Below the pieces are notes generated by a model that ran no database searches, had not been told where the DNA came from, and saw nothing but the letters and a program-made list of their open reading frames with translations. Positions 1 through 64,000 of a stretch of DNA of 64,000 nucleotides are shown here, piece by piece. Position 1 is the first letter of the stretch, and the number at the start of each line of letters is the position of its first letter. The position numbers were made by a program, and so were the translations under genes. Source of the DNA: Podarcis pityusensis (taxonomy: Eukaryota); NCBI GenBank assembly GCA_964106645.2, contig OZ067041.1. The stretch is one strand, 5' to 3'.

Positions 1-3000
1 ATATATGTGTGTAGATACACACATTCTTCTTTACTATTACATTACCTTTCAACCCTATACCTACCACTCAAGCATTTGATGTGCCAAATCCCAAGAATAA
101 TTTGGTTTTAAACTGAGCATTCTCTGAATGAAGCAACTGTGAACTTTAAAGCCCCTTGGCTGCAGGGAGCCATTCCCACTTGCAGAGCCAAACAATAGTC
201 CATATTTGCTGCAACTAGTGCTGCCCCATAATTGCATGCTTATTACCTGTTTTCTCACCCTTGCCTGAAGTCACACAGGCCATTCCTAATGTAAAAGGCC
301 ATCAGCAGCAGATGAAGGAAAGCAAACAGCAGGTGGCGTCAGCAAAGAAACTATTAAAAGAAAATAAAGTTGAGTATTAGCTTGTTTCACACAGACCAGG
401 ATGCCTCCACAAACCAGCAGCGCCCTGTGTAAACTTGCTTCAGGCTGGAGCTAGACGCTCCCATTTTCTTAAAGTCTTAATGAGAGGGCTCACAGCCAGA
501 AAATCTGTTGGTGGAATTCAAAGCAAGATGAACAGAAGTAATATGAAAAGGTGAAACAATTCACAAGGTAAAATAGAACCTGTGCAGACAATGTCATTAA
601 GAAGGGGAAGTTGAGATTACCTGAGAATAACCTGACTTCAGACACTGAAGTGCCACATAATAGTAAGAGCTTTTCATTTTGGAAAATTTTATTGAAATGT
701 GATTGCTGGGAGAATTTAGTCCATGCTACAAAATAAATCTGACATGTTGGTTATGACATCTCAGCTTGACATTGTAGGAAGAATCAATGAAGAGGACAGT
801 AACAGCTTATGTAGTGCAATTTACTGGTTGAGAACGTTTATATAATGTAAAGGAAGGGGAAAGAAGCCTTAAGAGGAAATAAACTGTTTTGAAAGCAGTA
901 GCAGACAGGGGAAAACAAACAGCTTTGAGAAATAACAAGGCTGTCAAGTGTAAGCCCTCAAGCCTGAGGGCTGAATGTGGCCCTTTACGCCCCTCTGTCT
1001 GGACTATGGATTCTGTCCAGTTCAAACCACTTCTACCCAGATCACTCCTTCCACTGACTTCTCCCTGTGTCCTCTTTGTGTGCTTCTGCCTGGCTTTCCT
1101 TGAACTGAGATTATACCTCAGTTTGCCCGAATGGAAAAGTGTGTTGAAACCTCTGAATTTGGGAATTGCATCCTTTGCTTTTGCCACAGCGACCATTTAC
1201 ATGAACCCCCTGGAAGGTTGCACCCAGCCCTCTGGATGGAAAAAAAATTTCCTTGGCCCTGATGTAAGGATATTCTTTCAGAAAATATTTCTGCTCTCCC
1301 ACAAAATAATACCCCAAAGCTGAAATAAGTGAACATTTAATGCAGCCCTAGTATGTGCGTAGCAATCCCTGTATATAACTGAAAAAGCTATTTGGTTTCT
1401 GTATCTTGTCTCAGATTTCAGGGGGGGGGGGGAGTAAGGGAAGATAATAACCTAGCCTAAAGAGATTTCTAACTAACCCTCCCCACCAAAAATAGTATCC
1501 TGTCTATTAATACAGAATTGGATTTTAAAAATACTTTTTCAAAATAATTGTTTGCAATCTCAGACCTTTGAAGCCATACTTTTTGAAAAATCAGCTGTTC
1601 TGAATCTGTAAATATACACTCCCAGCAGCTTCATATAGATGCTAAAATCATGGGAGAACATAGCCCTGAGGCACCCCACAAGTAAGTACTTAGGAATCCG
1701 AACACTCACCCTTAAAAGCACTTTCTGGACACAGCCCAGGAGGAAGGAGCTGAACTGCTGCATAACAGTGCCCCCAGCTCCCAACCCTCCTAGACGGTCC
1801 AGAATGATACCATGGGAAAGATCTAGAATAGTTCTACAATACTTTCATTGTGTGAAAGGCGTATTGCGAAGTTTCCCATAATTTGCATGGTGTGTTTTGT
1901 TCCATAGGGCAGACCAAAATAGTGACCTCAATAGTGACACATAATCTTCCTTACACAATTCCAGAATACCAGGTGCTGAATACAAAACACACACACACAC
2001 ACACACACAATCAGCACCCTGCTTGCATTCTCATACTGTACTGTCAGGAGTTTCATTCATACCACTTACTTTTACTCATTGGAGGGACAAGGGAATGAAA
2101 GGAATGTGGCTACAGCCACAGACGTTTTCTCAGTCTGAACATATCCCATCATTTGTGTGGATGGGGGAAAGCATGATCATGCTCCAAAGCAGAGCAACAC
2201 ATCACCAGCGATTTGGATGGTCTGTTACAATTTTGCTTGAAAAAACATTGAAACAAACAGCAACAATAGTGCTAAAAACAGTGTATATGGTACTCACTCA
2301 TTACTGGTACCTACTCACTGATTCTAAATGGCCAAAGACAAAATTTATGGCAGCTACTTAAAACAAAACTGTGCAAGGCTTTGCAGGTAGACAGTCATAA
2401 CTCTTAGCCTCCCCTTCTTTGAGCTGGGTTTCTTAAATGCAGTTCAGAACTTAACTATTACTGCCAGTAAAAAAACAACAACAAAAAAACCTATTACTGC
2501 CAGTGCTCAGCCCTAGAAAATGTGAAGTACCTTTGTTTACTCACCAAGTAATGATAAGCAATCTGGCATAGGCCTCAATTACAAAACTTCATACAAAAGG
2601 AGTTTTATTAAAGGCAGCTGCAGTTTTTACAGCAATTGTAAACTGCTAATTAGGGTTAAGATCACACTTTTCCTTATGACTCCACCTCTGGACAAAAAAA
2701 AATGTAAATAGAAGGAGATGGGAATCCAAAGTCAAACACCATATTCACAGAACATGGGAAATCTGGTGAGTGACATTCATTACCTTAATAATGTGCTGAG
2801 TCCTTGATCAGTACAAAAAGAATATAGACAGCAGAGATCCAAGCAAAACAAAGCAGATAGTTTCTGGTGCAAATATCTCTGCTCAATAACTGACAATGAA
2901 CTCAGCATGGAAAATGGCACTGAACTGAGCATGTTCAGTAGACTTTAAAACAAAATATTTTAAGATACTAGGCATTCTGAGGAACATGCAGCAAACTAAG

Positions 3001-4944
3001 GATTTTGAGTCATCTCCTGTTGCTTTGGGGAAATTCAAGGGACGAGACTGCTGTGTTTGAAGGCCACTATTGTAAATAAGTTTTTTTTTTGCGATTGTTT
3101 TTTGTATTTATGGAGTTCAAATAAGGAAACATGACGAATTTGCCAAAATTGCTTTTGCTGTTTTGTAAATATGTTATTTGCCATTAAAGAAAATGAAGGA
3201 ATAAATACATCAGAAGGTGTCAGTCAGTATGGTTATTAAAGAAAATCAGACTCCCTGACCTGCTCCCTGCCTGCTGTAGAAAACAGTTTCTCAACTGGGA
3301 AAGGTAGTAATAACAGGAAGGGATGAAACTAGCCAACTGCATTTCCAAAGATTATATTAAATGATTTGAAATATACTGCTGCATAAAACCTTCTTCATTC
3401 ACAAAAATGAAGAGTGTTGTTCCCCTTGTGCACTCCTTTGTCTGCAAGGAACTTTCGTCTCCACTGAAAAAAGTGGGAACCTCAGTGTGTGCACCAGAAC
3501 ATTGTTTTCAAAGGGATAAACTTGCTCATGACAGTATGTGAATAAATTTTAGGCCAGATGTTCTTTCCAAAAAGATATTCTGATTAAAGATCAAAAGTTA
3601 CATTAAAATCAAAAGTGTATTGCAGAAACAGATCATTAATCCTCTGTTTGTGTGCTGAAATGCTTTTGCCCTAGGCACTGGCAATGTTACTGCATTATTA
3701 CACAGAGGTTCAGTGTGTATATTGAACACTTTTTTCTTCCTCTACCATATGATTACTTGTGTAACCTACAGATGACTCAGTAAGACATGCCTTTTGAAGC
3801 CAGCTAGAAACTCAGCAGTGCTTAGTGTGGTTTTTATTTTTGTAGATTAAAGGGATGTTGCTCTCCAGTGACACTGCAATATTACCAGGTTAGAACTGTT
3901 TATTGAATGAACAGAAAATATCAGTTAGCATCAGCAAGTCTATGAATTCGTATAACTCTGCATCTCTGCTGCCCAGGAATACTTATGTTTTAAAACAATT
4001 AATTTTATTTACTTTGATGTATCAGAAATGCTGAAAACTACCAAAATGAGAATTTAAAAAACAAAACAAAACACAACAACCCTGGAATTCTGACATTTTA
4101 AATTAATGAACCCAAAACTCTGATAGCCAGTCAAATATTTCCCATCCTTTAAATTTAAATTTAGAAATTCAAAATACTTGCTTCTGCTTGCCATTCATTA
4201 GGGGTAAATGTTTTAGTAGACACAGGAACACACACTTTTACAAACTGGGTGGACACTACTTCAGCAGCTCATTTTATTTCATAGGTGCAGTGTTAAATAT
4301 CCTCCCAAGAAAAGTTGTTTTTGAAGCAGGTGAGGCAGTTTAAAAATTAGGCATGCATAGCACTACCCAGCTAATCAGAAGCAAGCCTCGTGAGTTCAGT
4401 GGAACATACTTCCAAGTAAACATGGTGAAAAATCATTAAAATGATTTGAGGAAGCAAAGTCAGGAATAGGGACATTTCAGAAAATTATTTCTCATTGAAT
4501 TACTGGGTAAATGTCATGATTTTCTTGGTTTTCTAACAGAAGTAGATTGGGAGAGATAATGTCTTTGTAAGTAAGTACCTCATCCAGGATCTAGCAAGAA
4601 TGCAGTGCGATTTTCCCCCTACTTACCCAATCTCTCTATCAGATATTCAGTCATAGAGCAAGTTGCCATATATGACAATAACACAGCACAGCAGCACAGG
4701 AAACAACAGTGCAGCTGACACAAGTCTTGTTACCTGCATGCAGTCCACTGACTTTATGTTATTACTTGCTCCTGCTTTAGCATCTAGCTAGAATCTAGAG
4801 AAGGCTTAAATCCTTAGCATCCTTATTAGGAAGCAAGTCCCATTGACCCTGTTAGGACTGTCTAAACAAATTATTTTGTATCAAGCTATAAACCTGTTAA
4901 TGTCAGTCAAACTCTGGTGCAGGTACTCTGGCACCAAATCTAAG

Positions 4945-5202
4945 TGTGGTGCCAGTGTGGTGTAGTGGTTAAGAGTGGTAGTCTCGTAATCTGGGGAACT
5001 GGGTTCACGTCTCCGCTCCTCCACATGCAGCTGCTGGGTGATCTTGGGCCAGTCACACTTCTTTGAAGTCTCTCAGCCCCACTCACCTCACAGAGTGTTT
5101 GTTGTGGGGGAGGAAGGGAAAGGAGAATGTTAGCCGCTTTGAGACTCCTGAAGGGGAGTGAAAGGCGGGATATCAAATCCAAACTCTACTTCTTCTTCTT
5201 CT
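4945..5202 (+). mobile_element. tRNA-derived squamate SINE (Squam3-like)
   Basis: A-box-like TGGTGTAGTGG, B-box-like GGTTCACGTCT, conserved body, (CTT)n tail; a second copy lies at 49041-49304. Confidence 0.8.
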
Positions 5203-6067
5203 AAGACTTAGAAACAGGGCTGTAGAGTACCATGTAAATTAGAAGTGTTGCATTAATTATTGATGTTTTTATTTCTAGAAGGATGGCATACACTAGAAAT
5301 GTAACTACACAGGAATGAAGATTATTTGTTGATAGCATCCAAACTGTAAGGCAAAAAAAAAAAGTTAGATTGCAGTCTACAGAAAAAACAGTAACAAAGC
5401 CACCCCCTTTGTGATCAATAGTGGGTGGGGGGGGGGGATAAAGAGTATTCACATTTCAAACAATTGTAGTACTCAGCATAGCATGCACAGTGCTTTTTGG
5501 CTTGATCTCATCCATGTATGCTGTACTAAAACAGATGGTTGGCACTTACCATTTCGATAGAACCAATAATCGGGTTAGGCAGAGTGAGGTGGTGACTGCT
5601 ACAAGCAGTCTTTGCCCAGTGGGTAACCTGCAGTGTTGAACCTAGCAGACCTGGCCACAATTCTGACAATTTTAAGCATGTTTTGAGCAAATGAGACAGT
5701 TAAGTACATTATTTTCTCCTGATGAAATCAATCTGCCTTAATAATGTTTAATTTTGCGTAGATTATTCACTATCTCTCTAACTAGGAGATTCAGCTGCAT
5801 GTTTACAACCAACACCTGAGTACAAAGATGTATGAACAAAGTTGTATATATTTATTTCATATATTTATATACCACTTACTACCAAATTAGCCTCTTAAGT
5901 GGTTTAAGTGTGTGTGTTTGAATTTGCCTTAAAATTTGCAAATTATGGATTTTTAAATATTTAATAATAATGTGGGGAAACAACACATGGAAAAGTGGTG
6001 AACAAATAAATAAACATACACATCTACTTAGCATATTTGCAGTTGAAATATGTATGTCATATATTGA

Positions 6068-6632
6068 CACCCCGGGAACAGCTTTGACTGGCTGGCTAAA
6101 CCAGGTGAGGGTAGCCAATGGGTCTCAAATCCTCAGTGAGTTAGGGATTCCCCTGCATGAGAAGACAGGCTGTGGTGGATTGAATGGACAAGGCCAATAG
6201 TGGTTCCAACGGTCAAGAAGGTGGTTTCTGCAAGTGCTGTAGAGAGAAGTGAGGGGCAGATTGAGCCCATCCAGGAGAAAGAAAACTCTAGTCCTAAATC
6301 TCTGCTGCCTTGTGTGATATCTTCAGGAGAAGAAAAGGCTGAGAAGTATAAAGGATAACGAGAATAAATCCTACACATATCTGGAGTGGAGTTCCTAAGT
6401 TGGTTGGATGGTGCCTTGCATGCCACTTTCCGGCAGATCTTGCAGCCAAGCTGGTGCCAAATGTATTGCTCTACTTTCCTTTGGACCACATCAATGAGGC
6501 CGAGAGGGGGGTCTTGTCGTCTGGGCAGCCCAGGACCTCCATACACATTGCCCAAGCTTGCGCCCCAGGGAGGTCACTTCAGTGCTGCTAACAGTGGTTT
6601 GACTCCTCCCCGGAGGTGCACTCCATTGTCTC
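6068..6632 (+). mobile_element. Interspersed repeat, probably an RTE-related non-autonomous retroposon
   Basis: GC-richer block with sharp edges, resembling a squamate RTE-associated repeat as recalled; no coding signal. Confidence 0.45.
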
Positions 6633-7617
6633 TAAAGCTTATTCATGTAATCGAACTATAAGAAATCAACTTATCCAGTTCAATTATTGTGCAGATTGTT
6701 GATTGTTGATAATAGTAATGAGGTAAATGCAGCACTTGGGTGTTTGGATGAAGAAGATGCTTCTATCATCACCACCATCAACAAAGTCCTATTAAAAGAC
6801 TGATAGATGTGTACACAAAGAGGTGTCTATCTTCCCTGGCTAAAATTTGGATCACATATCCCCTCATAGAGTACCAGTATTTTAATGTCAACATAGCCTT
6901 GAAATTGATCGAACTGCTCTGAATAAATATACTCTGAGGAGAGCTTTTACCTGTCTCAGATTTCAGTTAATGCCCTCTGCAACATTAGATGGAAGATGTC
7001 ACAATAATATTCCTATAATGATAATGTGTGTTATTTCTATCTGCAGAATCCAGAAAAAAGAGAATTTGCTACATTCTTTGTTTTGCTTTCCATTATGGAG
7101 AGTGCAAGCAAAAATTCCTCCCCAGGCTGCTAAAAGGTCATGAGCATTGGTCAGACTCAAAAAAACATGTAATTTTTGCTCAAATCACAATGGCATAACT
7201 AGCCAGAAAATGACCACTTTTGTACTGGCATTGGCCAAAGCAAGATCAATCTTTCATGTTTTGACTGCCATCTGGATAAATGAACTCTACAAAAATGTGA
7301 TCCCATGCTTTAGATTATGTGACTACCTCATGAGAACAATCTTGTATTGTTATGACTGAAACAAATTTCAGCACTGATCTGAATGTAATGTGTTCAAATA
7401 TCTCTTTTGATAACTCTTTTATTTCTCTCCACCCCCCCTTAGTTAAGAAAATCATATTATGCCTTCCTGTTCTCCTGTCTTTAGCTGCATCTTACATGAT
7501 TGTTATTTTTCTCTGCTAAGGGGAAAATTAATCTGATCTCAGCAGACAAAGGTGCTTGTTTTGGGCTGTAAAATGTATAAAAATACATTATTTTTATTTA
7601 TTTATTTTTATCAAGTA

Positions 7618-7846
7618 CAATGGTACCTTGGGTTACAGATGCTTCAGGTTACAGACTCTGCTAACCCAGAAATAGTACCTCGGGTTAAGAACTTTGCTTC
7701 AGGATGAGAACAGAAATTGCACGGCAGTGGCAGCGTGGCAGCAGCGGGAGGTCCCATTAGCTAAAGTGGTACCTCAGGTTAAGAACAGTTTCAGGTTAAG
7801 AACGGACCTCCGGAATGAATTAAGTTCATAACCAGAGGTACCACTG
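7618..7846. mobile_element. Tc1/mariner (pogo/Tigger-like) MITE
   Basis: TIRs CAATGGTACCT.../...AGGTACCACTG; TA target duplication; same family as 53584-53824. Confidence 0.85.
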
Positions 7847-7852
7847 TAAATC

Positions 7853-8315
7853 TTGACCATTTTGGTTGCCCTCCTCTGGACAACCAAAATGGTCAAAGGT
7901 CTGGAGACGATGCCTTATGAGGAACGGCTAAGGGAGCTGGGCATGTTTAGCCTGGAGAAGAGGAGGTTAAGGGGTGATATGATAGCCATGTTCAAATATA
8001 TAAAAGGATGTCACATAGAGGAGGGAGAAAGGTTGTTTTCTGCTGCTCCAGAGAAGCGGACACGGAGCAATGGATCCAAACTACAAGAAAGAAGATTCCA
8101 CCTAAACATTAGGAAGAACTTCCTGACAGTAAGAGCTGTTCAACAGTGGAATTTGCTGCCAAGGAGTGTGGTGGAGTCTCCTTCTTTGGAGGTCTTTAAG
8201 CAGAGGCTTGACAACCATATGTCAGGAGTGCTCTGATGGTGTTTCCTGCTTGGCAAGAGGTTGGACTCGATGGCCCTTGTGGTCTCTTCCAACTCTATGA
8301 TTCTATGATTCTATG
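7853..8315 (+). mobile_element. CR1 LINE 3' fragment with short 5' inversion
   Basis: ORF2 C-terminus YEERLRELGMFSLEKRRLRGDMI...FHLNIRKNFLTVRAVQQWNLLPRSVVESPSLEVFKQRLD; (ATTCTATG)n tail. Confidence 0.93.
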
Positions 8316-11300
8316 AAATCCTTCTCAACAGAGGAGTCATGTGCTACTTCCACACTCTCCATCATTTTACATATGAAAGCAGATGGCTGAGCACGTAGGT
8401 GGGACCCAAGATGGCATCTAGACATCCAGAGATGGGCCCAAGTGCAGTGGAAAGTGTTGGGTCAGGAAGGCTATGCATAGAAAGTGCAAGACGCAGGGTA
8501 TATTTACATGTTAAACAATTTGAAAGAGAATTTAACATAGTGGCTATAGGGTTCTACATTGGGTGCTACATATTAACAATAACCGTATTAAGTAACTATG
8601 GATGCTGGCTGTGTGAAACAGCGCTGACTTCAGGTTTAGCTGGCAAATTATAAGTGTGGTTCCCTTATTTGCCAGTGGGCTCCTGGACACCTGAGTTTCC
8701 CACAGTGGCCCACAGCACCCAACATATGGCCAGTGTCTTCGACCATAGAATAGGAGGCTTGGCTGGATGCTTGAGCCTTGGCAGCTGCTCCAGGATTCTG
8801 GGTGCCAACACCAGCCTTTATGTGAAGCTACAGCTTTTATTCCAGTTTATCCCAGATAGCGTGGTAATTTGGAAATTGTACATGGTGTGATGATCATTCA
8901 TGACTTGTGGCAGATCCAGTTGACAGTTTACTGTAACTATAGATTGCATACTGCTGCATACTAATATTCTCTGTTGTGTTTACACCCCCAAGCAGAGGCC
9001 ACTATTTCAAGGTTGGGAGGAAGTGTTTGCTTCTCCCTCTCCGCCTTGTGACCTGATGGCTCTGCAAGAGAGTAGTATTTTGTCTTTCTTTTCTGCTACG
9101 TAATACGATTGTAGTTAATTGGAAATAAGTGTCACTGGAAACAAGTTGCCATGCTTCTGAATAAACATGCCTAGCTTTCAGCTGTCTAGCAGGCTCTCTA
9201 CCTTCTTAGCTTGTTGCTCTGTTGAGAATTCCTGTTTCTCCCCTCTCATTTTATAAGAAAAAGTATCTGATTATTTGCAATCCTCCACAAGCTGTTGCAG
9301 TCACTACAGACAAGGTGTCTGCCAAATAAAGGAAAAGGAGCAGTAAAGAGAGGGTGTGCAGTTTTTTCTGATAGCTAATTTACCGAAATAGAATAACTTG
9401 TGGATTTTCTTCAAGTCAGCCAATCAAACGCTCTCTTCCCACCTATGACTGACAAAGAAGCAGAGAGACCTAGCTAGTAGTAAAAGCTTCAAAAGCAAAC
9501 CACAAAGCCAAGTGATCATCCCTCCACCAAATGGAGACTATTTAAGGTGAGCTTTTTCCCTGGGACAGTGCTTTGAAAATTATGGGAGCCCCAGCTAAAT
9601 CTAGTTCAGACTTGTTGGACAGGTGGGGAGGGATGTTTGTCATTTTCACCAATGAGCAGCATGCACATGTCTCCTATATTAAAACACTGATTTTATCATT
9701 TATTTTTCCTACCAGCTTTCACATCCAGTGAGCAAGGAATTGTGTCCCTGTTGGGAATTAAGTTGGGTAGAATCAGATATAAGAAAGATCCATAAAACTT
9801 GGTCTACACCTGAGCTGCATTTCTTATGTTGGGAATTTAATATTGGAGGCTGCAGCAGCATTCCAAATTATGGATGATGCCCTAAACAAACCTACACAAT
9901 AAAGGTTTGCTGTATTGATACAGCATAGGTCAGAAAAGGAAAGACAGAATATTATTTTCCATTCTCTCACCCTGTGGATGAATAGCAGCTCAATAGGGAG
10001 TTGAATGCTCCATAAGAAATAAAATTGATATACTTTTAGTCCTGGAGAATATGCATACAAACGGTTGTCCATTGCACTGAGCACAGCAGATATTTTCTGT
10101 ATTGTCCGTGCTAATTCACAGGAGCCTGAAAGTATTAATACAACCTGCTCATCAAAAGCAAAGGTCTGAGATTGGTGCTTGATGCCTCAGGAACACCACT
10201 AGCCTTGGCACACCTGTCTGTTCTTATGTATTCTAAACCCAAGGTATCTCAACAACAACAGCTGTGATATTTGGCATTCATAAGCAAAGAAGACAATTTA
10301 CAGAGTGGCTGTTGTAATTGCATGAGCCAGCAGCATTAACTACAGAAAAGGTAGTGAGTCTTAAATCCAGATATCTGTCTTGAGAGCAGTACATAAGTGG
10401 GGAAAATTAAGGTTACACAGCCAATATAAATCTAGCAACTCGAATCTTTGGAGCTCTTATTTAAACTTACTGGAAAGGGATCTAATGAAGTGTGATTTAT
10501 TATAGATTCCTAGATGTAGTTGTAATTTAAATATTAATCGTTGCCATATTAAAAGTGCTCCACAGACATAAATTCTGTGTTCCTTATGGCAAGCCCTGTG
10601 AAACTGGTGACTCTACAAAAGGCAAATACAATTCAAAGACCAGTCTTCTATAAAGTACCTGTTTTTTACAGACCCTATGTAATACATCTGCGTGTTTCAC
10701 TGTTCTGCTTTCTCAGCATTGCAAGGTGCGCTATCAAAATGTCCAGAAAAATACAGTAAGAATGCTGAAATGATTTCTGTGTATTTTGAAAGACTGAAAA
10801 TCATGTGATGTATTAATAACAAACAGTTAAACATTATTGTGATGTCTGTCCAAGTAACAGAACTTCCCTATGTAAAGCAACCCTTGGGTTTATAACTTGG
10901 GGTATTGTTGGATAGCACAGACAGCTGTTAATGGGTTTAGACATCACACCAAAACATAGTTTTGCACTAATCATAATTTAGACACAAACCATAGTTTTAG
11001 GTTGCCAATGCATAGGCAAATCATTGTTTACCTTTCTATTCAAGACCATTCCATTCCTTTTTGCTGCCCTTCGGATCATCTGAATGTTACTTGAATCCCC
11101 AGACACTATCCCAAATCACTGTATTTAATCTCACTGCTGGCAAAGTGATACCATATGTGCTATCAAATTATCTCTGGCCAGCTACTCCTAGGCAATAATG
11201 CTAGCCTATAGCTAGTCTCAGTAGCAATCTTTGATCCATTGTTGGCTTTGTAAACAGCAGAGCATATGCCTGCCTTTTCAGGTCTCAGTCTCTAGAGCAT

Positions 11301-11722
11301 TTCCCTCCCCTTCATCTCAATTTTTTGTGTAGTCTCCTGTGATTGTTCTTCAAACATTTGTAGAAAGTATTATTTCCTCTACGGCATTGCTCACTCCCCA
11401 TCCCTAGCTTTGTACCACAGACGAGAGTGTAGGTCCAGATTTTAAACTTTTGTAGTTGTTGCTAAAGCATCCCTACATGGTCACATTCTTCTTCTTCTTG
11501 ATCAACACATATTCCAACACAGACACTCCCGCAGGGTTTCCCAGTATTCCTAGAAGGTCATCTGTCTCCTCCAGCAATATGCCTTCTACTAAAATGCAAC
11601 AGGTTCTCATAACAGCAAGCATTTCCTCTTCCGTATACAGGACAGTGTAGAAGAACTTCTAGCAGATGTTAATGCTTTAAAAATATTTCTTTATTCCTCT
11701 TTTCTTTAATATGGTAACATCT

Positions 11723-12078
11723 CGGGTGGCCCTATGGTATAAACCACTGAGCCTAGGGCTTGCCAGTCGGCAGGTTGGCGGTTTGAACCCCCGCGATGGG
11801 GTGAGCTCCCATTGCTTGGTCCCTGCTCCTGCCAACCTAGCAATTCAAAAGCACGTCAAAGTGCAAGTAGATAAATAGGTACCGCTCCAGCGGGAAGGTA
11901 AACACCATTTCCGTGCACTGCTCTGGTTTGCCAGAAGCGGCTTAGTCATGCTGGCCACATGACCCGGAAAAACTGTCTGCGGACAAACGTCGGCTCCCTC
12001 GGCCAGTAAAGCAAGATGAGAGCCCAACCCCAGAGTCGTTCGCGACTGGACTTAATTGTCAGGGGTCCTTTACCTTTT
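11723..12078 (+). mobile_element. Sauria SINE (lacertid type)
   Basis: tRNA-like head, characteristic body (GTGCAAGTAGATAAATAGGTACC...GCTGGCCACATGACCCGGA) and ACCTTT-type tail. Confidence 0.85.
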
Positions 12079-13476
12079 TTATTTCCTTCTTGGTCCTGTT
12101 CAGATTTATCATTATTTCATTAATCCTGGTTGTTATATTGATACTTACCAGGGTGTAATTTCAGATCCAGATTTACAGCAGCAGCTAAATGCAGTAGCTG
12201 GCATAACTGGATTTTTCTCCAGCTAAAGTGGTTATGAATATTGGTCTACTGATAATGGAATTGCTGGCACTGCAGAACCAGGATCAGAATGTGTTGTCAT
12301 GAGACCACATGTGCCTGAACTGTGGGAGGTGTTTGAATGGCTAGTAATATGCTCTTGCCTCATCTCTTGTGTCTGTGTGGCTGCTGAATACTGCTACCCA
12401 CAGTATGTCTAGAGAATGAGAGAGCCTTTCTTAACCACCTCATCTGACCATTAAGTGAAAATAATTTCCTTCTGGAAACAATTACTTCAGTCACTTGTGA
12501 GCATAGCTGCTCACCCACAGATCAAGGAGACCTCCATTTAAGGTTGCCACATTTCAAAAAGTAAAATTCCTCGCCATACATCTGGGCTTTCCCTGATGCC
12601 ATTTTTATACCTGAAAACCAGGACATGTCAGGCTCCATTTCTGCGTATAATGACAGCTTTGGCTTTCTTGCTCAGGAATACTTAGAACATCTAAGTTTGA
12701 GGAGAACATTACAGTGAAATTTATCTTTAAACTGGAGACTTTAAAATTTAATTTATTTTTCTTAGAAATAAATGTTGTAGGTTTTTTTATGTTGTTATTG
12801 TTTTACTGTTCTGCTGTGAATGGTTCTGAAAACTCTTTTATAGTGGGAACAGGTTGTGGTCAGGAAAAATTGACACAACAGAGGATGTTGCTAGGTAACC
12901 ACTAGTGGGACTGCCTTGTGTGCTTTCAGTTTTCCACTAAGTACTATCATCTCTATGGTGCAGTGGCCTTCAGAGGTGGAGCATCAGCTATGACATATGA
13001 ATAAACAGTTGCCAAAAAAAAGAAAAGGTTTCTAGCTCTGGTTTATTGACTGATTACAAATCATGATTTGTCAATTTCAATGTCATGCCAAGCCAAGGTT
13101 AAAATTCCACAAGGATATCTGAACTGAGATAATAAAAGGGAATGTTTGGGGGAGGGAATTAAAAATTGCATAAACACTGCTAACTCTTAAGTGCAGTCAA
13201 TTTAAATTAGTTGGAGGCAGATCTGACTGAAACCAGGCTCCCTCCAGGTCCACCCCAAGCCTCGCCTTTTTGTTTGTTTTGATTGGCCCATTTAAATTTG
13301 ACTGTGGAAAGCCCCAAGAGTCCCTGCAGCTGATGACTTTGTCAGCTGGTTTCACAGGAAAGGAATTTTGACCCCGCTTTACCCCTGCCTTACCTGCATC
13401 CACACTGGGACTCAACCACCACCACTACTGCAATAAACAATAAGCAGTATTTATTCATATATATGTATGTATGTGT

Positions 13477-13522
<46 letters not shown>
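13477..13522. repeat. (ATAG)n microsatellite
   Basis: About 11 perfect tetranucleotide units. Confidence 0.95.
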
Positions 13523-13523
<1 letters not shown>

Positions 13524-15714
13524 TAGATATAAAGCCAGAAACTACAGAGGAAAAATAAATAAATGCATTTTAGAATGAAATGTTCTTAAAAGCACAGTGT
13601 AAATGTGTGTTTGCTCTTTATGGTGGTTCTCTAAGCTGTCAGTATAAACTATATTGAATGTGTAGTATTAAATATGGCACCATAAACACACCAAACTATC
13701 AGGAAATAAAAAACTGCTAACAAATTGTGTAATAAATCTGCAGTATTAATTTTTAGTCATGAGACTATTGCTTCTATAACTTACACTGTGATCCCATACA
13801 AGTCTTCTCACTCAGTTCTTACTGCTGGGTAAGTCTTACTTGCAGGTACATTGGCATAGGACTGCAGCCTTAATGTTAATATTATGCCTTTGTGCATATG
13901 TAAAGGGTGTGTGTGGAATGATTTTATCTCTCCGTGGCTTATCACAGTCATTATTTTCTTTCGTGAAACAGGCATTTGCAAATATTCCTCACTGTAATTT
14001 TTTTCTGAAGCCCTAAATTTGTCTTTAATCTACTTTTGAGCTAGTTTGTCAGATTTTCTTTTAAGATAAAAAAATAAGCCAGATTGACTCAATGTACATG
14101 TTTTGAAAGTTTCTATGCCTATGTAGCATTTCTGAGCAGCTGTTTGTTGAGTTGCTGTGGGTGAAGACTTATTTTAACCTGTCCATAGTGCACTTCCTTA
14201 TATATTTGCTTTTTTCTCTAGTACCATAATGTGTATTGTAGGATCCCTCACTATGGTATTTTTTGTTCTTTGTTAAAAGTAGATATAAATCTTGAAGCTA
14301 CTCTATTTTCTCTGCTTTAACTCGTCCTTTTCTATTTTTCTATTTTCTTTTTAAAATCTAACTTGGCTCCCTGTTGCTTTTAAGCTAAGTAACAATGCAC
14401 CAGGCAGAATTTTATCTGAAACATTCTATAGTGAAGATAACTGTTTTTCTTCATAGCACTGCCTATTTTTTAATTGCAAACACTTCAGAGGATGGCTGAG
14501 AGAAAGTTCCTTTGTTGGTGCCTTTTTGAACCTATGCAGTTCCGTTGATCCTTTCTCTAAACCAAGTGTGTCTTTCTAGCCACATGCCAAAATCTTCAAA
14601 TAGTGTTTATCATCAAATAATGTCATGGGGGGGGGGAATTATGGCTGCAATTCCCCCCCCCACACACACACACAATTTCCCCAGAGTACCAATGCATGAT
14701 CCACCAGAGGGGAACGGGGGGGGGGGGGGAGCAACTGCTAAAAGGAACGCCTGCAGGTACAGTACTCTTTTAACTTCAGCCCCCAAATTGCCAAAATATT
14801 TGCTGCCTGTTAACCGTGAAGTGAAAATTGGCATGGTTTAGCCAAGACATTGTTTATGTATCAAGCATGACCGTCTTATCCATAGGCACTAGGGGTGTGG
14901 GGCACCCGGGTGCCGGGCTCTCAGGGGCACCAGGCTGAGAGTCCGGGGCCCAAGAGTTGAGTCCGGGGAAGAGCCTGCCCGTCGGTCAGGGTGTTGCGAT
15001 GGGCTCTTTTGCTACTCCTGTGAGTTTGGGAGCGACCAAGCCAGCGAGGCGCTGAGGCAGTTGGCTGGCTCCGCCAACCTGTGTACCTGAGACTGGGCAA
15101 CCCGGGGGGGGGGAGCACCAGACGGATCTTTGCACCTGGGATCAAGGGCTAATTTTTATTCTTCTAGATTCCAGAAAACATATATAGGGTGATATTCAGT
15201 TGTGTTGTCCCACTTCTGCTTGTGCAAACAAGACTTACCCTTTGTTTCCCTTTACCCAGACCCTCACATGCTCCAGAGGGTTGGGAGGCCCTCTGAAGTA
15301 GATTCCCAGCATGTGGGAGGCTACATTGGGGAGCCAGCATCTGCTTACTCAGAGCTGGATCTCACCCTTTTGTTTGCTTTCCTTTTTTAAAAAAAGGCAG
15401 TAAAAGATCTAATTAGATCAAATTTTGTTTTGTATATTAATTTTGAGGTTAGGGTGTACCTCATACAATTATCCATAAATACGTTGTATATCTTGGTACC
15501 ACTGATCACACGGGAATGCTTTGCACAGGCATGTACTTAACTTCATTTATCTACACTTAATTACTGGCAGCTAATTGTGCAGAAAGCATTGTGTTTGAGG
15601 CAATACGTATTGTGATGGCAGATACGTACATCGCAGAAATTTGAGGGAAAGCGGCATGTCTTGAATGCAGCTACCTTCCCTTGTACAACCATCAGACTGT
15701 TTCTGTCTTGCGTT

Positions 15715-16246
15715 GTTGTTGTTGTTTAGTTGTTTAGTCCTGTCCGACTCTTCGTGACCCCATGGACCAGAGCACGCCAGGCACTCCTGTCTCCCACTGC
15801 CTCCCGCAGTTTGGTCAAACTCATGCTGGTAGCTTCAAGAACACTGTCCAACCATCTCGTCCTCTGTCGTCCCCTTCTCCTTGTGCCCTCAATCTTTCCC
15901 AACATCAGAGTCTTTTCTAGGGAGTCTTCTCTTCTCATGAGGTGGCCAAAGTATTAGAGCCTCAGCTCCAGGATCTGTCCTTCCAGTGAGCACTCAGGGC
16001 TGATTTCCTTAAGAATGGATAGGTTTGATCTTCTTGCAGTCCATGGGACTCTCAAGAGTCTCCTCCAGCACCATAAATCAAAAGCATCAATTCTTCGGCG
16101 ATCAGCCTTCTTTATGAACCAGCTCTCATTTCCATACATCACTACTGGGAAAACCATAGCTTTAACTATATGGACCTTTGTCGGCAAGGTGATGTCTCTG
16201 CTTTTTAAGAAGCTTTCTAGATTTGTCATTTCTTTTCTCCCAATAA
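15715..16246 (-). mobile_element. BovB (RTE) LINE, 5'-truncated 3' fragment
   Basis: Translates to LKSRDITLPTKVHIVKAMVFPVVMYG...WCWRRLLRVPWTARRSNLSILKEISPECSLEG and SLEKTLMLGKIEG...WRALVHGVTKSRT; (CAA)n tail; TSD GTCTTG(C/G)GTT at 15705-15714 and 16247-16256. Confidence 0.93.
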
Positions 16247-18504
16247 GTCTTGGGTTACTGTCACCCAAATCTAACTCCTCCTCCCCTGTGGCTTGGCTTG
16301 GCCTGAAGCAGGTTGAGCGGCAACCTGGTCCAAACCTTTAAATTCCTGTCAACAGGCTTTAAGGGGCTCCCTGCCCCCACCCTCATCTCATGGGACATCT
16401 GGATCCAGTGCCACCAGTAGATACTTTCTAGTAAATATAGCAGTACTGCTCCTAGCCACTCTGCAAGCCATTTGGTAGCTACAATAACTGCAACTGCAGC
16501 CTCTGTGCCACTGCCTTCAGAATTTCTCACCAAGTCAGTCATCCTACTGAAGCCCAGATACCAAGTGGAGGTCATTCAAGTTTGGACCCTGGACATGAGC
16601 TAAACTGAACCAAACAACTAAGTAACTTGAGACTTAGGCTCATGTGGATTTTAGTCCTGTCCCTCTCTATAATAGCAGGATATTTGTAAGGGTACCTTTT
16701 CACTATTTTGAAGGGACCATTTTGCTTCTTTTGTAACAACCTTGAATTTTAGGGCCAGTCTATATATTACATTATCTTGGGTCAGGAATCCTGCAGCCCC
16801 TACACTGCAGCTGTAATGTGCAACATGACTTGCCAGTCACTAGGGGAATTTCAGCACCAGCATTTGGATGTTTCAGAAGCATGTAAATTCTCCACAAAGT
16901 CCCAAGTTTCTCATGGAAAGGTGAGGCCTTGTGCAGGAGTCTTCAGTGATAGAGAATAGTTAAGTAAGTAGACTGCTGCTTACAGCTTGGTGGCTTTCTA
17001 ATAGTATATAGTATTTCCACTTAGTTGCCTAATATAACTTAAAGAGATCATTTTAGGGTAAAACAAAGTGTTCTGTTCACCATTAACTAATTTTTTGCAG
17101 TCTCTCTTGAACTAGAATTTGGGGATTTCAGTTTAATGAGTCTGGATATTTCAGCTTATCATACTAGGCTAGTCTATCAATTTGAGTAAAGCTTTTATTA
17201 TTACATTACATTTTTAAATTAAAGATGGCAGATTTGATCTGCCATTTATGGATCAACTATTTCAAGCTTATTGAATTTAAGTAATAAAGCATTCATAGCT
17301 AAATAAATTACCATTTGCTTGGGTATAAAGAGCCATGAAGGATATATTGCCCTATCCAAACTTACTGTGAGAAATTAATTGATTCAAAATGGCTGCAGTA
17401 TTGTATATTTTAATTTAATTTGCTGCTACCATTTTACTGCAAACAGGCGATAACCAAAATGTAAATGGGATGCAATAGTCTGGTAACAGGGAGCATATTT
17501 TTGTTACATTTTGCAATTATTGATCAGACATAAAAAATAGGACATATACCTTGACATTGACATAAAACATTCACAACATCTAAAAGGCTTATAGGTCATC
17601 TTGGTGTGAATTTTATTTTATTTTATTTTTTTTGGATCTAGTATTGATGGTAATAGTTGGGGGGAGACTGTATTTGGGCTGTAATATTTAATTACAATTG
17701 CTTGTTAGTCTACTAAAATCAGTGGCATGTTTCATGTGTTAGCACTGCAGTCCCACTGCTGCATAAAGAGCATTTTTCATTGTGAACTGCATATTGTACT
17801 GGGCACAAATTCGTTTCTAGATCATGTGGGACACCCAGAACATGGGGATATTTTCCAGTACTAAATCTCCATCAGGGTCATTGAAACCGGTATGGAAAGC
17901 CGAAACATTATCCAGGCATCCCATTAATCTCTGCATTCAAGTGTGACTAACCCCAGGGGAGGTTCTTTCAGCACCCACTCTGTATCATCACCAGCATCAT
18001 TTTTGCAAAATACAACATTGCACAAACAGACCAGCTCACATACAGTAATGGATTTCACCTTCCTCTGTTCCTACCTGCAGTCTCCCATTGCCACAAACAT
18101 ATGCTCCAGGGGCTCCACCAAGTCCCCTTTGGCAAACTTTCAAGTGGGGCAAAAAGGGGGGGGGAGAGAGAAAAGGGAAATTGTTTTTTTTGTGGAGGGG
18201 TGGAATAAGTTAAATTTATTACTTTTGAGGGGGAGGGTGGAAACCCAGTAGCTCCTTTTTGCATAGGGAAGCTCAGCTGTGTGCATTACACACTGCATAG
18301 GTTTTCTGGATAGGAAAAACATGTTAAATCATAAAATATTTCATATATGCTGTGGCGGACCTTGGTGTCTCAAATGTCAGTAACACCCTATGCAACCAAA
18401 TCCAGCACCCCTTGCCTCTCGCCTTCCATTGGATATGATAGTTGTGCTCCCCCTCCCCCCAAAGCTCTACACCTAGTGTGACCACACTGGTTGTGCTCGC
18501 CTAT

Positions 18505-19215
18505 GTGTCCTGGATACGTCCAAGGTCAGGCCACTGGCACCAGCTGGATTTGATTGTCACTAGGCAATCGGTACTGAAGTGTGTTCGTGTCACATGGTGC
18601 TAACACAGTGCCAAATGCAACACAGATCACTCCCTGGTACTGAACAAGATCCTTCTCCAGCCAAAGAGGACCCATAGCACAAAGCAGCAAGTGCCGCTTT
18701 GAATCAACACTGCCAGAACAGTCATAGCTGAACTCTTGATTCTGTCCAACATGCACTACAGAGACAGCATTGAAGCAAGGTGGAACTTCATCAAAGAGGA
18801 AACCAACAACACGGTTACATCCTCTTTTGGAAAAAGAGGGCACAGATATCCGACAGTTTGAGGCTGGCATTAAGGACATGGAGCCAGTTATCACTGTAAA
18901 GCAAAAGGCACTTGTGAACTACAAGTGTGCACCCTGTCAGAAGATGCTTACTGCACTGAGAAAGGCAAGGAGAGATGCCCTTGTCAGGCAATATGCTAAT
19001 GACTACTGGCTAAAGCTGTGTCAGAGCATTCAGCTTGCTGCTGACAGCAGCAACACTCGCAAAGTCCAAAGGCATGAAGGCAGCTTTTAGACCAATAGTC
19101 AAGAAAACTGTACTGCTGAAAACCTTGTCTGGAGAGATCATCACAGACTGCAACAAGCAGTTGAAGCAATGGGCAGAGCACTAGCAAGAACTGTACTCGT
19201 GGGAAACCATCAGAG
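18505..19215 (+). mobile_element. Degraded RTE-clade LINE internal fragment (end of endonuclease and linker)
   Basis: VSWIRPRSGHWHQLDLIVTR...CNTDHSLV (APE C-terminal motifs) and YANDYWLKLCQSIQLAAD...GEIITD...QWAEH, with frameshifts and stops. Confidence 0.7.
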
Positions 19216-20368
19216 CAGAGGCTACTCTGACTGCAAGGATAGGGAAGAGGTGTTGCCCATTATTGACCCCAGAGAGGGGCCCAGTGGGAGCTGGCCAGTG
19301 ATGTCAGAGTAGTGATTCCAATGAGTCATTAAAGGTGGAGAGTCCTGGGAAGAGACCAACCCCATCCCGCTGGGCACCACTCCAGGGTCATCCATGGGCA
19401 ACACCTTTCTCCCGATCTGACCTGCATCATCATGGCATCACCTTGGGGCCCATGACAAACAGCTGATTAATGCTGTCCAAGTTGGCACTACTGATCATCA
19501 GTTTTGTTTGAGAACTGGCTTTGTGAGCACATGTGTGTGTAATTGAAGTAGTATTTTTTTCCTGTATTATAACTTGGATTACACAGGATCTCTTTGGGGG
19601 CTTAAAATTCGCAAAGTGATGTGAATAGATTTGGAGGAGCATAAATTTGAATGGCAAGTTTTAAAAGTACTCTGCAATCTTGACTACTTCAATCAGAAAC
19701 CATAATTTGTGTATTATTGTAATGAAACAGAATCTTCTGTGTTAAAGAACAGGACCTATTTATACAATCAGCAGAATCAGGTGGTAAAGCTTTTCACAGA
19801 TTGCAAGACTTCAGGTTGCTGATGGGAGAACGCTCCCCAAAAAACTTCTTCAACAGTGATGAGAAGCACATGAAGAAAGAATCAGTACAGTCTTCTCCTT
19901 GAGTTTTTTATGAGGGATATACAGCCTGAAGTGATACAGTCCAGTTGATTATCATGTGATTCTACTAATCATGTTACTTCATTCTGCGTTTGACAAAATG
20001 CAAGTTACACATTTTTGTTCATTCTTATCCTGGAGACATATTTTAAAATATAGTTTCACTTTACCATTTGATAAGCTAAAATACCATTTTAGAAAAAAAT
20101 GTGAAAATATTGCAGCAACCTTAAAATAGTTAAGTTTATTTTGCTTTTTTTGTTTGAGCCCAAGTACTGATTTGTCTCCACTGCCATTCCAAATAACAAC
20201 TCCCATTTCATTACTGTGATTTAAATTACCCAGAGACCTGAACGATTCTCTGCATCATTTTTAATGCTAAAGTTAAACATGTTCCATCTATATTTATGCA
20301 TACTTTGGATTTGCATTTTTATAAGCAACTTCTATTCTACTGGAAAGTGGATCAAGACACTGCGTGTA

Positions 20369-20370
<2 letters not shown>

Positions 20371-20402
<32 letters not shown>
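20371..20402. repeat. (GT)n microsatellite
   Basis: 16 GT units. Confidence 0.95.
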
Positions 20403-20406
<4 letters not shown>

Positions 20407-23400
20407 GTAAAGTCTTGCAATGGAAGCTCCTGTTGAACAATAAGCAAGGGAAGTTCCAAAAATGTTTTATTTTATTTCCTCTGAGTTAACCTTCTACTCG
20501 ACCTTCAGAGATGATTCTCATGGAGTTAAAAACAAAACTTTATTACCCGTGCCCAATAGACTAAAGGTTGTTTTGATTTTTTTTTCCCCTTCTATTTTCA
20601 TACCATGCTAATGATTTTCACCTCAGTGAATTTTAATTAAGGAAAAATAACTAGCTAGCTTGATAGCTCATCATACTGATGTGTGACCATGTGAAGTCTA
20701 CTTGTGAATATATACTGGTAATGTAGATAGGAATTTGGCCACTGCAAAGACAGAAGGAAGCTATTTTTGCTGCAAGGGGAAAAATAGCCTATCCACATTC
20801 CTTCAATTAAAATACCATTCAGTATTAATGGCCCCAGTGAGAAAAGTTAATGTTAAGTTTAGGCAATCAGTTCAAGTTATTGGTTGTGGAAGAGTGGGCA
20901 TGTGAGGAGCACGAGCAATGGCTATACATCCTTATGGAGAATGCATAGGTATGATCTGTATTTGAGAATGTGCAGCCTGGATCTAATCCACAATTAAAGA
21001 CATGAGAGAGCAGTTTCTGAAATAATTTATATGATGGAATCTGGAAACTGTAGTACTAGAAGCCTTAGCAGCTCATTGAACAAATTTGCCCAGTTTCATG
21101 CACAGCTATTTTGAAATGCAATTAAGTGTTATTCTTTTATAATATGAATACCTGTAGTTATTGCACAAAAATGTAGAGCACTCTCAAAAATGTGTTTTAA
21201 AAATTATTTAAAATATATGAATGTCTAAAGTTACCAATGTGCAAAAGAGAACTAATTGACCAATTGCTGTGGTTTTTATCAAATATCTGTTGTAGTTGTA
21301 TCTGTTTTAATTTATGCTGTGAGAAGACTTGGGTCCTGTACTGGGACAAAGCGAGATAAATAAATAAATTCTATATTACTTGGAGATGGCTCAAAATGAG
21401 AAGGAGCAGTTCATTATTATTTCATTGACCTAAAAATTCCCTATCTGGGTCCATCTTTCTTCCCTTGGGGTTGCCGAAATAAATTCATGTCACTGTAGAA
21501 TCAGAGCTGACAAAAATGACCTCATTGGAAAATGCCCTTGCCACTCAAAGGAGGGGGCACAAAAGGTTAACACATTGCACAGTTGGCCAGGTTATATCCA
21601 TTTTCTAGCCAGACCACAAATGCATGTTTGCACCATTGGCTGGCTCCAAATCCCTCTCTCTCTCACTCTCCTTTTAAAAAATAGAAGTCTTGGACATCAT
21701 AGAATCAGAGATACAAATCAAAATTAGCAAGCATTGTCACCACATGCAGTTGTTTCTCAGTCTGCCCCTGTTTACCTTGAATAATACTGGAAAATAAACT
21801 GCAACTTGTACTCTCCTGTAGTGGAAAGCAGCTGTCTGAGAACCCAGATTGACTTTATTCTGTGTTAAGTGGCATTTTCCTATTTGTTTGGTAGTGCCTA
21901 GGTAACCAACAAAACCAGCTTTCACATTATTTTGAGCCTTTTTAACTCTCCTGCAGACAGAAACAGCTGTAGTCAGAACACAAGGATCTTTCATTGTGTC
22001 ACCAAGTGGCTTTTTCCTGTTTTGCTTGCAAGTGCCTACGCAACCAACCAAAGCTGGCTTCCTCATTATGCTGAATCCTTTCTCAAGCTGTCATTCCATT
22101 CCCTATGTACTCCCTGTTCCCCAAGCAAACCACAGACTAATCTGTGAGATATGACTGATAAACTCTCTGAAATATTTCTCCTCAAAATACTTGCTTAGTA
22201 TCACACTTTTGTGACTCAGCATCTCCAATAGGTGGCCTTTGATGAGACCCACATATTCCAGGGCACAAAGGATATGAAATTTCATGATAGTCAAAACTAT
22301 AAAATTATAATGCCTTATGAATCAGCCCTTACTGCTGCAAATAATTGTGGCCAATGTAACATGGGAGAAGAATGTGCACAGAGAAAAAGATGGAAATGTT
22401 CAGGTGTAGGAATATCTATTCCCCTATTTTAATTGTTTGTGGGAGTTGTCATTGACATCTTCAATATTAAGTTTTCATAATTTGCAGTTGTGGTTTCTCT
22501 TGCTTGTTTTTTTTTAATTTGCACTGTAATAAGCACTGCCTACACAAAATAAAATCTGACTGGTTGATATCTTCTATGAGTATCGTTTCTGCTAGGCATT
22601 GTTCATACAGGATGAGACCACTGTTGTGAGTTGATTGTTTCACAGATTAGTTCAACTCATAATGTATGAATGGACCCCCTGAGGATTCATGTTTTGTTGC
22701 AAATATTTCTGAGTCATTAGCTTACAGAAGACCTGTGACAGGATGAGATCACATATAAACAGAACATAGAATAAAAATGCTGCAGACAGCAAGAGAAAGA
22801 AAAAACAGAGGCCTGAATACTTGAAAGAGTTGCTGTCAGAAAGTATATCACAAGATGTTTGAAGAGATTTTAAGAGGTTGATCAACAGAGTCTAAAGAAG
22901 AAAAAAGATGAGAATTTGACATGGGCAGGAAGAACTTTAATTAAAACCTTGGAGCATTTGTGTTATACTGAAAATGTCAGTCACATAGAAATAAATTTGG
23001 GGTAATATGTGACAGCAAGGAGAAGCTGAAGGTCACTATTTCTAGTCTGTGTTTTAAGATCTGCAGTATAATCTCTGGTGCTTTATAATACAGTGATATA
23101 TTTATTTCATTTGTGTTTTGCTTTGCATACAGAGAGCTCAATGGTCTCATTTGTAGGAACTAGCCAGTTGCTTCAATCTACTTAACTTCAATGTTTCACT
23201 GAATATTTTTTCTCTTGATAAGAGAGAGTCATATGTAGCCAAAGATTTACTTTCAATAGTTTTATGTGCCCAAGAGTTTGTTTCTTAGCCCAACCTTTCA
23301 TAACTTTGTCAGTTTCTCCATAAGTAAAATTATACTTTGATTTATGAGAATGTTCCCTTCAATTCTTGTTCTGTGCTTCAATGCATTTTTTCCCATTCTG

Positions 23401-23469
23401 CTTACTGCTGCTTCTTCCTGAAATATTTAGATGGTAAATTCAACTAATTGTGGCCCACATAACATAGTG

Positions 23470-23520
23470 GTATGTATGTATGTATGTATGTATGTATGTA
23501 TGCATGCATGCTTGCATGCA
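23470..23520. repeat. (GTAT)n/(GCAT)n compound microsatellite
   Basis: Direct reading. Confidence 0.9.
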
Positions 23521-23562
23521 TGCTATGTAGGTAATCGTGGATATAGCAATCTTTTTTCTGTA

Positions 23563-23767
23563 CAGTCATACCTCGGGTTACAGATGCTTCAGGTTGCCTT
23601 TTTTCGGGTTGCAGACTGCCGAAACCCGGAAGTACCGGAACAGGTTACTTCCGGGTTTTGGCGTTCGCACATGCGCAGAAGCGCAACCTGCGCATACGCA
23701 GACATGCTGCTGCAGGTTGCGAGCGTGCATCCCACACGGATCATGTTCGCAATCCAAGCGTTCACTG
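23563..23767. mobile_element. Related Tc1/mariner MITE
   Basis: TA|CAGTCATACCTCGGGTTACAGATGCTTCAGG start shared with the 7618 family; ends CACTG|TA; internal palindrome AACCCGGAAGTA...TACTTCCGGGTT. Confidence 0.7.
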
Positions 23768-24574
23768 TACAGTGACCCTGGCAACAGCACTACACCATTT
23801 CACTGTGTCCTTTCCTGGACAGTAGTGGATGGGTTTCAAGGCATGTAGGAGCCAAGCTGGTGCTGAGCACACAGCTTAGCTTTGTAAACTTAAAAAAAGA
23901 AAAAGAGAAAATATTAAGCCATCTTATAAATAAGTAATACATACACCTCCCAAATAATTTTCTTCCCCATTCCTCAAATGTCACCTGACTTCTGCTGTAT
24001 TCAAAAGACAAGGATATTTTTTTCCTATGTGAATAGGGCCCAGAGTTTAATTTGATGGAACATTTTCAGTCATTTATATGAACACAATGTACTATTACTA
24101 AATGCTTCAGTTCTCACATATATTGGAAGTGCATAGTATATCACTTTAGTTACAAACTAGATGATAACAGAATGATTCTTTACGTGGACTTTTAAATCAA
24201 AAACATAATAAGGCATTTATTTTTTAAAAAATCCAATTGCAGTGAAAAGCACACCATAACTTCCCTTTCACAAATGATGCTGTGACAAAATTGGTCTTAT
24301 CACAATCATTTATAATTAAGATGAAAGCAAATCCTTATCAAAATAAAGATGTAAGGACATTTTATGCTGCCCTGTGTAAAGATTGGTATTGTTGTGGAAT
24401 TATTCTTTTGTACAATTCTGAGTCAGCTTCCAGGCTACACATTTTAAATGATGCTTATGCAAATAGTCAACATCAACACATTTTTTTTTTTTAAATGTTG
24501 TATAAGACCTCTTTCTCGCTACCTTGTAATGTTTACATTCCTTATAGTATACTGTTGGAATTAAATGAGACCTT

Positions 24575-24755
24575 TGTGGTGTGGTGTAGCAGTTAAGAGA
24601 CTGATCTATGAATCAAAAGTATCTGATTTGACTCTCAGCTCTACCTTAACTCATTAGGTGAGTGAACCTACAAAGTTGTTGTAAGTCTTAGAAGTCATAT
24701 GCATGGGAAGTGCTTTGAACACCAAAAAACTCTGTACAAATGTTAAGCATTATTA
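24575..24755 (+). mobile_element. Old MIR/core-type SINE relic
   Basis: TGGTGTAGCAGTTAAGAG head and AAAGTTGTTGTAAG...AAGTGCTTTGAAC...TACAAATGTTAAGCATTATT tail; highly diverged. Confidence 0.5.
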
Positions 24756-27700
24756 ATGATTGTATGGTAGTAGTATTAGTAATATTGTTGGCGAAGCCCA
24801 TCAGGAAGAAGAGCTAAGGTTTTAACTCTATTGTTTTGTGTAGATTTCAAATCCGGTGTCCACTCTGGGGCATTTTACAAGCTGAGAATCTCACTACTGT
24901 TCAAATTGAATATGAGTCACAGATTTTTAATAAGATGTAGGGATTACATTTCAGAATATTTTATCATGCAGACAAACTATCCCCAGAGCTTAAAAAAGAA
25001 ATACTAGCAATACAAAAGGAAGAACCCTGAGTGTAGAAATGCCTGTTCAAGCACATTTGGCTACAAGGCTATAAAATGTCATTGCTAAAGAATGTCACTA
25101 ATATAAACTTTTATTTTAAATCTTTAAAACTGGAAAGTGCAAACTGAAGAAAAAGTCTTCAGTTTCATGCAATCCCTCTTTAAAGAGGCAGTCAAAATTA
25201 ATGTGGTAAATATATTGTATTCATATTTATTTTAAGAAAATCATGAAGATATAAATTATTAGGATTATCATAGTTTTGGGATTATAAACTGTTCTAACGT
25301 TGAGAAGATTTATTGTGAAGATTTGGGTTCTTCAGTATAGCCAACATAAGCTATAAAATCAGTTCTCCAAATACCCATTCAGCATTTTGCTTTTCTTCAA
25401 TACAGTCTTGCCCTCATTTATGTATTTTGTACAGTCTTCATAATTTCATGGTATTTTAAAATGCTTCATTGGTTGCAAGATACTGACCTTAATATAGCAA
25501 TATTTACAGTGCAGTAAATATTCAGCACTCATTCATATGTGCAGCAATCCATATATGTGGTTTCTTGAAACTATGTAAACAAAGCTACACATCATACCCT
25601 AATAGTGGCTCCATGGATCTCTTGTTCATGGATTTGTACTGGTATGACTAAAACTGCCCAAAATATATGGAACACCTTTCATACCCATAAGGATGGCATT
25701 TACTCAGTTTTGACCTTACCCTCTGAATTTTTTCTACTTCTTGTCTTGACCCTGATGAGAAGCGAGGTTGTTTTTCCCCAGTTCCATTAAAAATATGAAG
25801 ATTTTTCACAAATTGTATTTATTATCATACGTATAAAATTAAGCACATATTATACAAATATATTCATATACATCAGGTTCCCTAAATTTACCAGCATATA
25901 AACAGTTCCATACAATGCATACTACTTGATAAAAATATATGTAAATTAATGCTTATATGCTCTAGGAATATAGTCTCACATAGAGCTTGACTTTTATTCA
26001 TATACAATAGACTTACTTTTTGTATATAATTTTGCATATGGGCTTTTTAAAAAGACAATTATCCCTGACAGTGCACAAGCAGCTCAGGCATAAGCAGGTA
26101 AGAGAGCGAATCAATCGATAGTGTATACTTAAAAAATGCACACTGCCTCTCAGTTTCCTTTAATTGTCAAAGAAAACAAATTCCACAGCCTGTCAAGCTA
26201 TTTTGTTCCATTGCTGAACCACTCAAGGTTAGAAAAATCTTTGCAATGCATTTCATTCAAACCCAGGAAACAGCAGTTGATATAAACATAGAGGAGGTGT
26301 TAATAAATTGAGCATTTCACTCAAAATGTTTCTTCTTGTTGTGATTCTTTCTCTCTACCAACACACTTAAATTCATAAAAATTTCATGCTCTATTTAAGT
26401 GAAGGACAAAATAGTGCTGACTTCAGCTAAGTTTATATACAAAGTTTCCCATGCAGGCCAATAAATGTCAGTTCTGATGTTTCAGCAGAAGTTTCATATC
26501 ATGTTTAAATAATAGTTCTCTAACACAGCCTTTGGGATGTTCCCCCCATGCAAAAATACACTCAAAGTAAAATCACTAGCATATGCTTCATCAGAATTCT
26601 GCATGTGTTAATAATATCATAGTACTTCTGTCTTCCAACTGTGGATCTGACAGTGAAAAATTCAGTACAGCAATTCAGATTTGTTTATGCAGAGGTTTCA
26701 CTATAGTAGTTCAAAACAGGAGTTTAGAAATGTGCGGAAGATTTGCTGTGGGTTTAGAGTACAAATGAACTCTGTACTTAGCAGATGGGCAAGTCTTATA
26801 CTTGGCTACACTCCATATGGAGTGTTTATCCTATGCTATCCTATGAGAATAAAATGGGAATGGGGAACAACTGTGCATTGCACTGAACTCCATGGAGTAG
26901 TTAATTAACAGAAGAATTCTAGAAATTATTTCAAAAGTTGCTTATTTACATTTAAATTACCATATGCAAATTTTATCCATAATTTTTCTCTTTTTCAATT
27001 ATGCATATGCTATTCATTATGTGATGTGTAAGTGGGCACAACAGATCTAAGAGTGGTTTGGTGATGAACCCTCTGCCTTTTTGGTGGCCTTCGCCCACTT
27101 ACCTCTCTGGACTAATGTCCCATTTTAAACAAGTTGCCAGCCAAATGTGTTATAGAGGTTGTCAAACCATCATTAGTTTGGTTTGGAGACAGTGGCTAGA
27201 TACTAACTTACATTAAAATAAATTAGTTATCCATCATTTATAGATACCCTTTGCATTTTTTTACTGTTTGCCTTGAATGCAATAGAGATTATCCATATTT
27301 GATAGCCCTCACCACCATTTTATCCTTTAAATTAGTCATTATTTAAATTCGGAATCCTTTCTTTCCTCATGAAGAATGGAGATTTGCACTATTAACTAAA
27401 TGCCTAGTAGCAGAATTCAAAGCTCTAATTTCCGAAGTTCAAACCAGGATATTGGTTCAAAGTGAATATTTAAATAGTTTTCATGGAAACTATCCCATTA
27501 GGAGGATGACAGTTCAACCATTTTTCTTTTTGGTGAGAAAGAAGCACATTGTAACTTTTGGCTTTAAAAGTAATTCCCTGCAGCAAGACAATTCCATGCT
27601 TAAGCTGTTCAAATTCAAATTATTACAGTCATTGTGTTCTACTTTACTTTTCTACTTCCTTTTAAAAAGAAGAAAAATATTTTAAATCAAACTTTTTTGG

Positions 27701-28287
27701 AGTAACTACATAGCTGTCACAAATTGTAATCGCATTTCTCATTGAGGCTATAATCCTAAACATCATTTCTGGGTAGTCTATTGAAGTCAGTGGAATTTGT
27801 ATCCAAATAAGCAATCTGTCTACTATCTGATTAAACTTAGAGCAATTCTTTTTACTTTAAACAAGTCCACAGTAAAGGATGGGAAATCGTAGCCTTAGTC
27901 TGAAAAAAATTCACAATAATTGCTGCATAGATCCTTGGGTTCAGAACTGTCATTGCCATACTGGATGAGTCAGGTGCAGCCAACACCATTTTTAGCATTT
28001 TGGCATATCAGATACATAGGCTTGTGATGGCTCTAATACATATAATGTAGCGATTTGGTGGTTCTCTGCTCCTCACATGCCTGCTCCTATATCTGTTTTT
28101 GTGATGGATGGCTTCATATGATAGAACATGCACACATTCGCAAGCACCCATGCCAAAATAAACTTGGTTGTGTCAGTACTGCTTGTTGCATGCCACCCCA
28201 ATCTCTGAATGGTGTGAGGCTCCAGGCCTTACCCAAGATTTGTGTTTCCTTTTACAAATGAGGCACAGTGGAGACTGTGATGCCTTT

Positions 28288-28410
28288 ATTATTGTTGTTA
28301 TTTAGTCATTTAGTTGTGTCTGACTCTTCGTGACCCCATGGACCAGAGCACGCCAGGCACTCCTGTCTTCCACTGCCTCCCGCAGTTTGGTCAAACTCAT
28401 GCTGGTAGCT
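28288..28410 (-). mobile_element. BovB LINE, short 3'-terminal fragment
   Basis: Near-identical to 15715-15835 (ATSMSLTKLREAVEDRSAWRALVHGVTKS). Confidence 0.88.
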
Positions 28411-31102
28411 AGGGGAACACTGTGGTTTATTTGCGCATACTGCATATACAATCTGAGTCTACGATGGAGAGGTTTCCAAGAGGGTCTCTTGCTTTCCCGT
28501 AGGCACAACAGCCTTGGATTAAAATCAGAAATCAGACATGTGTTCTGTCTCCTTCTTACAGCCTGTCCCAGTTTTTGCCAGCGCATCACTGCCAACTTTC
28601 ATCCTAAAAATTCTGTCCTTTTGTCTCCTACTTACTACCTCTCTAGAGGAAGGAGGGGCTCACACCCCCACTGCTGTCCAGCACAAAGTAACTGCTTTGT
28701 TAATCACCCACCTCCCTTCCCCCCTTGTTTCCATAATGACTCGGTTATTAACAAGCTTTGCTCCCCTAATAACCCATAACAAACTGATGAGCGATCACCA
28801 GGTTGGCCTGCCTTGTATTTTTAACTTAAGAGATTTGTAATGGTTTAACTTCCCAAATCTTGATTAAGTCTACTTTTTATTGGACCCAGGAATTTAGGGT
28901 GTCACACACCCCATAAACTGTTAACAGTATCATGGGTTGGTTTGCAGTGTTGCCACAATGCATTGGAAAATCTGGTAAGTGCCTTCTGGACAACATTTCC
29001 TGACTGCATTTCCTAAACATGCAAAACCAAACCAAAATACACTTGCATAAAACCTTTGCCTCTAATATAATCAAAAAGAAATCCATACAGTTTTTCTTAT
29101 AAGGAGCTAATGCCTACTATGGGCTGTTTAGTTTTCAAAAGCATCCATGCTACAGTAACATTCAACAGACTTCCAATCTTTAATGGCAAATATATAAACT
29201 ATTACTTACTTAAAATCAAAGAGCTTGAAGGAATGTCAGGTATTGTCTAGGTACATACAAATGCAGAGACAGGATTCCCTGTAATTAAGCCTTCTCTGAA
29301 AGAACACTCCTTGGCATGTCTTTAAAAATATTTCTTATAGGAGATTATCTGTGGGCCACTATGTTATATGTTACTCTTGGATTCAGAGTAAATGTGCAAG
29401 ATTGTATATGGAACAAGTACTTAGGGTACCAACATTGGAAGGGAGGAGGATGGAACTTCTAGTTGACTTGAATATGCACCTCAGAGTGCTTTGTGTAGCA
29501 TATCGTGCACTACAGCATCTTATATTTTTTGAGTTATAAGCTTCAATAAAAAAAATTCAAAAAAGAACCAATTCTAAAAACAAAAATGAGGTGAGCAGCA
29601 TAATTTATAAATACTATGCTTATAGAGGCACCATTTGGGTATGTGTATTTTGCCTCCAGCCAAACAGACACATAGGCTGTACATGTACACATCGTTCATA
29701 ATATTTTGGAAATGCTTTCTTTGTGCAAAAAACAAGAGAGTGGAAAATAAAAAGTAGCAGAAAAACTCTGGCTTCATTAACTTATTCTTCAACAGTATTC
29801 ATCAGTTCTTACTTGTATTGAGAAACATTTGCTAATTGCCACCTTACCATTCCTATAGGTCAGATCCACTGCCTGCTGCTTCTCTCTGTGGCAAAGACTA
29901 AAAACAGTGAATTCCATTATCTTTAGTGCAGTTCTTTAAATATTTGAAAGTAGATCTATCCTCATTTCTCATATTTAATGTAGTATTAACATATTTTAAA
30001 AACTTCTCTTTCATTTCTTCATGGATGTGTTTGCACACATAGTCAGTGAATCCCAAGTCATGGACCCGACTGTACATTTGTGGTCAATAATGGCTATAAA
30101 TGGTGAGTTTGGGTCTAACCAGGCATTCTGAAGGCATTCAATATTTGTCTTAAATTGAATTATCCATTGTTTCCAATTCCAAGTAATCATAGATGAAGCC
30201 AAACTTTGGTTCTTTATGCATGTCCAAATTTGTTCTTTTTGGATTTAGTGAGACTAAATCCCTGCCACCTCCCTTCCAAACATTATTCTTTAGAGAATTA
30301 TGTTTGCATTTCAAATAAAAAATGTATTCAGTATGTTCGACTAACTTAGCACATGCTTTTATAGTATCTTTCTGCCTTCTCAGCTTTCTGACAGATAATA
30401 AGAGATTGTGGGTTATATATTTGTTTATTAACATTGCTATTCAAGTTGTACCACTAGAAAAAAAATGATATTATGTCTGCTTCTGTTGTACATTTATAAG
30501 GGTGAAATGCTCCTCTTGTGAAATTTTGTCATCTGTAAAAGCTGCTACTGTAGAACAATGAGAAATTGACATACTTTATATTGAGGTCTGTTCTGACTTT
30601 AAACAGACACGTGCATAGTATTGGAACACAGTTATTGTTTTTGTAAACCAAATAATGTATTTTGGAGCTTGCTTACATGTGTATTTTAAATAGGCAACAC
30701 TAATTAGACAAGTTACAGAATCTAATTTAAGTTTTGGGAAATAGGAAGTATGCTGCAAACATTGTGCGCAAGAACTATGAATAAATAGCTGCACTTGTAA
30801 TTCCTACTAGCAGGGCACATTTGGAGGACATGAACATACAAAATAAAGAAATTCTAATTTGAGTATGTTGGAAAGGCAGAGCTGTGTGAAATCTATATAC
30901 TTATAGATATTTTTAAAACTTTATTTTGATGTCTCTAGGGCTGCCTTTTTCAACCTTCGGTCCACAGATGTTGTTGTAGTTCATCAGGGGACCCAATATT
31001 GAGAAAGGTTGTTATAGTGTATGTAGATATGCATGCAAACAACTTTTATTCCATTTTCCTCAGAACAATTGCACAGCAAATATGAAAAGCTGTAAAAGTT
31101 AG

Positions 31103-31864
31103 TGTCAGAGCTGCTTCCAGATCCTAGCTCACAGAGGATCACGCTAGCCAGCGATCATTAAATAAAAGTCTTTATTGAGTTACAGTTTCCATTCTCAAGC
31201 TGCTGCGTGCAACTCTACGTCTCATGGTTAGATCGGCGAAACTCCATCTGAGTCTCCGCCCCTTGTACACCAACTTAATATCCTAGCCTTGCTCCACCTT
31301 TTCCGCCTGACTGTTCTTCTCTGGGTCCCTCTGCCCCCCGGGGTCTCTTCCTTCCGGGATTCCTCTGACGCTGACGCTGACCCCCCTGACTCTTCTCCCT
31401 CCTTTCGGCGGGCTTTAGGACCTGGCTCCCTTTCCGGGCTGCCTACTGCGCCACCTTCCTGTGCATTTGAACTTGGCACGCGCGCCCAACCTTCCACCTT
31501 CCGTCTGACCGTTTCTTCGCTCCCCGATGGAGGTGTGGCCACTCCTGACTCGTGCCCTCCCCCCTGTTGTGAGCTGCCAGCGCTTGATCCCTGGCGCCCT
31601 TCCTCTTCCCTGCTCTCTGGCGGTGACGCTGGTCCTGATTTCCAACTGCTCCCCTCTGAGTCCCCTCTGGCTCTATCTTCCTGGGGTGTCCCCCTAGGCT
31701 CCCCCCTTGCCCTGGCCACTGGTGCTCCTTTCTGTGAATCTTCTGATTCACTGGAAAGACTCGGAGATCTCGGGTCGTCGTCATCACTCATCTTTTCTTC
31801 TGCCTCCTCTCCCTCGCTCTCTGTTTCCTCCCTTGCCCTTGCCTCTGCTCCTGAACCCCTGACA
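31103..31864 (-). repeat. 3' LTR (762 bp)
   Basis: Identical to the 5' LTR by visual comparison except A31241 vs G37052; preceded on the minus strand by the polypurine tract. Confidence 0.97.
31171..31176 (-). terminator. Polyadenylation signal of the retrotransposon (3' LTR)
   Basis: AATAAA on the minus strand about 50 nt after the pol stop and about 70 nt before the LTR end; copy at 36982-36987. Confidence 0.75.
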
Positions 31865-34800
31865 TCCATCCCCCCCTCGAAGCCCCCTCTTCCCCCCTCC
31901 CCTCCTTCCGGTGCGGGATCTGGGTGCTGCCGTGTCAGGGGGACGAATGTCGGATACAGTTCGCTTCCCGTGGCGGGCCGCCATCCGAAGTCTTCCGGTT
32001 CTTCCTCCCTGCTCTCGTTGACGACGGTCACCTCCGCTTCCATCTCTGTGCCGCCGTGCTCGAAACCCGGGTCGTCCCCGAAAACGTCCATGTCCGTCTC
32101 TCCCTCGTTGCCTTCTGGAGACGTTGCTCGTCCTGGACCCTCCAGCCACCTTCTGCGGAACTGCTCCTCTGGTCGATCATCCCACCAATACGAGGGTTCT
32201 GAAGCAGATCCCGAGGGTGACCCCTCTGGGGAACGGGCGTCTCGTGTTGGTTCCTCGTCCGAGTCGAACCCCCGGAACGTGCTGGCTGAAAGCGTGGGCG
32301 TGAAAAGCCAGTCGTCGAAAAAGTCTGCTGGCATTGGCCTATGTGGGAAGAGGGCATGAAACTCTTCTTTGAGCAGAGGTTCGTCTAAAGCGTAGCCCGG
32401 CACCCAGCTGTTGGCACTGGCCGGGGTGCCCTCCTTGGCGAGAAGGTATTCTACCCCCTCTTCCCCCCATCTGGAGTCCAAAATCTCCGTGACTTCGTTG
32501 ATGCGCTCCTCCTGTGCCACTCCCCCTTGCCCGGTTCTCTCTCGGAGTGGACCCGGTGCCGTTCCTGGTTCCTGAAACCTGTGAGGTGCCTTGTAGGGAG
32601 TGAGCACCGATCTGTGGAACACCGGATGCATTCTGGAACCCTCCGGAAGAGCCAGCCTGAAAGCCACCGGGTTGACCTGTTCGTCGACTTGGTAGGGCCC
32701 CAGTTGTTTATGCCCTAGTTTCTTCTTCGCCAACGACCTGGCCGGCACTGCGTGGGCTGCTAACCAGACCCAGTCTCCCACATGGATCTCTTCGCCAACC
32801 CTTCTGTGTTTGTCCGCTTGTACCTTGTATGCGTGTTTAGCCAGCTCCAGGTGCCGCCGCAGCTGATCGTGGACCTCCTGCAACTCCGACGCGAACGCAT
32901 CTGCTGTCTGCGGCTCCCCCTCCCCCATTCTTTCCAGTCCCGGGAAGGTTCTAGGGTGCCTCCCGTTGTTGGCGAAGAACGGCGTGACCCCCGTGGACAC
33001 GTGCTTCGTGTTGTTGTAGGCGAACTCGGCGAGAGGCAGGTAATCCACCCACGTCGCAGGCTGTTGATTCGCATAACATCTCAGGTACTGCTGCATGATG
33101 GCATTGACCCGCTCCGCTTGCCCGTTGGTCTGCGGGTGTCTAGCCGACGCCAGGTTGATCTTGACGTTCAGGAAGCCCATCAGCCTCTGCCAGAAGTTTG
33201 AGATGAACTGTCGCCCTCGGTCGGACAGAATAGACCGCGGCAGACCGTGAACCTTGAACACGTGGTCTATGAACAGTTTGGCGGTTTGTTCCGCCGTGGC
33301 CACCTTTGCACACGGAATGAAATGTGCCATCTTGGAGAACAAATCCACCACCACCAGCACAGCCGTCTTGCCCCTCGAGCTGGGCAGATCCGTGACAAAG
33401 TCCAGGGCCACTCTCTCCCATGGCTCGAACGGAGTTTGCAGCGGTTCCAGCAGTCCGGCCGGCGGTCTGTGCACTGGTTTGGCCCTCTGGCAGGTGTCAC
33501 ACCTCGCCACGTAGTCCGCGACTTCCCCTCTCATTCCGGGCCACCAGAAGTCTCTGGCTACTAATTCCACCGTCTTCTCCTTGCCAAAGTGCCCGGCAGT
33601 GGGCGCGTCGTGCAGCTGCTGCAGTACCTTGGCGCGAAGTTCGTCTCCCGGCACGTAGATGGCCCCTTTACGGATGAGCAAACCATCTCGCAGCTGGAAC
33701 TCGTCGGTCGCTGCCGTGCCCCTGTGCACCTCTGCCATCTTTGCTTGCGCGAAGGAGTCATCCTGCAACGCTCGTCGCACCGCATCCAGGTCAACTGTTG
33801 CCGCCGCGCACGCCCACACTGTCGGTGCGAAGATGTGCATGGCGGCCGCTGGCGTTGCCTCCTCCAGATACTGTGGCTTACGGGAGAGAGCATCCGCCAT
33901 GATGTTGGTGTCCCCCGGGACATACGCTATTCGGAAGTCGAAATTCGCAAAGAACTCAGCCCAACGTATCTGCCTCTGGTTCAGGAACTGTGCCGTGCGC
34001 CAGTGCTCTAGATTCTTGTGGTCCGTGCAGACCTGCACCGTGTGCTTGGCGCCGATCAGGAAGTGCCTCCACGCTTTGAACGCTGCATGAATGGCCAGCA
34101 ACTCCCTGTCCCAGATGGTGTAGTTCTGTTCGGACTTGCTGAGCTTCCTTGAGTAAAACGCTCCCGGCCTCCAAACCCCCTGCGGGTCTTTCTGCAGCAG
34201 GACTGCTCCCACGGCTCTGTCCGAAGCGTCTGTCTCCACCCTCATCGGCCTGCTGGGGTTGACATGAAGCAGCTGCTCTTCCGACGCGAAGAGACGCTTG
34301 AGTGCCTGAAAGGACTGCTCCGCCTGCTCTGTCCAGATGAACTTCTTTTTCTTGGAGCTGAGCGTGTCCGTGATGGCCGCTGTCTGCATGGCAAAGCCTT
34401 TGATAAACTTGCGATAGAAGTTCGCGAAGCCGACAAACCGTTGGACCTCCTTCCGGTTGCGTGGGCTTTTCCAATCCAACACTGCTCGGACCTTGGCGCT
34501 GTCCATGGCGAGCCCTTTATCAGACAACTTGTAGCCCAGGAAATCCACCTCCGTCACGTCGAATTGGCACTTCTCCAGCTTGGCGTAAAGCCTATGTTGC
34601 TGTAGCCTGCTCAGCACTTCCTTGACGTGTCTGTCATGCTCCTGCTGCGATTCCGAAAAGATCAGGATGTCATCCAAGAAACAGACGCACGTCTTGTAGA
34701 GGAGCCCCGCCAACACGTGATGCATGAAAGCTTGAAAAACGTGGGAGCCATTTTGCAATCCAAAAGGCATAACTCTATATTCGTAGGTGCCCAGGGGCGT

Positions 34801-35799
34801 GAACATGGCTGTCTTCCACTCATCTCCCTCCCGCATGCGAATGAGGTTGTATGCCCCTCGCAGGTCCAACTTGGTGAACACTCTGCCCTTCCGTACCTTT
34901 GCGAGGAGGTCGTCGATTCGGGGCATGGGGAAGTCCGATGGCTTGGTCACACTGTTCAAGATGCGAAAGTCCACTACAAGTCTTTTTTGGGGCGTGTCCC
35001 GCTTCTTAACAAAGAATACCGGACTGCCCCCCGCTGCCTTGGACTCTCGGATGAAACCGCGCTCCAAATTATGATCTATGAACTCTTTGAGTTCCTGCAG
35101 TTCGTCCTCAGACATGGAATACAGCTTCCCTTTGGGCAGCGCCGCCCCCGGCAGCAGGTCAATTTTGCAGTCATATGGTCTGTGGGGGGGTAGCCTGTCT
35201 GCCTCTTTCTCGCAGAAAACCTCCAAAAATTCTGCGTACTTGTGGGGAACCGCTTGCAGCGTGCCTAGCTGCAGCTGTGACTCCTCTTCCCCTCCTTCCT
35301 GCCTGGGCACGATGCAGTGTTCAGCGCAAAAGGAAGAGCCGAAGGTCAGCTGCCTCTGGTACCAAGCCAGCGTCGGGCTGTGCTTGTCCAGCCAACTCAT
35401 GCCCAATACAATGGGCGTGTCCGATAGTTGAGTGACATTGAAGCTGATGATTTCCCTGTGATTCCCAAGTCGCATCACCATTGGTGGCGTCTGCTTCACC
35501 ACTTGCCCCCCTAGCAGCTCCCTGCCATCCACCGTGACAACCTGCAGGGGCAGCGTGGCAGGCAGCAACTGTATAGCGTGCCGGTCGACAAAGTCCTGCC
35601 CTATAAAGTCCGCATTGCTTCCGGAGTCAATGGTGATTGGCACATCCATGGTGATTCCATTGGGCAGCTGGAGCGACGCGGTGAGCCTCACTACCGGTTT
35701 GGGCGGGAGGGGGTCCATGGGCTGTAAAATCTCTGGGGACTGCTTCACTGACACGTCTGGCTGGGCCCCAGTGCCTCTTCCTCCAACCAGACTCCTTCG
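31228..35799 (-). CDS. pol: Pol (expressed as ~1860-aa Gag-Pol via -1 frameshift): protease, RT, RNase H, integrase, degenerate chromodomain, 370-aa C-terminal extension
   Basis: Uninterrupted frame. PR ITIDSGS; RT KLDLRGAY, MPFGL, FLDDILI; RNase H ETDASD, DHKNL, ADALSR; IN LHDAPTAGH...CDTC and LDFV...SDRG...QAERVN; GPY motif; chromo-like EVTEILDSR...EYLL...SWVP...EFH. Confidence 0.95.
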   Translation of the reverse strand, partial: RRSLVGGRGTGAQPDVSVKQSPEILQPMDPLPPKPVVRLTASLQLPNGITMDVPITIDSGSNADFIGQDFVDRHAIQLLPATLPLQVVTVDGRELLGGQVVKQTPPMVMRLGNHREIISFNVTQLSDTPIVLGMSWLDKHSPTLAWYQRQLTFGSSFCAEHCIVPRQEGGEEESQLQLGTLQAVPHKYAEFLEVFCEKEADRLPPHRPYDCKIDLLPGAALPKGKLYSMSEDELQELKEFIDHNLERGFIRESKAAGGSPVFFVKKRDTPQKRLVVDFRILNSVTKPSDFPMPRIDDLLAKVRKGRVFTKLDLRGAYNLIRMREGDEWKTAMFTPLGTYEYRVMPFGLQNGSHVFQAFMHHVLAGLLYKTCVCFLDDILIFSESQQEHDRHVKEVLSRLQQHRLYAKLEKCQFDVTEVDFLGYKLSDKGLAMDSAKVRAVLDWKSPRNRKEVQRFVGFANFYRKFIKGFAMQTAAITDTLSSKKKKFIWTEQAEQSFQALKRLFASEEQLLHVNPSRPMRVETDASDRAVGAVLLQKDPQGVWRPGAFYSRKLSKSEQNYTIWDRELLAIHAAFKAWRHFLIGAKHTVQVCTDHKNLEHWRTAQFLNQRQIRWAEFFANFDFRIAYVPGDTNIMADALSRKPQYLEEATPAAAMHIFAPTVWACAAATVDLDAVRRALQDDSFAQAKMAEVHRGTAATDEFQLRDGLLIRKGAIYVPGDELRAKVLQQLHDAPTAGHFGKEKTVELVARDFWWPGMRGEVADYVARCDTCQRAKPVHRPPAGLLEPLQTPFEPWERVALDFVTDLPSSRGKTAVLVVVDLFSKMAHFIPCAKVATAEQTAKLFIDHVFKVHGLPRSILSDRGRQFISNFWQRLMGFLNVKINLASARHPQTNGQAERVNAIMQQYLRCYANQQPATWVDYLPLAEFAYNNTKHVSTGVTPFFANNGRHPRTFPGLERMGEGEPQTADAFASELQEVHDQLRRHLELAKHAYKVQADKHRRVGEEIHVGDWVWLAAHAVPARSLAKKKLGHKQLGPYQVDEQVNPVAFRLALPEGSRMHPVFHRSVLTPYKAPHRFQEPGTAPGPLRERTGQGGVAQEERINEVTEILDSRWGEEGVEYLLAKEGTPASANSWVPGYALDEPLLKEEFHALFPHRPMPADFFDDWLFTPTLSASTFRGFDSDEEPTRDARSPEGSPSGSASEPSYWWDDRPEEQFRRRWLEGPGRATSPEGNEGETDMDVFGDDPGFEHGGTEMEAEVTVVNESREEEPEDFGWRPATGSELYPTFVPLTRQHPDPAPEGGEGGRGGFEGGMDVRGSGAEARAREETESEGEEAEEKMSDDDDPRSPSLSSESEDSQKGAPVARARGEPRGTPQEDRARGDSEGSSWKSGPASPPESREEEGRQGSSAGSSQQGGGHESGVATPPSGSEETVRRKVEGWARVPSSNAQEGGAVGSPEREPGPKARRKEGEESGGSASASEESRKEETPGGRGTQRRTVRRKRWSKARILSWCTRGGDSDGVSPI
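31865..31878 (-). promoter_or_regulatory. Polypurine tract (plus-strand primer)
   Basis: Minus-strand GAGGGGGGGATGGA directly abuts the TG of the 3' LTR; further G/A runs extend to about 31909. Confidence 0.9.
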
Positions 35800-35805
35800 T
35801 TTCCC
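35733..35805 (-). promoter_or_regulatory. Programmed -1 ribosomal frameshift signal (G GGA AAC plus predicted H-type pseudoknot)
   Basis: Heptamer at 35805-35799 in the gag frame (CAG GGA AAC); the -1 frame is pol (GKRRSLV). A 6-nt spacer precedes the 10-bp stem GTCTGGTTGG/CCAGCCAGAC; loop CTGGGG can pair with CCCCAG at 35738-35733. Confidence 0.88.
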
Positions 35806-36821
35806 TGCTGTGGTTGTCCTTGCTGCGTTGCTGCAGTTACCATTGCTGAGGCTGCAGTGTGCTTGTGGAGCCTCTGGGGACACTCTTTCGCCATATGCTG
35901 TGGATCATCGCAGATGTAACACTTCCTGTTCCCTCTAGGAGGCTTCGCTTTCACTGCTGCCGGTGCTAGGGCTCTGGCTGCTGACTGAGCCCTTGCACCT
36001 CCAACCTCCATAGGTTCCGCTCCTCCTCCTGGCGGAGGCGTGGATTGCGCACGCGCTGCTTCTCTGGGAAGGAAGGAGGAGCCCCTGGCTGGTTCGCGCC
36101 CTCCACGCCCTTCGTCCCTGCTCCACGGACGTCCTTCCAGCCGCACCCCCACCGCCAGCGCCCTCTGAACGATCTCCTGCGTGGTCCGGGGTTTCTCCCC
36201 CCTCGCAATTTCATCTTTAACCGAGCCGTGCAATCCCTCCCAAAACAGGTCTCTTACAGGAGCCGAATCTCTGTCCCATTCCAGGGCACTGACCAAAGCG
36301 AAAAAGCGGGCATGGTACTGCCTTACGCTGGCCCTCCCTTGCTTCAGTCCATGTATCTCCTGCCGAGCAAGATCCACGTCAATGCTTGATAAAAAGCACC
36401 CATCCATCGCTTTAATAAAGGCATCCGCATTTTGGAGCGCCGGATCCTTATCTCTCCACAAATTGCGCAGCCATGCTTTAGCATCTCCATGCAAATGGGA
36501 CATGATGAATCCCACCTTCTCTTGCTCATCTCTAAAGTCTTTGTTCAGCAGTTGCAGTGCACACATTACATCTGCTCTAAAGTTGGGGTACTGTTGCAAA
36601 TTCCCATCGAAGTGAGAGACCAGACCGCCTGTTCGTCTCCCCAACCCAATCCCCTCCGGTTTGGGTGTCAGTTGCCCTTGCTTCGTAAGCACTTCCAACC
36701 TGACCTGGAGATCCCTGTAGGCGGCAGCTGCGTCCTCCTCTCTCTTCCTGGATGCAAGAGCCTCGGCATTCAGTCGTGTCACTGCTTCTCTGAGTTCCAC
36801 TATCTGCTGTTCGGCCGTCAT
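35745..36821 (-). CDS. gag: Gag (358 aa from first ATG): coiled-coil N-terminus, retrotransposon capsid domain, CCHC zinc knuckle
   Basis: ATG at 36821 (GACAACATGA, A at -3). Capsid-like FDGN...KVGFIMSHLHGDAKAW...LKQGRASVRQYHARF...FWEGLHGSVKDE; EPMEVG motif; knuckle CYICDDPQHMAKEC (CX2CX4HX4C). Confidence 0.93.
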   Translation of the reverse strand: MTAEQQIVELREAVTRLNAEALASRKREEDAAAAYRDLQVRLEVLTKQGQLTPKPEGIGLGRRTGGLVSHFDGNLQQYPNFRADVMCALQLLNKDFRDEQEKVGFIMSHLHGDAKAWLRNLWRDKDPALQNADAFIKAMDGCFLSSIDVDLARQEIHGLKQGRASVRQYHARFFALVSALEWDRDSAPVRDLFWEGLHGSVKDEIARGEKPRTTQEIVQRALAVGVRLEGRPWSRDEGRGGREPARGSSFLPREAARAQSTPPPGGGAEPMEVGGARAQSAARALAPAAVKAKPPRGNRKCYICDDPQHMAKECPQRLHKHTAASAMVTAATQQGQPQQGNEGVWLEEEALGPSQTCQ

Positions 36822-36901
36822 GTTGTCTGCCGTTCGTGAGCTCGCTAGTAGGCACCCGCTTTCTCTCCTCTCCGCGAGGACGTAGATGCCCACAATCTAG
36901 G

Positions 36902-36913
36902 GATGGAGCTTAC
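36902..36913 (-). promoter_or_regulatory. Primer-binding site, non-tRNA (self-priming type)
   Basis: Sequence after the 5' LTR reads GTAAGCTCCATC with no TGG; AAGCTCCATC is the exact complement of LTR sequence GATGGAGCTT at 37059-37050. Confidence 0.75.
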
Positions 36914-37675
36914 TGTCAGAGCTGCTTCCAGATCCTAGCTCACAGAGGATCACGCTAGCCAGCGATCATTAAATAAAAGTCTTTATTGAGTTACAGTTTC
37001 CATTCTCAAGCTGCTGCGTGCAACTCTACGTCTCATGGTTAGATCGGCGAAGCTCCATCTGAGTCTCCGCCCCTTGTACACCAACTTAATATCCTAGCCT
37101 TGCTCCACCTTTTCCGCCTGACTGTTCTTCTCTGGGTCCCTCTGCCCCCCGGGGTCTCTTCCTTCCGGGATTCCTCTGACGCTGACGCTGACCCCCCTGA
37201 CTCTTCTCCCTCCTTTCGGCGGGCTTTAGGACCTGGCTCCCTTTCCGGGCTGCCTACTGCGCCACCTTCCTGTGCATTTGAACTTGGCACGCGCGCCCAA
37301 CCTTCCACCTTCCGTCTGACCGTTTCTTCGCTCCCCGATGGAGGTGTGGCCACTCCTGACTCGTGCCCTCCCCCCTGTTGTGAGCTGCCAGCGCTTGATC
37401 CCTGGCGCCCTTCCTCTTCCCTGCTCTCTGGCGGTGACGCTGGTCCTGATTTCCAACTGCTCCCCTCTGAGTCCCCTCTGGCTCTATCTTCCTGGGGTGT
37501 CCCCCTAGGCTCCCCCCTTGCCCTGGCCACTGGTGCTCCTTTCTGTGAATCTTCTGATTCACTGGAAAGACTCGGAGATCTCGGGTCGTCGTCATCACTC
37601 ATCTTTTCTTCTGCCTCCTCTCCCTCGCTCTCTGTTTCCTCCCTTGCCCTTGCCTCTGCTCCTGAACCCCTGACA
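36914..37675 (-). repeat. 5' LTR (762 bp)
   Basis: Direct repeat of 31103-31864 (offset 5811); TG...CA ends; lies upstream of gag on the minus strand. Confidence 0.97.
37086..37091 (-). promoter_or_regulatory. Candidate TATA-like box of the LTR promoter
   Basis: TATTAA on the minus strand, an isolated AT-rich spot in a GC-rich U3, starting 32 nt upstream of the predicted self-primer/TSS (~37059). Confidence 0.55.
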
Positions 37676-37975
37676 GTTAGTAATAGACGTTATGGAATTT
37701 TGTAACAGTAAGGGGAAGAACTCTGGTAGTTGAAGTGGTATTTATGAACAAATGCTCATCTTTGTGGTATATCAATCAATATACAGACAGAATGCTACTC
37801 ATCTATTGCCTGTCTCAAAGGCCTTTGTAGCTCACATGCTTAGTATTAGTGATTTTCTTCCTCAGGTGCAACGGTGCACACATTTGGAGGCTTTGTTTCT
37901 ATAGGAGTGGTTAGAGCAAACATAATACGTTCTGTTGTACTGCATCTGTTGTCACCTTCAATGGCTATAAACGTA

Positions 37976-38324
37976 CTGTATTTTTCGCCCTATAGGACAC
38001 ACTGGCCCATAGGACACACCTAGTTTTTTTGGGGGGGATAAAGAAAAAAAATTATTCCCCCCCCCAGCTGCGGCTTCAGCGTGCCCCGCGCTTCAGGCAG
38101 CAGGCTGCTATCCGCAGCCTAGGGAGCCCTGCGGGAACTCCCGTGGGCTCCCCAGGCTTGCTGATAGTTTCCTGAAGCCTGGAGAGTGAGAGGGGTCGGT
38201 GCGCACCGACCCGTCTCGCTCTCCAAGCTTCAGCGAAAGCCTGCATTCGCCCCATAGGACGCACACAGATTTCCCCTTCATTTTTGGAGGGGAAAAAGTG
38301 CGTCCTATAGGGCGAAAAATACGG
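37976..38324. mobile_element. Tc2/pogo-like MITE
   Basis: About 27-bp TIRs CTGTATTTTTCGCCCTATAGGACACAC / GTGCGTCCTATAGGGCGAAAAATACGG; TA TSD. Confidence 0.88.
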
Positions 38325-40257
38325 TAATAGGTTTTTCTCATTCCCACATGGAGAGTCATGTTTGCTTCCAGTTGCTAAGCAGGAAGAGTTAGCAGGAGGC
38401 AGGGACTTCTTTGCCTCAGATTAATGGGTCTTCTCATGGTCAAAACCTAAGATGGTGCCATACTTTCCCCCTATTTAATTGTTGCAGCTGCATTGTCATA
38501 GCACAGTTGACAAAAAAGAATTGCACTTAGTAGTTCTCCTTTTTGGTGGCAGGCCAGTGTGGGCTGAAACTGATTGCCTATGAAAGCTAATTGGGAACTT
38601 TTTCCATTATTGCCTCTGAAATACTTATGAGTAGAGCAGTCCGGCCTCTGGATCTTTCATGCTGGAGGAGGGTTGGATACTTCTACCTAGTTTAGTCTGG
38701 CTGTTCCCAGCTTACCCATAGGGAATAGACAGTGCAAACTGCCAAAATAGGGTGTACTGGGGCAAGGAGGAGGAGGGGTTCAAATAGACAAGGATCTGCA
38801 GGACCCTTAGCCAGTAACAAGTTATGCTGAGAGACCTAATCTGGGTCTGTTTGCTGTTCAGGCATGATCACTTCCTGTGAAATTGCGGGTGTGCCTCATA
38901 TAACAGTCCAAAGGATTTTAAAGAAATCTCTCATGGACCAGTTGGTCTGCTGCAAAGCAGCAGAGGCTCGTGAGTGTGTGCACTTGTGTCCACATGGACC
39001 TCTGTGCATTCTGGGGTCTAATTGTAGCCTTTGGAGTGATGTAGCTTCAAAAAGGTTTATGGCAATATTCTATGCCTCCTTCAGGGTGCTCTTCCTTCCT
39101 GGGTGAATTCATGTACGAGGCTGTGGAAAGCATAGCTTTATGATAACTTTCTCCCCACTTTTAAATAAAGACTCTCCTTCATGTGTGCATGTGTGTGTGT
39201 GTGTGTGCGCGCGCGTGCATGTTTAATGACAGTGAAGATTTTCAAATTCATGCTGGAGTGAAATACAAATAAAGTGGAATTTTCTCATTTTCCTTCTGTA
39301 TGGAGAATAGAGCGGTATGATTAGTTTCCTACATGGCTACACTTTGACACAGCTGTAGTATTCAGATCTGCAACTAATATGTATGCCTAGAAGTGCTATC
39401 TTCTGATGCATTATTTAACTTTTTGCATATAGTATGATCTTTTATTTATTCTGTGTAAACTTTATTCTTCATGATGATGTTCTTACATATATTATCCATA
39501 ATCATCCACTCGGTACTGCTGGCTTGTTGTACGGTATTTATCTTTACTATCTACTCTGCAAGTGTTTGCAGAGTAATAGCAAATAAGTTCAAATTTTCTT
39601 TTGAACGTACAGATACGAAATATGCCAATATTCTCAGTGTCAAGGTTATAACCATGACTTAGATTTCAGTCCTGAATAAATCTAATTGGATAAAATATAT
39701 GTTGATTTAAAATAAGACTAAAGGGTTATTCATATCTGTGTGTCAGTCATATGAAGTACAGTCTTCACATGACAATTGTGCCACATCAGTTTCATATGGA
39801 AAGTCACCTGTTCATATTGCTCTGATAAGAAAAGCTTGATCCTGGAATATAGCATGACAAACAAAATACAGGAAACCTAATATCCCTGCTGTTGCTGTGG
39901 CTCACTTTTCACACGAAGGTCATTTTAGACAAATGCCTTCCCATATGAAAGTAAGTTATAGCTTGTATGTGCAAACTGTACACATATATTTGGTGCCTGC
40001 TTGCAAATGTGTATTGAGGTTCAGTAACTTAACAGGCTGTTTATTAAGACAAATCCCCTTTACCTTTTCAACTGTGAGGCCACAGTTGTGGCGCAATGCA
40101 GCTGGATGTCATTGCTGGGGTTCCTCTTCCCACACACCTCAACAGCCATCGGGAGAATCATTTCCTCTCCTGTTGCCTGGGGAAGGGGTTGAATTTTTCC
40201 CACCCACAAATCTAGGAATTGTGGGTGAGTTTTGAGCACATCGCCAGGGGGTGAATC

Positions 40258-40396
40258 CAGTGGCGCAGGAAGTGGGGTGCGGTAGATATGGTCAAAACCC
40301 AGGGGTCATCACTGAGGGGGGTGACAAAATGGCAAAGATATGTGTTTTTGAAAAAAATAACTCCCGCACCCACTGCACCCCCTTCTTACGCCACTG
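40258..40396. mobile_element. Short hAT (Tip100-like) MITE
   Basis: TIR CAGTGGCG/CGCCACTG with subterminal GGGGTGCGGT/ACTGCACCCC; TSD not preserved. Confidence 0.55.
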
Positions 40397-40883
40397 CAGG
40401 AGCACTCTCCCCTCAAGTGATTTCCAGAAACCAGAAGTATTGCTGCCTCCAACTTTGCAGGCAGAGCACAGCATTTATGGCTAGTAGCTTTCGACAGCCC
40501 TCTCATCCATGTATCTGCCCAATCCAGAGGCGTAGCTAGGTGAGGCAGGGGGCACTGGGTGTCACACCGCAGGGCCTGCAGCATGCCTGAGCTATGCATT
40601 TCTCCTGAGAGGGAAGCGGCAGGTAGACTGCCTGCAAGCTCCTGACATCCACGCTGCTTTTTGAGCAGCGCGGGGCTTGTGTCTGCCCACTGCCTCAGCC
40701 GCCCTACAGCTGAGGGGGAGGCTGCAGAGAGACTCCACGCAGCACACCGTGCCTTGGCTCACCCCGCCCCCATGGGCAGCTCACTCCGCTCCCGGTTGCA
40801 AGAATCCTAGGGGAGGTGCTTCTGTCCGAATGCCCAGACAAGGGCTAAGGTGTGATCCTTAAGAGTTGGTCTTATTCAATGTA

Positions 40884-41051
40884 CCGTATTTTTTAGTGTA
40901 TAAGACTAGATTTCCCCCCTAAAAACATGTCAAAAATTAGGGGGGGGCATCTTAAACACAGATATATCTCCCCCCATTTCCCTAAATCTGAGTCCCCAAA
41001 AATAGGGTGGCATCTAATACATGGGGGCGTCTTATAGACGGAAAAATACAG
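40884..41051. mobile_element. Tc2/pogo-like MITE
   Basis: TIRs CCGTATTTTT...TATAAGAC / GTCTTATA...AAAAATACAG; TA TSD. Confidence 0.75.
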
Positions 41052-41478
41052 TATGTCATAGGGCAATCCAAACCCAGGATCAAACCCCAATTGTAATCAG
41101 CTAGCAGACTGACTGGATGGTTCAGGATACCCCTAAGCCTACTTACATCTGTAATCAATAAACGTTGTGGCCTGTTTTGATCCCAGATCATCCACTTAGG
41201 TAATTTTTTGCTTCTCACTCCCCAGCTTCAGGGGTGGTGGGCTCACTGCACCTGGGCACGCAACTGAATATTAATACAAATTATCGTGTGGTTCAAAGTC
41301 ATCTAGAGGAAAATAAAATAAGAATCATTAGAATGATAATAGCCTGATCCTTAATATGCATCTGATTTCTATATTTGTGTTGGTTTCCTTGCAATTTTAA
41401 GGTCAGTCTTCTATACTGGCAACAATTGAAAGTGTGGATAAGGATTATTATTTTTCATGAATTGTATTTTCTTTTCAG

Positions 41479-42142
41479 TGGGATGCTATAACAGAAATGG
41501 ATGAATATAATCGCCCCATCCACACTTACCAGGTATGTAATGTTATGGAACCCAACCAGAACAACTGGCTTCGTACAAACTGGATTTCCCGTGATGCAGC
41601 TCAGAAAATTTATGTGGAAATGAAGTTTACACTGAGGGACTGCAACAGCATTCCATGGGTACTGGGAACATGCAAGGAAACATTTAACCTCTACTACCTG
41701 GAATCAGATGAATCCCATGGAATTAAATTCAAGCCAAACCAGTACAGTAAAATTGATACTATTGCAGCTGATGAGAGTTTTACTCAGATGGATTTGGGTG
41801 ATCGCATCCTTAAACTGAACACAGAAGTTCGTGAGGTGGGACCAATAAACAGGAAAGGATTTTTTCTTGCTTTTCAAGACATTGGTGCGTGCATTGCTTT
41901 GGTCTCTGTCCGTGTTTACTACAAAAAGTGTCCTTTCACTGTTCGGAATTTGGCTATGTTTCCTGACACTATTCCAAGGGTTGATTCTTCATCTTTAGTG
42001 GAAGTACGAGGTTCCTGTGTGAAGAGTGCTGAGGAGCGGGACACTCCAAAATTATATTGTGGAGCAGACGGGGATTGGCTTGTGCCTCTAGGACGATGCA
42101 TCTGCAGTGTTGGGTATGAAGAAGTGGATGGTTCCTGCCACG
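41479..42142 (+). CDS. EPHA6: Ephrin type-A receptor 6, internal coding exon (exon 3: ligand-binding domain and start of Cys-rich region)
   Basis: Acceptor ttttcttttcag at 41478|41479 and donor CACG|gtaag at 42142|42143; 664 bp, phase 0 to phase 1. Translation [73 protein letters not shown]...[36 protein letters not shown]. As recalled, [17 protein letters not shown] and TIPRVDSSS mark the EphA6 paralogue. Confidence 0.93.
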
Positions 42143-45100
42143 GTAAGATAATTGTTCTTAATTAATTCCAGGATACTTTTTGTTTTTTGTTTTACCACTT
42201 GGCCTGTTGTCCAGGTTTCACTGAACTTAATGGCGAAATCAGTTTTAATAGGAGATGGATTGAGCTCATGATCTATTTTACTGTTGTATGTTGCTCAGGA
42301 TATGTTCAGATCAGAACTGTTTTCAACAAAGAATACAGAATGTGCATGTTCAGGGAAAACAAAGTTGCTTACTTGTAATAAATTAATGGGTAAAGCACAA
42401 TAGTTTTTCGTTTGTTATGAAGAATACAAAATTTAAGTTGCTGCATGAATACCAAATATGATTAATTCAATAGAAGATTAAAGTTTTACTGCTATGTACC
42501 TAAGGATCAGAGTATCATAGAATTGCAGAGTTGGAGGGGATCCTGAGGGTAATAAATAAATTCATAAGTGTGAAACAATACAATATATAAAGGCAATATT
42601 TGTCTTTAAAGCACTACATATTGTATAAGATAAAATAAGCAGTTACTTCTGAGAAAAGAAACAGCAGATACTTTGCATGAATACTAAAGAGCAGGTAGAC
42701 GGTACATCCCAAGTATTGTATGGGAGGTCACTGCAATAAGTTTTTCTGCTGCACAGTTACTTTGGTACTAGTTATTGCTGTGTTCTTTCTCACAGAAACA
42801 AATGCTCAGTGTAAAACATTAGTGTGATCACTATATTTTCAAGTGTATGTAGAAAAGATTGAAATGGTAGTAAGTTGAGGCTATAAATGAAGGCTTTTGA
42901 CAATGGAGTATGAGGGAATTTATTTGCGTCTCAATATAGTACCTCCCCATTTCAGGTTAAGCAGTGGACTAAGGGAAAAAATAGCATCCTGATATTTGGG
43001 CATGTGAATAAATATTAATATATTTTAAATATATATAAATAGAAATATATATATTAAGTATTTTATTTTATTTCTATTTGATTGTTTGTATAAATTTGTG
43101 AACCACTTTTTAATACCAATACTCTTGGGCAGCTTACATCCATGAAAGAAAATAATAAAAACATGCAAACAGATAATGCTTCTGTGATGGGTATCTACCT
43201 AGATAACCTGTTTAATATGACTAATAATTACAAATAATAAATATATGTGTAGCCTTATTTGAGTTCACCGATTCATATGTTCCATTAAACTTGGGCTTAA
43301 ATAGAAACAAGATAAAAGAAGCACATGGCTTATGGAATGTCCATCTTTTTGGCCCAACCAGCCACTATAGCTTGACCTAGCATTCAAAATAAACAGATTT
43401 GATAGCTCTGAGCTTAATGTTCTTGAAAAACTCTTTGATTAAAGTTCTCAGAAGAGCAAATTAAAGTTGTGTACTAATGCTAGTACATTAATCTGGAAGT
43501 GCAAAATGTAACCACATTATTATTTGGGTTTGGGTAAGGGTGGTAGGACAGTTAGAACATCAGTTAGCCCATGAATTGTGTCCAAAATATATTAATAATT
43601 TCTCATATAAAGAGTAGAACTATCATCTAAATGCTCTGTGGCCAATTATAAATCTATATATTAGTCCCCACCCCACCTCTCCTGTACTTTTTGACTGTGT
43701 ATATTCAATAAGAGGATAACGTCTGTAACAGAACCAAGAATGCCTAGGCAGAAGCATAATAAGAGTACCTAAAAGCATGCTTATTCAAATATTTCTATTT
43801 AATTGCTTAGAGGGTGGGAAATTAGTGTTTAAACAGATCATGTTGTAAGATGACTATTTTAGTAGTTCCTCAGTTTGGCTTCCTATAGAGACAAGTGGTT
43901 TTATGAATTATTCTCAGGGGTGAATTGCATTTTCATACGTCTGTACATCTTTGAATGGCTGTTCTAGGTTGATGCTATATTTGATGTGTTTTTAAATTCT
44001 ACACAACACATTTGTGTCCATGCATGTGTAAATGAGTTCTAAAGTAAGCTGCAAGATTAAGAGCACTAAAAATCCTCTCCTGTCTGCCAAATGTTTTTTT
44101 AAAAATGAACGGTAACAAAGAACTGCTCAAATCTTCTGGTTCAGTTGTCAGTCTCTGTATAAGCAATCAATTGCCTTGCTCTACACTGACTGGAAACGTG
44201 GTCTGGAAATGTCTGGAAAATATGCACAGCAGCAGCAGACCATACAATCAAGACCTGTGTGACCAGTGTAGTTCAAGAAAATGGCTTGTCACCTAGGACA
44301 GGTACGGGAAACCAGCTCTTATCCTCTGAGCCAGTGCAGCTGCAGGCCAACAGAACTGCTGTGTCAGTCCTTGGAGCAGCCCCTTCTTAATGCAAGTTTG
44401 AAAAATCCTCTGTATGACCTTGTATTCTGACATTGTCAAGAGTGTCTCAGCATTAAATGCCCTAGCTTGGAAGACCTAGATAGAGGATAACAAGTATGTG
44501 TAAAACTAGCCTGTTGCAGAAAAATAAAATGTACATTCATTGCTTTTGCTTCTGGATCCATGTGTCATGTGGCCCCCAAAAGGTTTCCCAAAGGGAATGT
44601 GGCCCTTGGTCTGAAAAAAAATTATCTATCCCTGGTATAAACAATTAGAGGCTTTTAGAGATGATTATTACCGGCCATTGAGCATCTTAATCCCTCTTTT
44701 GGAAAGTAAGTGTTTTCCAGAGATAAACCTTTCATCAGGAACACCTGCTTGTATGGAGATATATACTGTTGCTTAGGACAGTGCATTTTAATCACTAGGT
44801 TAAAGCTTTAGGGAGGAAAGCTTTGGAGATACAAACTTTGGGAGAGCGTGTTCTCCTACATAGAGAGCATGGGTTGCGGTGGGGTTAACAAGACACCTCA
44901 CTGTTGCCGGGCGGGTTAGTTTGGATGTCCACCGTTGTGATTGGGCTCCTCTTGTTGTTGGTGAGAGTTTGATGTTGCCAATTATGGATTGACAGCCTTA
45001 GGTGATATATTCTCTGTGCGCAGCATGGAGCTTCCTCTTTTCACTGCGCGCATCTGATTAAGCAGTGGAGAGAAGCATTTCTTTCAAAAAAACAGTTGTG

Positions 45101-46002
45101 TTGCTCCTTGCTGATACGTTGAATTTCTATTTCTATTTCTTACGTTTGTCCCTTCCTTCTTTTCTTTCTTTGTTCTGTCCGTTCTTTGCTTTACCCTTAG
45201 TTAGAATCCTACCCTCGCCCCTTTTCCCCTCCCCAAATTTTAATCAGTGGCACTGACAGTTAAGCTGTACTTATTTTAAAAACTGTTTTTGTTGTTGTTG
45301 TGGGAGTGTTGTATAGGGAGTGATAAAGAAAATATCAAGTAAGACCTTTTCCTATAGCAATGATTGGTATCTTTTTCTATATTAAGTTTTAATTTATCTT
45401 GTTCTTTTCTAGTTTATTTAAAATATATCTATATTTAGGTTTTGGTAATATGTAAATTTATTTAAATTTAATCATTCAATTGTTTAAAACAGGGATGGGC
45501 AACCTGTAGCCCTCCTTGATCAATCTAGTTGGGACTAATGGGAACTGGAATTCAGCAACATCTGGATCTCCCATCCCTGGTTAGAAGGCAAGGGATCAGC
45601 TAAAAATTATTTCAAAGCTGACAGCTGACATTTTTCAGTTGAAAATGTGGAAAATACACTGTACACACTCCATTATTGCTATCCCTTAATTCTTAGACAT
45701 GCGGATAATATTATCTAAACTCATACACGCTTCTAATATTTATAATACAGTGGACTTATTTAAGACATAAAACTTCATCTAATCCTAAATGAAATGAAAG
45801 CAGCATATTGTACAGCACCGATTTTTTGCACACACACAAAATCCATATCCAAATTTATAAATGGCTGTAAAATAGGAAGCTATTTCCTTTTTACTTGTAG
45901 TCATTACTTGATAATAAAGCTGTGTTTTCCTCCTGATGTACATTGCAACATGAAGCCACAGCCATTCTCTTTTCCTGGCAAACATGCCTGTGTGTAACAT
46001 TA

Positions 46003-46247
46003 CAGCAACCTTTTTCAGCCATGGGCCGGTCCACCGTCCCTCAGACCATGTGGTGGGCCGGACTATATTTTTTTTGGGGGGGAATGAATGAATTCCTATG
46101 CCCCACAAATAACCCAGAGATGCATTTTAAATAAAAGGACACATTCTACTCATGTAAAAGCACACTGATTCCTGGACCGTCCGCAGGCTGGACTGAGAAG
46201 GCTATTGGGCCACATCCGGCCCCCGGGCCTTAGGTTGCCTACCCCTG
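46003..46247. mobile_element. hAT-type MITE, one end truncated
   Basis: Subterminal GGGCCG repeats and terminal GGTTGCCTACCCCTG typical of hAT-Charlie non-autonomous elements. Confidence 0.65.
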
Positions 46248-48702
46248 CATTAGACCAAGAAGCATGCATTGCTACAGTTTTAAGAGTACATTTTTGGGCA
46301 GCAACATGAAGAAGAAACATGAGGTACAGAAACCTAATAAAAGGCAAATTTGAAAATAATGAATGAGTGAGAATGCAGTGCCTAAGTAATGCTCAAATTT
46401 GGAAACATCTTCAGTTTGGAAACATTTTATAAAGTATCATTTAATGCCATAGATATGGTAATATCTCTAGGAAACAACATAAAATCAAAATCAGACTTCT
46501 AAGATGATCATCTGTACTTTCATTGGAGTAAGTTATTAGTGCCTGCCATATTTTTATCTAAACCACATAATAATGCCTATTTTCCTTTGGGTTAGTGATT
46601 AACTATCAAAGCATTATGCTGAGAAATGTGCTTTCAAAATCAATAAAGGATTTCCTTTTGAATAGTGTAGCTTGGGAAATGCAACAAAGTTCATACAAGA
46701 CCTAATTCATATTAATTATGTTTATTTTCTTAAAATACTTAAGAAACATTTTTTTGCAATACAAAAATACATTGTTGAAATAAGTACTTGCAAGTATTGT
46801 GAACTAAACAAACTAGCCACAAATTAGTTAAAACTCAGAGTAATAACTCTTCGGTGGTTGACAAGATCTGCATTCTCCCTGGGATGTTTTGATTCCAATA
46901 CAGTACAAATTTCCTTCATTGCTCCATAAAAATGGGCACTGCTTTATTGCTGCTTCCACATGACTTAGTGATAGGCACTTCTTATTTCCTGCTCCAAATG
47001 TCTTTTTATGATTGGATGGAACTTTTCCTGGGTTTTACTATGATGGTTTTGCACATGCCAAGAAATGCCCTACCAGCACCGTATTTCCATTCCTTACACA
47101 TTTTCTCAAGCCATTTCAAGTATTATCTTTGGTGTATATGGAAACCTTGAGTACATCTCCTATAATTTCTTGGATATTTCCCATATCTGGATTGGCTGCC
47201 GATGCCACAGGCTGGATCTTTGTAACAAAACTGGGATTGTACTGTCTCTCTCAGTGTTGTTGGGACATCTATTTAATGAGGATGACTTTCATGTGGATGC
47301 TGCAAAATATTGAGTTCAACTGCTAAGCGGAAGCATCCTTAATCCACTAAACAAGCCAATTAGCTCCTAGCCTGGGAAGGATTAGCAGTCTCTTCTTCAC
47401 CCACAGGGCAAAGCAGTGAATCTCCTACTTTTCTATTGCAGCAAAACTGCATTCTGTCCAAATTAGCTTCTTCTTTTTTAAAAAATATATATCCAAAATC
47501 ACTAAATATAAATTGATATTGGCAACAGAATGCTAATTGGCTCTTGAGTATTTCCCCAGGACTTTGTCTTGACTACACTTCCATCCAGTAACTACTCCAA
47601 TCCAAGACATGAAATAATATAATTCACATTATGCATTCCCACTTGTGCTTTTTAGAGAACAAAATTATAATCAAAATATGCAGATTGCTTCCTTTCTGGA
47701 CTTTTCCCCCTGTATCTCTGCAAGCATTATTTCCTTCATGTACTACACTAGGTGGCAGTATTCTAAGACCTAATCAATTACTGCACTTACAACAGAAAAG
47801 CATTTATTGACCAGGCCTTTGAAGATGATCAGCTAAATCAATGTTGTTTTCCTCATGCTGTAGTATTGTTAGTATTATGATTGCTTCTGATTTGATTTTA
47901 CTTGATGTTTTAGTTAAAGCCTTTTAGACCGACATTTTAATATAAACTTCTCTGGGACCATTTGGAGAAGGGTGGGCTATAAATATAAATAAGAAATAAT
48001 AATAAATTAATAAACTTCAGATGTTATTGCTTCCCTCATTGCTTGTCTTAGACTGCTAAGCAGAGCTAGAAAATTAATGTTTATAAAATTCTCTATTAAA
48101 TCCAAGATGAATTGTATGTCTACACTAGAATGCATCCTTTCCTTGCAGAAGGTCCCCAATTCCATCGATGGCATAGACTGTTTTTTTTAAAAGAATCTGG
48201 TAAAATGTAATGGAATATATTCCTGCCTGAGACACCAAAAAGCTGCTGGTAATTAGAGAAGACAACATCAGGCTCAAAAAATCTGACCTGGTATAAGGTA
48301 GCTCACAATGCTCCTAGAGTTCAGAATTACCCTTTTACACCCACCCACAAAGTTAACACATCACATATATCTGGGTCAGCACTAATCCAGTATGTCTCCT
48401 AAGCAGACATTAGATCATGTCAGCACAAAAAAGTTTTGCACCACTCTTTATCTCTTCCCCCACCCTTTTTTAAATGTAACTAGATCTGACTTTCACACCT
48501 GACCTGGAGACAAGGGCTACAATCTATTATATATACTCACTTGGGTTCTGTCCGTGTTGAGTGCCACACAGGCTGGACCCATCTCATTCTCTACAGTTTT
48601 AGGGAACAGTGCCCTGTGAAATACAACTGTGTGCAGAAAGTAAATGGCACTCCCGTGGTTCTGTGTACACACAGTAGAAGCCCTTAGCTCACATAACACA
48701 CT

Positions 48703-48854
48703 GTAGTCGAAACAAAATAAAAAAAATTCCTTCCTGTAGCACCTTAGAGACCAACTAAGTTTGTTATTGGTATGAGCTTTCGTGTGCATGCGGACACAAT
48801 TTTTTAATTTTGTTTCGACTACGGCAGACCAACACGGCTACCTATCTGTAACTG
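48703..48854. mobile_element. Penelope-like element remnant (inverted pLTR piece plus terminus)
   Basis: 16-bp inverted repeat GTAGTCGAAACAAAAT (48703-48718) / ATTTTGTTTCGACTAC (48807-48822); terminal CAGACCAACACGGCTAC; 15-bp flanking duplication TAACACACTGTAGTC at 48694-48708 and 48855-48869. Confidence 0.75.
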
Positions 48855-49040
48855 TAACACACTGTAGTCCTGAAATGAATGCAAAAACACTTTACCAGAG
48901 TAATTCCCTCTCAATATGTAATAATCTTTCACTGCCTTCACGGAGATTATCTGTAAAATACTTTTTGACTTGTATGATGTTGAGATTTTATATTATAACA
49001 ATGGAATACATTAGAAACTGGAACTCATCAAAATGGTACT

Positions 49041-49304
49041 GAAGGAGGAGGAGGAGGAGGAAGAGGAGGAGTTTGGACTTGATAGCCCACCTTTCACTCC
49101 CTTTAAGGAGTCTCAAAGCGGCTAACAATCTCCTTTCCCTTCCTCCCCCACAACAAACACTCTGTGAGGTGAGTGAGGCTGAGAGATTTCAGAGAAGTGT
49201 GTCTGGCCCAAGGTCACCCAGCAGCTGCATGTGGAGGAGCGGGGAAGTGAACCCAGTTCGCCAGATAACGAGTCCACCTCTCTTAACCACTACACCACTA
49301 CTGG
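49041..49304 (-). mobile_element. tRNA-derived squamate SINE (Squam3-like)
   Basis: Reverse-complement homologue of 4945-5202 (near-identical spurious ORF translations); (CCT)n tail. Confidence 0.8.
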
Positions 49305-50770
49305 AAAAAGTCTCATTCCTTAAATCTTTGAGCTTGTCATAGCACTGGAGGACATAGCAAAAGGGTCAAACTTGTTTTGATGGCAGGACGATGACCTGAT
49401 GAGGACAGTCTTTAAAACTTCTAATTTGAAATTGATGTAACCCACAAAGTAAATGTTCCTAGGAGATAAAGATGGATATTTGAAACTTATCTTTTGCAGT
49501 TTGCGCTAACCAAGATATTCACTCTATCTGCAGAATAAATTATGTAAAATAAGTCTCCTACCTACCAGTAAAACATCTAACAGCGTCGAAGACTGCACTT
49601 GAAATGTCTCTCTTTTAAAGAAGTGTTACTTCAAAGGGGTAATGATCAAAGTGTGCATAAATTCCCAAAGGATATGAGACTGTATGCACAGAAGGATTTT
49701 ACTCTAAACACCAACAATGAATGCTTAGTTATTTGGAATCTACTTATTTTATAATAGTCTCTATGTATGTAAAATGTCTTAATTTTGCTATGACAGCTTG
49801 ACTATATTCCCATAAGCTAAGTATTTCAAAACTGATCCTACATGTATTCACAGACAAGATGAAAGTGTTAATTCTAATTAAAATGATGTACAGTCCAATA
49901 GCATCCATAATAAGTCTTCATTTGGAAAAAGTTACAGAAATATTTTGATAACTTCCAATGTGGATCAAACATTTATGCTCCAATTGTTTTTTTTCACAAT
50001 CCATTCTATTTCTGGGACAATGCAATCTTTAACAGAATCTTTTGGGTTCTTGAATGTGTCTTTAAGAAATTGTACCTCAGAAGGCATTTGTATTTAAAGC
50101 AAAAATGTGTTTAAATATTCTTTTTTTATTTGGGGGTTTTGCTTGTGTTTTAGGCTGCGTGGTTCATAAATGTTAAAATACCAAAAATAAGACTGTAACA
50201 GTTATATAATGATAATAACTAGTATTATTATAAAATATTCCTACCTTATAATTTAGAACAGTGTTTCCAAACTGGGGGCCACCAGGATATTCCAAGTTTG
50301 TTTGTTGGTTTGTTTCCAACAGGAGGGGGCAATTGCTGAGGCTCCAGTTTTGACCACTGCTTGTAGCTGCTGCCAGTGCTGGGCCAGGTGGCAGCCTGGG
50401 CCTGACTCTGCAAGGCATGGGGTGCAATCCACCCCAGCGCCTAGCAAATCGGGGCCTTCAGATGTTGCTGAGGGGCACAGGGCCTGTCAGCAGCATCAGC
50501 CTAGCTCTGCTAGGTGCGGGGTGAAACCCACCGCAGTGCCTAGCTGAGCAGGGTGGTCTGGTGCTGCTGACTTGCATCTAGTAAATAACTGTCTACTCAG
50601 AAGAAAGCTGCACTGAGTTCAGTGGGCCTTATGCCCGGGTAAATTTGCATGGGGATATAGTGTTTTATCTAGGCAGCCAGGGCTCCTTCAGATGACAAGA
50701 TCTTTTGCACCAAGTCGGTGAGAACCACTTGCTTTTAAAAATTCTCCTATATATACAGAACTCCCTGTGC

Positions 50771-51080
50771 ACCCTCCAAGTGTCCCTATTTTCTAGGGAC
50801 AGATCTGGATTTACAGAAGTTGTCCCAGTTTCTGATGTGATCCTGGAATGTCCTGTTTTTCCTTAGGATGTCCCTATTTTTATTAGAAAAATATTGAAGG
50901 GTATGGAGTTATCCAACACCCGAGCCATCTGAAGGCAGCCCTATATAGGGAAGGGGTTTTGAATGTTTTGTTATGTTTTTGTCTATGTTGGAAGCCGCCC
51001 AGAGTGGTTGGGGTATAAATTGTAAAATTAGTATTATGGAATAGGACGTCCCTATTTTCATCAGAGAAATGTTGGAGGGT
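50771..51080. mobile_element. MITE-like repeat with ACCCTCCAA termini
   Basis: Inverted ends ACCCTCCAA/TTGGAGGGT, repeated GTCCCTATTTT units; shorter copy at 52872-53005. Confidence 0.7.
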
Positions 51081-51159
51081 ATGCTTTTGGACTGTGTCAA
51101 ATAACTGGGGTCAAATAAGTGTTGTTTACTTTTAAAATACATGGAAGATGGATCTCCCT

Positions 51160-51297
51160 CGGGAAGTTCTGGACTCTCCTTCCTTGAAGGTTTCTGAGCG
51201 GAGGTTATCATGGATGCTCTAGCTGAGTTTCCTACGTTGCAGGGGATTGCACTAGATAGATGACCCACGGGGTCCTTTCCAGCTCTATGATTCTATG
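51160..51297 (+). mobile_element. CR1 LINE, diverged 3' end
   Basis: GGACTCTCCTTCCTTGAAGGTTT...GGTCCTTTCCAGCTCTATGATTCTATG resembles the CR1 end at 8175-8315. Confidence 0.7.
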
Positions 51298-52871
51298 TTC
51301 TTCTGCTTCAACAATATTTCATTATTTTCCTATCATTTTATATAATTATATTTTGAATAAATTTAAAAAATTAAATAAAACATGTTCTATTTACAAACAA
51401 AACATTTAAATAGCTACCTTTCTACCAGTAGGAATGGGGTAGGGGGGCCACTGGAAAGAAACAAGGTCGGAAGGGGGCCACAGTCAAAATAAGCTTAGGA
51501 AACACTGATTTAGAACATAATGTGCAGAATCAAATAGTATTAAATTAATATTTTATCACAAATTTGTATTGTACGCAATACTTGAAGTGCTGGCTTCTTT
51601 GAAGATGGGAGATTAGGTTTTCTGGATTAAGGTCTACAGAAGTAATATAGAACTACACAGATTTGTGGAAGCATTGAGAAAATGTCATCGTTCAAACAGA
51701 ACTTCCTTGCCTTACAGCTTTGCCCAATCTAGTAATGATAGGTTGACATACTTCAGTGCAACATCCATATTTGGCTGGCATTACCAGCACAATGCCTCAA
51801 ATTGTGATCTGAACTGCGAAGAAGTCCTTTCACCATATGCTATTATGATGCCACAACTTGTTGAATTGAATTGTATGTGCTTTAAGAAAAATTATTAGCA
51901 AAATGTCATATTGGATTTATAAAAAATAGTGACACATATTTTGAAAAATAAATTGTGGGTTACCTGTATTATGTTTGGGCAAATCTACAATATATGAAAC
52001 AGATTATCCAATCTCAGTTCCTGTTGAATCAGCATCGCCTCTTCTCACCAAATGTAAAAATATTAAAATGTATCTTTGGGCCTGAATTATGATGAGGATG
52101 GCACTATGGAAGCATCATCAAGCAATGTGACCTTGATAATTTTCCATTAGTGTGAGCTGTTGATTTTATACATATGTAGTAGCTATTATATTTGAGCTCT
52201 CTGTGCATATAAATATGCTGAGTTTAAACAGCCAGTGCATGAAGCAAACCTGTCACAAGGCTTTATAGATCTGTTTTAAACATCAGTTTTATCAGCCATC
52301 TGACATTTGCATGTAAATGTATTGCACTGACATTTAAAAATAACTACTTACCCTGCAGAGTGCTGAAATTCCAAAATGCCTATAACTCAAGTTAGAGTTG
52401 AAATAAAATCTTTATAGATGATTGTTTAAAGTTGTGTGGCATAGCTGAAATCCGAATAAACTTTGAATCTTTTTTTACATTCTTTTGTATAATATTAATA
52501 CATAAAGTTAGTGCAATGTTAATAGATCAAGGAACAACTGGAGAAATGCATGTTTGTTCAAATATCAATACATAAAATTATAAATTATTGCACGGTATCC
52601 TAGCTTTTCAGTTCTGGCTATTAAATTCATAGGAAAAACATCTACGGTAATAAATTGGATCAAAAGGTGTGAGGAAGATCTTCCTTCATGGAGAAATGAA
52701 GAGTGGAAACACCACAGCAAACCCAAAATGCTAGAATTCCACATTGTCACACTTCACAGATATCCTCTAACAATGTGTGCTAATAACTTGGTGCCCTCCA
52801 GCCACATGGGGCCTTAATTCTGTGCATACTGCACATACCTATAAATCTGCAAAATAGCAACTGGCTTACAA

Positions 52872-53005
52872 ACCCTCCAAGTGTCCCTATTTTCCAGGGA
52901 CAGTCCCAAATTTACAGAAGCCATCCTGGCTTCTGATTTGATCCTGGAATGTCCCGCTTTTCCTTAGGAAGCCCCTATTTTCAACAGAGAAATGTTAGAT
53001 GTTAT
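52872..53005. mobile_element. MITE-like repeat (same family as 50771-51080)
   Basis: Aligns by eye with 50771-50905. Confidence 0.7.
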
Positions 53006-53583
53006 GAGCTTACAATGATAAGAATTAATACAGTGGGAGAGGGAGTTTATCCATTTCTTCCCCTTGTGTTGTCTTGATGAAGATCATTCTTTTGAAGAGG
53101 CTATTTGCATTTGGAAGAAAGACACATTTAACCTAACATTCTGTTTGCTACCACAATGTAACATTTCATAACAGAATCCCTGCAAATGTACACCATAACT
53201 GACCCAATCCAGCAATGGCTACCCATGTGAAGGGGTAGGATTCTGCACCCAGATCTTGGTAGATCAGGTCCCACACATGAAAGAATATGCAAAAACATTG
53301 ATCCATACTGGTTTTGTCCATATACAGATTCAATAACTAATAGTTGGTTTTGGTTGGCTTTGACAATACTGACCACTTGTTCGGAAGAAAGTTGAAAACG
53401 TAGGAAAGTCCCTTTTTCCTGTTAATAGATGACCAACCTTGTCAAGACTGATTTCACAACTGGGTAATAAATATAGGTACGCATCTTCATGTGCATGCTA
53501 TGTATATTAGTGATGGGTGAATTCCTCTGAACTCAGTTCAGAACTGGGTCAACAGTCAGAAGCTTCAGTCTCAATTCATAATA

Positions 53584-53824
53584 CAGTGGTACCTCGGTTA
53601 AGTACTTAATTCGTTCCGGAGGTCCGTACTTAACCTGAAACTGTTCTTAACCTGAAGCACCACTTTAGCTAATAGGGCCTCCTGCTGCCGCTGCGCCACC
53701 AGAGCCCAATTTCTGTTCTTATCCTGAAGCAAAGTTCTTAACCTGAAGCACTATTTCTGGCTTAGTGGAGTGTGTAACCTGAAGCGTATGTAACCTGAAG
53801 TGTATGTAACCCGAGGTACCACTG
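53584..53824. mobile_element. Tc1/mariner (pogo/Tigger-like) MITE, opposite orientation to 7618-7846
   Basis: Perfect TIR CAGTGGTACCTCGG/CCGAGGTACCACTG; TA on both sides; internal TAACCTGAAG repeats. Confidence 0.88.
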
Positions 53825-55020
53825 TACTCTGAAATATAGGCAAATATCGGCAAATCTGTATTTCAAAATAAAATTACTAACTTCAGCAACAATGCATTCC
53901 GGTGCATAAAGCACTGTATTTTTTTTTTTCATAAAACTGCAGTGGCCAAGATCCTATTGCTATGTGTTCCCAGAGGACCTCTGAGTCCTTGGGCTAACCT
54001 TAAGTTGTCACTTGGATCCTGATAATCAGGTGCCCAAAATAAAATTTGGCATTATAAAATGAAAATATGTATGTAGGAAATATAGGTTTAGTTCAATAAA
54101 TACCAAATAAAGAACAAGTTGGCTTAAAAAATGAAGCACCTGAAAGATTCTCTTTTGATGGTTATCCCAAAGCCTCACAGAAATTCCTCTCTATCTTCTA
54201 TAACCTGGTTTTTTCTTTTGCATTTAAACATAGAAAATATGTTGCATTGAGAATGCAACAACTCCCTCAGGAAAGCACTCTAACAGCAGTCAGTATTCAG
54301 TTATTCACCATGTGTCTGCTGTGAGAAATGTTTATCACCCTTCTCCCTTAGGTAGCAGTGGCTTTCTCTCTTCTAAAAGAATGTATACTGGTCAGTGTAT
54401 TTCTAATTCTCTCAGAACAGTCATTTGCATATCAAAGGCCTGGTATGAGTAAACATACTTCATGGTTCCATCTGTGATTTCATTCCCCATTGAGACCTAA
54501 AATAAGAACAGAGTACTAGTGAGGGAATGTTTGTCCTTCAAGTCCATACTGTTTTTCTTTTGAATTTTGCAGCAAGCTATTTCACATTTCATTTGTTGCA
54601 AAGACTTTGCAGGAACCTCTTTCTGCTTGTAGCAGGTTTAAATAAAATAAGGACCATGGAAATATGTCCGAAGTAAAATTAAAAAGAAACACAGCTGTTG
54701 GAATGGGATAAAGCAATTTCTAACTTGCTTCCTACAACTGTAGAATGTTATAACAAATTATTTTACTTATGGGAAGAATGAGAAGAAAAAAGAGAAAGAA
54801 AGAGATGCAATTTCATTTTTGCTTAATTCTAGTTAAGATTCTTCAAGATTCCTTAAGATTCTTTATTCTTTATTCTTTATTCAGCAATATACATGCTTAC
54901 TCAAAAGTAAGTTACACTGTATTCAGTGGGGCTTACTCTGCAGTAAATGTGTTTAAGTTTGTAGCATAGATTTTATTGCAGCATAAATTGTAGAATAATT
55001 TGTCAGAAACAAAAGTTGGT

Positions 55021-55046
55021 ATTCATTCATTCATTCATTCATTCAT
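55021..55046. repeat. (ATTC)n microsatellite
   Basis: Direct reading. Confidence 0.9.
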
Positions 55047-55515
55047 TTGGACTTGAGCCCTTATGGAACAGGATATTTATGTTTCATTTTCCCAGACAAT
55101 TAGGAGATATATAATGCTTTATTGGAAAAATAAACTATGTAGTTATGACTGTATTAGGAGCTGTAATGTTATTTGGAAAAGTCAATCAAATACACTTTGA
55201 TTAAAACCTACGTATTGCAACACTAGTTTTTATGTGCACTTCTACAATTAATTACTGAAACAGAAAGTTATTAATAGTTTTTTCCTCTTGTATTTGCCAT
55301 CCTTCAGTTTTTCCGCTGTTGAGTATACTGCAGAAAATTTTCATGGGAACTGACTTTCCAGAGACAGAATTGATTAAACTAAGAATTTGCTTTGAAGAGG
55401 TTGAACAGTCATATCCCTGAAAGAAACCAAGTCTGTTCACTACTTATTTGTATGTGTGCATTTATTAAAATATGTGGAATTACAATTCCTCACAACCTGA
55501 CATTAAGGTGTAGTT

Positions 55516-55957
55516 TGTTAGGATCGTCCTACTCTCGTGTAGGACCCTGGTAGAGACACATGCCCGACTGGCATGTTCGTTCCCTCCTGGTAGATCGTTC
55601 GGGAGCTTCGAAAGCTTTCTTCAGCCAGGACATCACAGCGACTGATACCAAGAGGCAGCAGCACACTTAGGATCCTGCATAGTATTGGCGGTTCGTGTAA
55701 CAGACTCAATAGCTCAGCATCTTGGCTAATCTACTTTATTTACATATAATACACTCAGAGCATTTTGCCTTAGCTCCTTCCTCTTTCTCATCATACAGCA
55801 AAGAGAGAAAGAAAAACTACAATAGTCCTACTTCACGGAACACAGTAACACAAAACATCCTGTCTTCGTCACTTCCCACTCTGTGGAATGAAAACATACA
55901 ATGTCATGTGATAAACAACAATCCCATGACTGCAAAGATGCAGCAAGAATCCTAACA
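55516..55957. mobile_element. Probable solo LTR of a second, unrelated LTR family (442 bp)
   Basis: Termini TGTTAGGAT...ATCCTAACA (9-bp inverted repeat, TG/CA ends), locally CpG-rich, minus-strand AATAAA near 55735-55740; flanks TAGTT/GAGCT are not a clean TSD. Confidence 0.6.
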
Positions 55958-56378
55958 GAGCTATGGGGTTGGGAACTAGGGAGAATTTATTTTCCTTCTG
56001 CCTTCAGTTGTCCACCTGTTTAGACAGAACCTGTTAGGGAGTGGGACCATGATTAGTTAGGAACAAACTTCAGGTTATGCTTAATACACAACATGCAGCT
56101 AAATCACTTGTGGTATTTTCTTAAATTAATTATCTCCACAGAAGGAAAGGTTGCTATCAGGACCATACCCTGCAGGTAGGGAAGACATATTTCACTGCTC
56201 CCTTGCCATACGCTCTACCCCAACGATCACACCCTGCATAGCTATAAGACTCAGTAACAAAGTGTCCATTGATGTCAATAGGAACATTTTTATTAAGCCT
56301 CATAGCTGGGCAAGGCCAGTTCTTTTTTTGGGGGGGGGGGGTCACAGCTGAAGAGGAAAGGAATAAGCATATGCAGTC

Positions 56379-56418
<40 letters not shown>

Positions 56419-56751
56419 TTATTTGTTCCCCAGCCACTCTGGATGGCTTCCAACAAAGATTAAAAATACATTAAAATGTCACACATTAAAAACTTCCCTG
56501 AACAGGGCTGCCTTCAGATGTCTTCTAAATGTCAGGGAGTTGTTTATCTCTTTGACATCTGATGGAAGGGCGTTCCATAGGGCGGGCACCACTACTGAGA
56601 AGGCCCTCTGCCTGGTTCCCTGTAACTTTGCTTCTCGCAGTGAGGGAACCGCCAGAAGGCCCTCAGCGCTGAACCTCAGCGTCCGGGCAGACCGATGGGG
56701 GTGCAGACGCTCCCTCAGGTATACTGGGCCGAGGCCGTTTAGAGCTTTAAA
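56379..56751 (-). mobile_element. L2 LINE 3' fragment with (TAT)n tail
   Basis: FKALNGLGPVYLRERL...RAFSVVVPALWNALPSDV...FRRHLKAALF is an L2-type ORF2 C-terminus; trinucleotide tail at 56379-56416. Confidence 0.85.
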
Positions 56752-59700
56752 CGAGTCTCCCTCTCCACAGCTGACCATAATGTGTAGTTTGACCCTTAGT
56801 CTCAAGGTGATACCCACAGAAACAGCAACAAGACAGGCTCCACTTTCCTGTCGCCATTGTCAGTAAAGCCACAAGTATTGGAGAGCAGCAGTAACATAGG
56901 ATCCATCTCATTCCTTGTCCTAGCCAAAGTTATACGGGCCAAGTTTGTAGGCAGTGGTGGGCAGAAGAAACATCCCTAATCTGCTGGGTGTCTGTGCTGA
57001 GAGCACACATGAGGGCACCTGAACACATCTGGACTTTTCATCACTTTCTTATCTGCTGGGTCAACATAAAAAGTTGAAAGCAGGTTTCAAGCACTGCAAA
57101 CCCCAGCAAGGTTCAAGAGAATTTTCAAACTGTGCAAGCTTCAGCAATATATCTATTATATTAACTGTGACATGCAAATCCATTCAGCTCTACTGTTTTT
57201 GCAGATTTATTTTACTTTTAAGCAAAAGGGCAGCTTGCACAGGGGAGAAGACAACAGAGGAAAGCAAGAGAGAGATTCATTATGGATACGCTTGGGATGA
57301 AGCCACACTCCAAATCGGAATTTGGAAGCTTCGAAGCTCACAAATCATCAGAATCCATGGGAAAAAGATATATTGTGTTCTGTGACCTCATTGCCCTCCA
57401 ACAGCACTGTTCCAGAAGGAGACCAGCTGTCACTGGCTGGGTTCCCATTAAGCTGCTCAGTGGCAGCTGCAGACAGCACAACAAAGGCTTAATGGGGCTT
57501 CAAATATTAATTCCCATTTTAATATTTTCTATAGTATCTGGTTTTTTTCTAGGATACCATGTTGGTATGCTTAACCTCTTGAAACACAAATGAATGGTGC
57601 CAATTCCATGTAGCAAGCTGGATCTTTTTGTTTGCTTGTTTGTTTGGAGGCTGCTTTCCATTATGGTTATCATTTGACATAGTGGGCAGGGTGGAGACAG
57701 CACAGTCCTTTTAATGGCCTGGATATTTGTTGGTAGACAAAAGGGGTTAAAGTCACACATACACACATACACACAAAGCCTGGCATATGTCTAGATTTTA
57801 ATTTGTGTACTGTATCTCTGTGTGTTGATTTTGTTTGTGTCACCTTTGCAAATGCTCTGGACTGGAAGAGAGTCAGAAGCGTGTGTTTGCATTCATCCAC
57901 ATGGTGTTAGAATGCGCACACAGAATTGGAAATGGTTGTGCCTTTCACCTGGCCATTGTCTGAGTCTTAATCTGCACCTTCCCAAACTGGGCTAGGAGGA
58001 GGAGCAGCAAGAAGGAGCCTAGTTCACAATAGCATCTTTGCTTTTTTCTAGGCATCATGAAGAATAGCAACACAGCACTGCTGGGTGGTAGGAGGAGGTG
58101 GCTGAATGGTGTGTGGCAACTCAGGGCTTGCCCACACTTCCGCTTGTCATGCCTCCTCCCCCTGGGGAAGCCTACTCTTTACAGTTGAATCAGAACAAAT
58201 ATCAATCAAGTTTTCGTAGGATTGACATTTGCTCCAATTCAGCAGTAAAGAACAGGTTTTTCCAGGGTAAGTAGTAGGGCAAACAGAAAACGATTCTGAC
58301 ATATGCTTTTTAGGCACAGAACAAGTGAAGTGTGGGTCAGCCCTCAGAGCCATACTGGTTGGCTGATTGGCTTTTTGTTTTTGTTTTTATTATTCACATG
58401 GGGTAAGATCAGCCTGAAGAAAGCAAGGAGTTACAGGCAGGAGCCACTGGCTTAAACAACAGAAGAATTGCAGGCCAACCGGCATGGGGCAGCAACAAAG
58501 AGCCTGTAGAATGGGTTGCTAGCCCATTCTTCTTCAGCATAAATGGCCAATATGCAGGCTCTCAGCTTGGAGTTGTGTTGAATCGCAGCTGGCTCCCTTG
58601 GCTACATGTATGAGACTATTTAGAAAACTGGTGAATGGGAGCTTTCACTTCTCAGAATTACAAAGCAGACGAAGATTGCCATCTATGTATGGGATCAGAG
58701 TCAAGCTGAAGCTTGGAATTTGAATTCTGACAGATATCTGGATCTAATAACTCTACCGAACAGCCTCCAAGCAGCAGGGGGGGAAATGCAGTTGGAAGTG
58801 GAGAAGCAGGTAGAAGAGTTTTCCCTAATTCACAACCAATTCTCCCTGCAGTCCTCTTTTCATGTTCTTCTCTCTCAGTTGCGCTTACCATATTATAAGT
58901 AAAAATGGTGGAAGGAAGGAAAGGGATATGATTTGGGACATAGGGAAAAGAAGAAGGGTTAAATACCCAAGCATTTGTTATTTCAAATTGCATCCTGCTG
59001 CTGCTTTGCAACAATTCAGTGGAAACTCATGTTCTGAAAATTAGTGTTCTAACCCTGGGAGATAGCACTGTATATTGCTGATTACTGTAAGAGCACCCCA
59101 GGAAGAAGCAGAAAAGGTAGCCGGGAAAGAGAATTTTAAAAAGAAGAGAATTCACAATATACTCTCGGCAGCTATTTACAGAATTGACTCCTGAACTCAA
59201 TTTGTTTGCATTTTAAGTGTGAATCAGTCTCAATGAGCTGAAAGATGCAACCTCCACCCCAACAAAATCAGATTCTTAACATATCCCTTTCACCCATGGC
59301 TAAGCAATCATGCAAACATTAACAGGGTTTCTGCTGCACAATACCTGAAATACAAGTTGCAGAAATTCCTAGTGAAGCATAGTGATGTGTATATTAGGCA
59401 GACAGTAAAGTACAGGCATGTAATTGAAGCACTACAGAATTGTTTGTATACTGGATAACTTGTTAGTCCATTCCACATACCTGTGAACAATGAACACATG
59501 TGGAAGAGGAGCATCGCAATATCAGAAGTGTTTTTTTCAAGTTGGCAGATATAACTGTCCCCACCCTGCAAAAGTCAGAACCAGAGCCCACTTTTTCACC
59601 ATCCCACAATTGTGAATCATGACAATTTGATTACTTATTCAGTATCTTTGGGTCTATTTTCAGTCTCTGCTATCAGCTGAAAGTCTGTAGACATATATAT

Positions 59701-62700
59701 CCAATCAGCAATTGTCATGTGCTGCTAGATGCCAGTACCTTCCATCATAGATAGCTTTTAGCAAGACCCACTGAAAATAGCCTGGAAGGATGTCATCACC
59801 AAGTGAACTCTATTCAGCCCCTTTTCCTTGTGACTAAAAACACCTAGCCAATCTGGAGTCATTTGCATGAAAATGCCCCTTACAGACACATGCAACCAAT
59901 TGTGTTGGTGGTGAAGCCCCAACTTCCCCCAGAGCCTTTGTGGAGCATTCAACTGGCTCTGGACTCAGTCACTTGCTCTGTCCCCCACTCCCCCCACACC
60001 TATAAGCAGGAGTGCAATGTGCCATGAAGGGAAAGAGCAGTTTCAAATTTGAGATATAGAAATGGACACAAGTTTTCATTCTTGGTGGCATCGCAACAAG
60101 ATTTTTACTATTCCTTCTTTAGGAAAGGTGAAAAGTCCTAGGATAAAACAGCAATACTGCTTAAGTTTATTGCAGCCTAAATGTTTCACCTTAGAGGTTA
60201 GCATTGGAAGACTATTCAATGGTTCTAGGAAGCTGACACTTTATAAGGTCAATAGTGTTATGGAACTGGGCTTACCAAAAGGGACATCTGGGCTCTTTGA
60301 ATTTGTTTTTCTGTTGGTTGTGTCAAGACCAGAAAGAATTCTACCAAGACTACCTCTGTTTCAGTATTGATTTAACCTGCAGCTGAAGGGTATAGGAGCT
60401 GAGAATTTCTAATTTAACAGGAGGTTTGACTGAGTACAAAGACAAATAATACAAACTGACTTACTGGAGAAATTATAGCTTCCATGGCATGAAAAAGTCA
60501 TAAAAACAAAAAGGACAAGGCAAAAATACTGGGTTTTTCTAACAATAATATAGGATTAGTGCAGGGAAGCAGGAAGGGGCAAATTTAGACTCTCTTGATC
60601 CCAAACTACTGTAGAGCAGCACACAGATAAACAGTGATTACAAAGTCAAAGAGTTTGCCAAAGTATCATTGCTTTACTGGATGAGATAGTTGAAAGTGTT
60701 CTTGCACAAACCCCATAGAAATGAATGAAAGCTGTGCATGGGCATAGTCATATATTTCATAGTAATTTATTCTGCACCTTTAACTTTGTCCATCCATAGC
60801 TGAAGCTGCCATAAAACCAATGCTAAGAACTCCCCCCCCCCCCCGGTATTCCAAGAGTTACAAAAATGCTTATGTATTTGGGTTAACGTAATTCTAACAC
60901 AATTTATATTTAAAACCCATGTAAAACTTTCACCCAAATGTTGTTGCTCACATTCCCTGAGTATATGCCTGAAATTCCCAATGTCATCTGGTACATCTGA
61001 AATGTAGTCTCTTAAATCCAGTCTGTTCATTTTGTCAAGTGTCCAATAAACTTGTGGAATATTCTGCACTCTATCAAGCTTCACACATCACCTCTTATTG
61101 TGCAGTTCTTTCCCCAGTCCTGTGAATTAATTTCTGGCCTTGTTTTCTCATAGATCTGAAAATAGCATAACAAGTACTTGACAAAACTTCAAATATTTGC
61201 TCTATTTTTCTTATTTATTAACTACATTGGTTAAAACTTGTCTCAAATACATATCTCACAACTTTAAGTTCTTATTCCATCATTTTTATACTGCTCCTCA
61301 GTGCTAAAAGTTGCCATTGTGATGTAATAAGAACCTTGGTTAAAATGATTTTCCTCCAGTTATTTCAGTATAATCCTTGACCTTTTATTTTAATGGTAAA
61401 TTTCCCCAGATATATGTGTATGTTCTTGGATATGATTTTGATATGTGCTGAGATTTTATCTGCGCTATCCACTGTGGCCTGGTTATTGTTTTTGTTGATT
61501 GTAAAGTTTACCATTAGTATTAAGAGAGCTTCCCCTGGGTTGCTAGTTTCTATGATGAAGTTTTCTTTCCTTACCCAAGGCATTAATTTTTCATGTTTGC
61601 TCTGTACTGTTATATTCAGCAGTGAAATTCATTTGGCATATTCTCAGACTGCTGGATAACCAATAATCTACTGTTTTGTAAGGGACTATTGCAATTCCCA
61701 CTAAAGTTAAATTATGTCTTTCTGCTAATAACAATTGGAGTCAGAGGTAGTCTTCATAAAGAATAAAAACTAATTTTAATCCTTTCAGTAAACAGGAACT
61801 TCTAAATGATTTTCTCCAAGACTTGCACTGCCTGCTTAACACTATTATTTGAAATGGATATGCTCAAATATATATACACAATATATCAGTCACTATTCCC
61901 TTTAGTTGTAACATTACAGAATACATATAGAAAGTTAGCAACTGTTAGCAGATTTTAAGGGTGGGGAAGAGAACTCAAAACAATAATCTATTCCCAGTTT
62001 CATTTCTATCTGTGTTCCTGTTGTTCTGAACCACAGACATCCTAGAAATGTACCTTAAATCACTCCTTTGTGTTGAGCAACAAACTAGCCAATAGGTAAT
62101 AATGTGATTCAGACATACAGTGACCCACATGAATAGGTGCTCATAACACAGTAATGAGGCTTGACCTTCCCAGTGGTACGGCATTTATTGAGCAAAACAG
62201 TGAGTATGCATTTTAAGGTAAGCAGGCCATTTCAGATCTAAAGTGCACTGATGTGACTATAATACACCTAAACCAATGGCTTGTTTGACCACACCACACA
62301 TTGAAACCATATCCCACCCCCACCCCCACCCCTGAAAAATACTGTAGTTTGTTAAGGATGCTGGGGATTGTAGATCTGTAAGTGGTAAACTACATTTCCC
62401 ACTATTCTTTTTTTGGGGGGTGCACTTTAGCTGTATTCTGTGTACACAGCCTTAGTGCTACTAATTTTGGGGACTTCCCTGGTGTAATGATATGAAGGAT
62501 TAAAGTCCAGGTGTCCAACATAGACCCAGGGTGTTTTGTTTTTTTGTTTGCTTGCCTGTTTCTATGCTACAATAGTTTCTATAAGTATGGTTTTGTGAAG
62601 TGGGTTATACTTTAGAAACTGATAATTTCCCCCTTTGCTCTTTTCTTTCATTTTCTTGTACCACCACTTTTTTCTTTTTTTAAAAAAAGAAAAGAAAAGT

Positions 62701-63250
62701 TGTATATGGGCTTATTGAGATAGAATAAGAATTTTCATACTTGTGTCACAGTAAATGTGCATTTGCCACACTGTATCTATCCTGGCTGAAAGTATAATGA
62801 GATAATTAAGCCAGTGGCAGATTTGCAGATTTGGGGCCCTGAAATTTGAACTGTTATTGAGGGCCTTTCACAATCAGCAACAAGGTGTGGGTAACCACTG
62901 TTAAAATTCAATGCCTGGTTTAAGAATTGTTGAAGTTTAATTTACATCAAATGTTTTAATTTTTTTAATGTATTGTATTTAGGTTGTTGTAAAAGAAGCT
63001 TTAGGGACATAGCCAGTATCCTTCCACCGGGAGTGGTAGACTACCTTGTGATTAAGCCTTGTGACTACATCACAAGTGTTAGGTCTGTGACACAACAGGA
63101 AAACTGTAATTTGAGTACCTTATCAGTGTTTGTACATGTAAATTGAGGTTGCTTGCAACACAGAGCTGCACGTAGTCAGTTGCCAGCATGCAGGAGAAAG
63201 CGACAGATGCAGTATGTGCTTTTTCGCAGAGAAGCTACAATTTAGCAAAG

Positions 63251-63389
63251 ATCATAGAATTGTTGAATTGTAGAGTTGGAAGGGACCACAAGGGTCATCA
63301 TCCTTGCATGCAGGAATCTTTTGCCCAGCATGGGACTTGAACCCATGACCTTGACAGTAGAAGTCTCATGGTCCACCAACTAAGCTATC
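63251..63389 (-). mobile_element. tRNA-Lys-derived SINE with CR1-type 3' tail
   Basis: Minus strand GATAGCTTAGTTGGTGGACCATGAGACTT...GGGTTCAAGTCCCATGCTGGGC resembles tRNA-Lys(CTT); followed by the CR1 end GGTCCCTTCCAACTCTAC...ATTCTATGAT. Confidence 0.7.
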
Positions 63390-64000
63390 TTGATGTTTAG
63401 AGTCTCACCCTAGGATCAGCATGATAAAAATTTGTAATGCTAAAACTAATTGCTCCTTTTTGCAGTGTATCATTCTTCTTGTCTTGTAACGTTTTAAACC
63501 AAGTTCTGTAAGTAAAGCTTTAAAAAAATCTTATTTTAAAGAAGATTTATTTCTACACAAGGCTCAGACCAAAGACTATATTGGTGCTATATCTAACAGG
63601 TTATAGGCCCAGAACATTCTGGACACCCAAATCTACTGGACATATTTCTCGATCATCCAGTTCTCTGGATAGCCTGACATAGGATTTTATTTTTATTTTT
63701 TTTGTAAAGCTGCAGAACTACTGAACTACATACACACCAGTTTCCACATGCTTTCTCTTTCTCTTGACATAAAATCAGCATCTTGCAGCTAAGGGGTATT
63801 CATATGTGTATGAATCAAAGAACTATCATATCATATTAACAGCAAAGGCATGAGGCAAATGCATTTGTGCCCTGAAAACTAACTCTATGAAAATGGCAAC
63901 AATTATTCCATAGTTGTTGTCACATTGATTTTATTACTAAACTAACTAGGAAATTTCTTATGAGCAGGGAAGTTATCTCCGCTTTCAAACACTGTTTTCT

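Follow-up and report, generated by a model that had tools for sequence, protein, structure and literature searches.

Why does the pol frame of a lizard retrotransposon continue past its chromodomain into its own LTR, and is the protein segment encoded there maintained by selection? The window, a 64,000-nt stretch of the Podarcis pityusensis genome, contains an intact, very young Ty3/gypsy chromovirus (Metaviridae) of a lacertid lizard in which this occurs (Table 1).

Structure of the element and extent of its pol frame

The two LTRs differ at one of 762 nt. As expected of a chromovirus, the element has TG...CA LTRs, a target-site duplication, a primer-binding site and a polypurine tract (PPT), Pfam domains in the order PR-RT-RH-IN with a Tf2-type SH3 domain, and a chromodomain at the C-terminus of integrase. 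The primer-binding site suggests a self-priming layout, the mechanism used by Tf1/sushi elements, and the putative start of R was placed from it; positions for the TATA-like box and U3/R border likewise come from sequence alone. Since pol lies in the -1 frame relative to gag, a -1 frameshift at G-GGA-AAC would yield Gag-Pol.

Table 1. Features of the element, in window coordinates
Feature	Position	Strand	Basis or remark
5' LTR, 762 nt, TG...CA	36914..37675	-	LTR-pair comparison
3' LTR, 762 nt	31103..31864	-	LTR-pair comparison; mismatch to 5' LTR at 31241
Target-site duplication CTAAC, 5 bp	37676..37680, partner 31098-31102	-	
Primer-binding site	36902..36911	-	Complementary to 37050-37059 inside 5' LTR
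gag frame, stop to stop	35745..36896	-	Capsid and zinc knuckle
Slippery heptamer G-GGA-AAC	35799..35805	-	Within gag/pol overlap
pol frame, 1558 aa	31228..35904	-	Protease, RT, RNase H, integrase, SH3-like, chromodomain, tail
Chromodomain, HP1-like predicted fold	32344..32502	-	Pfam, structure model, Foldseek
Acidic pre-LTR tail part, 159 aa	31865..32340	-	omega ~0.39
F-x8-FxGF motif, FFDDWLF-TPTLSAST-FRGF	32266..32322	-	Resembles TND/LEDGF-interacting motif
PPT	31865..31878	-	Translated in frame as G-G-M-D
LTR-encoded tail part, 211 aa	31228..31864	-	omega 0.28; covers whole U3 and 6 codons of putative R
Basic and L-x-W C-terminal motif RRKRWSKARILSWC	31267..31308	-	Overlaps TATA-like TATTAAG at 31274-31280
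AATAAA polyadenylation signal	31171..31176	-	
Antisense mirror frame, 375 aa	31232..32359	+	Judged a by-product of sense frame

The pol frame is open for 370 aa beyond the chromodomain, across the PPT and, from position 31864, through 211 codons of the 3' LTR, exactly as the original prediction had claimed. The stop codon (31228-31230) lies 52 nt before AATAAA and 84% of the LTR is coding, close to the figures of about 50 nt and 83% given there. That prediction had also cautioned that, in a T-poor sequence, openness is no proof of function. T makes up 10% of the U3 sense strand, and among 5000 dinucleotide shuffles 1.5% were stop-free over the U3 part and 0.06% over the whole tail, indicating that with T-poverty alone the open frame would be improbable, yet possible. 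All 30 copies retrieved from the element's own subfamily (30/30) kept the frame; since these are 99.8% identical they are uninformative about selection, the evidence for which comes from diverged subfamilies.

Purifying selection on the LTR-encoded tail

Seven real copies representing six subfamilies (68-82% DNA identity) gave an omega of 0.28 for U3 over 186 ungapped codons (2dlnL ~108 against omega = 1), and the four other U3 frames gave values of 1.5, 1.8, 2.1 and 2.8. With CpG-free codons omega was 0.35 (2dlnL 36). Variable U3 columns fell on the three codon positions as 64/68/131, and a three-base periodicity was retained in CpG-free columns (43/59/90, p=2e-9). The coding length of U3 varies among subfamilies (633, 651, 654, 672 and 693 nt) with retention of the frame, whereas 1-nt indels were found in R/U5. 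It had been proposed beforehand that a stop just after the chromodomain in intact copies, frameshifting indels or neutral dN/dS would speak against function; instead, intact diverged subfamilies keep the frame and carry frame-preserving indels, with dN/dS well below 1. We conclude that purifying selection acts on the protein encoded by U3, which supports the predicted dual use of U3 as far as a selected segment fused to integrase is concerned.

As a control, the 5' and 3' LTRs within individual elements were compared. Private differences comprised 29 nonsynonymous and 17 synonymous changes (neutral expectation 64-74% nonsynonymous) and those shared with other copies 1 and 12, respectively (Fisher p=0.0004); pooled, the control gave an omega of 0.35, not 1, and it is neutral only after this ad hoc private/shared split. 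A fourfold-site strand test in U3 was not significant (p=0.19). In many older copies a G run carries a frameshift, and the full tail is present in 14/30 copies of E and 18/28 of C/D. A replicating lineage lacking the tail was considered for E and for C. E copies that have one truncated ending in common each lost a single G, but in different runs, and lie dispersed across the tree; the C copies break at different places. Both patterns are consistent with independent slips or sequencing errors and not with a tail-less lineage.

The U3-coded tail characterises a lizard clade and is not an accident of one copy. In family G, a more distant family of this genome with an integrase 57% identical to that of the window family, the frame also runs through the PPT in phase with that of the window family, stops 7 codons past the family's own self-primer site, has an omega of 0.33 and retains L-L-x-W at the same 11-codon distance; family H codes through U3 as well. 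The window-type subfamilies and families G and H cluster with other squamate elements (93/97), and long U3-coded tails were seen mainly within this squamate group. Among 105 other chromovirus Pol hits, the tail had a median length of 6 aa and exceeded 100 aa in 7, in agreement with the premise that chromovirus Pol usually ends soon after the chromodomain.

Chromodomain, tail motifs and genomic distribution

In a structure model, the tail is predicted to be disordered and to follow a folded chromodomain devoid of its cage. The chromodomain was modelled with a pLDDT of ~90 and matched HP1/CBX chromodomains at an rmsd of 1.0-1.6 A (Foldseek E ~5e-3, probability 1.0), the Pfam Chromo match of 19.4 bits being below the 25.1 cut-off. 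The three aromatic residues of a type I (aromatic-cage) chromodomain are absent from it: at the cage positions, assigned by eye against family H (Y, W, Y), the window element has N, K and T. The domain is strongly conserved (omega 0.08).

F-x8-FxGF is the best-conserved motif of the tail and is located just after the chromodomain, upstream of the PPT. Its F, F, G and F residues are invariant in 17/17 aligned peptides, and the pattern, which arose in 0.8% of shuffled tails, occurs likewise in P0013 and P0014 as well as in two Anolis proteins (for Anolis and other squamate genomes, the analysis covered proteins). It is similar to host motifs recognised by LEDGF-type domains; a published definition of these combines a hydrophobic helix, an acidic or S/T linker of 8-16 aa and FxGF (PMC9987994). 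The spacing and FxGF are present; the linker is S/T-rich in the window family but acidic in family G, and the model of the window tail contains no confidently predicted helix. The motifs described for KMT2A, IWS1, JPO2 and JIL-1 appear to share with it a hydrophobic anchor, an 8-9 residue S/T/D/E linker, FxGF and a disordered region (PMC9987994, PMC8022399, 10.1101/624023); these are cellular proteins, and the window family is without the D/E-x-E before FxGF. Reading S-A-S-T-F-R-G-F, the window family does not match the strict D/E-x-E-x-F-x-G-F consensus; matches are present in P0013, Anolis P0118 and the first motif of the G copy L156. Lentiviral integrases hijack the same LEDGF IBD domain as the cellular proteins. 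A complex prediction for the motif peptide and the Podarcis PSIP1 IBD, made without alignments and with a tool unproven on peptides, scored 0.01 and speaks neither for nor against binding. PDB sequence searches using the motif returned chance hits only, neither the tail nor the antisense frame matched a Pfam family, and the ESM Atlas contained no usable match for the window tail; for P0012, a family G-type tail, its scores were only 0.76.

The C-terminal end of the tail is basic, with 15 K/R in the last 60 aa, and this cluster is retained in all families. In two families, the L-x-W codons coincide with the TATA-like box, and their spacing to the putative start is constant. At this position subfamily C has a TTA to TTG change that keeps Leu and loses the AT-rich box.

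Copies were located ≤1.5 Mb from a contig end in 9/31 cases for subfamily A, 55/113 for B, 35/62 for C and 51/115 for E/F, compared with an expected 3.9%. The window-type subfamilies are therefore enriched about tenfold at satellite-rich chromosome ends, whereas the control family H is not (7/134). Since the tail of family H is also U3-coded and its copies are dispersed, U3 coding alone is insufficient for end enrichment. Family G has the best D/ExExFxGF match but weak end enrichment (13/90), and in the window family S-A-S-T replaces the acidic residues. Copies cluster at the C2 and C5 ends, both of which contain a 504-bp satellite; this satellite abuts 11/112 flanks (0/12 in family H, too few to test). 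Eight groups of copies have common flanks, and segmental duplication could be a partial source of the end bias, which could also come from the altered chromodomain or from weak purging in low-recombination regions. Since the lacertid karyotype is acrocentric (PMC10654178), the enriched ends may be centromeric. The F-x8-FxGF motif, the degenerate chromodomain, the clade-wide occurrence and the skewed genomic distribution were all absent from the original prediction.

Explanations of the tail and related systems

The open frame is confirmed and its earlier interpretation is supported in part. On balance, we think that the tail is a selected integrase extension through U3, a predicted-disordered string of short motifs that probably tethers the integration complex to host chromatin proteins and maybe steers insertion. 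The tail would be produced solely as the C-terminal part of frameshifted Gag-Pol; it would be translated from the 3' copy of U3, since the 5' copy is upstream of the inferred RNA start, and as the end of Gag-Pol it would be at integrase stoichiometry. Its FxGF motif may dock on a TND/LEDGF-type domain, the basic end might serve nuclear import or nucleosome binding, and the tail could replace the lost methyl-lysine cage, much like the plant CR motif. A bolder version, which we regard as speculative, is that squamate chromoviruses swapped methyl-lysine reading for a U3-spanning tail that mimics TND motifs and docks on the LEDGF/HRP2-type pocket used by HIV integrase; the LTR-encoded end would then be an animal counterpart of the CR motif driving insertion into centromeric satellites, and the element an active centromere-seeking vertebrate retrotransposon. 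LEDGF/HRP2 tethering, as outlined in PMC9987994, predicts insertion in the bodies of active genes and not at satellite-rich ends, indicating that motif and distribution point to different targets.

The tail could instead be a real protein segment for nuclear import, solubility or particle assembly, with the end bias arising from the chromodomain or from selection against insertions in other places. This seems unlikely, if worth taking seriously: the universal basic cluster, the strong conservation of the chromodomain and the tailed, dispersed family H all suit it, but an import signal needs neither 370 aa nor an invariant F-x8-FxGF, and family H is equally young and not concentrated at ends, which argues against purging alone. 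Release of the tail by the protease as a separate accessory protein, for instance one that brings elongation factors to the LTR or counteracts silencing, would fit its acidic, disordered, activator-like composition and the association of TND-interacting motifs with transcription regulators (PMC9987994). We consider it improbable, because no start codon for a separate product, including the LTR Met of subfamily A, is conserved across subfamilies, none of the four splice joints listed, at low depth, connects leader to tail, and a frameshifted Gag-Pol product would presumably be scarce and particle-bound. No RNA run was listed as containing the element in a search of sequencing runs. In four runs labelled as a related species, of which 6-12% each was read, RNA reads covered 30/30 bins in both orientations, about tenfold higher over the LTR than over the interior; this pattern is consistent with read-through of solo LTRs and says nothing on translation.

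That the open frame is a by-product of a T-poor U3 or of 3' UTR shortening, with constraint coming from promoter DNA or CpG mutation, is very improbable. The base composition, the pooled LTR control and the coincidence of L-x-W with the TATA-like box favour such an origin; selection for openness alone, however, predicts an omega of ~1, the periodicity persists in CpG-free columns, and subfamily C preserves the Leu at the expense of the box, so that the omega and CpG-free tests largely refute it. Antisense frames can be the functional product, as with HTLV HBZ and HIV ASP, and here the mirror frame is open in the window copy, stop-free in the ungapped U3 columns of 7/7 copies and has an omega of 0.38. 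Such a low value is expected, since third positions are common to both frames and the integrase core gives 0.14 in its mirror frame. Over the full U3, the mirror frame contains stops in 3/6 subfamilies, 6/6 G copies and 2/2 H copies; it is broken before the LTR in 6/7 copies and has no AUG in subfamily A, making it an extremely improbable target of selection.

HIV nef and MMTV sag are known cases in which U3 is both promoter and coding, as in the window element, and they had been cited beforehand as the best-known U3-overlapping ORFs; they are, however, separate genes with their own mRNAs, whereas the window tail is an in-frame Pol extension without a conserved start. Closer relatives in design are plant chromoviruses of CRM group A (CR motif/CHDCR, e.g. 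Beetle), in which the CR targeting motif is reported to be encoded inside the 3' LTR (PMC3059260, PMC3605345), and the beet Tekay elements Bingo1-4 and Bingo7, whose ORF extends into the LTR with the chromodomain upstream of the PPT, as here (PMC3605345). The Bingo elements belong to plants, and in the available text of PMC3605345 the extension is given without a selection test or function. CRM group A differs in host and clade, in a CR motif that replaces the chromodomain and in a tRNA-Met primer site; the window element has a chromodomain upstream of the PPT, a 370-aa extension over the whole U3, an FxGF motif and a primer site self-complementary to the LTR. It is not a member of CRM group A, and the parallel is an analogy. 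Vertebrate sushi-type (Tf1/sushi) elements share the PR-RT-RH-IN-chromodomain order and TGT...ACA ends described in PMC3601003, as well as the self-priming layout; the only frog chromovirus hit has an 18-aa tail as opposed to 370 aa.

Protein-coding constraint can thus extend over the whole promoter region of a vertebrate LTR retrotransposon, and LTR annotation with a non-coding U3 would overlook 211 selected codons. The FxGF motif and the basic L-x-W end are candidates for integration-site choice by a non-retroviral element, and, if the enriched ends are centromeres, there would be convergence with plant centromeric retrotransposons. Sister families in one genome vary in chromodomain, tail motifs and distribution, offering a natural comparison.

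A pol frame that continues through U3

The window element is a Ty3/gypsy chromovirus with two 762-nt LTRs that differ at a single base. Its pol lies in the -1 frame relative to gag and encodes protease, RT, RNase H, integrase and a Tf2-type SH3 domain, followed by the chromodomain. As originally predicted, Pol stays open for 370 aa past the chromodomain (hereafter the tail): the frame is stop-free to 31228, with 159 codons ahead of the 3' LTR and 211 within it. Coding sequence makes up 84% of the LTR and ends 52 nt ahead of AATAAA. Among named proteins, the nearest belong to Podarcis muralis and P. lilfordi. A genome DNA search gave 1309 candidates, and the 40 that were scored were all ~99.8–100% identical, indicating a young and highly active family. 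The window copy itself lies mid-chromosome.

Features in and around the window element
Feature	Position	Strand	Remark
Complete Ty3/gypsy element	31103-37675	minus	
Target-site duplication			CTAAC
gag	35745-36896	minus	overlaps pol at G-GGA-AAC heptamer
G run between SH3-like domain and chromodomain	~32525-32540		equivalent run in copies L091-L130
Chromodomain	32344-32502	minus	
Single LTR mismatch	31241		in 3' copy of self-primer sequence; private to window copy (among 30)
Eph receptor ligand-binding domain exon	41461-42165	plus	~4 kb from 5' LTR

Openness alone had been regarded as no proof of function in such T-poor DNA; 1.5% of 5000 dinucleotide shuffles of the U3 part were stop-free (0.06% for the whole tail), which makes chance openness unlikely, though not impossible. 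The tail is open in 30/30 retrieved copies of the window element's subfamily (A). Since these are near-identical, the genome was searched with parts of the Podarcis homologues for diverged relatives, which recovered subfamilies B, C, D, E and F; tail DNA of B, C and D is 68–82% identical to that of A. Rather than stopping just past the chromodomain, intact copies of each of B–F keep the frame and stop at the equivalent position, behind a matching basic/L-x-W motif. Full-length tails were counted in 30/30 A, 29/30 B, 18/28 C/D and 14/30 E copies, in sets picked for similarity at the protein level, a choice that enriches for intact copies, and with two C loci lacking an anchor. Broken copies mostly miss one G, in differing homopolymer runs, and are spread across the tree. 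The G run ahead of the chromodomain is long in B, E and F, and its frequent changes in length shift the reading frame of chromodomain and tail in numerous copies. It may mark a hotspot of slippage, be a central purine tract, or reflect misassembly.

Selection on U3 as coding sequence

A codon-model comparison of seven real copies gave dN/dS (omega) values of 0.07 for the integrase core, 0.08 for the chromodomain, 0.39 for the pre-LTR tail and 0.28 for the LTR part, and forcing omega to 1 in U3 cost 54 log-likelihood units. Pairwise counts over four copies gave 0.18–0.32, with bootstrap intervals below 0.5. U3 lengths differ among subfamilies by multiples of three only; gaps in close pairs are multiples of three or compensated, and 1-nt indels occur in R/U5. 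The dN/dS and frame-preserving indels proposed as a check across subfamilies are thus both in agreement with coding.

In CpG-free codons omega was 0.35, and this value and that of the codon model argue against the tail being a by-product, which we consider very unlikely. Other U3 frames gave 1.5–2.8, except for the antisense frame with common third positions (0.38). A fourfold-site strand test favoured sense in the core and pre-LTR part and fell short of significance in U3 (p=0.19). Across the full U3, the antisense frame is interrupted by stops in three of six subfamilies, and it lacks an AUG in A, making an antisense gene scarcely credible as the selected product.

A neutral control, the comparison of 5' and 3' LTRs in 19 elements, gave 31 synonymous and 30 nonsynonymous changes (omega 0.35), contrary to expectation. 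After an ad hoc division of 59 changes in 17 of these elements, the private ones were neutral (29 nonsynonymous, 17 synonymous), and those shared with other copies were 1 nonsynonymous and 12 synonymous. We regard constraint on U3 at the amino-acid level as demonstrated, with high confidence. In L126, L130 and L156–L161, the 5'–3' LTR differences are variants also present in other copies, which suggests recombination or template switching between copies; if so, LTR-based ages are biased.

Breadth among chromoviruses and precedents

Family G, a more distant family of the same genome (integrase 57% identical), crosses the PPT in the equivalent phase and codes through a shorter U3, stopping 7 codons past the self-primer site; by eye, its L-L-C-W lies 11 codons ahead of that site, like I-L-S-W in A. 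Of the best 20 G loci, 16 are open through to the final stop and two terminate early, while one has no anchor and one was set aside; omega over six copies was 0.33. In family H, also distant, 117 LTR codons are coding, and Anolis proteins have 115-aa tails (protein level only). Chromovirus Pol was said to end normally soon past the chromodomain, and indeed the median tail is 6 aa among 105 Pol matches aligning to the chromodomain end, exceeding 100 aa in 7. An integrase tree of 45 rows places A–F, G and the database protein P0014 in one clade (100/99) within a squamate group (93/97). Together, coding in G and H, the Anolis tails, short tails elsewhere and the tree grouping mark the long tail as a clade trait. 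Family H copies (L185–L196, L204, L205) are dispersed through the genome and very young. They retain a complete aromatic cage, and their 117-codon U3 tail finishes in RRSARL, a motif that may resemble the HMGN nucleosome-binding core; the Anolis proteins end RRSARI.

The original prediction named retroviruses as the best-known case of U3-overlapping frames. Plant chromoviruses offer a closer precedent: CRM group A elements are described as centromeric with a CR motif encoded in the 3' LTR, and pol of beet Bingo elements as likewise running into the LTR (PMC3059260, PMC3605345, PMC6317226). The window element shares their layout without belonging to these groups. Titles and abstract openings (most subscription papers, supplements and Repbase lying outside) mentioned no vertebrate chromovirus with U3-coding layout and no FxGF motif in any retrotransposon, though brief prior mention of either is possible. 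The U3-coding Pol tail is a real feature; reading into the LTR is known from plants, and the vertebrate case appears new.

Tail motifs and genomic location

AlphaFold models the chromodomain confidently (pLDDT ~90), matching HP1/CBX structures, and the tail at below 50 nearly throughout. The Pfam score of the window chromodomain is 19.4, under the cut-off (G- and H-type proteins, 43 and 55), and its three cage positions are N, K and T. The tail is best conserved immediately past the chromodomain, in the stretch FFDDWLF-TPTLSAST-FRGF, where 15 of 20 positions are invariant. FxGF-type motifs occur twice in G, with acidic linkers, and once each in P0013, P0014 and Anolis P0118/P0122; the 17/17 aligned peptides all retain F, F, G and F. 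Within the set, the helix-acidic-FxGF motif is clearest in P0118 and P0122, Pol proteins without a Pfam chromodomain. TND-interacting motifs are described as a hydrophobic helix, a linker of 8–16 residues that is acidic or phosphorylatable, and FxGF, the last being required for LEDGF and HRP2 binding (PMC9987994); judged by sequence, the motif behind the chromodomain resembles these in spacing and FxGF and is a candidate for such binding. The strict D/ExExFxGF consensus, as given in PMC8022399, occurs in G and is absent from A–F. The FxGF motif was spotted post hoc, and 0.8% of shuffled tails carry the pattern.

We somewhat favour a tail that is an integrase-attached string of short motifs tethering the integration complex to host chromatin factors. 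It would be translated solely as the end of Gag-Pol and remain on integrase, and tethering by its motifs would replace the lost methyl-lysine cage. That the tail serves import or assembly only is possible but unlikely, and its release as an accessory protein, away from integrase, is more doubtful still. The FxGF motif and the bias of copies towards contig ends do not converge on one target, and the end bias may stem from some part of the tail or from none of it.

This bias was assessed from match lists with hits within 10 kb merged and contig C19 and unplaced contigs excluded. In these top-scoring subsets (for C, 81/152 matches entered, with B-family rows and most paired LTRs excluded), copies within 1.5 Mb of a contig end numbered 9/31 for A, 55/113 for B, 35/62 for C/D, 51/115 for E/F, 13/90 for G and 7/134 for H, with 3.9% expected. 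A single end mostly dominates (contigs C2, 26:0; C5, 0:13; C6, 1:10). Long arrays of a ~504-bp satellite, a candidate centromeric repeat, lie at the C2 and C5 ends with element copies interleaved (C5:100.32-100.80 Mb; C2:0.35-1.26 Mb; L206, L208), and 11/112 A–E flanks adjoin it, including the locus that supplied a satellite probe. Since Lacertini are described as having acrocentric chromosomes (PMC10654178), the enriched ends may be centromeric; the bias may partly reflect low recombination and some duplication. C19, possibly the W chromosome, holds 56/146 family G matches and many A–F matches. At L010, L015, L022 and L117, tandem elements have a common LTR, the 3' LTR being followed directly by the primer site.

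What the first reader, a model, noticed from the sequence alone, without database searches (positions are those of the whole stretch)
32060..32340. Integrase tail carries acidic FxGF and D-x-F-G motifs resembling LEDGF-IBD/TFIIS-N-domain-binding motifs: candidate new integration-targeting module
Seen: immediately after the chromodomain, Pol reads DFFDDWLFTPTLSASTFRGFDSDEE (FRGFDSDEE at 32277-32251) and later ETDMDVFGDDPGFE (DVFGDD at 32088-32071). Both sit in acidic, disordered-looking sequence with CK2-type sites (SDEE). Established: host partners of the LEDGF/p75 integrase-binding domain and other TFIIS N-terminal domains (MLL1/KMT2A, PogZ, CDCA7L/JPO2, IWS1, SPT6, LEO1) use acidic FxGF and/or [DE]-[ILV]-F-G motifs. 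MLL1 reads roughly FLGFGSDEE (from memory). HIV integrase uses LEDGF to target transcribed genes. Inference: this element may mimic those motifs to tether integration to elongating chromatin, replacing its cage-less chromodomain. Its position inside a gene fits but is a single data point, and such short motifs can arise by chance.
Basis: partly seen in the sequence, partly recalled or inferred. Interest (0 to 1): 0.85.

Follow-up and report, generated by a model that had tools for sequence, protein, structure and literature searches.

The report
Lizard retrotransposon mimics LEDGF-binding motif
A family of wall-lizard jumping genes carries, on the tail of its integrase, a short motif built like the one host proteins use to grip LEDGF (the chromatin anchor HIV uses); it is conserved, but binding and any effect on where the element inserts are untested.

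Summary
Both motifs are in the sequence. They lie in the Pol tail of an intact, very young Tf1/Sushi-type Ty3/Gypsy chromovirus (762-bp LTRs, one mismatch) in an EphA-receptor intron of a lacertid lizard. The FxGF is the end of a TND-interacting-motif (TIM)-like unit: an F-bearing helix (32328-32302), an 8-residue linker, then FRGF. That unit is under purifying selection (pN/pS 0.21, flanks 0.4-1.0). It sits in register, +20/21 after the chromodomain, in subfamilies only 51-56% identical, where the linker is acidic and matches the published D/E-x-E-x-F-x-G-F; several carry two copies. It is absent from 230 outgroup tails. A profile of the element motifs ranks the LEDGF-bound MLL1 and JPO2 peptides first and second among 177,635 PDB sequences (E about 1). 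The same clade has lost the chromodomain aromatic cage. Limits: this copy has a Ser/Thr linker and misses the strict consensus; no binding was tested; six other insertion contexts do not point to active genes. Best reading: a LEDGF/HRP2-binding mimic, probably an integration tether. I found no earlier report in a mobile element.

The parts
36914..37675 (-). 5' LTR, 762 bp, TGTCA...TGACA
   Evidence: one mismatch to the 3' LTR
37676..37680 (.). target-site duplication CTAAC (upstream copy)
36902..36911 (-). self-priming site: 10 nt complementary to LTR position 617-626 (37059-37050), the Tf1/Sushi hallmark
   Evidence: 11-nt match in three P. lilfordi copies
35745..36893 (-). gag ORF (capsid, CCHC knuckle); overlaps pol in another frame, slippery GGGAAAC at 35805
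31228..35883 (-). pol ORF, 1551 aa: PR-RT-RNase H-IN-SH3-chromodomain-acidic tail
32593..32778 (-). integrase C-terminal SH3 (Tf2-1-like, GPY/F) domain
   Evidence: Pfam PF24626 E=8.7e-15
32332..32499 (-). chromodomain lacking all three aromatic-cage residues, still under purifying selection
32302..32328 (-). TIM-like helix, Pol 1186-1194; its last F is invariant in all 12 motif copies aligned
32278..32301 (-). 8-residue linker, Pol 1195-1202: 5 Ser/Thr and no D/E here; acidic in sister subfamilies
32266..32277 (-). FxGF (FRGF), Pol 1203-1206; F, G, F fixed, x free (Q, R, H, E, I, V, K)
32251..32265 (-). acidic flank DSDEE with a CK2-type serine; same as the MLL1 peptide flank except one residue
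32071..32088 (-).
31865..31878 (-). polypurine tract, also read as protein
31103..31864 (-). 3' LTR; pol reads about 211 codons into it
31098..31102 (.). target-site duplication CTAAC (downstream copy)
41479..42142 (+). host EphA-receptor internal exon; the element lies 3.8 kb upstream of its acceptor, antisense, i.e. in the preceding intron
   Evidence: the paralogue looks like EPHA6 (my recollection, not tested)

Best explanation
The integrase of this lacertid chromovirus clade carries, right behind a cage-less chromodomain, a mimic of the host TND-interacting motif (TIM/IBM). An F-bearing helix and the FxGF would dock into the two pockets of the LEDGF/p75 or HRP2 integrase-binding domain, and the linker would face its basic patch. 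LEDGF/HRP2 read H3K36me2/3 through their PWWP domain, so they would tether the intasome to that chromatin, as they do for HIV integrase but through the host-type interface. In the window's subfamily the acidic linker is replaced by Ser/Thr, so binding is probably weaker or phosphorylation-dependent. Shown: motif anatomy, conservation, protein-level selection, clade restriction, cage loss. Inferred: binding (about 0.75 for the acidic-linker subfamilies, 0.6 for this copy), that the tail stays on mature integrase, and that the purpose is target-site choice (about 0.5 overall).
For: Definition of a TIM: helix + 8-16-residue acidic or S/T linker + FxGF, the FxGF being typical of LEDGF/HRP2 ligands (PMC9987994); consensus D/E-x-E-x-F-x-G-F (PMC8022399). 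Motif at +20/21 after the chromodomain in 41 of 44 clade proteins; two of the three exceptions keep a second copy downstream, one is frameshifted. Exact strict consensus in P0173, P0009, P0058, P0174 (twice) and P0210, which are 51-56% identical to the window over IN-SH3-chromo. Second copy 38-47 aa downstream in P0009, P0172, P0173, P0174, P0008; host partners also carry tandem TIMs. Zero TIM patterns in 230 outgroup tails. pN/pS 0.21 versus 0.39-1.03 in the rest of the internal tail up to the PPT, with synonymous changes in the F and G codons. PDB profile search: rank 1 MLL1 peptide 2MSR, rank 2 LEDGF-JPO2 chimera 5YI9; P0210 alone also ranks 5YI9 first. All motif-bearing elements form one clade (100/100) with 0-1 of 3 cage aromatics, against 3 of 3 in 184 of 194 parsed outgroup domains. 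Precedent for short host-binding motifs in integrase tails: MLV-BET (PMC5053271), Ty5-Sir4 (phosphorylation-dependent) and Ty1-AC40 (PMC7459421).
Against: No binding data and no complex model. The PDB E-values (0.8, 1.1, 1.5) are not significant by themselves, and the profile was built from segments chosen for FxGF. The window peptide alone retrieves no LEDGF ligand. The window linker has no D/E, has S at both acidic consensus positions, and its linker serines lack a CK2 context. Motif gain and cage loss are a single evolutionary event, so their coincidence is n=1. Insertion contexts do not favour active genes: nests of same-clade elements (L083, L085), a V2R cluster (L086), three chromosomal copies with no other called gene within 10 kb (L087-L089), and here a very large intron of a tissue-restricted receptor gene. 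Many control tails are short (117 of 230 have at least 25 aa) and less acidic.
Confidence: 0.55

Rival explanations
1. The motif binds LEDGF/HRP2 or another TND protein (IWS1, TFIIS, ELOA, MED26, PNUTS), but for something other than target choice: stabilising integrase, holding it on chromatin or in the nucleus, or boosting transcription of the fresh insertion.
For: All conservation evidence fits equally. The insertion contexts seen give no sign of gene-body preference. The chromodomain remains constrained and could still do the targeting; cage-less type II chromodomains are common in plant chromoviruses (PMC6317226). A fly FxGF partner, JIL-1, depends on the interaction for stability (10.1101/624023).
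Against: The position, directly after the chromodomain at the integrase C-terminus, is where known targeting modules sit, and the motif coincides with cage loss.
Confidence: 0.22
2. It is a functional short motif for an unrelated partner, or an extension that packs back on the chromodomain and fills the lost cage; the likeness to TIMs is incidental.
For: Fixed distance from the chromodomain. In the window subfamily even the linker is nearly invariant, more than a flexible TIM linker needs. Acidic-aromatic motifs bind many domains (own knowledge).
Against: The motif is duplicated further down the tail and P0008 keeps only the distal copy, so it does not need the chromodomain beside it. AlphaFold2 gives it pLDDT<50 with no confident packing (shallow alignment of 12). 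FFAT, LIR and AP-1 ear patterns (recalled, checked by eye only) do not account for the invariant F-x8/9-F-x-G-F. Top PDB matches are LEDGF ligands.
Confidence: 0.13
3. The clade's ancestor had a working TIM, but in the window's long-branch subfamily it has changed partner or is only a weak remnant.
For: Strict consensus not met here; linker not acidic; second copy absent; last cage tryptophan lost as well; branch length 0.71; the window peptide finds no LEDGF ligand.
Against: F, G, F and the helix F are fixed while x varies, pN/pS is 0.21, and the flank matches MLL1 at 7 of 9 residues. S/T-rich linkers are part of the TIM definition, and the distal copies of sister subfamilies also have serines before the FxGF.
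Confidence: 0.07
4. Chance pattern in a low-complexity acidic tail, or conservation for a nucleic-acid reason.
For: FxGF alone has p~0.09 in the shuffled window tail. This rival does hold for DVFG.
Against: In-register conservation at 51-56% protein identity, duplication within the tail, high synonymous divergence across the motif (pS up to 0.74), absence from outgroups.
Confidence: 0.03

Closest known systems
TND-interacting motif / LEDGF IBD-binding motif of MLL1 (KMT2A), JPO2 (CDCA7L), IWS1, PogZ
   Same: Order helix - 8-9-residue linker - FxGF, in disordered acidic sequence; tandem copies; exact D/E-x-E-x-F-x-G-F in sister subfamilies; best PDB matches 2MSR and 5YI9.
   Different: Found in a mobile element's integrase, not a host protein. 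The window copy has a Ser/Thr rather than acidic linker. Binding untested. PogZ is transposase-derived but a domesticated host gene.
Lentiviral integrase - LEDGF/p75 tethering
   Same: Same proposed host factor and same proposed outcome.
   Different: HIV integrase grips the IBD in a cleft between two folded protomers (PMC8149907), not through a linear FxGF motif; unrelated lineage, so this would be convergence.
Integrase-tail targeting motifs: MLV IN - BET ET domain, Ty5 TD - Sir4, Ty1 TD1 - AC40
   Same: Short motif in a flexible integrase C-terminus binding a host chromatin factor; Ty5's is phosphorylation-controlled.
   Different: Different partner and motif; those are experimentally proven.
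Tf1/Sushi-group vertebrate chromoviruses (Ty3/Gypsy)
   Same: Gag-pol order, SH3 plus chromodomain, self-priming site, 5-bp TSD.
   Different: Anolis, Vipera, Rhineura, amphibian and other relatives keep the three-residue cage and have no FxGF unit.

Membership tests
Ty3/Gypsy chromovirus, Tf1/Sushi group | LTRs, TSD, PPT, PR-RT-RH-IN order | tested here: met
Ty3/Gypsy chromovirus, Tf1/Sushi group | chromodomain at the integrase C-terminus | tested here: met
   (degenerate here, below Pfam cut-off; strong in sister subfamilies)
Ty3/Gypsy chromovirus, Tf1/Sushi group | self-priming site instead of tRNA primer site | tested here: met
   10-11 nt complementarity; feature of the group per PMC6317226
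Type I (cage-bearing) chromodomain | three aromatic cage residues | tested here: not met
   N, K, T in the window; 0-1 of 3 across the clade
TIM / LEDGF IBM | FxGF | tested here: met
TIM / LEDGF IBM | short helix with F/V/L/I anchors N-terminal to the linker | tested here: inconclusive
   invariant F plus upstream hydrophobics in all 12 aligned copies; helix modelled at Pol 1186-1192 but at low confidence
TIM / LEDGF IBM | linker of 8-16 residues | tested here: met
   8 here, 8-9 in relatives
TIM / LEDGF IBM | acidic linker, D/E-x-E before FxGF (window copy) | tested here: not met
   S at both positions, 0 D/E and 5 S/T in the linker; would need phosphorylation
TIM / LEDGF IBM | acidic linker, D/E-x-E before FxGF (sister subfamilies) | tested here: met
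   P0173, P0009, P0058, P0174, P0210
TIM / LEDGF IBM | lies in a disordered region | tested here: met
   pLDDT<50 from Pol ~1188 on; prediction only
TIM / LEDGF IBM | F-dependent binding to a TND | not testable with these tools
   no complex prediction or assay available
TIM / LEDGF IBM (DVFG site) | conserved helix anchor placed before an FxGF | tested here: not met
   lies 60 residues after the FxGF; F varies to L/W
Integrase targeting domain | biases insertion toward the partner's chromatin | tested here: inconclusive
   seven contexts, biased sampling, no gene-body signal

The most novel reading that the evidence does not exclude
A vertebrate LTR retrotransposon lineage swapped direct methyl-lysine reading (chromodomain cage) for mimicry of the host TIM, reaching LEDGF/HRP2 independently of lentiviruses and by the host-type interface; in the window's subfamily the tether is switched by phosphorylation of a Ser/Thr linker.
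Probability: 0.4. Interest if true: 0.9.

Novelty: new variant of a known kind. Interest (0 to 1): 0.78.

Why it matters
Lentiviral integrase is the only mobile-element protein listed as hijacking a TND in the 2023 review (PMC9987994). A 2023 fly study speculated about LEDGF tethering of LTR elements but stated that no data supported it (PMC10018349). My full-text searches found no FxGF/TIM reported in a transposon (open-access library only). If the motif binds, this is a second, independent route by which a mobile element co-opts LEDGF/HRP2. It would also suggest what can accompany loss of the cage in chromovirus chromodomains, and it is directly testable with short peptides and with public Podarcis genomes, where the family is young and abundant.

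Tried and rejected
DVFG as a second TIM half: not conserved, wrong order, no relevant PDB match. Window peptide alone against PDB: only chance hits. P0009 tail alone against PDB: only a papillomavirus E1 chance hit. JGI metagenome scan: 80 distant loci at 28-36% identity, none from this clade, not used. Anolis tails have an acidic ENLGF inside the LTR-encoded part; no first F, so rejected as a TIM. The two FxGF hits in control tails (P0018, P0118) lie in sequence that looks like non-element parts of chimeric gene models and lack helix and linker. The degenerate Zootoca copy P0028 was left out of both clade counts and controls. BLAST gave 766-bp LTRs with two mismatches; this over-ran the ends, the true figure is 762 bp with one mismatch. 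The primary TIM papers (Tesina 2015, Sharma 2018, Cermakova 2021) were not held, so definitions come from reviews. L087 contains 100 N, left as they are.

Full report
Observation. The ORF belongs to an intact Ty3/Gypsy LTR retrotransposon: gag, then PR-RT-RNase H-integrase-SH3-chromodomain, 762-bp LTRs at 37675-36914 and 31864-31103 with one mismatch, a CTAAC target-site duplication, a PPT, and a 10-nt self-priming site typical of the Tf1/Sushi group (PMC6317226). The closest proteins are from Podarcis muralis and P. lilfordi, so the host is a lacertid lizard, not human. The element lies antisense, 3.8 kb upstream of an internal exon of an EphA receptor gene.

What defines the motif. A TND-interacting motif (TIM) is a short helix with hydrophobic anchors, an 8-16-residue linker rich in D/E and often S/T, and an optional FxGF that all known LEDGF and HRP2 partners carry (PMC9987994). 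In MLL1 the helix (F129, F133) comes first and the FxGF (F148, F151) second; the published consensus is D/E-x-E-x-F-x-G-F (PMC8022399). Read that way, the window has helix candidate Pol 1186-1194, an 8-residue linker and FRGF. AlphaFold2 models a helix at 1186-1192 in an otherwise low-confidence tail.

Chance. In the window alone the case is weak: FxGF appears in 9% of shuffles of the internal tail, the helix-plus-FxGF pattern in about 0.1% (pattern defined after seeing the data). The evidence comes from relatives.

Conservation. Of 44 clade proteins with a readable chromodomain end, 41 have FxGF at +20/21; F, G and F are fixed while the x position takes seven residues. Many of these are near-copies; there are about five independent lineages. 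The exceptions are one frameshifted copy (P0006) and two that keep a distal copy (P0008, P0172). Four sister lineages, 51-56% identical to the window over IN-SH3-chromo, carry the unit with an acidic linker, and P0173, P0009, P0058, P0174 and P0210 match the strict consensus exactly. P0009, P0172, P0173, P0174 and P0008 have a second unit 38-47 residues further on. Across 12 aligned units the only invariant columns are the helix F and F-x-G-F. In 230 outgroup chromovirus tails (15.6 k residues; Anolis, Vipera, Rhineura, amphibians, others) no TIM pattern occurs; many of those tails are short, which weakens this control. Against the two most divergent same-subfamily copies, pN/pS is 0.21 over the unit, 0.18 over the chromodomain, 0.39-1.03 over the rest of the internal tail up to the PPT and 0.54 over the DVFG stretch. 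Synonymous changes in the F and G codons show the constraint is on the protein. DVFG varies to DMFG, DVLG, DVWG, NTLG and NILG within the subfamily and has no counterpart outside it.

Likeness to LEDGF ligands. A 26-position profile made only from element sequences, searched against 177,635 PDB sequences, returned three hits at E<10. The first two are the MLL1 peptide of 2MSR and the JPO2 part of the LEDGF-JPO2 chimera 5YI9 (E 0.8 and 1.1). P0210 alone also ranks 5YI9 first. These E-values are not significant and the profile was seeded on FxGF. But at the background rate of 4.7e-4 per residue, many thousands of PDB sequences should contain FxGF (inference), so the ranking reflects the linker and flanks too. 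The window peptide on its own finds no such hit.

Phylogeny and the chromodomain. All motif-bearing elements form one clade (100/100; 38 rows, P0040 left out for lack of a chromodomain end; midpoint root for drawing only), with the single-TIM P0210 lineage branching first and the window subfamily on a long branch. Outgroups keep all three cage aromatics in 184 of 194 parsed cases; the clade keeps at most one, and the window none. Motif gain and cage loss therefore map to the same branch, which is one event and not a correlation. The chromodomain is still constrained, so it has not simply been replaced.

Mechanism. Most likely the unit binds the IBD of LEDGF or HRP2, whose PWWP domain reads H3K36me2/3, tethering the intasome. 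Short host-binding motifs in integrase tails are established for MLV (BET; PMC5053271), Ty5 (Sir4, phosphorylation-dependent) and Ty1 (AC40; PMC7459421). HIV integrase binds the IBD with a folded dimer cleft instead (PMC8149907). The window's copy departs from the consensus: Ser at both acidic positions and no D/E in the linker, though its downstream flank matches MLL1 closely. Phosphorylation raises TIM affinity, so a switchable or weaker version is plausible; this is inference. I do not file the window copy as a proven TIM: one defining feature fails and binding is untested. It works like one on present evidence, and the sister copies meet every sequence criterion I could test except the helix, which is only predicted.

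Targeting. The only direct evidence is seven insertion contexts, and they do not support a preference for active genes: this EphA intron, a V2R cluster, two nests of related elements and three chromosomal copies with no other called gene within 10 kb. The sample is biased by annotation and by selection after insertion, and the tool may not list spanning genes, so it is inconclusive rather than negative.

Novelty. Searches of the open-access library found no TIM or FxGF reported in a transposon integrase. The TND review names only lentiviral integrase under mimicry, and a fly study states there were no data for LEDGF binding by LTR-element integrases (PMC10018349). Named hosts so far are all Podarcis; the hosts of P0007, P0008 and P0009 are unknown. 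Verdict: a real, conserved feature; a new variant of a known kind (host-motif mimicry in an integrase tail) with a new partner class; binding probable, targeting role about even odds. Interest 0.78.

Noticed in passing
window 31863-31228 (-): Pol reads about 211 codons into the 3' LTR. The same read-through occurs in other subfamilies (P0007, P0008, P0009, P0210), pN/pS is 0.31-0.42, and it ends in a basic NLS-like run followed, in most, by an L-L/I-x-x-W-like patch. The LTR U3 appears to be constrained as protein.
   Followed up: partly
window 32199-32155 (-), Pol 1229-1243: A second aromatic island (SYWWD...PEE.W/F) is conserved only in the window subfamily (pN/pS 0.39), roughly where sister subfamilies have their second TIM; function unexplained.
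   Followed up: partly
window 37052 and 31241: The single difference between the two LTRs falls inside the 10-nt stretch that pairs with the self-priming site.
   Followed up: no
L085:10700-10780 (P0210, P. lilfordi): The basal subfamily's motif is strikingly close to the JPO2/CDCA7L peptide in 5YI9, including the TDSE linker: capture from a host transcript or convergence, unresolved.
   Followed up: partly
L083 and L085: Dense nests of several subfamilies of this element inserted into one another; L083 is about 0.5 Mb from the end of a 30-Mb chromosome.
   Followed up: partly
L086:9174-14757: A two-TIM copy in a vomeronasal V2R cluster, merged with V2R exons in the public gene model P0176.
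   Followed up: partly
window 41479-42142 (+): EphA-receptor ligand-binding exon; no preceding exon found in the 41 kb upstream.
   Followed up: yes
window 15713-16340, 18740-19310, 28289-28423; 7850-8233; 4952-5201 and 49054-49304: Fragments that read like Bov-B/RTE and CR1 LINEs and SINE-type repeats typical of squamates (identification from memory).
   Followed up: no
window 35805-35799 (-): Slippery heptamer GGGAAAC in the gag/pol overlap, suggesting a -1 frameshift.
   Followed up: no

Follow-up and report, generated by a model that had tools for sequence, protein, structure and literature searches.

A lizard Ty3/gypsy chromovirus that probably primes reverse transcription with the 5′ end of its own RNA

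Self-priming of reverse transcription has been shown for the fission yeast retrotransposon Tf1 and implicated in elements from fungi to vertebrates, as passages of a series of sources report with reference to Butler et al. 2001 (PMC4600332, PMC6317226, bioRxiv 2022.12.06.519325, PMC7472051, PMC11042837, PMC10680173, PMC3601003, PMC2774666, PMC5341516, PMC3035444, PMC7175516, PMC4131045). Passages, again with reference to Butler et al. 2001, describe it as the feature common to the fungal and vertebrate Tf1/sushi group (among them bioRxiv 2022.12.06.519325). About half of Tf1 cDNAs are described as bearing a primer-binding site (PBS) copy in single-stranded form at their 3′ end (in a passage of PMC11042837), and the V-clade is described as known from fish, amphibians and amniotes (in passages of PMC2774666 and PMC4131045). 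In the accounts these passages give, self-priming is proven in fission yeast and elsewhere inferred from static complementarity.

A mechanism of this kind is already known and, according to reviews, has been proposed for vertebrate Tf1/sushi elements; no report of self-priming in a reptile element was found in the literature searched. What is new here is genetic evidence for self-priming and for rewriting of the PBS from natural copies. Hundreds of young copies of an element from the genome of Podarcis pityusensis provide compensatory variants, mismatched intermediates and a linkage pattern that would be difficult to account for if the PBS were not rewritten with the primer as template. One copy lies in the 64,000 nt stretch of contig OZ067041.1 analysed here (the window). 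We conclude from sequence comparison that this element likely uses the 5′ end cleaved from its own RNA to prime minus-strand DNA synthesis, in the manner of Tf1, with a probability of close to 0.9.

The element, its coding region and its relatives

The retrotransposon that carries the primer site at its 5′ end is a 6.57 kb Ty3/gypsy element on the minus strand. Its 5′ LTR (36914..37675) is 762 bp long and has TG...CA ends, its 3′ LTR (31103..31864) is identical to it at 761 of 762 positions, and a 5 bp target site duplication (TSD), CTAAC, flanks the element at 37680-37676 and 31102-31098. The sole LTR difference, a T at 31241 in the 3′ LTR, falls in the R-start, inside the primer 10-mer. Across 58 other TSD-bounded copies, whose paired LTRs differ by 61 substitutions in sum, just two of the 61 fall in the primer region, which is thus no obvious hot spot. 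The window copy is an intact, recently inserted Ty3/gypsy chromovirus, and the family to which it belongs is large and young, with 3457 matches to its LTR pattern in the genome, 245 junctions of the window copy's type and the LTR differences just given. Copies also occur nested or repeated in dense clusters near contig ends (G000:C1:138.8-139.7 Mb and G000:C2:0-1.5 Mb), many of them without matching TSDs, possibly reflecting subtelomeric accumulation or recombination-driven tandem insertion. Beyond the element, the window holds stop-to-stop frames of 234 codons (41461-42165), 186 codons (56306-56866) and 151 codons (28324-28779), all on the plus strand.

The gag frame (35745..36821, minus strand) encodes Retrotrans_gag and Ty3_capsid domains and a CCHC knuckle. 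The pol frame (31228..35904, minus strand) follows in the -1 frame, with a slippery-like GGGAAAC at 35805 on the same strand, and encodes protease, reverse transcriptase (RT), RNase H, integrase, SH3, a weak chromodomain and an acidic tail, with PR-RT-RH-IN in the Ty3/gypsy order. A purine-rich tract, the PPT region (31865..31910, minus strand), precedes the 3′ LTR. The chromodomain-like region after the integrase (32490-32340, minus strand; approximately Pol residues 1140-1190) matches PF00385 with an E value of 7.6e-4 and 19.8 bits, below the Pfam cut-off of 25.1. Its top PDB match is HP1/CBX5 (E 0.0026), and PF00385 is carried by close relatives. The region reads LLAKEG in place of the LLKWKG of HP1-type domains, so that an aromatic cage residue is altered.

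Without a stop, the acidic tail of pol crosses the PPT, the entire U3 and, in the 3′ LTR, the R-start that encodes the primer (31864-31228, minus strand), extending some 210 codons into that LTR. Of 58 TSD-bounded copies, 46 share the TAA at which it ends, and an equally long opening arose in 22 of 1000 shuffles. In comparisons with diverged lineages, which are not independent of one another, third codon positions account for 52-57 of 99-105 differences in the tail. Both of the common primer variants described below are synonymous in the tail frame, and the primer and the protein tail therefore appear to constrain each other.

Over RT-RH the nearest named protein is a Podarcis muralis UniRef entry (95%). 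In an RT-RH tree the element grouped with squamate, amphibian and fish proteins inside a clade of fungi and vertebrates (SH-aLRT 99; 27 of 35 rows); this was a quick tree of 35 rows picked from protein matches, with neither a named Tf1 nor a named sushi-ichi sequence among them and with an imperfect outgroup. The clade corresponds to the Tf1/sushi group as a passage of bioRxiv 2022.12.06.519325 describes it, and the element is very probably a vertebrate member of that group. A more distant family in the same genome, with 55% RT identity (L201-L220), has a single open frame of about 1623 codons in some copies, and in others Gag is covered by its own frame of about 307 codons, which suggests two layouts of gag-pol expression within one family.

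The primer-binding site covaries with the start of R

The PBS, AAGCTCCATC (36902..36911, minus strand), lies 2 nt (GT) past the LTR end and is the exact reverse complement of GATGGAGCTT at 37059-37050. The latter, together with A37060, forms the predicted 5′ end of the RNA and the candidate self-primer (37050..37060, minus strand). An earlier note on this DNA, made from the letters alone, had pointed to this 10 bp pairing, to a TATTAA box 32 nt upstream of the presumed start and to the lack of a TGG, tRNA-type PBS after the 5′ LTR, and each of these observations holds: the pairing is exact, the box (37086..37091, minus strand) begins at 37091, 32 nt before 37059, and no TGG stands near the LTR end, the first lying about 20 nt downstream. 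The box is TATA-like and has a putative promoter function; it is noncanonical in relatives, two related subfamilies reading CTTAAA. Judging from the junction bases discussed below, A37060 is likely an alternative start in a pyrimidine/purine initiator context. The AATAAA poly(A) signal in R (36982..36987, minus strand) is present in every row of alignment A1. Reads from four RNA runs that matched the element were mostly less than 95% alike, came from related subfamilies and showed no 5′ or 3′ pile-up; transcripts of the 3′ LTR cover U3 in any case, so that read coverage is uninformative on the start site.

The match between PBS and R-start is one of just two inverted repeats that reach 8 nt in 36780-37110, and it is the longer of them. 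Among 5000 dinucleotide-shuffled LTRs, 69 held, for any 10-mer at offset 0-5, a complement exact over 10 nt, and four held one in a 40-nt window round the observed site. Taken alone, the complementarity is moderately unlikely by chance.

Variation within the family was followed in 90 copies, obtained by taking the first 100 of 1367 matches to the junction pattern and dropping ten rows of another repeat; copies picked for their identity to the window (L001-L030 and L050-L060) are excluded from the counts. The PBS exactly complements the R-start of the 5′ LTR in 85 of the 90. Sixty-two of these exact copies are of the common type, and 23 carry matched variants on both sides: primer position 6 A>G with PBS T>C (12 copies), primer position 3 T>C with PBS A>G (nine copies) and primer position 3 T>A with PBS A>T (two copies). 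Against the 85 observed, permutation gave a mean of 49 exact matches and a maximum of 63 in 20,000 shuffles; the sampled copies are related, some being local duplicates, and the three variants may represent few mutational events, so this result is not a strict probability. The five mismatched copies (L092, L105, L111, L121 and L131) would be expected as short-lived intermediates after recombination.

Linkage across the leader is more telling. The position-6 variant in the PBS (36907) is completely linked to its partner in R (37054), 147 nt away (r2 1.0), and is unlinked to U5 site 36922 (r2 0.01) and to leader sites 36881/36880 (r2 0.00), while the U5 and leader sites, which lie on opposite sides of the PBS, are in linkage with one another (r2 0.66). 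The same variant occurs on both leader types, in six copies each, and none of its 12 copies has a G-U intermediate, though G-U would pair. The position-3 PBS variant has an r2 of 0.79 with its R partner, as it has with U3 site 37100. Where the two LTRs of a TSD-bounded copy differ in the 10-mer (L063, L070 and the window copy), the PBS matches the 5′ LTR. L063 and L070 carry different primer variants in their two LTRs, which differ at six and two positions, respectively; intermolecular plus-strand transfer or later gene conversion may account for this. The linkage pattern as a whole would be explained most simply if the primer served as template for the PBS when the plus strand is made, and we regard this as probable.

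The earlier note had suggested that covariation be sought across subfamilies, and the same arrangement recurs in relatives. In a subfamily with about 61% Gag identity, the PBS and the R-start differ from the window copy at three positions, on both sides, and 26 of 30 copies pair exactly; one further copy is G-U-compatible, one has a terminal mismatch, and two without an R site (L229 and L230) are counted as misses. In these last two copies (G000:C19:36151339-36155409 and G000:C20:118234-122304) a CCCTAA telomere-like repeat replaces the 5′ LTR upstream of U5. A family with 70% RT identity, with LTR ends defined in 20 of 20 copies, has an unrelated 11-mer after CA-GC whose complement lies 129 nt upstream (29 of 30 copies exact), and the family with 55% RT identity has yet another 10-mer after CA-GT (30 of 30 exact). 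Among eight PBS-variant copies of the latter family, two are compensated, four are not and two have no R site, which indicates that some PBS variants are not propagated. The start of the complementary stretch is a pyrimidine/purine step in all three families and lies about 29-32 nt past a TATA-like box. The geometry is thus kept, with different letters, in a diverged subfamily and two distant families.

Chance, or a frozen accident carried by descent, is a most improbable explanation. A 10-nt match does arise somewhere in the LTR in the 69 of 5000 shuffles noted above, but such an origin is effectively refuted by compensation at three positions, by the four different primer sequences that occupy one relative position and by linkage that passes over the neighbours of the PBS.

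In LTR elements that are primed by tRNA, copying of the primer into the plus strand resets the PBS. Were the pairing a selected structural element, serving packaging, dimerisation or translation control, and the real primer a host tRNA fragment or small RNA, the PBS would be reset to one host sequence; yet four PBS forms occur here and others in the relatives, and every form fits the LTR of its own element. If pairing were all that is selected, G-U should be tolerated as well, and the 12 position-6 copies hold no case of it. A tRNA 3′ end cannot match the PBS, because the TGG needed for 3′-end priming is absent. The earlier note had suggested a search for a better host match: among 26 distinct tRNA genes of eight amino-acid types, the longest complement was 7 nt, and anchored matches reached at most 8 of 18. 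That gene set is partial, and half-tRNA priming exists in some copia lineages according to literature passages; that the PBS varies together with the LTR is a stronger argument against tRNA priming than the tRNA set. We consider a host primer very unlikely, and the tRNA-independent, Tf1-like self-priming that the earlier note proposed draws support from the compensatory changes within the family, in the 61% Gag subfamily and in the 70% and 55% RT families.

The junction 3′ of the primer-binding site

Directly 3′ of the PBS lies a hypervariable junction (36897..36901, minus strand), which takes 25 different forms in the 90 copies. Position +1 is C in 49, T in 38 and A in three copies; +2 is C in 88; and +3 is T in 51, C in 20 and A in 19. 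On three trees built without the junction columns, +1 requires 28-29 changes and +3 requires 19-27, against a maximum of 6-15 for the other 1747 columns, and the r2 of +1 with every other site is at most 0.08. A T at +1 lengthens the pairing to A37060, and in two copies the junction reads TGA, which complements the three bases lying upstream of the 10-mer in the usual LTR.

Related families are informative here as well. The 61% Gag subfamily reads TC at the junction in 28 of 30 copies. In the 55% RT family, C follows straight after the 10-mer in 99 of the first 100 of 254 matches, to a pattern that itself fixes downstream letters, and the base after this constant C varies in 16 of the 99 listed. 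In the 70% RT family, C follows the 11-mer in 30 of 30. A C without an LTR template stands after the PBS in all three families.

Reverse transcriptases add C opposite the cap. The junction pattern could accordingly reflect the choice of start site, followed by a C copied from the cap and then by untemplated bases, and on balance we lean towards this reading. The PBS would then be rewritten each cycle from the capped 5′ end of the RNA, and the genomic copies would be a record of the start site chosen and of the cap copied with it, a proposition we hold to be slightly better than even. The cap or untemplated-base step may already have been described for Tf1 cDNA, and the constant C could be kept by selection instead of by cap copying.

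It is also possible, at rather less than even odds, that self-priming is right and the junction is an ordinary mutation hot spot of strand transfer with untemplated additions, the C being neither cap-derived nor a mark of the start site. Tf1 RT is described as adding untemplated bases to most cDNA 3′ ends (in a passage of PMC11042837), the families examined number three, and A stands at +1 in three of the 90 copies. Against an ordinary hot spot, T, which complements A37060, is the main alternative at +1 (38 of 90 copies, and 28 of 30 in the 61% subfamily), the two TGA copies complement three bases upstream of the 10-mer, and the family with a single apparent start has its constant C one base earlier (99 of 100 listed) and a variable base next (16 of 99).

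The earlier note had also suggested that U5 can pair with the PBS and leader in a competing fold. The U5 motifs that it listed are present, but the CCTAG partner of CTAGG occurs in just 19 of 90 copies, with a pairing probability of 0 to 0.30. As a family feature this fold was not upheld, since CCTAG falls in the hypervariable junction and is not conserved.

Leader folding, the proposed mechanism and known systems

The primer:PBS helix has a predicted pairing probability of 0.98 when 170, 210 or 220 nt are folded and of 0.03-0.36 at 280-560 nt. It is absent from the minimum-energy fold of 231 nt (z-score 0.32), and the free energy of the whole leader was no better than that of shuffles. The probability of the helix depends on the folded length, and thermodynamics alone is therefore not decisive.

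Comparison among 49 distinct leaders points to two helices. The primer:PBS helix shows two-sided change in three of ten pairs and is 99.2% paired. A second helix, between R (37020..37027, minus strand) and the end of U5 directly 5′ of the PBS (36918..36925, minus strand), shows two-sided change in four of eight pairs, with 99.2% of cells paired, and slid controls gave at most two two-sided pairs (at most 2 of 18). The number of two-sided pairs is not above a shuffle control (56 of 500) and the covariation score is (0 of 500); in both cases the structure was derived from the same sequences, which represent about three subfamilies and few independent events. The R:U5-end helix matches one of the pair of helices next to the PBS in the 'pretzel' of Tf1 (as described in a passage of bioRxiv 2022.12.06.519325); the alignment folds hold no conserved counterpart of the third 'pretzel' helix, which would lie 3′ of the PBS.

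Two further candidates were rejected. An 8-bp R:leader helix of the window copy (37032-37025 with 36886-36879) is broken in about 40 of 90 copies and absent from the alignment folds. A local U5 hairpin (36945-36937 with 36923-36913) was set aside in favour of the R:U5 helix because it shows no two-sided change and is 92.5% paired, one of its pairs being broken in 26 of 49 rows.

Under the self-priming mechanism that we propose, RNA polymerase II would start at A37060 or G37059, as the junction bases suggest. The first 10-11 nt of the RNA would fold onto the PBS, a predicted pairing whose two sides covary, aided by the adjacent R:U5-end helix. By analogy with Tf1, RNase H would cut after the primer. 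The linkage pattern suggests that RT then copies the retained primer during plus-strand synthesis, so that the daughter PBS would be rewritten from the RNA 5′ end. Finally, RT may continue past the primer onto the cap, where it would add a C followed by untemplated bases; once fixed by plus-strand transfer, these would form the variable junction that lies 3′ of the PBS.

The vertebrate proposal is hereby turned into precise predictions: starts at A37060/G37059, a primer of 10-11 nt and a C after the PBS copy. If the PBS is rewritten each cycle from the capped RNA end, the copies would constitute natural-genetic proof of self-priming in an amniote, and a signature legible in sequence alone (complement, C, variable base) would allow start sites and priming mode to be read in any LTR family. 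Independence from tRNA would, moreover, put such families beyond silencing by tRNA fragments at the PBS.

The LTR-PBS-gag-pol-PPT-LTR layout is shared with tRNA-primed LTR elements such as retroviruses, Ty3 and plant chromoviruses; unlike these, the lizard element has no TGG, no tRNA match longer than 7 nt in the partial set, and a PBS that varies with its own LTR. With the vertebrate Tf1/sushi group it shares membership of the RT-RH clade, the -1 frameshift layout and the chromodomain-like region, although its chromodomain falls below the cut-off, its pol runs about 210 codons into the 3′ LTR and the tree that places it holds no named reference element.

The closest likeness is to Tf1/Tf2 of Schizosaccharomyces pombe and Tj1 of S. 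japonicus. According to literature passages, these too have a PBS directly after the 5′ LTR that is complementary to approximately the first 11 nt of the RNA (PMC7175516, PMC4600332, bioRxiv 2022.12.06.519325, PMC11042837), and they are described as Ty3/gypsy elements with a chromodomain (weak in the lizard element) and a second helix adjacent to the PBS. Their primer is reported to be copied into DNA at the cDNA end, a step which the linkage pattern suggests for the lizard element. In contrast to the fission-yeast elements, which a passage of bioRxiv 2022.12.06.519325 describes as lacking a CCHC and as having one ORF or readthrough, the lizard element has a vertebrate host, a Gag CCHC knuckle and pol in the -1 frame. 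Tf1 has three 'pretzel' helices, two of which are supported here, and the cleavage and priming that are proven for Tf1 would, by analogy, operate in the lizard element as well.
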